Source: Schizochytrium sp. TIO01 (taxonomy: Eukaryota; Protista; Bigyra: Labyrinthulomycetes). Taken from it: a stretch of 34,409 nt of DNA. Below, piece after piece: positions 1 to 34,409 of the stretch. The stretch covers positions 1-34,409 of the forward strand of contig SMSO01000020.1 in NCBI GenBank assembly GCA_004764695.1, in the 5' to 3' direction. Below the pieces are notes generated by a model. It worked only from the letters and a program-made list of their open reading frames with translations. It was not told the DNA's origin and did no database searches. Made by a program: the position numbers and the translations under genes. Position 1 is the first letter of the stretch; each line of letters begins with the position of its first letter.

Positions 1-12967: not shown

Positions 12968-12980
12968 GGTTATGGGCCCA
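12968..12980 (+). promoter_or_regulatory. Primer binding site, internal (half) initiator tRNA-Met type
   Basis: GGTTATGGGCCCA abuts the LTR and is complementary to the tRNA-iMet anticodon arm (UGGGCCCAUAACC), as in Drosophila copia. Confidence 0.88.
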
Positions 12981-13123
12981 AGATACGCCAGGAAGACTCG
13001 AGCGTAACAACTCGTTTCCTAGACATCTTGAAGATCAGACGAGCTCAACATCAGAGATAGAGTAAACTTTTTCGAAATAAGACTTCCTACGGAAAACTAT
13101 ACTCAGCCCTCAAGCAAGTCAAC

Positions 13124-16100
13124 ATGATGACTCCTGGAGGCAGCAAGAAGAGCAATAAGCTCAAGAAGAAACAAGAAGCTGCGGACCAAGCGGCGAACAT
13201 CAAGAAACAGAGTCCCGACTCTGATGAAGACATACGTGAAGAACTACGAAAGCTTAAAGAAAAGCTAGCAGTAGATTGAAGCTTGCACTGACCCTAAGAG
13301 ACAACGTCTACTAGACAGTGCACTTTTCACCTTACTCAGCAATCAAGCTGGTCCAAATTTTCAAAAACAACTACTACATTATGGTAAATCACACCATGGA
13401 CATGAAGGACGCGCTGCCTGGGCACAGCTTCAAATTGCATTTAAAAAACAGCCTGGTGAGACCAATCTTGACAAGGTCACAGCACTCTTACAATGTCTTC
13501 GGAAATACCTTGACAATTCCCTTGAGAGTATGTCAGAAAACGAAATCATGGTATGGTTTATGGAACTATACAACACTCAGTGTGAATTGTTAGCTACTGG
13601 CATGACGTTACATGATTACATGTTTATCCTTAACCTTTTACCACGTATTCGTTACATGGGTCCACAAACAACTGCGATCTATGGCAAAGCAATTAAACTC
13701 AAAGAGTATAGTAAAGAATTGTTTCAAGAGTTACGAAACACGGAACGGGAAGTTGCACAACAATACACACTAAAAGGCAAAAGTGGCTATTCTGCTGGGA
13801 ACCCTGAACCCACACATCTACAAGCAAACTCCTTTCACCCTTCCCGGAACAAGTTCAAGCGTCAAAAACGACCTACATCTCAAAACAACAATTCCGGGGG
13901 AGCACAACAACCCTTTCCTCAAAGGAATAAATGCTCACACTGTGGTTATTCAAATCATGCTGAGGCAAACTGCAAATTCTTGACAGCAATTTGTCCTATC
14001 TGTAACCAAGTTGGACACAGACCCTCTGTTTGTCCACGTAGATCATCGCGACAACAAAAGTCGAACAACAAGCGTCAGCGTCATAATTCAACACCACCGT
14101 ACAAAGGTCTCGCGTTACACAACGCTCCTTTTGATCAAGGACCTTTTCATGCCAATTTCAGTGTCAACCTTCTGACAATCAATCATCTAAAATCAGAACC
14201 GAAGTCAGCAGAGACAACCTCAGAAGGATTCCTACTAGATTCTGGATGCAATTTGCATGTCACACCAAATCTTGCATTACTTTCAAACTATGAGAACATT
14301 AATCCACTATCAATGGATGCAGCTCAAGGATCCTCAGTTCCGATTTTAGGAAAAGGTACCCTGGAGGCACGAGTAAGATCAACGTCGGGTAGAATTGTTC
14401 CTTTAACACTTACAGTCTACTACGCACCTTCCCTTGCTCACACATTACTGTCGACGTCTATTATGACTCAGCAAGGATTCTCATTTTTCTTCTCACAAGA
14501 TAGCGATCGTATGACCACTCCACATGGAGAAGTTATTACACTCGGTCAGCAATCTGACATCCCAATGCTTATCCCTGTAAAAGCACCCAAAGTTAACGCT
14601 CTGCAACTACGGAAAGCACAAAAACTCAGTTATAAAGGAATAGATTGGCTAGAAGCTCATCTTAAATTAGGTCACGCTTCAATTCCACGCATAGCATCCT
14701 CCATAGGAGTTTCTGCATCACAAATCGACTTCTTATGCATGGATTGTAAAGTTGCCAACTTTGAACGTATTCCAGTGACAAAAGGACCTCACACACCATA
14801 TGCTAAGTCTCCTCGACAAGCTGTTACAGCTGATGTGATGGGACCATTCCACGTTCTAGGCATTCCCAACAAGTTCAAATATGCCATAGTCTACAGAGAT
14901 CTTTACTCAGACTTTACATATGTTTATCCTATACAATCCACTGATCAAGTGTCCACGACCCTTCGTACTTTTGCTCAAGCATGGCTCCAAGGTAAAAACA
15001 CCTCGCGCATCATAATTCGCACAGACGGAGCTAAATATTTTACAGGCGGAGAATTTGCAAGATCACTTCACACCATGCGGTGGGAACATAAACTATCTGC
15101 ACCACACTCTCATGCTACAAATCCTGCTGAAGGCATCAATCGAGTACTAATGAATGGTCTTCGCTCCAATTTAAAAACTGCATTACTCGGAGCCAAATAT
15201 TGGCCCTATGCTTTATCTCATGCTGTACATGTCAAGAATCGCACAGCCTCCAGTCGCAATCGGAAATCTCCGTACGAACGACATTTTGGCAAAGCACCAG
15301 ACTACAGCTACTTCCACATTTTTGGAGCACCATGTGTGTTCAAGAAGTTTCCCATTCCGCAAAAGTTGGGAGATAGGGGTGAACTAGGCATTTTCCTTGG
15401 ATATGCTGATAGTTACACTCATGGAACTGTACATGTCTTACCTAAAGACAAGTCCAACATTCTTCAAACGCGTGAAGTCAAGATTTTCGATCAAGCATTG
15501 ACTGAACAAACTCGTCAGCGTGCAATGTCGATAGAAACCGCTCTGACACCTGATCTAATTACTCATTGGACACGTGAAGAATCAAATAAACTAATTGCTG
15601 GAGAAATGTATCAGGATCTACCTGCTTTATCCTCCGCAGCTAATAATACTAAATCTTTCCTCACTCCTAATACCCCAGAATATAATGATGACCGTGAATC
15701 CAATAGTGAACACACTAGTCGTCCGGAGGTAAACAATGATGACCGTGAATCCAATAGTGAACACGCTAGTCGTCTGGAGGGAAATCATAATGACCGTGAA
15801 TCCAGTAGTGAACACGCTAGTCATCCGGAACCCAATCATAATGACCGTGAATCCAGTAGTGAACACGCTAGTCATCCGGAACCCAATCATAATGACCGTG
15901 AATCCAGTAGTGAACACGCTAGTCATCCGGAACCAAATCATAATGACCGTGAATCCAGTAGTGAACACGCTAGTCATCCGGAACCAAATCACAATGACCG
16001 TGAATCCAGTAGTGAACACGCTAGTCATCCGGAACTAAATCACAATGACCGTGAATCCAATAGTGAACACGTTAGTCATTCTGAGGTAAATAATGATGAC

Positions 16101-18019
16101 CGTGAATCCAAAAGTGAACATGCTCGTGAAGACATGGAACTAGAACATAGTTCAGTCCATGCACACGATAGTCATCGGAGATCCAAAAGGACTCCCAAAC
16201 CTCATGTACCACTAAATGTTGGTCCCAGTGCCAAAGGCGCTGCAAATAAATACCGATACTATACCAATCGTCTGAAACGAAAACGTAATATGACGAATAC
16301 AGAGTTAGATTTCTCGGATATTAATTCTCTATCAAAAGAAGAGAACTTACATGAACTAATCATTCCCACGATATATCCGAGGGAACAGGAATATTTTGCT
16401 TTTCTTATTAAAACCAACACAGATAATAAACAATTACCTAAACCGGTCCCAAAACCATGTCCATATGACGACATTGTAGTTCCAAACACTTATAAAGAAA
16501 TGCGGAAACTGCCTCAGGCATATCAGCAACTATGGATCGCTGCGATGAATACTGAACATCACAATCTGCAGTCCGCTGGTGTTCTGGAAACTGTACCCTT
16601 ACACACTTTACCACAGGGACAGACTGTAATGGGAACTAGATGGGTCTTTACAAAGAAGGCACCACCGGTCAATCTGTTAAAAGCACGGGTTGTAGTACAA
16701 GGCTACAATGAGGCCATTGAACATGTTTATGATATATACTCACCAACAGTTAATGTTGAAAGCATTCGTGTTGCAACAATTATTGCTTTAACGAGAGGCT
16801 ATGATGCTATCACCGTTGACGTAACAGCCGCATTTCTAGAAGCACAAATTCCAGATGACGAATTCCTCTACATCAAAGGCATTGAAGGTCTTGACTTAGC
16901 AGAAGGTTATTGTTATCGTCTGCGTAAAAGTCTATATGGACTCAAAAGTGCCCCCCGTAGGTGGATGGATCATTTGACGGCTATATTAGAAAATTATGGC
17001 TTAACACGATCTATAACGGACGCATCACTCTTTATTGGCAAAGATCTTCTAATGACTATCCATGTTGATGACATGAGAATTTTTGGCACGCCCCAAGCAC
17101 TCAAAGCGATTGTCAAAGAACTCGAACAAATGTCGGCGTCAAAGTTAATCGTGAAAAACAATGCCATTATCTTAGTGATACACATGTCTATGACAAGTCA
17201 CGAAAGATCTGTACCATCAGCCAACGCGAGTATTGTGAAAAAGCCCTTAGGCGATGTAATATGGAAAACTGCAATGGAGCTAAGACTCCATCCATCCTTA
17301 AAGAGTTAAGTGATCATCCTGACGACTCTGTGAATGAACACTATCGTCCACTTGTCGGCACTCTAATGTATTTACTAAAAACTCGACCGGATATGGCATA
17401 CACTTTACACCAACTTGCATGTCATGGTCAAAAGAATGGAGCGGAACATATGCAAGCTCTTAAACATGCATTCCGTTATGTCAAGGCCACAAAGGACAAA
17501 GTTCTAACACTCAAAGGCGTGGATTCAGAGGCACAACTTGTTTTGAACGTCTATACAGATGCTTCTTTCAGCAAGGCACATGACAAACTTCGTCGTAGTG
17601 TTACAGGATATGTTGTTATGATAAATGATAGTGCTGTTGTATGGAAAACAACCAAACAGTCTACAGTTGCAAGAAATACTCACGAAGCTGAACTAATTGC
17701 TGCAGTTGCAGGAGTTCTCAGAGCAGAATCCATTCGACAACTTTTAGCAGACATGAACATTTACATCAATGAAATACAGGTATATATAGATTGTCAAGCA
17801 TTAGTAAACACAATCAAAAAGGAAGAAGTTAATGGTACAAATGGTTATCTCGCAGTACAACTAGCAGTACTGATTCATCGAAGACAAAACCAATTACTCA
17901 AGGTACATCATGTTAAAGGCACAGAAAATATAGCTGATTTACTTACCAAACCACTTGCAGCACCATCTCATTGGAAACACGCTAGTCGCTTACTTGATGC
18001 TTCAGGTGCTGACGCGTGA
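13124..18019 (+). pseudogene. Copia gag-pol polyprotein with frameshifts near 13274 and 17128 (main ORFs 13530-17309 and 17261-18019)
   Basis: Two CCHC knuckles (CSHCGYSNHAEANC, CPICNQVGHRPSVC); protease FLLDSG; HHCC motif HLKLGH...CMDC; integrase ADVMGPF / IRTDG / AEGINR; RT KSLYGLK and HVDDM; RNase H YTDASF, EAE, ENIADLLTK. The RT reading continues in the second frame from ~17129 (NVGVK...ISQREYCEKALRRCNMENC). True start uncertain. Confidence 0.9.
15684..16130 (+). repeat. Nine in-frame 51-bp (17-aa) tandem repeats in the integrase-RT linker
   Basis: GACCGTGAATCC at 15690, 15741, 15792 ... 16098; peptide HNDRESSSEHASHPEPN. Confidence 0.95.
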
Positions 18020-18022
18020 TTT

Positions 18023-18031
18023 GCGGGGGAG
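18023..18031 (+). promoter_or_regulatory. Polypurine tract
   Basis: GCGGGGGAG directly precedes the 3' LTR. Confidence 0.85.
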
Positions 18032-18228
18032 TATTGAAGTAATATACAGCTACTGTCTAACCTAACCTAACTTAACCTAACCAAGCTCTCCTATCCACAC
18101 ATTAACCTGCCTGTATGCAGACCTGAAACCCCGATAACTCATATATCATCCTCTTTCTCTTTCTCCTGAGTTCGTCATCCTTGTCAGACTACCTCTCCAC
18201 GCTTCACAGCTCAGGCTACTCTGCAATA
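18032..18228 (+). repeat. 3' LTR
   Basis: Identical to the 5' LTR and followed by the TSD GTAAT. Confidence 0.97.
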
Positions 18229-18262
18229 GTAATAAATGAGGCCTGAAACAACATTCTGTTTT

Positions 18263-18308
18263 CAACGCACAACAACGCACAACAACGCACAACAACGCAC
18301 AACAACGC
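18263..18308. repeat. 10-bp tandem repeat (CAACGCACAA), about 4.5 copies
   Basis: Seen directly in the sequence. Confidence 0.85.
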
Positions 18309-19048
18309 CACCCTTGTTGGAGAATGGCCCCATACTCTCGTCGTTAATTACTTTGCAACAGCTTGTTGGTCATTAAATCACATGTGTCATTTAACATTTT
18401 GCCTGGCAGCTATAGAAAAGCAATCGTCAAGCTTCCCCATAGACGTTGTTGCAAAAGCTGTTGCATTTTCATAATTTATCGAGCCTTCTCAAACTTGTAG
18501 AGGTCGCCCTGAGTAAACTATGAACTTAAAGAAGCTGAAACTTGAGTAATCCGAATATGACAACCGAAATTTTCGGATGGGGATCTGAGGAACTTGAAAA
18601 CGGTTTTCAAATTCACATTCAAAACTCCAAAATACGTATGAAGAACTATGGACTTATAAGGCATTATTAAACGTAAGGGTGGATTTATTTTATTCATGCA
18701 ATGACCCTCAAGCACTTTTTTCTAAATGCAACCTACTACGGAGTTTTGAGCATCACGGCAATTTTTCACTTCACATCTTGAAAATCACTGATTGCCACAT
18801 GCACGTTCACTAGTCGTGTCTTGTGCTCTAACATCTTTCAAAATATTGTCTATGACTCTTACGGCGTTTAATTTATTCGCTTCTTAAATTGTCAATATTA
18901 GTATTCAATCAAAATGTTTCCATCACCTACACGCTCTATATTATGATGATTAATATTTTCTAGTACGTTCATAATCCTGAAAATCTACAAAATTGTAATA
19001 TCAATCACATAGTTAAATATACAGCAACAAGGTTTAATAAAGAATAAA

Positions 19049-22000
19049 CTATTTAGAACTATTTTTATTCAAAATATAAGGGCCTAGACATCCCAATGCT
19101 CCACGAAAGGCAACGTTTGCAGCTTCCAGCCCATCAAGCTCTACTTTCTGCGCAGAAAGATAATCCTCTTTCGAACTCAGCTCATTCGAGCTGTTAACAG
19201 GCCAGGTTTGTGTAAGAAGACTACGCTTCACTGAAAACGGCGGAGAAAGTGCATCGTTCACAACATGTATACAACGAAGCTCACGAGATATCTGTTCAAG
19301 CATTTTCCTTCTTGCCTTTGCAGAATAAATTTCTTTATTAAACTGGCGCTCCTTGTACATTTCATCCGTCAACCCATCGGACATTCTAAGGATCAGTAAA
19401 AACCAAATGACATCAACTCCGTTCGTCAGTTAACAATTTCACGTCATCAAAAGGCACCCACAGTATTGCCAGTACAGTTTCATTTATTCTCTGATATTAT
19501 CATGTTGTTTGTTACATCCACAATCAACCAAACAAAACAATTCCGCAATAAACTTGCAATGACGCGAAGAAAAACATCGGCAAAACAACACAGGAGACAA
19601 CACAGGAGACAACCCATGACGCAACCAACCAACCAAGTCTCATGCACAAACCAGTACACGAGCTATCGCTTAAACAACTTACTCAAGTAATGTCAGCGAC
19701 CAGTTCACTTTTAGCGCCGCACCCACTGCCTTGGCGCCCTCTGAGCCGATACTGTTGTATCCAAGACTGTTGATTTGATTGAATGATGAAAAGCAATACA
19801 TTACACGTTACATATTACAATAAATGCACGCATACATGCATGGACGTGAGTGATCTAGGTTGGCTTTCACCATTTATCTTTGTTGTGTTGTCATTTTGCT
19901 CTTTCTTCGATGGATGTATACTCACCCAAACAGACAACCCATCCATCCATCAAACAAACAAGAGATTGCATAAACTTGCAAAACAACACCGACCCACCCA
20001 CCAAACAACAAACCAAGCTTCATGTACAAACAAGTCCACGAGCTGCGGTGTTGCGTAGACAACTTACTTGAGTGATGTCAGCGACCAGTTCTCTTTCAGC
20101 GCCGCAGCCACTGCCTTGGCGCCCTCTGAGCCGATATAGTTGCTTTGAAGACTGTCGATTTGATTGAATGATGGCAAGCAATACATTACAAGTTACATAT
20201 TACAATAGATGCACGCATGCATGCATGGACGTGAGTGATCTCGGTTGGCTCTCAGCATTTATCTTTGTTGTGTTGTCTTGTCATTTTGCTCTTTGTTCGA
20301 TGGATGTATACTCACCCAAACAGACAACCCATCCATCCATCAAACAAACAAGCGATTGCATAAACTTGCAAAACAACACCGACCCACCCACCAAACAACA
20401 AACCAAGCATCATGTACAAACAAGTCCACGAGCCGCGGTGTTGCATAGACAACTTACTTGAGTGATGTCAGCGACCGGTTCTCTTTCAGCGCCGCACCCA
20501 CTGCCTTGGCGCCCTCTGAGCCGATATAGTTGCTTTGAAGACTGTCGATTTGATTGAATGATGGCAAGCAATACATTACAAGTTACATATTACAATAGAT
20601 GCACGCATGCATGCATGGACGTGAGTGATCTAGGTTGGCTTTCAGCATTTATCTTTGTTATGTTGTCATTTTGCTCTTTGTTCGATGGATGTATACTCAC
20701 TCAAACAGACAACCCATCCATCCATCAAACAAACAAGCGATTGCATAAACTTGCAAAACAACACCGACCCACCCACCAAACAACAAACCAAGCATCATGT
20801 ACAAACAAGTCCACGAGCCGCGGTGTTGCGTAGACAACTTACTAAAGTGATGTCAGCGACCGGTTCTCTTTCAGCGCTGCACCCACTGCCTTGGCGCCCT
20901 CGGCACCGATATCGTTGCTTCTAAGACTGTCGATTTGATTGAATGATGGAAAGCAATACATTACATTGCAATGCATTACATTGGATACATGCATGGACGT
21001 GAGTGATCTAGGTTGGCTCTCAGCATTTATCTTCGCTGTGTTGTCATTTTGCTCTTTCTTCGATGGATGTATACTCACTCAAACAGACAACCCATCCATC
21101 CATCAAGCAAACAAGAGATTGCATAAACTTGCAAAACAACACCGACCCACCCACCAAACAACAAACCAAGCATCATGTACAAACAAGTCCACGAGCTGCG
21201 GTGTTGCGTAGACAACTTACTTGAGTGATGTCAGCGACCGGTTCTCTTTCAGCGCCGCAGCCACTGCCTTGGCGCCCTCGTCGCCGATATTGTTGCCCGA
21301 AAGACTGTCGATTTGATTGAATGATGGCAAGCAGTACATTACACGTTACATATTACAATAGATGCACGCATGCATGCATGGACGTGAGTGATCTAGGTTG
21401 GCTTTCAGCATTTATCTTTGTTATGTTGTCATTTTGCTCTTTGTTCGATGGATGTATACTCACTCAAACAGACAACTCATCCATCCATCAAACAAACAAG
21501 CGATTGCATAAACTTGCAAAACAACACCGACCCACCCACCAACCAACTAACCAAGCCTCGTGTACAAACGAGTCCATACACTACGGTGTTCCTAAGTTAA
21601 CTTACTTGAGTGATGTCAGCGACCGGTTCTCTTTCAGCGCCGCAGCCACTGCCTTGGCGCCCTCGTCGCCGATCTCGTTGTCCGAAAGACTGTCGATTTG
21701 ATTGAATGATGGCAAGCAATACATTACACGTTACATATTACAATAGATGCACGCATGCATGCATGGACGTGAGTGATCTAGGTTGGCTTTCACCATTTAT
21801 CTTTGTTGTGTTGTCATTTTGCTCTTTGTTCGATGAATGTATACTCACCCAAACAGACAACTCATCCATCCATCAAACAAACAAGCGATTGCATAAACTT
21901 GCAAAACAACACCGACCCATTCACCAAACAACAAACCAAGCATAATGTACAAACAAGTCCACCAGCTGCGGTGTTGCGTAGACAACTTACTCAAGTGATG

Positions 22001-24253
22001 TCAGCGACCGGTTCTCTTTCAGCGACGCAGCCACTGCCTTGGCGCCCTCTGAGCCGATATTGTTGCTTTGAAGACTGTCGATTTGATTGAATGATGGCAA
22101 GCAATACATTACATTGCAATGCATTACATTGGATACATGCATGGACGTGAGTGATCTAGGTTGGCTCTCAGCATTTATCTTCGCTGTGTTGTCATTTTGC
22201 TCTTTCTTCGATGGATGTATACTCACTCAAACAGACAACCCATCCATCCATCAAGCAAACAAGAGATTGCATAAACTTGCAAAACAACACCGACCCACCC
22301 ACCAAACAACAAACCAAACATCATGTACAAACAGGTCCACGAGCTGCGGTGTTGCGTAGACAACTTACTATAGTGATGTCAGCGACCGGTTCTCTTTCAG
22401 CGCCGCACCCACTGCCTTGGCGCCCTCTGAGCCGATATCGTTGCGCTGAAGACTGTCGATTTGATTGAATGATGGCAAGCAATACATTACATTGCAATGC
22501 ATTACATTGGATACATGCATGGACGTGAGTGATCTAGGTTGGCTCTCAGCATTTATCTTCGCTGTGTTGTCATTTTGCTCTTTCTTCGATGGATGTATAC
22601 TCACTCAAACAGACAACCCATCCATCCATCAAACAAACAAGCGATTGCATAAACTTGCAAAACAACACCGACCCACCCACCAAACAACAAACCAAGCATC
22701 ATGTACAAACAAGTCCACGAGCTGCGGTGTTGCGTAGACAACTTACTTGAGTGATGTCAGCGACCGGTTCTCTTTCAGCGCCGCACCCACTGCCTTGGCG
22801 CCCTCTGAGCCGATATAGTTGCTTTGAAGACTGTCGATTTGATTGAATGATGGCAAGCAATACATTACACGTTACATATTACAATAGATGCACGCATGCA
22901 TGCATGGACGTGAGTGATCTAGGTTGGCTCTCAGCATTTATCTTTGTTGTGTTGTCATTTTGCTCTTTGTTCGATGGATGTATACTCACTCAAACAGACA
23001 ACCCATCCATCCATCAAACAAACAAGCGATTGCATAAACTTGCAAAACAACACCGACCCACCCACCAAACAACAAACCAAGAATCATGTACAAACAAGTC
23101 CACCAGCTGCGGTGTTGCGTAGACAACTTACTCAAGTGATGTCAGCGACCGGTTCTCTTTCAGCGCCGCACCCACTGCCTTGGCGCCCTCTGAGCCGATA
23201 CTGTTGTATCCAAGACTGTCGATTTGATTGAATGATGGCAAGCAATACATTACACGTTACATATTACAATAGATGCACGCATGCATGCATGGACATGAGT
23301 GATCTAGGTTGGCTCTCAGCATTTATCTTCGCTGTGTTGTCATTTTGCTCTTTGTTCGATGGATGTATACTCACTCAAACAGACAACTCATCCATCCATC
23401 AAACAAACAAGCGATTGCATAAACTTGCAAAACAACACCGACCCACCCACCAAACAACAAACCAAGCATCATGTACAAACAGGTCCACGAGCTGCGGTGT
23501 TGCGTAGACAACTTACTTGAGTGATGTCAGCGACCGGTTCTCTTTCAGCGCCGCACCCACTGCCTTGGCGCCCTCTGAGCCGATATCGTTGCTTCTAAGA
23601 CTGTCGATTTGATTGAATGATGGCAAGCAATACATTACAAGTTACATATTACAATAGATGCACGCATTCATGTATGGACGTGAGTGATCTAGGTTGGCTT
23701 TCAGCATTTATCTTTGTTGTCTTGTCATTTTGCTCTTTGTTCGATGGATGCATACTCACTCAAACAGACAACTCATCCATCCATCAAACAAACAAGCGAT
23801 TGCATAAACTTGCAAAACAACACCGACCCACCCACCAAACAACAAACCAAGCATCATGTACAAACAGGTCCACGAGCTGCGGTGTTGCGTAGACAACTTA
23901 CTTGAGTGATGTCAGCGACCGGTTCTCTTTCAGCGCCGCAGCCACTGCCTTGGCGCCCTCGTCGCCGATATCGTTGCCATAAAGACTGTCGATTTGATTG
24001 AATGATGGCAAGCAATACATTACACGTTACATATTACAATAGATGCACGCATGCATGCATGGACGTGAGTGATCTAGGTTGGCTCTCAGCATTTATCTTT
24101 GTTGTGTTGTCATTTTGCTCTTTGTTCGATGGATGTATACTCACTCAAACAGACAACTTATCCATTCATCCATCCATATATCCATCAAACAAACAAACAA
24201 ACCAGCCATTGCACAAACTTGCAAAACAATAACAACAAAAGCAACACCGTGCA

Positions 24254-24329
<76 letters not shown>

Positions 24330-24406
24330 GTGTTAACTTACTCTAAAATTGTAGCACCATTCTGAAGCTGTTCAAGGGCAGCGACAAGACTTGGGTTGTC
24401 CGACAT
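19049..24406 (-). CDS. 14-exon gene for a 469-aa protein with 12 RI-like/NLR-type 28-aa leucine-rich repeats (one LRR per exon) and a ~111-aa C-terminal region of unknown function
   Basis: Exon 1 is 24406-24342 (MSDNPSLVAALEQLQNGATIL). The 84-nt exons are 23985-23902, 23600-23517, 23215-23132, 22830-22747, 22452-22369, 22074-21991, 21689-21606, 21304-21221, 20926-20843, 20541-20458, 20151-20068 and 19766-19683. The last exon is 19385-19049. All 13 introns start GTAAGT, end in CAG or TAG and are phase 2. The spliced CDS is 1410 nt with no internal stop. Repeat consensus xLxxNxIGxEGAKAVxAALKENRSLTSL. Confidence 0.92.
19620..24230. repeat. Tandem array of 12 exon+intron units (378-390 bp, mode 385)
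   Basis: Exon-to-exon spacings are 385, 390, 385, 378, 385, 385, 378, 378, 385, 385, 385; introns are nearly identical to one another. Confidence 0.97.
24255..24328. repeat. (GCAA)n microsatellite inside intron 1 of the LRR gene
   Basis: About 18 perfect copies, ending just inside the intron 1 donor region. Confidence 0.95.
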
Positions 24407-25959
24407 CGCAGCAAGTAAAGATCTATACCTGAACCAGCGTACGCGTGCTTATATCCCTTCAGCTAAGCTCGTGGCGCAGCCCCAGTCGTTGCAGAAGGTT
24501 TCGAACCTGCTGGACGTAAAGCTGCAAGTCGATGACAGAGGTGCGCCCATGGTCTGACTTACTGAGTTACTATGGTTCTCCTTAAGAAGGAGATACTCTT
24601 TAGTGCTCTCGAAGTGAAAGGATATTTTACTATTACGAACCTAACCTTGCCTACTCAGCCTCGGGTTCTGCATGTGCTGACCCCTTTCTTTCTCGCTCTT
24701 TCAAGACTATTCCTATTTCCTAAAGCCTACTCCTAGAATATCTTCTGCAGGGATGCTTGCTGCAGAGGTTCCACTACCACTCTCTCCTAATACTATCTAT
24801 CTTGCACCTAAGTCGTCAAAAAAGTAAGTAAGTGACTATAAATTCATCATGCACCCTCTCTTCAACACATTCGATCATACCACGCGGGTAACACCTCATC
24901 TCATTCGCACTGAGAAGTAAAGTCGCGTAGGGCCGGGTCAGTAGTATGATAGGGGACTGCATGCGAAGCCCCGGTGTTGAATGTTTTTTTCCTCCTTTTT
25001 TTTTTTCTCTTTATTTTTTTCCCCTTTCGAACAACTAAAAAACAGGCAACATCATTGTGCAGAGTCTAAACCTCCTTGAACGCATGCTAATGATATACGT
25101 CATTGAGCTTGTTCACTCGTGGAAGCTGCAGTACTTATTTTCATCGACGAAATCACTTGTACGCAGGGCAAAGTTTGCATTCCGATCACCATTTTGTATG
25201 GAGATCGACTAGAGTGACAATGAGGTGGCCGCAGACGCTTCTTTAAGATGCAAAGAACTTTCTTTGCATTCTGCAATTTTATGGCAAATTAGGGTGAGGC
25301 GTTCACCAAGAGATAGCGTAGATAGAGGAATGAAGGAAAAGAATGGTTAGCATTAACATTCAGGAACTGCTGACAAGGTCCATCTTGTCCAGGTCTAGGG
25401 AGTGGGATTGTGACCATTCTACTTATAGATACACCTATGCGCGCGCTAGTTATGCACAAGCATAACCTTTCTCGTTCAAGTTCATCAAATACTTTCAGGA
25501 GAAATTGGTGTTTACACAATATATTTTTTGGTTGTTGCTGTGTTCTCATGGCAGAAAGAAATACAACCAAAGAAGGCAAATAAAGCTGTAATATGGAGGA
25601 TGGAGCAGACATACCTATGTACATACTTAGCTGTTATACTTCAATTAATTGTCAAGACAACACTGCACTTGCTTCCCTGCTCCTGAGCTTTGAGAGGTAT
25701 AGAAAGCTAGCGATTTAAGGGTTCTACCTGCCCAAGACAAATGAAGAAAGTTTGATCATTTCCGAATTTCGTTCCTCCTTTGTTTGTTCTCAGGAAAGGA
25801 ATAGGATTATTCCTCCACACTTTCCATTTAGAGACGTAGTAGTACTTCTCCAAAGTACTACTGCATATTTACTACTATGATAGTACCTACTTAATATATC
25901 CTAGTACTTGTCAGATTTTTATAAAAATTAAAAGAGTTTTCAAAAACTCTGAAAAAGAA

Positions 25960-26030
25960 AGCGTCAGCCGGGAATCGAACCCGGGGCAGCCGCATGGCAA
26001 ACAGCTATTTTACCACTAAACCACTGACGC
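25960..26030 (-). tRNA. tRNA-Gly (GCC)
   Basis: Minus strand GCGTCAGTGGTTTAGTGGTAAAATAGCTGTTTGCCATGCGGCTGCCCCGGGTTCGATTCCCGGCTGACGC: acceptor stem GCGTCAG/CTGACGC, anticodon loop TTGCCAT, T-loop TTCGATT, and a downstream T-run terminator. Confidence 0.95.
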
Positions 26031-26345
26031 ATCTGGACAGATATCACTTTTTGACAGTGATGAACAATATATACATTATATTTTAATATAAACTTTACAA
26101 AGGTAAGTTAGAGTATTAGGTACTTACTGTATACTTAATGTATATGTGAAGAAGGGAGATGAGATATTTGATCATAAAGTGAGTCAAATTCGCCAAGTAA
26201 TCAACGTGACCAGTGTCAAGAGTAACTTTAGTTGGAATAACTTTGCAGTATTGGTTTGATGGGTTCTCAAAGAGGCTTTCCCTGTCTTCAGAAAAAACAC
26301 AAACAAAATTAGAGTAGATATACTTTAGGTTTAAATGTTTTCTGT

Positions 26346-29300
26346 TTAGGATGAAGAGTCAATGTCACACACGTCAGAGATGATTTCATCAGAAATTGAC
26401 ATCAGACCATCTGCATCTGCTTGAACTTGGAGGTCCTCGACCGATCCAAATGCTGCGGCCTTGACTCCGTTTCCTATGCGCACAAAAACCAGATATACGT
26501 CATCATCGGTTCCAAGAATCCCGTCAGCACCCTTACGTAAATCTGCAGCTGCCTTCTTGGCACACGTTTTGGGGTTCTTCGGGTATCCGTTAGCCTTGCA
26601 ATCGGTATTTTTGGTGGGATTTCCATCTGTAAGAATAATTGCGACCCTTCGATCAAGCCCAGAACGAATTTCAGTGTTCGCAAAGATTTTCTGTGCCCTG
26701 ATTAGCGCACCGCCAGTACCAGTGCCAGAGCTCACTCTGGGTACTGTATCCATGGTAGTTTGAAACAGACTTTGTGAAGTAGCAATCGTCGAATCAAAAT
26801 CCCACAAAGTAGTCACACTACTGGCAAAACGAACAGCTGCCAGGCGAGAGTCCGAGCTAGTAGAACCGACCTGAAACGCGCTTCCGAGAGCCTGGATAAA
26901 CTCCGTTAACTGGGCCCATTCTGTACTGCTCACGGAACCAGAAGAGTCTAAAATGAACAATACATCATTGACCTTTGGGCCACACGGGATGACAGAAAAC
27001 CCATATGAATTGAGTGTTGGTGCCGCAGTGGGTGCTATGGTGCCGTCATCAGAAGTTGAAGAAGAGTCTTCAGTGGGAGAGGAGGTAGGAGATGCGGTTG
27101 GAGTACACCCTGCCGTAAGACCAGTGATGAAATCAGCAGTTGTAGATTTTTTCTTGCCAGCGCTCTTACGAAGAGAACAAATTTCTTTACTTGCTTGATA
27201 TACCCAAGCTACACAACTAGAAGTACTGTAACAAATCTCTGCGCACTCTTCTACGGAGGCGATGTTACCTGTCTTAAGGAGAGACGCTCCGTTGTACATG
27301 TAGAATTGTGAGTAGCAAGAACTTGGCGAAGGGCAAACAAAAGTGCCTGCGATTGATTTCTTGTTTTTCTTCAGCTTAAAAGTTCCAGATTTGAGCAAGC
27401 ATACCTTGCTCTTTGAGTTCCACGAATAGCCCGTACATTGATCTACGCCGATACAAAGCTCACGGCAAGCATCAATACTCTCGACCGCTTTTTCAGTGGA
27501 CAGTGTTTCACCACCGGACAGTTGAGCTTGGGTGATATCACATCTTGCAAGCGTTGGAGCTGAAGTTGGAGAATTCGTGTCAGTCTCCGATACTCGCACT
27601 TCTGTAGGTGCATCAGTGGGCGAAGGAGTTGTTGGAGCATTTGTAGGTGCATCAGTGGGCGAAGGAGTTGTTGGAGCATTCGTAGGTGCGTCAGTGGGTG
27701 AAGGTGTTGTTGGAGCATTTGTAGGTGCATCAGTGGGCGAAGGAGTTGTTGGAGCATTCGTAGGTGCATCAGTGGGCGAAGGAGTTGTTGGAGCATTCGT
27801 AGGTGCATCAGTGGGCGAAGGAGTTGTTGGAGCATTCGTAGGTGCATCAGTGGGCGAAGGAGTTGTGGGAGCATTCGTAGGTGCGTCGGTGGGTGAAGGA
27901 GTTGTTGGAGCATTTGTAGGTGCATCAGTAGGCGAAGGAGTTGTTGGAGCATTCGTAGGTGCATCAGTGGGCGAAGGAGTTGTTGGGGCATTTGTAGGTG
28001 CATTCGTAGGCGAAGGAGTTGTTGGTGCATTCGTAGGTGCATCAGTGGGCGAAGGAGTTGTGGGAGCATTCGTAGGTGCGTCAGTGGGTGAAGGAGTTGT
28101 TGGAGCATTTGTAGGTGCATCAGTAGGCGAAGGAGTTGTTGGAGCATTTGTAGGTGCATTCGTAGGCGAAGGAGTTGTTGGTGCATTCGTAAAATAGCGA
28201 GCCCGTCCGAAGTTAAAGGCAAATGTCATCGTGTTATAAGTCTCCCCGTTCCACACCCAGTATACATCTGTATCAGTCAGACCCTCAGCTGGTAGACCCC
28301 AGACACCGTTGCCATTTTGAGTATAGACTAAATCTTTTGAAGATGCATCTGTGAGGGTTGGTTCGATGTACCACTCTAAAGAATCAGGGTCCGCATTCAT
28401 TACTGTGGACCCGTTCGTTACATATCGTGTTCCACATGCATCAATCACAGCTTGAAAACCTCCAACAGAACCCACATCTTTACATTCGAATTCAAGATGT
28501 GTGTTGTCAGTCAAATTGATAGTCTTCGTGAATGTGTTTTCCCATTCTGTGATGTCCCATTCTCCTGTACGATCGCTCGCCAATTCTACAAATAAACTGT
28601 CGTCAGACAATTCGTATTGTCGAAATTGCAGATAATTGTCACACCGAGCCTCAATTGTTGCAGAGGTGCACTCCTCGCTAGGACATTCCAAATTGAACCC
28701 AAATGTCATGGTATTGAGGTTATTGTCATTCCAAACCCAAAATGTATCTTCATCTTTGAGTCCGCTGCCAGTACTTCCCCACTTACCAGCGCCCATAGCC
28801 GTATAGACAAGGGTTGAAGATGAGGAGTCAGACTTGTCAGGGTTGATGAACCATTCGTATGGGCTTGGGTCACTTTCAAGAGTAACACTTTCATCCGTGA
28901 TAAACCTGTATCCGCAAGCTTCAATTTCCGCCACAAAGCCTCCGACATCGGAAATATCTTTGCATTCGAATTCTAAATGGGTCTTACCAGAAAGATCGAC
29001 AACTGTAGTGAACGTCTCTTGCCAGTTCTCCAAATCCCAATCACCAGTGCGATCGCTAGGCTCTTCGACATAAGCGTCATCCGTCAATTCGTATTGGCGG
29101 AACTGAAGCTTATTGTCACATCTAACTCTGATTGTAGCATTATTGCAGTTGCAGAGATCAGCATTGTATGAACCACTTGTAAAAAGCTTGGTTGGGCTTT
29201 GGGTCGGGGATGCGGTAGGTTCTGGCGTGGGTTTTGCTGTCGGTTTTGATGTGGGACTGTGCTTTTGCCCCCAATAAAGTACCCTTCGATCTCCCACTGC

Positions 29301-29489
29301 ATCATCGCTTTCTACGGGAATATTCGCAGCCAAAGTAAAGAGTTTGCGGCTATCTGTTGTAGCTTCGATCTCAGACTCCGCTGCCAAGTCATGAACAACG
29401 CTTCCAGCAGGTTTTGCAGCTTTTGCCATGTAAATTATGGCTACGAGGGCTACAAGAGCAGGGGCAAACCATCTGTGAGGGTTCCGCAT
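26346..29489 (-). CDS. Secreted/surface adhesin-like protein: signal peptide, two ~155-aa duplicated domains, Thr/Pro mucin stalk, two PAN/Apple-like domains, C-terminal vWA domain
   Basis: Uninterrupted ORF (track gives 26346-29588 from a TTG; likely ATG at 29489, MRNPHRWFAPALVALVAIIYMAKA). PAN-like CRELCIGVDQCTGYSW..CLLK and CAEICYSTSSCVAWVY..CSLR. vWA DVLFILDSSGSV (DxSxS MIDAS) and IILTDG. Confidence 0.88.
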   Translation of the reverse strand: MRNPHRWFAPALVALVAIIYMAKAAKPAGSVVHDLAAESEIEATTDSRKLFTLAANIPVESDDAVGDRRVLYWGQKHSPTSKPTAKPTPEPTASPTQSPTKLFTSGSYNADLCNCNNATIRVRCDNKLQFRQYELTDDAYVEEPSDRTGDWDLENWQETFTTVVDLSGKTHLEFECKDISDVGGFVAEIEACGYRFITDESVTLESDPSPYEWFINPDKSDSSSSTLVYTAMGAGKWGSTGSGLKDEDTFWVWNDNNLNTMTFGFNLECPSEECTSATIEARCDNYLQFRQYELSDDSLFVELASDRTGEWDITEWENTFTKTINLTDNTHLEFECKDVGSVGGFQAVIDACGTRYVTNGSTVMNADPDSLEWYIEPTLTDASSKDLVYTQNGNGVWGLPAEGLTDTDVYWVWNGETYNTMTFAFNFGRARYFTNAPTTPSPTNAPTNAPTTPSPTDAPTNAPTTPSPTDAPTNAPTTPSPTDAPTNAPTTPSPTNAPTNAPTTPSPTDAPTNAPTTPSPTDAPTNAPTTPSPTDAPTNAPTTPSPTDAPTNAPTTPSPTDAPTNAPTTPSPTDAPTNAPTTPSPTDAPTNAPTTPSPTDAPTNAPTTPSPTDAPTNAPTTPSPTDAPTEVRVSETDTNSPTSAPTLARCDITQAQLSGGETLSTEKAVESIDACRELCIGVDQCTGYSWNSKSKVCLLKSGTFKLKKNKKSIAGTFVCPSPSSCYSQFYMYNGASLLKTGNIASVEECAEICYSTSSCVAWVYQASKEICSLRKSAGKKKSTTADFITGLTAGCTPTASPTSSPTEDSSSTSDDGTIAPTAAPTLNSYGFSVIPCGPKVNDVLFILDSSGSVSSTEWAQLTEFIQALGSAFQVGSTSSDSRLAAVRFASSVTTLWDFDSTIATSQSLFQTTMDTVPRVSSGTGTGGALIRAQKIFANTEIRSGLDRRVAIILTDGNPTKNTDCKANGYPKNPKTCAKKAAADLRKGADGILGTDDDVYLVFVRIGNGVKAAAFGSVEDLQVQADADGLMSISDEIISDVCDIDSSS
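27603..28191 (-). repeat. About 15 in-frame 39-bp repeats (TNAPTTPSPTDAP), mucin-like stalk
   Basis: Seen directly in DNA and translation. Confidence 0.95.
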
Positions 29490-31246
29490 GATTCGTAACT
29501 CTCGATGGAATGATCTCCTTTTCAGATTTGCTTGATGGATCGATCTCCTTTTCGGATTTGCTGGCACAATCTGGGCGCCGTATTTCAAGCACGTAAGGTG
29601 GAACTAATCTCAAAGATGAAAGTAACTAATTTATGAAAGGCTTAGAATGGGACACCAACACAAAATGTGAGAATCAACTTGTCCAGCTTCTTGATGAACC
29701 GCAGTGCAGGCTCCGCGCTCATGGATATTTCGGAATTTTTTTTTTAAAAAATCACTATTTTTAAAAAGTAGAAAGAGGTTTTTTAATTTAAAAGGGAAAC
29801 ATATGACTGGGTGATATTCGCTCTGATATTTCTGACTAAGGCGACGGAGCAACAATTAACAACGCAACTGAAAGAGGAGATGCGTGTCCATGAGCTTGTT
29901 TTGGAAGGACATTCCGCGCAAGAAACAGAAAAGGCGGCGATTGATAGACTCAGACTGTTTGTTAACAGTATAGACCAGATTTAATGACTTTTTTGAGGAG
30001 TTTTCAAAGTGTTGCATGACCCATCTAATCCTGTTACCTCTTCTCAAATGGAGTAATTTTTATTTCAATAACGGATTTTTTACATTTAATTTAATTTTTT
30101 TTAAGGAAGATAATAAGAACAGTGATAGAAAAACATGTAGAAATCACCATACAGCAGGAAAGTGGATCCTTGTGAGACAATTGTGAGAATAGGGCAAGCT
30201 GAGGTTTTTTGGCGCGAGGAAAAAAAGTGACTAACTTCACCCAAAATATCTTCTTTGTGACATGTGACAAGTTCAAGTTGTATGAATCCTGAAGTTGAGG
30301 GTTCCTAGTCAAGGAATTAGGAACCTCCAAACAGGATACCATTGAACCAGCATGCACCCACGACTTGAGTGTATAATCACCACTCATTGAGTATACTATG
30401 AGAGGCGTTATTGAACATTTTTGCTTACTTTTGAAAACCTTCTAAAAGTATACTATCGCTTTCATTGCCAGTCTACCCAAAATCTATTTTTCTGTACCTG
30501 CTATGCAGCAAGAAGGCTCACATACCTCACAAAACCATCTCGTTTTTTTAAGAATCTCTTGGGCAAATAACATCGCTTTTAACTATGTTTTTGATGCAAC
30601 TATTCGCACACAAAGTCAAATCGTTTTAAAAGTCGCAAATCATTTCAAAAAATAAGCAATAACACTTTTGTTGCTTAAGAAACTATGAAATGTGCTTGGA
30701 GAATCTGTCCTAGTGGTTTTAGAATTGTGCAAAACACAGTATAATGATTTGTTCCAGCCGTAAGACACTGTTCAAGTCCTTTAATACGATTTCAACGTCT
30801 CTCTCTTGCAACCTATCAAAATTGAGTTTTTTGTTATGGATCTGCTCAAATATCAACATGAAATGTCACACCTCTCCATTCTTTTAGATATACCGACTTG
30901 ATGTAGCTTGCGCACATAGACCAAAGTAAAGGAAAGCTGAGCACTTTGCACTTCACAGCGCTGGTTTATGCAACTTCGGTATTTAAATTGAACGCTTTCA
31001 GTTATACAAGGTTTGGTCAAGCGTTCAGTCTTAGGGGAGAAAGGGGAGAACCCTCCTTTAAAAAGGGGCTCTCAGAAAATAGCGATGGTTGCTCTTGGCT
31101 ATCATTTAGAGCCTACTACATAACATCAGGATAGGCACTTTGGTTTGTTCACCAGCAATTAGTTCGAGGTTTTAGATTGCCGAAAGTTACTTTACTTTTC
31201 AATATGATCCAAACGATTCAATACCAGCAATATTCTTCTAACTTAT

Positions 31247-31473
31247 TATTGAAGTAATATACAGCTACTGTCTAACCTAACCTAACCTAACCTAACCAAG
31301 CCCTCATGTCCGACACATCCTGTGTACCGGACTGACATCATACATTCATTCCTGCCTGTATCCAGACCTGAAACCCCAATAACTCATATATCATCCTCTT
31401 TCTCTTTTTCCTGAGTTCGTCATCCTTGTCAGACTACCTCTCCACGCTTCACAGCTCAGGCTACTCTGCAATA
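31247..31473 (+). mobile_element. Solo LTR of the same copia family (227 bp)
   Basis: TATTGAAGTAATATACAGC...CTACTCTGCAATA flanked by the 5-bp TSD CTTAT (31242-31246 and 31474-31478); 30 nt longer than the LTRs of the full element. Confidence 0.96.
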
Positions 31474-34409
31474 CTTATGTTGGGAAAGGGCGACTTTGTT
31501 GCCAAAGAGGTATCGAGAGCTAAAATGGACTTGAATCGACCAAATCTAGATGGGTTCCATTCATCCAGCACTGCAACATGGACTCTGAGCAGCTATCTTC
31601 GCTTATTCATGGGCATTCATGAGCAGGATTATTTTCATCCAAGTCCCAAAGGGAAGGTTCAGTAGATGATTCCCTCTAGCTCCAGGTTCAATAAAGCAGC
31701 CATTCCACTGGTTTCTGGAGAATGGATTCAATGCAGCGATTTGAGGTGCATCGTTACATCGGCTAGTGCATTGTCCACAACATTGATATGTGGATGTTAA
31801 ACAGAAGTGATGTGCTCGTGAATTATCGAGCATTAGCATACCAGTGTTGCAGGTGGCAGGCGTCGTCAATAGGCCTGTCTTCCAATGATCACGAACTTCG
31901 GGAAAAAATAAAAACAATTAGGTAGAAGTGCCATAGGTAGTACTAATAGCACTGCTTTCTTTTAAGGCAAGTATGATACTGGATAACACAGTAAATTAAA
32001 AATTTCCTTTCTTCCTCCGCGCCTCCCCGCAGTACCTCTAGTACAGCATCATCTACCAGGAGGGCCGAGGAAAGAAATTTGAAGTATTCACCAATCTTTC
32101 ACGAGATACCCCATTCCGTCACTACTAGGACCTGTTCATTAGCTTGGAAGAGAAGACTCACGTTTAAGGGTAGCGGGTTTTCACCAGCCAGAGCGATTGA
32201 TCCTTTTACTTCGGTAAAACTAAAGTTAAAACAAATGAGAACGTGCTATCGATGAAATCTATCTCATTAGTACCAAACTTTGCTGGACAATTGATGGATC
32301 TCCAACAAGTACTGCATTTGACCTACAAAAAGTTATAGTAAGGAAGATGGGCCAATTGCCAAAATAATTATTTATATATGTATGTATGCATAAGACCCGC
32401 TATCGATGACACAAAATTGATGAATAGACGACAATCAGAATAAATGTGCCTGCTTTCTATAAAGGCAGTTATAGCTATAAACAGTTTCCACTGGTATTTT
32501 CTCTAATTGATTAATTCAGAATTGATTGTCTCTGTTCACTATCACTGGTCTATTCCATGTCTCTGAAGTTTTGCATAGTAAGTTCATGCTTGGATGCAAA
32601 AGTTTCTTGCAAGAAAATAAACTAAGAAAAGTCAGATACACTGGGAAAAAATGCTCATCCTCCCTGCAGTCTCACTATCCCGTAGTAACCAAACATAGGT
32701 TTATTTGCAATCGAGGTTTAACTTGGATCAACTACTAGAGGTCAATTCCTGAGCAGCCAGCGGTCGACTGGGACGATGAAGACAAGGAACTTAGAAAGCC
32801 TGGTAAGGCTTAAGAACGCATTGTATACTTAGGCGTGTAGAGTTACTAGTCTGCTTATCTCGAAGATGAAAACCCATGTGGTGGGTTGTTTTCATATTCT
32901 AATTAAGAGACGAAGAAAGGCCTCATCTGTATTTACGCAGATCTCAAAGGGTCGGGTTTGTTGATTTCCTCAACCAACAATTTACGTTGTCCTCATAAAT
33001 CTCTTGATCATCATTGAAGAAATATACATCCTTGCAAACTCCGTGCAATGTCTAGTCAAGTTCGGTTCGATCAAGATAGACACTCTTTCTTCGTATTAGG
33101 AAAGCTATGGCGTCAGAAATGAGATATTGATACGAATATCTCAAGCACTACAACTGCAATCTTTCTCTTGCCGTATTACCGATACATCAAGCATAAGACA
33201 AGACCCCAAGCCTCGTGTCATTAGCCTATAATGAAAATTATGTTAAGGATCCGTTTTGCTGCAGGTTGACGTGTAATTTGATTAGAATAAAGATTGTTTT
33301 TTTCTCCGTCATTCTGGCAGATTATTGCTCATACGTAAACATTCCTTGGACGTACCCCCTCTCCTCTTTGATAGAGTCCTTATCACTATGGCTGTGTAGG
33401 AGTCTTCCTGAAAACTAGATAGCTTCTAACCAACTGTCATTTGGGCTAGCTTATTGAGCGGTTCGATCTTGAACAACTCTCTCTCTCTCCCCCTCTCTCT
33501 CGTCCCTACATACTCCTTGAAAGTTACTAGTTCTCGGAAAAGACCATGGCTGTTCTTGAGTAAAATATATATCCTCAGCTAAAAGCCTTTTTTCAAAGCA
33601 TCTTGGATTTGACATGAGAATTACACTCCATCTTGAATCTTTTCTTAGCCAAAATAGTGCTCTCAAAACGTCCATAAATACGAGAAGTCTCTCTACAACG
33701 CCTACTAGCTTCTCGTTGCCCTCATCAAGAGCTTAGAGAACCACTTTACGCTTCAGACACAACGATACTACGGCTGCCTGACAGACCATACTTTTCGCAC
33801 ATGTACAGAACTGCTTTGTATCTTGACTGGCGTAATACTTTGGATATTCTTTCAGAGAGTGCGTAGAGTAAGAGAATTAACCACTACTTGAGTGAAACCC
33901 ACTTCTTTCGTAAGTATTATAATCTACTAGGTGTCGCTTTAGTCATAAACTTGAAGATCGGCAATGACGTTGTTCTTAGGGACGTAGTTCGTTGTGGAGT
34001 AGAGCAGTTGTATTCCTAGTTGTTTCTCTATGTTAAATATAGAACAACTTAATTGTACCTGGCCATCTCATATTATGAAATTACAAAGATGCAATCCCGT
34101 CTGCGATCTTCTTAGTGCGCATACTAATGACCGCGACCTTGCCCCACACATCTTGAGTCTAGATCGCATAATCCGCCAACATAATATAAATCATTCCGCG
34201 AGCCTTCTTTCTGGATTGAGTACAACATTGGAGTACTTTGAGAGGTATTTGTGAATCATAATCTTGGTTGATTCTAAATAGATTAGCAATTAACAATGTA
34301 AACTAGATACAGGCGGGGTCTTTTAAGTCACTCAGCTTCGGATACGTTGATAATTCTGTTTTTTCTACTATTTTTTTTCAAATAAATAAAATAGAAATTA
34401 ATTAGTTGC

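Follow-up and report, generated by a model that had tools for sequence, protein, structure and literature searches.

An intact multi-exon gene for a leucine-rich-repeat (LRR) protein is hidden in a tandem repeat that has been published as non-coding spacer. The gene occupies positions 19049-24406 on the minus strand of the window, i.e. the whole stretch of 34,409 nt from Schizochytrium sp. TIO01 that was analysed, and the 385-bp "satellite" is very probably the exon-intron unit of this gene. It is one of about 100 paralogues, which together contain at least 1,000 LRR exons. The family most likely serves as a repertoire of variable binding proteins encoded in the germline, with a presumed binding function and ligand. 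The features of the gene and its surroundings are as follows.

24867-24985, plus strand: 5S rRNA gene, head-to-head with the LRR gene and 460 nt upstream of the latter's ATG
24342-24406, minus strand: exon 1, 65 nt; 21 codons from ATG plus 2 nt, phase 2; donor GTAAGT
23986-24341, minus strand: intron 1, 356 nt, with a (GCTT)19 microsatellite at 24254-24329
23902-23985, minus strand: LRR exon 2, 84 nt, LYGNDIGDEG...
23517-23600, minus strand: LRR exon 3, 84 nt, LRSNDIGSEG...
23132-23215, minus strand: LRR exon 4, 84 nt, LGYNSIGSEG...
22747-22830, minus strand: LRR exon 5, 84 nt, LQSNYIGSEG...
22369-22452, minus strand: LRR exon 6, 84 nt, LQRNDIGSEG...
21991-22074, minus strand: LRR exon 7, 84 nt, LQSNNIGSEG...; final 3 nt TGA, against ATC in the near-identical C31 copy (block)
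21606-21689, minus strand: LRR exon 8, 84 nt, LSDNEIGDEG...; start of the next intron locally divergent
21221-21304, minus strand: LRR exon 9, 84 nt, LSGNNIGDEG...
20843-20926, minus strand: LRR exon 10, 84 nt, LRSNDIGAEG...
20458-20541, minus strand: LRR exon 11, 84 nt, LQSNYIGSEG...
20068-20151, minus strand: LRR exon 12, 84 nt, LQSNYIGSEG...ENWSLTSL; codon 8 TCA, against GAC in the C31 copy (3-nt block)
19683-19766, minus strand: LRR exon 13, 84 nt; acceptor variant CAAATCAACAG; "last-unit" type ...KVNWSLTLL
19386-19682, minus strand: last intron, 297 nt, outside the 385-bp repeat family
19049-19385, minus strand: terminal exon, 1 nt plus 111 codons plus TAG
19674-24170, no strand assigned: 385-bp tandem array, 11.7 copies; unit of one 84-nt exon and one intron of about 301 nt; matches "Group 0 LORE-TEAR"
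4255-9781, minus strand: 18S-5.8S-28S rDNA cluster (18S rRNA gene at 7993-9781), downstream of the LRR gene in the same orientation; context, outside the gene

The gene has 14 exons, as first observed in the sequence-only reading: a 65-nt ATG exon, 12 exons of 84 nt and a 337-nt terminal exon. A minus-strand pattern scan of the window found exactly 12 units consisting of CAAATCGACAG, 84 nt and GTAAGT, with a variant acceptor in the last of them, which agrees with the acceptor, 84-nt LRR and donor claimed for every unit. The unit-to-unit period is 378-390 nt; Tandem Repeats Finder reported the array with a period of 385, 11.7 copies and 93% matches. All 12 units are open in phase 2 (1 nt + 27 codons + 2 nt), so the claim of symmetric modules also holds. 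Their peptide is L-x-x-N-x-I-G-x-E-G-A-K-A-V-x-A-A-L-K-E-N-R-S-L-T-S-L; each 84-nt exon encodes one 28-aa LRR of the ribonuclease-inhibitor (RI) type. Exon 1 encodes MSDNPSLVAALEQLQNGATIL, the end of which is the β-strand of the first LRR; it has the same phase as the terminal exon (donor GA/GTAAGT, acceptor CCTTAG/A, stop TAG). Concatenation of the 14 exons with a local script gave 1,410 nt, i.e. 469 codons and a single terminal stop, and thus the claimed intact 469-aa protein; the ORF is complete without any further exon. The introns are 356, 301, 301, 301, 294, 294, 301, 301, 294, 301, 306, 301 and 297 nt long. G-rich motifs are a feature of each intron, and the window gene contains 10.

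The predicted product consists of about 13 LRRs followed by a family-specific C-terminal helical domain of about 110 aa. The repeat length of 28 aa, found in 12/12 exons of the window and 265/265 units of 21 loci, lies in the RI-like range of 28-29 aa. A profile of the 12 exon peptides matched solved RI-type LRR proteins in the PDB, including RSP15, DRC5, GALA proteins, a "ribonuclease inhibitor-like protein" and NOD2 (5irm/5irl). Single exons scored 22.0 and 19.4 bits (E 1e-4 and 1e-3) against Pfam LRR_6 (PF13516), whose gathering cut-off is 23.4; the family member P0009 reached 81.8 bits. The proposed RI/NLR (LRR_6) repeat class is supported. The domain encoded by the terminal exon has conserved motifs (ELRCIH and LEAAN...LGxLGxY) and is predicted to form two long helices in the window gene; its 111 aa showed no Pfam, PDB-fold or ESM Atlas match. 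No signal peptide was apparent at the N-terminus by eye. A central NACHT or NB-ARC NTPase domain is absent, exon 1 encoding only 21 aa and the C-terminal 111 aa having no Pfam match, and the protein does not belong to the NLR immune receptors (NACHT or NB-ARC plus LRR). A ROC/COR domain is absent too, and the 84-nt, 28-aa exons differ from those of the Ectocarpus ROCO-LRR genes. Since these signalling domains are lacking, the earlier designation as a receptor can be used only in a presumptive sense.

A genome search for paralogous arrays, as proposed in the sequence-only reading, revealed the family of about 100 paralogues: a 16-nt exon motif had 1,008 matches, while its reversed control had none. 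At least 102 matches were recorded for the terminal exon; their identity ranges between 36% and 100%, and most are open frames of 114-126 aa. A homologous exon 1 (56-65 nt, phase 2) was found at 21/21 loci examined. The ATG and terminal exons, described earlier as unique, are therefore unique within the window but not in the genome, the former having homologues at 20/20 other loci. The full architecture (ATG exon 1 in phase 2 and an in-phase terminal exon) is present at 21/21 loci, with 4-20 LRR exons per gene; the joined frame, checked in 16 of these loci, is intact in all 16 (245-693 aa).

The 21 loci hold 265 units. An AG, an open 84-nt exon and a GT follow one another in 264 of them, and the remaining unit has a GC donor. 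Exon length is 84 nt in 265/265 units; the 48 different unit lengths are due to introns only. Distinct indel events number 103 in the introns and 0 in the exons (P ~1e-11 under uniform placement). An 11-nt acceptor context is common to 206/265 units, the GTAAGT donor occurs in 260/265, and the first exon base is T in 264/265, in keeping with a constant exon length and a codon split in phase 2. Given the regularity of the 264 units and the distribution of the indels, the exon-intron pattern is not due to chance.

These data also bear on the published view of the repeat. The "Group 0" LORE-TEAR of Aurantiochytrium limacinum were described as 5S-18S spacer repeats without GenBank similarity, with a possible role in chromosome-end maintenance (bioRxiv 10.1101/2023.06.15.545109). 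The window arrangement matches them exactly (period 385, 11.7 copies, between 5S and 18S); however, the published spacer repeats are here the exon-intron units of LRR genes. If the repeat acted at the DNA level as an rDNA spacer or chromosome-end element, the open frame would be explained as incidental or as a dead relic. The G-rich intron motifs and the regular position between 5S and 18S would suit such an element, but the 265/265 intact units, the restriction of indels to introns, the complete architecture at 21/21 loci, a C-terminal domain that stays open down to 36% identity and the spliced MMETSP transcripts of close paralogues make this reading extremely improbable. A DNA-level role may exist besides coding.

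The transcript ORFs come from MMETSP; with a maximum identity of about 91% to the loci of this genome, they represent relatives of the window gene, and they match the paralogues at about 80-100% per exon. In ORF P0005, for which the identity to these loci is about 90% at most, the sequence ...SLTLL-E-MSDGLTDE corresponds exactly to the last junction as predicted, and the equivalent of the last intron has been removed; this ORF starts in retained intron that precedes the last LRR exon. P0002 joins 84-nt phase-2 LRR exons of a sister subfamily exactly at the AG/.../GTGAGT borders. LRR-LRR splicing is thus seen in the sister subfamily and the last junction in P0005; P0001, P0010 and P0011 start inside the terminal exon. 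The window copy is presumably expressed and fully spliced as well.

The window array is situated at a chromosome end of this thraustochytrid. Most paralogues lie near contig ends or apparent joined chromosome ends, typically between 5S and 18S rDNA, and the head-to-head pairing with 5S was found at 10/15 other loci scanned. Transcription of the window gene would start in the spacer of about 460 bp shared with the 5S rRNA gene, and the transcript would contain 13 GT-AG introns. Each 84-nt exon would add one 28-aa RI-type LRR. The exon border falls within the β-strand (LTSL/x/L) in phase 2, which makes each unit a self-contained, frame-neutral structural module.

The paralogues differ in the number (4-20) and order of their LRR exons and share near-identical introns, and the nearest intron relative of a unit sits in another gene for 138/213 units. 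The number and order of exons and the shared introns imply that units have been gained, lost and exchanged over evolutionary time, as had been claimed. Unequal crossing-over and ectopic conversion between arrays would keep the introns and the LRR framework near uniform while the exon number varies. Because all internal exons are 84 nt long, in phase 2-2 and flanked by near-identical splice sites, any subset of them stays in frame. A somatic combinatorial generator, in which many isoforms per gene arise by skipping or choosing symmetric LRR exons (2^12 combinations in the sequence-only reading), would be compatible with the germline repertoire; the modularity of RI-type LRR exons is used in this way in the alternative splicing of human NLRP3 (PMC6642158). 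However, the distinctive last-unit exon type (...KVNWSLTLL) is the final LRR exon in several paralogues examined, and the germline already encodes diversity in about 100 genes, so that the data do not call for a splicing generator, which is considered unlikely.

Diversity within the exons is highly concentrated. Nucleotide diversity (π) is 0.56 at codons 2, 3, 5 and 8, the split codon and its neighbouring third base, compared with 0.053 in the framework and 0.078 in the introns; pN (0.053) is below pS (0.07-0.10) in the LRR framework. There are 218 distinct peptides among 244 exons, and even where two units have introns less than 1% apart, 49% of their hypervariable sites differ. The variable residues are polar and aromatic, with almost no aliphatic ones; N, S, D, G, Y, E, R or K make up 82% of them. 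Four codons per repeat and the split junction codon are about ten times more diverse than introns and framework, and on the RI fold they would map to the face formed by the β-strands and β-α loops.

Selection on amino acids alone does not explain this pattern, because the third base of Leu27, which is purely synonymous, is as variable as the neighbouring sites, and at the hypervariable codons pS and pN are about equal. The synonymous site is tightly linked with the adjacent split codon (C-AA 79, T-GA 66, A-TC 39, T-GT 20). Moreover, the C31 copy is 99.3% identical to the window gene, yet the differences include whole 3-nt swaps between common variant types at hypervariable sites, which are uncoupled from the flanking introns. 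Such features might point to a targeted process beyond preservation by selection, either local hypermutation or a patch-wise conversion templated by other cassettes. However, ordinary gene conversion from other units explains the block swaps equally well, the ends of conversion tracts being invisible since the flanks are identical in all donors; the strongly non-random residues also require selection. Directed diversification is thus regarded as quite unlikely.

An expressed family without a recognition role might also be considered, for instance LRR proteins of structural, nucleolar or axonemal function, or a subtelomeric family that expands selfishly. The best PDB profile matches include the axonemal RSP15, DRC5 and MOP84A, the genes are located in rDNA units, and a signalling domain is absent. 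However, structural LRR proteins would not be expected to form about 100 paralogues whose framework is near-invariant and whose near-saturated variation is limited to 4-5 surface codons in each repeat, which renders this explanation quite improbable. The germline binding repertoire is preferred because hypervariable codons of one face are set on a near-uniform framework. The modular recognition role proposed earlier fits the concentration of variation in the expected binding-face codons, although no signalling domain accompanies it; the predicted binding probably serves recognition or defence.

The closest precedents are the LRR exon arrays of Tetrahymena (90 bp) and Ectocarpus (72 nt), and Tetrahymena is the closest. 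Its LRR genes have fixed 90-bp exons, phase-2 introns, a split "junction" codon and near-clonal exon-intron units; the most recent genes cluster in subtelomeric and pericentromeric regions, and unequal crossing-over, a form of exon shuffling, was proposed as their origin (2019, PMC6564038). Common to both systems are one fixed-length phase-2 exon per LRR, near-clonal units and an exon number that varies between paralogues. However, the exons here are 84 nt (28-aa RI-type) in a stramenopile rather than 90 nt in a ciliate, all members have a common C-terminal helical domain, and the introns of about 300 nt are almost identical genome-wide. Only here do the genes form part of the spacer between 5S and 18S in subtelomeric rDNA units. 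The difference in repeat length, 28 against 30 aa, suggests an independent origin and convergence.

Ectocarpus, also a stramenopile, was the precedent cited by the sequence-only reading, rightly as to one LRR per exon with shuffling, but the closer Tetrahymena arrays were missed. In its LRR-ROCO genes, a 72-nt exon encodes a 24-aa plant-type LRR joined to ROC-COR GTPase domains, exon shuffling alters the repeat number, positively selected sites lie on the modelled LRR domain, and LRR exons that are inactivated or in antisense occur in the introns; a candidate role as immune receptors was proposed for these genes (2012, PMC3341825; also PMC11378527). The single short exon per LRR is shared; whereas the genes described here lack ROCO or NB-ARC domains, and no inactivated or antisense exon was seen in the 21 loci. 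Vertebrate NLRs have RI-type LRRs of 28-29 aa with the exon border fixed inside the β-strand and frame-preserving exons, the loss of which keeps the fold (Hoss et al. 2019, PMC6642158). NLRP3 has 171-bp exons (two LRRs) with NACHT attached, and NLR introns are not tandem clones (PMC6642158). The LRR class and the frame-preserving border inside the β-strand are therefore shared, whereas in the present family of about 100 paralogues each LRR exon holds a single repeat and NACHT is missing. The variable lymphocyte receptors (VLR) of lampreys also gain diversity from interchangeable single-LRR cassettes, with the variation on the concave face; their germline genes are incomplete and assembled somatically. 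In contrast, the germline gene is complete at all 21 loci here, and a VLR-like incomplete gene is not found.

As a tentative and unlikely extension, the family might be a protist cassette-exchange recognition system, formed at chromosome ends by the roughly 100 LRR genes with their 1,000 or more interchangeable one-LRR cassettes. Ectopic recombination driven by rDNA and subtelomeres would homogenise introns and framework, and directed or barrier-limited patch exchange would reshuffle the 4-5 binding codons per repeat. If so, each chromosome end, and possibly each lineage or cell, would carry a different intracellular binder; its target would perhaps be the persistent mirusviruses of the host, and the control of expression could resemble that of var or VSG genes.

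The 385-bp tandem array of the window (19674-24170; 11.7 copies with 93% matches in Tandem Repeats Finder) was scanned on the minus strand for an acceptor, 84 nt and donor pattern, and exactly twelve units composed of CAAATCGACAG, 84 nt and GTAAGT were found. The final unit of the array has a variant acceptor context, CAAATCAACAG. All twelve 84-nt units are open in phase 2 (1 nt, 27 codons and 2 nt), and the encoded peptide is L-x-x-N-x-I-G-x-E-G-A-K-A-V-x-A-A-L-K-E-N-R-S-L-T-S-L. The gene also includes two exons that occur once each in the window:

24406-24342, minus strand: exon 1, with the ATG start and GA/GTAAGT at its 3' end
19385-19049, minus strand: terminal exon, preceded by CCTTAG, with the stop TAG at 19049

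The 14 exons join into 1,410 nt, equal to 469 codons and a single terminal stop (frame check with a local script). The introns are 356 nt (first), 294-306 nt (array) and 297 nt (last) in length. This joined 469-aa model was used for the frame and length check; similarity searches were run exon by exon. The sequence-only reading had claimed a hidden leucine-rich repeat (LRR) gene with 84-nt exons, and this is confirmed by the unit scan and the intact joined frame. The GTAAGT donor lies in phase 2, and a retained array intron would give a TAA right behind the split codon (xxG TAA); as read from the sequence, the long frame therefore needs splicing. The final 36 nt of each array intron (for example, 23986-24021) contain an in-frame ATG, with ATGTATTGCTTGCCATCATTCAATCAAATCGACAG translated as MYCLPSFNQIDS. 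One intron start (21538-21605, behind exon 21689-21606) is locally divergent (GTAAGTTAACTTAGGAACACCGTAGTG...), unlike the other eleven.

The genome search for paralogous arrays suggested by that reading returned a large gene family and not a satellite. Matches to the 385-bp unit numbered at least 397, spread over about 18 contigs in the same genome, and a 16-nt motif of the exon framework occurred 1,008 times, versus 0 for the reversed control. The 111-aa product of the terminal exon had at least 102 genomic matches with 100% down to 36% identity, most of which contain open frames of 114-126 codons. Since these frames stay open down to 36% identity, purifying selection probably acts on the protein. 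The family comprises about 100 germline genes, which already carry the diversity described below.

The window gene was compared with 20 paralogous loci (21 loci, 265 exon-like units). The AG/84 nt/GT structure with an open frame was kept in 264 of the 265 units, the other having a GC donor. The array units showed 48 different length values, and 103 distinct indel events fell in intron parts versus 0 in exons (P ~1e-11 under uniform indel placement). A homologous ATG exon (56-65 nt, phase 2) and an in-phase terminal exon were present at 21/21 loci. Individual loci have 4-20 LRR exons; the joined frames were intact in every paralogue checked (245-693 aa). The symmetric phase-2 exons had also been proposed to be addable, losable and swappable in frame, and the paralogues do show such differences: L017 (18 exons) and L018 (15 exons), for instance, have common exon blocks broken by insertions and deletions of units. 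Moreover, several paralogues carry the same distinctive last-unit exon type (...KVNWSLTLL) at their 3' end. Because of this recurrence and of the diversity carried by about 100 germline genes, the hypothetical splicing-based (somatic) generator of isoforms is unnecessary for the data.

A sister subfamily of about 18 loci, such as L013 (C31:5,690,076-5,693,414), L014 and L015, has 84-nt phase-2 LRR exons, GTGAGT donors and a C-terminal domain common with the main family. The LRRs of this subfamily diverge more strongly, and the introns, of ~65-230 nt, are short and non-clonal. Two atypical loci were also observed. An array of about 15 units at C35:2,637,091-2,642,916, with no terminal exon within several kb downstream among the matches listed, may be orphan or interrupted. 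L029 (C24:4,060,410-4,070,310) has 5 LRR exons only, one of them atypical and ending in ...DENRVLQVI, and a 4.7-kb gap inside the array, which is possibly a transposon insertion.

Copies of the LRR gene also occur internally on contigs 2.6-9.8 Mb long, where they form convergent pairs 30-45 kb apart:

C30: 5,483,514 (+) and 5,516,579 (-)
C13: 5,674,190 (+) and 5,713,013 (-)
C6: 1,157,011 (+) and 1,196,563 (-)
C31: 3,168,310 (+) and 3,210,343 (-)

Such pairs would be expected if two chromosome ends had been joined head-to-head in the assembly. The remaining family matches lie 4-60 kb from contig ends.

The other features of the window, with the RNA genes annotated by Rfam, are as follows:

763-3260: second tandem repeat, 415 bp x 6.0, 82% matches, GC ~34%, just downstream of the 28S gene
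4255-7610, minus strand: 28S rRNA
7756-7906, minus strand: 5.8S rRNA
7993-9781, minus strand: 18S rRNA
13530-18019, plus strand: Ty1/copia-type polyprotein with RVT_2, rve, Pol_BBD and SH3_retrovirus domains, an insertion that separates the 18S gene from the 3' end of the LRR gene
24867-24985, plus strand: 5S rRNA
25960-26030, minus strand: tRNA
26349-29588, minus strand: VWA/PAN protein (domain matches), single-exon ORF of 1,080 aa, just inside the rDNA unit
31272-31297: telomere-like (CTAAC)x5.2, complement of the TTAGG type reported for A. limacinum

From the coordinates of the flanking 5S and 18S genes, the LRR gene therefore lies between them. This 5S, repeat and 18S layout is that published for the subtelomeres of Aurantiochytrium limacinum, whose chromosome-end repeats (LORE-TEARs) were described as having no GenBank similarity and a possible role in the maintenance of chromosome ends (bioRxiv 10.1101/2023.06.15.545109). 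Leucine-rich repeats are not mentioned in the preprint version of that work (bioRxiv 10.1101/2023.06.15.545109). Among the papers searched, which covered this genome study in its preprint form, LORE-TEARs appear in none beyond the preprint, and none ties Aurantiochytrium to LRR genes. The 415-bp repeat fits the published Group 1 LORE-TEAR; a hidden gene was also sought in this repeat (763-3260), and all six frames contain stops, with a longest open stretch of 92 codons. G-quadruplexes are reported in some LORE-TEARs (bioRxiv 10.1101/2023.06.15.545109). Each array intron of the window gene carries a G-rich run (GGTGGGTGGGTCGG) on the coding strand (window 19683-24341), and 10 matches to a loose G-quadruplex pattern were found within the gene.

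The 5S gene is head-to-head with the window LRR gene, 460 nt from its ATG (spacer 24407-24866). A divergent 5S gene was also found ~450-580 nt upstream in 10/15 further loci (L017, L018, L020, L022, L024-L028 and L030), which gives 11/16 loci including the window. In this arrangement, one short spacer would be common to a gene of polymerase III and a gene presumed to be transcribed by polymerase II. As for the neighbouring features, the Ty1/copia polyprotein is broken into two overlapping ORFs (13530-17309 and 17261-18019) and contains an in-frame 51-bp x 8.6 repeat (15688-16124). The VWA/PAN ORF contains a 39-bp x 15 repeat (27604-28191), and its product looks like an adhesin-like surface protein. 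The (CTAAC)x5.2 tract is internal, ~31 kb from the contig start.

Diversity was calculated from 244 exons, with two duplicate loci left out, and was distributed very unevenly:

Codons 2, 3, 5 and 8, together with the split codon and its neighbour, the third base of Leu27: π 0.56
Framework (rest of the exon): π 0.053
Introns: π 0.078

The 244 exons encode 218 distinct peptides. The variable positions are x5, x7, x8 and x10 and one loop residue in L-x-x-L-x-L-x-x-N-x-I-G. In LRRs of the ribonuclease-inhibitor (RI) type, positions of this kind lie on the face formed by the β-strand and the β-α loop, to which the variable codons of the family would also map. N, S, D, G, Y, E, R and K make up 82% of the residues at these positions, with hardly any aliphatic ones; this composition points to selection on a soluble, putative binding surface.

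Amino-acid selection is only part of the story. In the hypervariable codons pS equals pN (0.50 and 0.57), and the variability of the third base of Leu27, a synonymous site, matches that of its neighbours; this base is in tight linkage with the type of split codon (C-AA 79, T-GA 66, A-TC 39 and T-GT 20). The introns are hardly structured by gene: the p-distance was 0.058 for adjacent units, 0.066 within a gene and 0.079 between genes, and the closest intron was in another gene for 138/213 units. Even among unit pairs with less than 1% intron difference, 49% of the hypervariable sites still differ. The window gene and the copy at C31:3.16 Mb are 99.3% identical, with the same 12 exons and ~37 substitutions; these include two whole 3-nt swaps between common variant types, in the last 3 nt of exon 22074-21991 and in codon 8 of exon 20151-20068. 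The simplest reading is that chromosome ends often undergo ectopic conversion and unequal crossing-over with one another, which would homogenise all sequences, and that selection would keep the old variant patches apart and reshuffle them, perhaps assisted by the mismatch barrier of the divergent patches. A directed diversification mechanism would also be compatible with this pattern.

Single exons scored just below the gathering score of Pfam LRR_6, and the family member P0009 reached 81.8 bits. A profile of the twelve exon peptides matched RI-type LRR chains in the PDB, including NOD2, an RI-like protein, GALA proteins, and the axonemal RSP15 and DRC5. The exon-wise domain search found no NACHT, NB-ARC, ROC-COR or kinase domain in the product of the window gene, and by eye its N-terminus is unlike a signal peptide. 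Conserved motifs of the C-terminal domain are ELRCIH and LEAAN...LGxLGxY, and the AlphaFold2 model of this domain consists of two long helices (pLDDT 73, pTM 0.32). This domain matched no Pfam family; its model gave nothing below E 6 in Foldseek against the PDB, and the ESM Atlas had no usable match.

With the C-terminal domain as query, a phmmer search of 1.84 billion representatives yielded four matches in total, three from MMETSP or JGI and a weak fish match, which is probably spurious; the clusters include ORFs of MMETSP transcriptomes. Transcript ORF P0005 contains the intron tail (MYCLPSFNQIDS), one LRR exon and then ...SLTLL-E-MSDGLTDE..., a precise match to the predicted junction of the last LRR exon with the terminal exon; the two parts are ~280 nt apart on the genome. 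This ORF begins at the in-frame ATG of the array-intron tail, and intron sequence is retained upstream of the last LRR exon. P0002 (250 aa), a member of the sister subfamily, aligned to L013 as consecutive AG/84 nt/GTGAGT phase-2 exons, joined exactly with the expected split codons and followed by the C-terminal domain of the family. P0001, P0010 and P0011 begin within the terminal exon. The best terminal-exon identity of the MMETSP transcripts to the genome of the window was 90-91%, with no exact source locus, and they would derive from a different strain or species, or from gene copies absent from the assembly. Because the transcripts are at most ~91% identical, P0005 retains intron sequence and P0001, P0010 and P0011 start in the terminal exon, we only infer array-intron splicing in the window-gene subfamily and expression of the window copy. 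The claim of a real LRR gene of a diversifying family is well supported at the DNA level and partly supported at the RNA level; the function of the family proteins is putative.

The closest arrays of this kind are those of Tetrahymena, which has thousands of LRR genes in tandem arrays of exactly 90-bp exons with >96% phase-2 introns; the youngest genes are concentrated in subtelomeric and pericentromeric regions, the arrays were explained by unequal crossing-over, and the authors were aware of no other organism having such arrays (PMC6564038). The Ectocarpus ROCO genes have a 72-nt exon per 24-aa LRR, with exon shuffling and positive selection (PMC3341825). In human NLRs, the RI-type LRRs are strictly modular at the exon level and the exon border falls within the β-strand; NLRP3 exploits this modularity for alternative splicing (PMC6642158). 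The present system differs from these three in its RI-type repeat with 84-nt exon length, its lack of any NTPase domain, its common and lineage-restricted C-terminal domain, its introns near-identical genome-wide, and its site in the 5S-18S spacer of subtelomeric rDNA, published as non-coding.

The LORE-TEAR spacers of Aurantiochytrium chromosome ends were previously viewed as novel non-coding repeats, whereas Group 0 LORE-TEARs (the class between 5S and 18S rDNA), at least, are protein-coding exon-intron arrays. After ciliates and brown algae, this is a third, probably independent lineage in which one-LRR-per-exon arrays have grown into a large variable family, and here they are built into rDNA units, an unusual site for polymerase II genes. 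The sharp contrast between introns and framework near-identical genome-wide and surface codons near saturation offers a clean case to study how concerted evolution and diversification coexist. Moreover, the host can be cultured and transformed and carries persistent infections by mirusviruses, and therefore a role in defence is directly testable.

Follow-up and report, generated by a model that had tools for sequence, protein, structure and literature searches.

What is a tandem array of 385-base units doing in the spacer between two ribosomal RNA genes? The window analyzed here (the whole stretch of 34,409 nucleotides) carries such an array, with a period of 385 and 11.7 copies, between its 5S and 18S rRNA genes. 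This "satellite" is a spliced gene on the minus strand, 24406..19049, with one leucine-rich repeat (LRR) per exon. The gene is intact, lies within the spacer of an rDNA unit of the subtelomere type, and is predicted to encode a cytosolic protein. Its parts and its neighbors are as follows.

24342..24406, minus strand: start exon, ATG at 24406, 21 codons plus 2 nt; an open frame, read from the sequence
23986..24341, minus strand: first intron, 356 nt
19683..23985, minus strand: twelve 84-nt LRR exons and eleven introns (294-306 nt), all introns in phase 2
23902-23985, 23517-23600, 23132-23215, 22747-22830, 22369-22452, 21991-22074, minus strand: LRR exons in transcript order, first six
21606-21689, 21221-21304, 20843-20926, 20458-20541, 20068-20151, 19683-19766, minus strand: LRR exons in transcript order, last six
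19386..19682, minus strand: terminal intron, 297 nt, GT..AG
19049..19385, minus strand: terminal exon, encoding a 112-aa tail, stop at 19049-19051
24867..24985, plus strand: 5S rRNA gene (Rfam RF00001, 96.5 bits), divergent from the LRR gene and one edge of the rDNA spacer
7993..9781, minus strand: 18S rRNA gene (Rfam), the other edge of the rDNA spacer
7756-7906 and then 4255-7610, minus strand: 5.8S and 28S rRNA genes (Rfam), following the 18S

The start exon has a GTAAGT donor at 24341, ends in phase 2 to fit exon 1, and supplies the first half-strand (..ILD). It is kept in a near-identical copy of the gene on contig C31. The first intron contains a (GCTT)n microsatellite at 24254-24329, and its 3' part of about 220 nt is homologous to the intron of the repeat unit. 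All 12 LRR exons have 84 nt (28 codons), are open and AG..GT flanked, and are split after 2 nt of a codon. The predicted product is a protein of 469 aa made of a short N-terminus, twelve LRRs, and the tail. The tail has no match to any Pfam family, but it does have homologues in P0001 (88%), P0002, and P0003, and at least 100 copies of the tail exon are found in the genome (36-100% identity), mostly open and many of them directly downstream of arrays. It is predicted to be helical from a model of P0002, which places helices at 151-190 and 215-249 with low confidence. The gene is without a signaling domain or a Roc-COR GTPase module and ends in the tail instead; no NACHT or NB-ARC domain is found in the long open reading frames of the window, and there is no room for one within the gene model. 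Elsewhere in the window, a simple scan of the 415-bp repeats at 763-3260 found no LxxLxLxxN motif in any frame.

Is the gene spliced in the cell as the model requires? The run data come as short assembled contigs, which map to many paralogues, and the last junction alone is specific to the window locus and its C31 twin. At this junction, run X7 joins exon to exon (19385|19683), leaving out 297 nt whose ends are CT..AC, and in run X1 a loose end at 19385 matches the first 17 nt of exon 12 exactly; that the runs taken as RNA really are RNA is only a guess, and X1 is flagged as probably DNA. The DNA-like run X19 has neither type of end at the terminal intron. Bins lying only in introns have almost zero depth in runs X2 and X7, and the open reading frame of an MMETSP transcript (P0005) crosses the terminal junction as ..KVNWSLTLL/EMSDGL... 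Joints that resemble exon skipping also occur in the runs and were set aside: the 3' ends of the exons are identical between repeats and paralogue transcripts map to the array, so alternative splicing is inseparable from mis-placement. Beyond the window, a genome sample of 30 loci of about 3.4 kb yielded 15 array segments, in which 131 of 131 exons are open and bounded by AG and GT. If the three hypervariable positions held random codons, the chance that all 393 codons escape a stop would be about 6e-9.

Each exon encodes one 28-aa LRR of the ribonuclease-inhibitor type (RI-type). The exons were searched singly, and Pfam LRR_6 gives E = 1.4e-4 (22.0 bits) and 0.026 (15 bits) on single exons, against a cut-off of 23.4 bits. 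When one 27-aa exon is compared with PDB chains, RI-like axonemal proteins are matched at E = 1e-13 to 1e-10, NOD2 at 1e-8, and ribonuclease inhibitor at 8e-6. The structural proxy is an AF2 model of P0002, a natural 250-aa homologue consisting of LRRs plus tail, with a pLDDT of 70-88 in the LRR part; a protein homologue search with P0002 as the query returned P0002 alone. By DSSP, the strand in this model spans L-x5-L-x7-x8-N-x10-I and the helix begins at x13, and the fold matches those of NOD2, NLRP1-LRR, and RI. The 28-aa repeat with its L..N.IGD.GA motif is likewise shared with RI, NOD2, and the NLRPs. Unlike them, the window gene has no NACHT domain and no alternation of 28 and 29 residues, and it gives each repeat its own exon; those proteins are also not hypervariable families within a genome in the way the window gene's family is.

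Where do the repeats differ from each other? Counted from the 5' end of each exon, per-site diversity is concentrated as follows (the window coordinate is the exon end minus the position plus 1).

Exon nt 5-10 (x7, x8), 14-16 (x10), 23-25 (x13), 45, and 82-84, minus strand: variable nucleotides of each LRR exon

Exon nt 82-84 are the synonymous base of Leu27 and the first two bases of the split x5 codon, so the variable residues are x5, x7, x8, x10, and x13 of LxxLxLxxNxIGx. In the window, mean pi is 0.448 at the 14 variable nucleotides versus 0.054 in 301 intron columns and 0.035 in 70 framework nucleotides, and 97 non-redundant units from 11 other arrays give 0.545, 0.060, and 0.052, respectively. 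Diversity at the variable codons is therefore 8-9 times that of the introns, an excess that an earlier reading made from the sequence alone had anticipated, and 12 of the 14 variable sites segregate compared to 53 of 301 in the introns (Fisher p = 1.6e-7). True hypervariability is limited to x7, x8, and x10, where the 97-unit sample has 16, 12, and 13 amino acids, respectively, and 72 distinct 9-nt haplotypes occur among the 97 units. By comparison, x13 is essentially dimorphic (TCA Ser or GAC Asp), and x5 has few states. Exon nt 45 toggles helix codon 15 between A and G (pi 0.45-0.53), and nt 82, the synonymous third base of Leu27, has a pi of 0.6-0.7 and is tied to the state of x5. Exon 12 carries framework changes as well.

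Much of what the sequence-only reading had described is recovered. Its 12 LxxNx segments appear in transcript order exactly as listed, the split junction codon is AA|T, GA|T, or TA|T as its N/D/Y implies, the residue following IG is D, S, or A, and the two strings it called invariant occur in 12 of 12 exons on the minus strand. Its remark that the variable codons often differ by 2-3 nt is mostly true of x7 and x13, whereas the differences at x8 and x10 are of 1-2 nt. To say that variation is confined to the ligand-binding face is mostly correct and slightly too strong, since nt 45 in the helix and the synonymous nt 82 vary too. The proposed placement of the sites on a predicted structure agrees with the AF2 model of the P0002 homologue: there, and by canonical LRR geometry, the five variable residues are predicted to face the solvent on the beta-strand and at the first helical residue and are not buried or convex. 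About 60 variable residues (5 in each of 12 repeats) would thus line the inner beta-sheet and the strand-to-helix loops. In human RI, Tyr434, Asp435, and Tyr437 presumably fall at x7, x8, and x10. These same three residues are RI hot spots confirmed by experiment (PMC9939524).

The excess variation at these positions is supported as the product of diversifying selection for amino acid diversity, which is probably its cause. At x7, x8, and x10, dN is 0.82-1.15 versus a framework dS of 0.03-0.065, a strong contrast whose neutral reference (framework dS or introns) is itself homogenized. Within the variable codons, the Nei-Gojobori pN/pS is just 1.3-1.5 because of saturation. All of the sequences come from one genome, and the known recombination would bias likelihood site models. 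The synonymous third positions between the variable codons (exon nt 4, 10, 13, 19, and 22) have a pi of only 0.04-0.16, and these quiet sites suggest that selection acts on the amino acid and speak against a local hot spot of mutation. For example, x8 ends in C in 89 of 97 units, and its first two bases have a pi of 0.75 and 0.48. Protein-level selection fails to explain the variability of the synonymous nt 82.

The rest of the unit tells the opposite story. The sequence-only reading held that framework and introns are homogenized, and the arrays agree: the distance of intron flanks to the window units has medians of 0.05-0.07 between arrays versus 0.056 within the window array, with minima of 0.01. 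Flank distance does not follow the divergence of the tail exons (100% to 56% identity), and arrays whose tail exon is only 56-60% identical in amino acids to that of the window gene carry unit introns that are about 94% identical. Homogenization across paralogous arrays is real. The introns of about 300 nt, said to differ only at scattered sites, are indeed near-uniform, except that a block variant of about 30 nt and an indel are common to introns 4, 5, and 8 and the 5' part of intron 7 is divergent.

Exchange between units can also be seen on a smaller scale. In the near-identical copy on C31, exon 6 nt 82-84 read ATC where the window has TGA, exon 11 nt 23-25 read GAC in place of TCA, and nt 45 is changed in two exons; the introns differ at 12 of 3295 nt. 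When recent pairs are pooled, sites of the variable class differ at 10 of 420 nt compared to 23 of 7198 in introns (p = 7e-6), yet diversification in progress at x7/x8/x10 is not seen in the recent duplicates. The x13, codon-15, and x5 patches show no linkage disequilibrium despite lying within 60 nt. The swaps of whole 3-nt patches are best read as short-tract gene conversion.

Taken as a whole, the locus would be an intact spliced LRR gene whose units are homogenized and whose five surface positions per repeat are diversified by selection, likely as part of a repertoire of binders; we give this reading a probability of about 0.7. The repeat units (exon framework plus intron) would be held about 94-95% alike, both within an array and among its dozens of paralogous counterparts on other chromosomes, by concerted evolution through gene conversion and unequal exchange. 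Selection for amino acid diversity would keep x5, x7, x8, x10, and x13 different, and short conversion tracts would re-assort the surface variation between repeats. The protein most likely binds other molecules through its variable surface, and the gene family could possibly serve as a repertoire for non-self or virus recognition. The signature is unusually clean, with introns and scaffold homogenized across chromosomes and five surface residues per repeat kept different. In the literature, nothing relevant was found on hypervariable LRRs of thraustochytrids or on RI-type families with one exon per LRR under concerted evolution. The host is culturable and genetically tractable, which makes this a testable system for gene conversion, selection for diversity, and possible antiviral recognition; according to the literature, the organism carries mirusvirus elements.

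Could the arrays serve mainly as a reservoir of cassettes? The spacer LRR-plus-tail genes would then chiefly donate variable exons by gene conversion to Roc/TIR receptor genes, with their own protein being secondary. On contig C35, units of this family are followed directly, on the same strand, by an 855-aa frame that matches Roc and TIR_2, and the patch swaps and free re-assortment show that arrays do exchange. The closest precedent is that of the brown-alga ROCO genes (Ectocarpus, Saccharina), which have one LRR per exon, phase-2 introns, a variable copy number and order, four positively selected sites on the concave face, and LRR-only loci beside the Roc-bearing genes (PMC3341825, PMC11378527); these loci have been proposed as shuffling reservoirs (PMC11378527). 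The window family is alike in its stramenopile host, its single LRR per exon, its phase-2 introns, and the C35 array that precedes a Roc and TIR frame. It is unlike in that the brown-alga exon has 72 nt for a 24-aa repeat, compared to 84 nt for a 28-aa RI-type repeat here, and in that the window gene has satellite-uniform introns, a helical tail in place of Roc-COR, and arrays inside subtelomere-type rDNA units. Exon-per-repeat LRR shuffling, so far a feature of brown algae, is thus extended to a unicellular heterotrophic stramenopile and to the RI/NLR repeat type, and LRR exon shuffling is tied to subtelomeric rDNA. As the main role of the arrays, however, a reservoir is unlikely: the gene has a start, a tail, and a stop and is complete, RNA-like data and the MMETSP transcript both show splicing of its last intron, and the lack of stops in the 131 exons together with the many tail exons kept open argues for a working protein. 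The reservoir role and the binder repertoire can coexist.

A bolder idea is that the uniform introns are themselves a working part of a germline diversity generator. They would provide the homology tracts for swapping binding-surface cassettes by short-tract conversion among more than 100 LRR genes at the chromosome ends that bear rDNA and the internal Roc-TIR receptor genes. This is a tentative proposal, and the odds are against it. If true, intron-guided swapping would equip a unicellular host with a receptor repertoire that recombines, perhaps directed against the mirusviruses resident in it. It would also be a host-side counterpart of the subtelomeric antigen families of parasites. Subtelomeric contingency families (var, VSG, and the yeast adhesins) encode surface antigens or adhesins of pathogens. 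The window family resembles them in being large, near chromosome ends, and mosaic, with exchange between ends; it differs in that the product is a predicted cytosolic LRR protein of a free-living protist and is linked to rDNA.

The binder-repertoire reading relies on selection, and it could be asked whether selection is needed at all. If the variable codons were unconstrained, old differences might simply persist as conversion tracts stop at mismatched patches. The few multi-nucleotide haplotypes of x13 and x5, with the synonymous nt 82 traveling along with x5, do resemble old lineages and not repeated adaptive change. However, neutral sites inside converted tracts should homogenize with their flanks, and what is seen is that synonymous bases within and between the variable codons are homogenized and the replacement bases are saturated. 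The 291 variable codons (x7, x8, and x10) also contain zero stops and almost no aliphatic residues, on top of the 8-9-fold excess over introns. A neutral surface is accordingly somewhat less probable than even the reservoir.

Less probable by a wide margin is programmed diversification, in which a targeted mutator or somatic cassette assembly (VLR-like, DGR-like, or AID-like) writes the variable codons. The sequence-only reading had left the choice between diversifying selection and targeted diversification, and it is the former that stands. The variation is, to be sure, extremely focused: x7/x8/x10 distance is fully uncoupled from flank distance (rho 0.005), and even where the flanks of two units are only 1-2% apart, 56% of the x7/x8/x10 nucleotides differ. 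A copia-like retroelement with gag, integrase, and RT also lies 1 kb downstream of the gene. Yet recent array duplicates have 0 of 234 nt changed at x7/x8/x10, where a tenfold rate predicts about 7.5 changes (P = 6e-4) and the approximately 80-fold rate implied by the uncoupling predicts dozens, so clock-like hypermutation at these codons is rejected. Coding sites do diverge faster than introns as a pattern, just as that reading claimed, but not through a steadily higher mutation rate. The variable sites use all four bases and show no bias toward adenine or cytosine, and the synonymous neighbors are untouched. Nor is there a likeness to a diversity-generating retroelement, as there are no adenine-specific changes, a template copy was not found, and the only RT belongs to what is an ordinary retroelement insertion. 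The VLRs of jawless fish are closer: their scaffold is conserved, their variable residues occupy the x positions of LxxLxLxxNx on the concave sheet, and their diversity is carried by cassettes. VLRs, however, arise by somatic assembly from flanking cassettes, with capping modules and with repeats that are shorter, whereas the window-family arrays are germline and gave no hint of somatic change, the gene is complete in the assembly, and x2 and x3 are invariable.

That the array is a non-coding chromosome-end repeat, a structural spacer with an incidental coding look, is scarcely credible given the open exons, conserved splice sites and phase, variation with codon periodicity, RI-type LRR matches, spliced junctions in RNA-like data and MMETSP, and a start exon and conserved tail exon. 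Such a repeat has nevertheless been published as a spacer: in a preprint on Aurantiochytrium limacinum, the Group 0 LORE-TEARS, which number about 9 units of about 385 bp and lie between 18S and 5S, are treated as repeats that resemble no known sequences, with a suggested part in chromosome-end maintenance (10.1101/2023.06.15.545109). The preprint never mentions leucine-rich repeats ("leucine" occurs 0 times; 10.1101/2023.06.15.545109). The window array matches Group 0 in unit length, in copy number (12 here), and in its place between the 18S and the nearest 5S, and differs in that its units read as exon-intron pairs belonging to a spliced gene. What was published as a non-coding chromosome-end spacer is a repeat class made of exons and introns that encode a large family of recognition-type proteins. 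The DNA of the array may have an additional structural role alongside its coding one.

The gene is built from a 385-bp unit (11.7 copies, 19674-24170, 93% matches in Tandem Repeats Finder), each copy of which has, on the minus strand, an 84-nt open exon between AG and GTAAGT and, after it, 294-306 nt of intron. The splice junctions divide codons, leaving two bases at the end of one exon and the third at the start of the next, so that all of the introns are in phase 2. Two further exons flank the array:

24406..24342, minus strand: start exon with the ATG, upstream of the array and ending in the same phase as the unit exons
19385..19049, minus strand: terminal exon with a 112-aa tail and the stop codon, separated from exon 12 by a 297-nt intron

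The predicted product is 469 aa long, and its N-terminus is not hydrophobic. Single exons match solved LRR proteins of the ribonuclease inhibitor (RI) type, NOD2, and RI itself (E = 1e-13 to 8e-6), as well as Pfam LRR_6 at E = 1.4e-4, slightly below the curated cut-off.

Transcription was followed by placing the contigs of four public sequencing runs on 19000-24500; three were guessed to be RNA, although one of these, X1, was flagged as probably DNA. Depth in runs X2 and X7 is high in exon-bearing bins and near zero in intron-only bins. A joint in X7, 19385|19683, skips exactly the predicted 297-nt last intron, with the ends CT..AC, and in X1 a loose end at 19385 carries on with the first 17 nt of exon 12. 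No such joints were seen over 19000-24500 in the DNA-like run X19. Many further joints, in which conserved sides enclose differing variable letters, come from spliced paralogue transcripts and give no basis for claiming exon skipping. Apart from the runs, the MMETSP transcript ORF P0005 spans the same last junction (..KVNWSLTLL/EMSDGL..), and the surface residues of its LRR differ from those of the window gene.

The repeat is 28 aa long and follows the pattern LxxLxLxxNxIGx. The twelve LxxNx tetrads listed by the sequence-only reading were reproduced letter for letter, as were the junction codon with its N/D/Y variants and the residue that follows IG (D/S/A), and both strings it had called invariant are present in 12 of 12 exons. 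Its claim that these codons are more diverse than the introns was borne out by an eightfold excess in the window: mean per-site diversity (pi) is 0.448 at the 14 variable nt, compared to 0.054 over 301 intron columns and 0.035 at the 70 framework nt, and 12/14 variable sites segregate versus 53/301 intron sites (p = 1.6e-7). A family sample gave the same picture. From 30 loci returned by the search, 15 array segments and 131 exons were harvested, none of them (0/131) with a stop codon; for the variable sites of 97 units taken from non-redundant arrays, pi is 0.545, compared to 0.060 for introns and 0.052 for the framework. Among these units, x7, x8, and x10 take 16, 12, and 13 amino acids, and 72 distinct 9-nt haplotypes occur. 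The position x13 is essentially a dimorphism of Ser (TCA) and Asp (GAC), and x5 has few states.

The claim that variation is confined to the ligand-binding face holds for the overall pattern but is slightly too strong, since exon nt 45, in helix codon 15 (Ala/Gly) off that face, is strongly polymorphic. Likewise, the introns are homogenised, but their differences are not only scattered: introns 4, 5, and 8 have a block variant in common, and intron 7 has a divergent 5' part. Exon nt 82, the third base of Leu27 (e.g., window 23904 and 23519), is also strongly polymorphic, with three states. The site is synonymous, and protein-level selection does not account for its pattern. The base found there almost always follows the x5 state (C where x5 is Asn in 35/36 units, T where it is Asp in 27/31, A where it is Ser in 17/17); the last three bases of the exon are CAA, TGA, ATC, or ATA, and nt 82 is position -3 of the 5' splice site. 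Such a linkage suggests either that old haplotypes have been carried along or that the splice site has an effect.

The concave face of an LRR solenoid is lined by its strands, whose x residues, set between core leucines, face the solvent. The fold was examined on P0002, a natural 250-aa MMETSP protein with five RI-type repeats and a homologous tail, found by a tail search. Its AF2 model, with a pLDDT of 70-88 over the repeats, matches NOD2, NLRP1-LRR, tropomodulin, and RI. In the model, the strand runs over L-x5-L-x7-x8-N-x10-I and x13 is where the helix begins, so that the variable residues, judging from this homologue, would indeed lie on the predicted ligand-binding face, in the strand and at the helix start. 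In the human RI sequence, Tyr434, Asp435, and Tyr437 presumably correspond to x7, x8, and x10. All three are confirmed RI hot spots (PMC9939524). The selected LRR sites of brown algae are likewise on the concave face (PMC3341825, PMC11378527).

Why the surface codons differ is best read as diversifying selection together with concerted evolution, with short-tract conversion as the shuffling step. Synonymous third positions between the variable codons (exon nt 4, 10, 13, 19, 22) have pi of only 0.04-0.16, and the third base of x8 is C in 89/97 units while its first two bases reach 0.75 and 0.48. At x7/x8/x10, dN reaches 0.82 for the window units and 1.15 for the family sample; framework dS is 0.03-0.065. 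The variable sites use all four bases, and their codons include no stops and few aliphatic residues (8/291). This codon pattern supports selection on the amino acid rather than a local mutation hot spot.

The sequence-only reading had also offered targeted diversification. How far two units differ at x7/x8/x10 bears no relation to their flank distance (rho 0.005), and in unit pairs with flanks 1-2% apart, 56% of these nt already differ. Against ongoing hypermutation, 0/234 of these nt have changed in three independent recent array-duplicate pairs (introns 23/7198 nt), an outcome with a chance of 6e-4 under a tenfold rate. A programmed mutator is thus unlikely, and of the two alternatives it is diversifying selection that is supported, on the replacement versus silent contrast.

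Conversion would explain how variable patches move: short tracts may shuffle them between units. The same genome has the whole gene a second time, at G000:C31:3162594-3168642, in a near-identical version whose tail is 100% identical. This copy differs from the window gene in exon 6 (nt 82-84, TGA to ATC), exon 11 (nt 23-25, TCA to GAC), and nt 45 of two exons, as whole patches with unchanged surroundings. Pooled over the recent pairs, variable-class sites changed at 10/420 nt versus 23/7198 in introns (p = 7e-6; counted as events, p = 0.017). The x13, codon-15, and x5 patches are in linkage equilibrium despite lying within 60 nt.

Homogenisation of framework and introns was upheld by comparing tails with units across arrays. 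Where tails are only 56-60% identical in amino acids, the intron flanks are as close to window units as these are to one another; the median flank distance between arrays is 0.05-0.07, compared to 0.056 inside the window array, and the minima come near to 0.01. Greater tail divergence is not accompanied by the expected trend in flank distance (rho 0.31, p = 0.29). Only 30/97 units have their nearest neighbour by flank in their own array, and therefore exchange reaches across chromosomes.

The genome search found at least 364 unit matches on at least 16 contigs at 90-100% identity including introns, many no more than ~120 kb from a contig end. Copies of the tail exon number at least 100 (36-100% amino acid identity), and many of them lie immediately downstream of an array, so that LRR arrays with tails make up a gene family of about a hundred members. 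Its function is inferred to be a repertoire of binders. Contig C35 has an array from this unit family (2637023-2642916, plus strand) and, after it, an 855-aa frame with a Roc match at 2643549-2644187 and a TIR_2 match at 2645484-2645810, which partly confirms, at the sequence level, a link of the LRR units to putative signalling genes. About 20 places in the genome have open frames of ~850-870 aa with both matches, several within 10-70 kb of contig ends. Examples include the following:

C35:2643549-2645810: Roc and TIR_2 frame
C30:10355-12637: Roc and TIR_2 frame
C8:67398-69653: Roc and TIR_2 frame
C32:39531-41792: Roc and TIR_2 frame

By these domain matches, they are a Roc-TIR gene family, with at least one member fed by the same 385-bp LRR units.

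Of known systems, the closest is found in the ROCO genes of brown algae, whose exon-shuffled LRR domain has one LRR per exon, phase-2 introns, four positively selected concave sites, and LRR-only loci as a possible reservoir (PMC3341825, PMC11378527). However, the repeat here is a 28-aa RI type in 84 nt rather than 24 aa in 72 nt, the introns are satellite-like in uniformity, the gene ends in the tail instead of Roc-COR, and it is embedded in subtelomere-type rDNA units. An NLR was ruled out by the lack of a NACHT domain, and a VLR-like mechanism is unlikely for a gene complete in the germline; a DGR was also rejected as the identity of the system.

The window is a complete 34-kb contig of a 64-Mb genome, with these neighbours of the gene:

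24867-24985, plus strand: 5S rRNA gene (Rfam)
25960-26030, minus strand: tRNA (Rfam)
9781-4255, minus strand: 18S, 5.8S, and 28S rRNA genes (Rfam)
13530-18019, plus strand: copia-like retroelement, an insertion between the LRR gene and 18S within the rDNA spacer

The retroelement has a 1259-aa ORF (zinc knuckle, protease, integrase, RT), containing a 51-bp x 8.6 tandem repeat (15688-16124), and then a 252-aa ORF. The C31 copy sits 3.16 Mb inside its contig, and its homology with the window begins at the 5S gene; either it is an rDNA-type unit of internal position or the assembly has duplicated the 34-kb contig. The layout agrees in unit size and 18S-5S placement with the published chromosome ends of Aurantiochytrium limacinum, where Group 0 LORE-TEARS, ~9 units of ~385 bp, are placed between 18S and the nearest 5S. 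These were described as without GenBank similarity and proposed to act in chromosome-end maintenance, and leucine-rich repeats are nowhere mentioned in the preprint (10.1101/2023.06.15.545109).

Downstream of 28S, a 415-bp x 6 tandem repeat (763-3260) is consistent with the spacer repeats published as "Group 1". No LxxLxLxxN motif came out of a simple scan of all its six frames, so that this class, unlike the 385-bp class, appears to have no obvious LRR coding. Adjoining the tRNA and 5S gene is an intron-less 1080-aa ORF (26346-29588, minus strand) with two PAN/apple domains, a VWA domain, and a 39-bp x 15 repeat encoding a Pro/Thr-rich linker; it is probably a secreted adhesive protein. A short run of a telomere-like pentamer, CTAAC x 5.2, lies at 31272-31297, distant from both contig ends.
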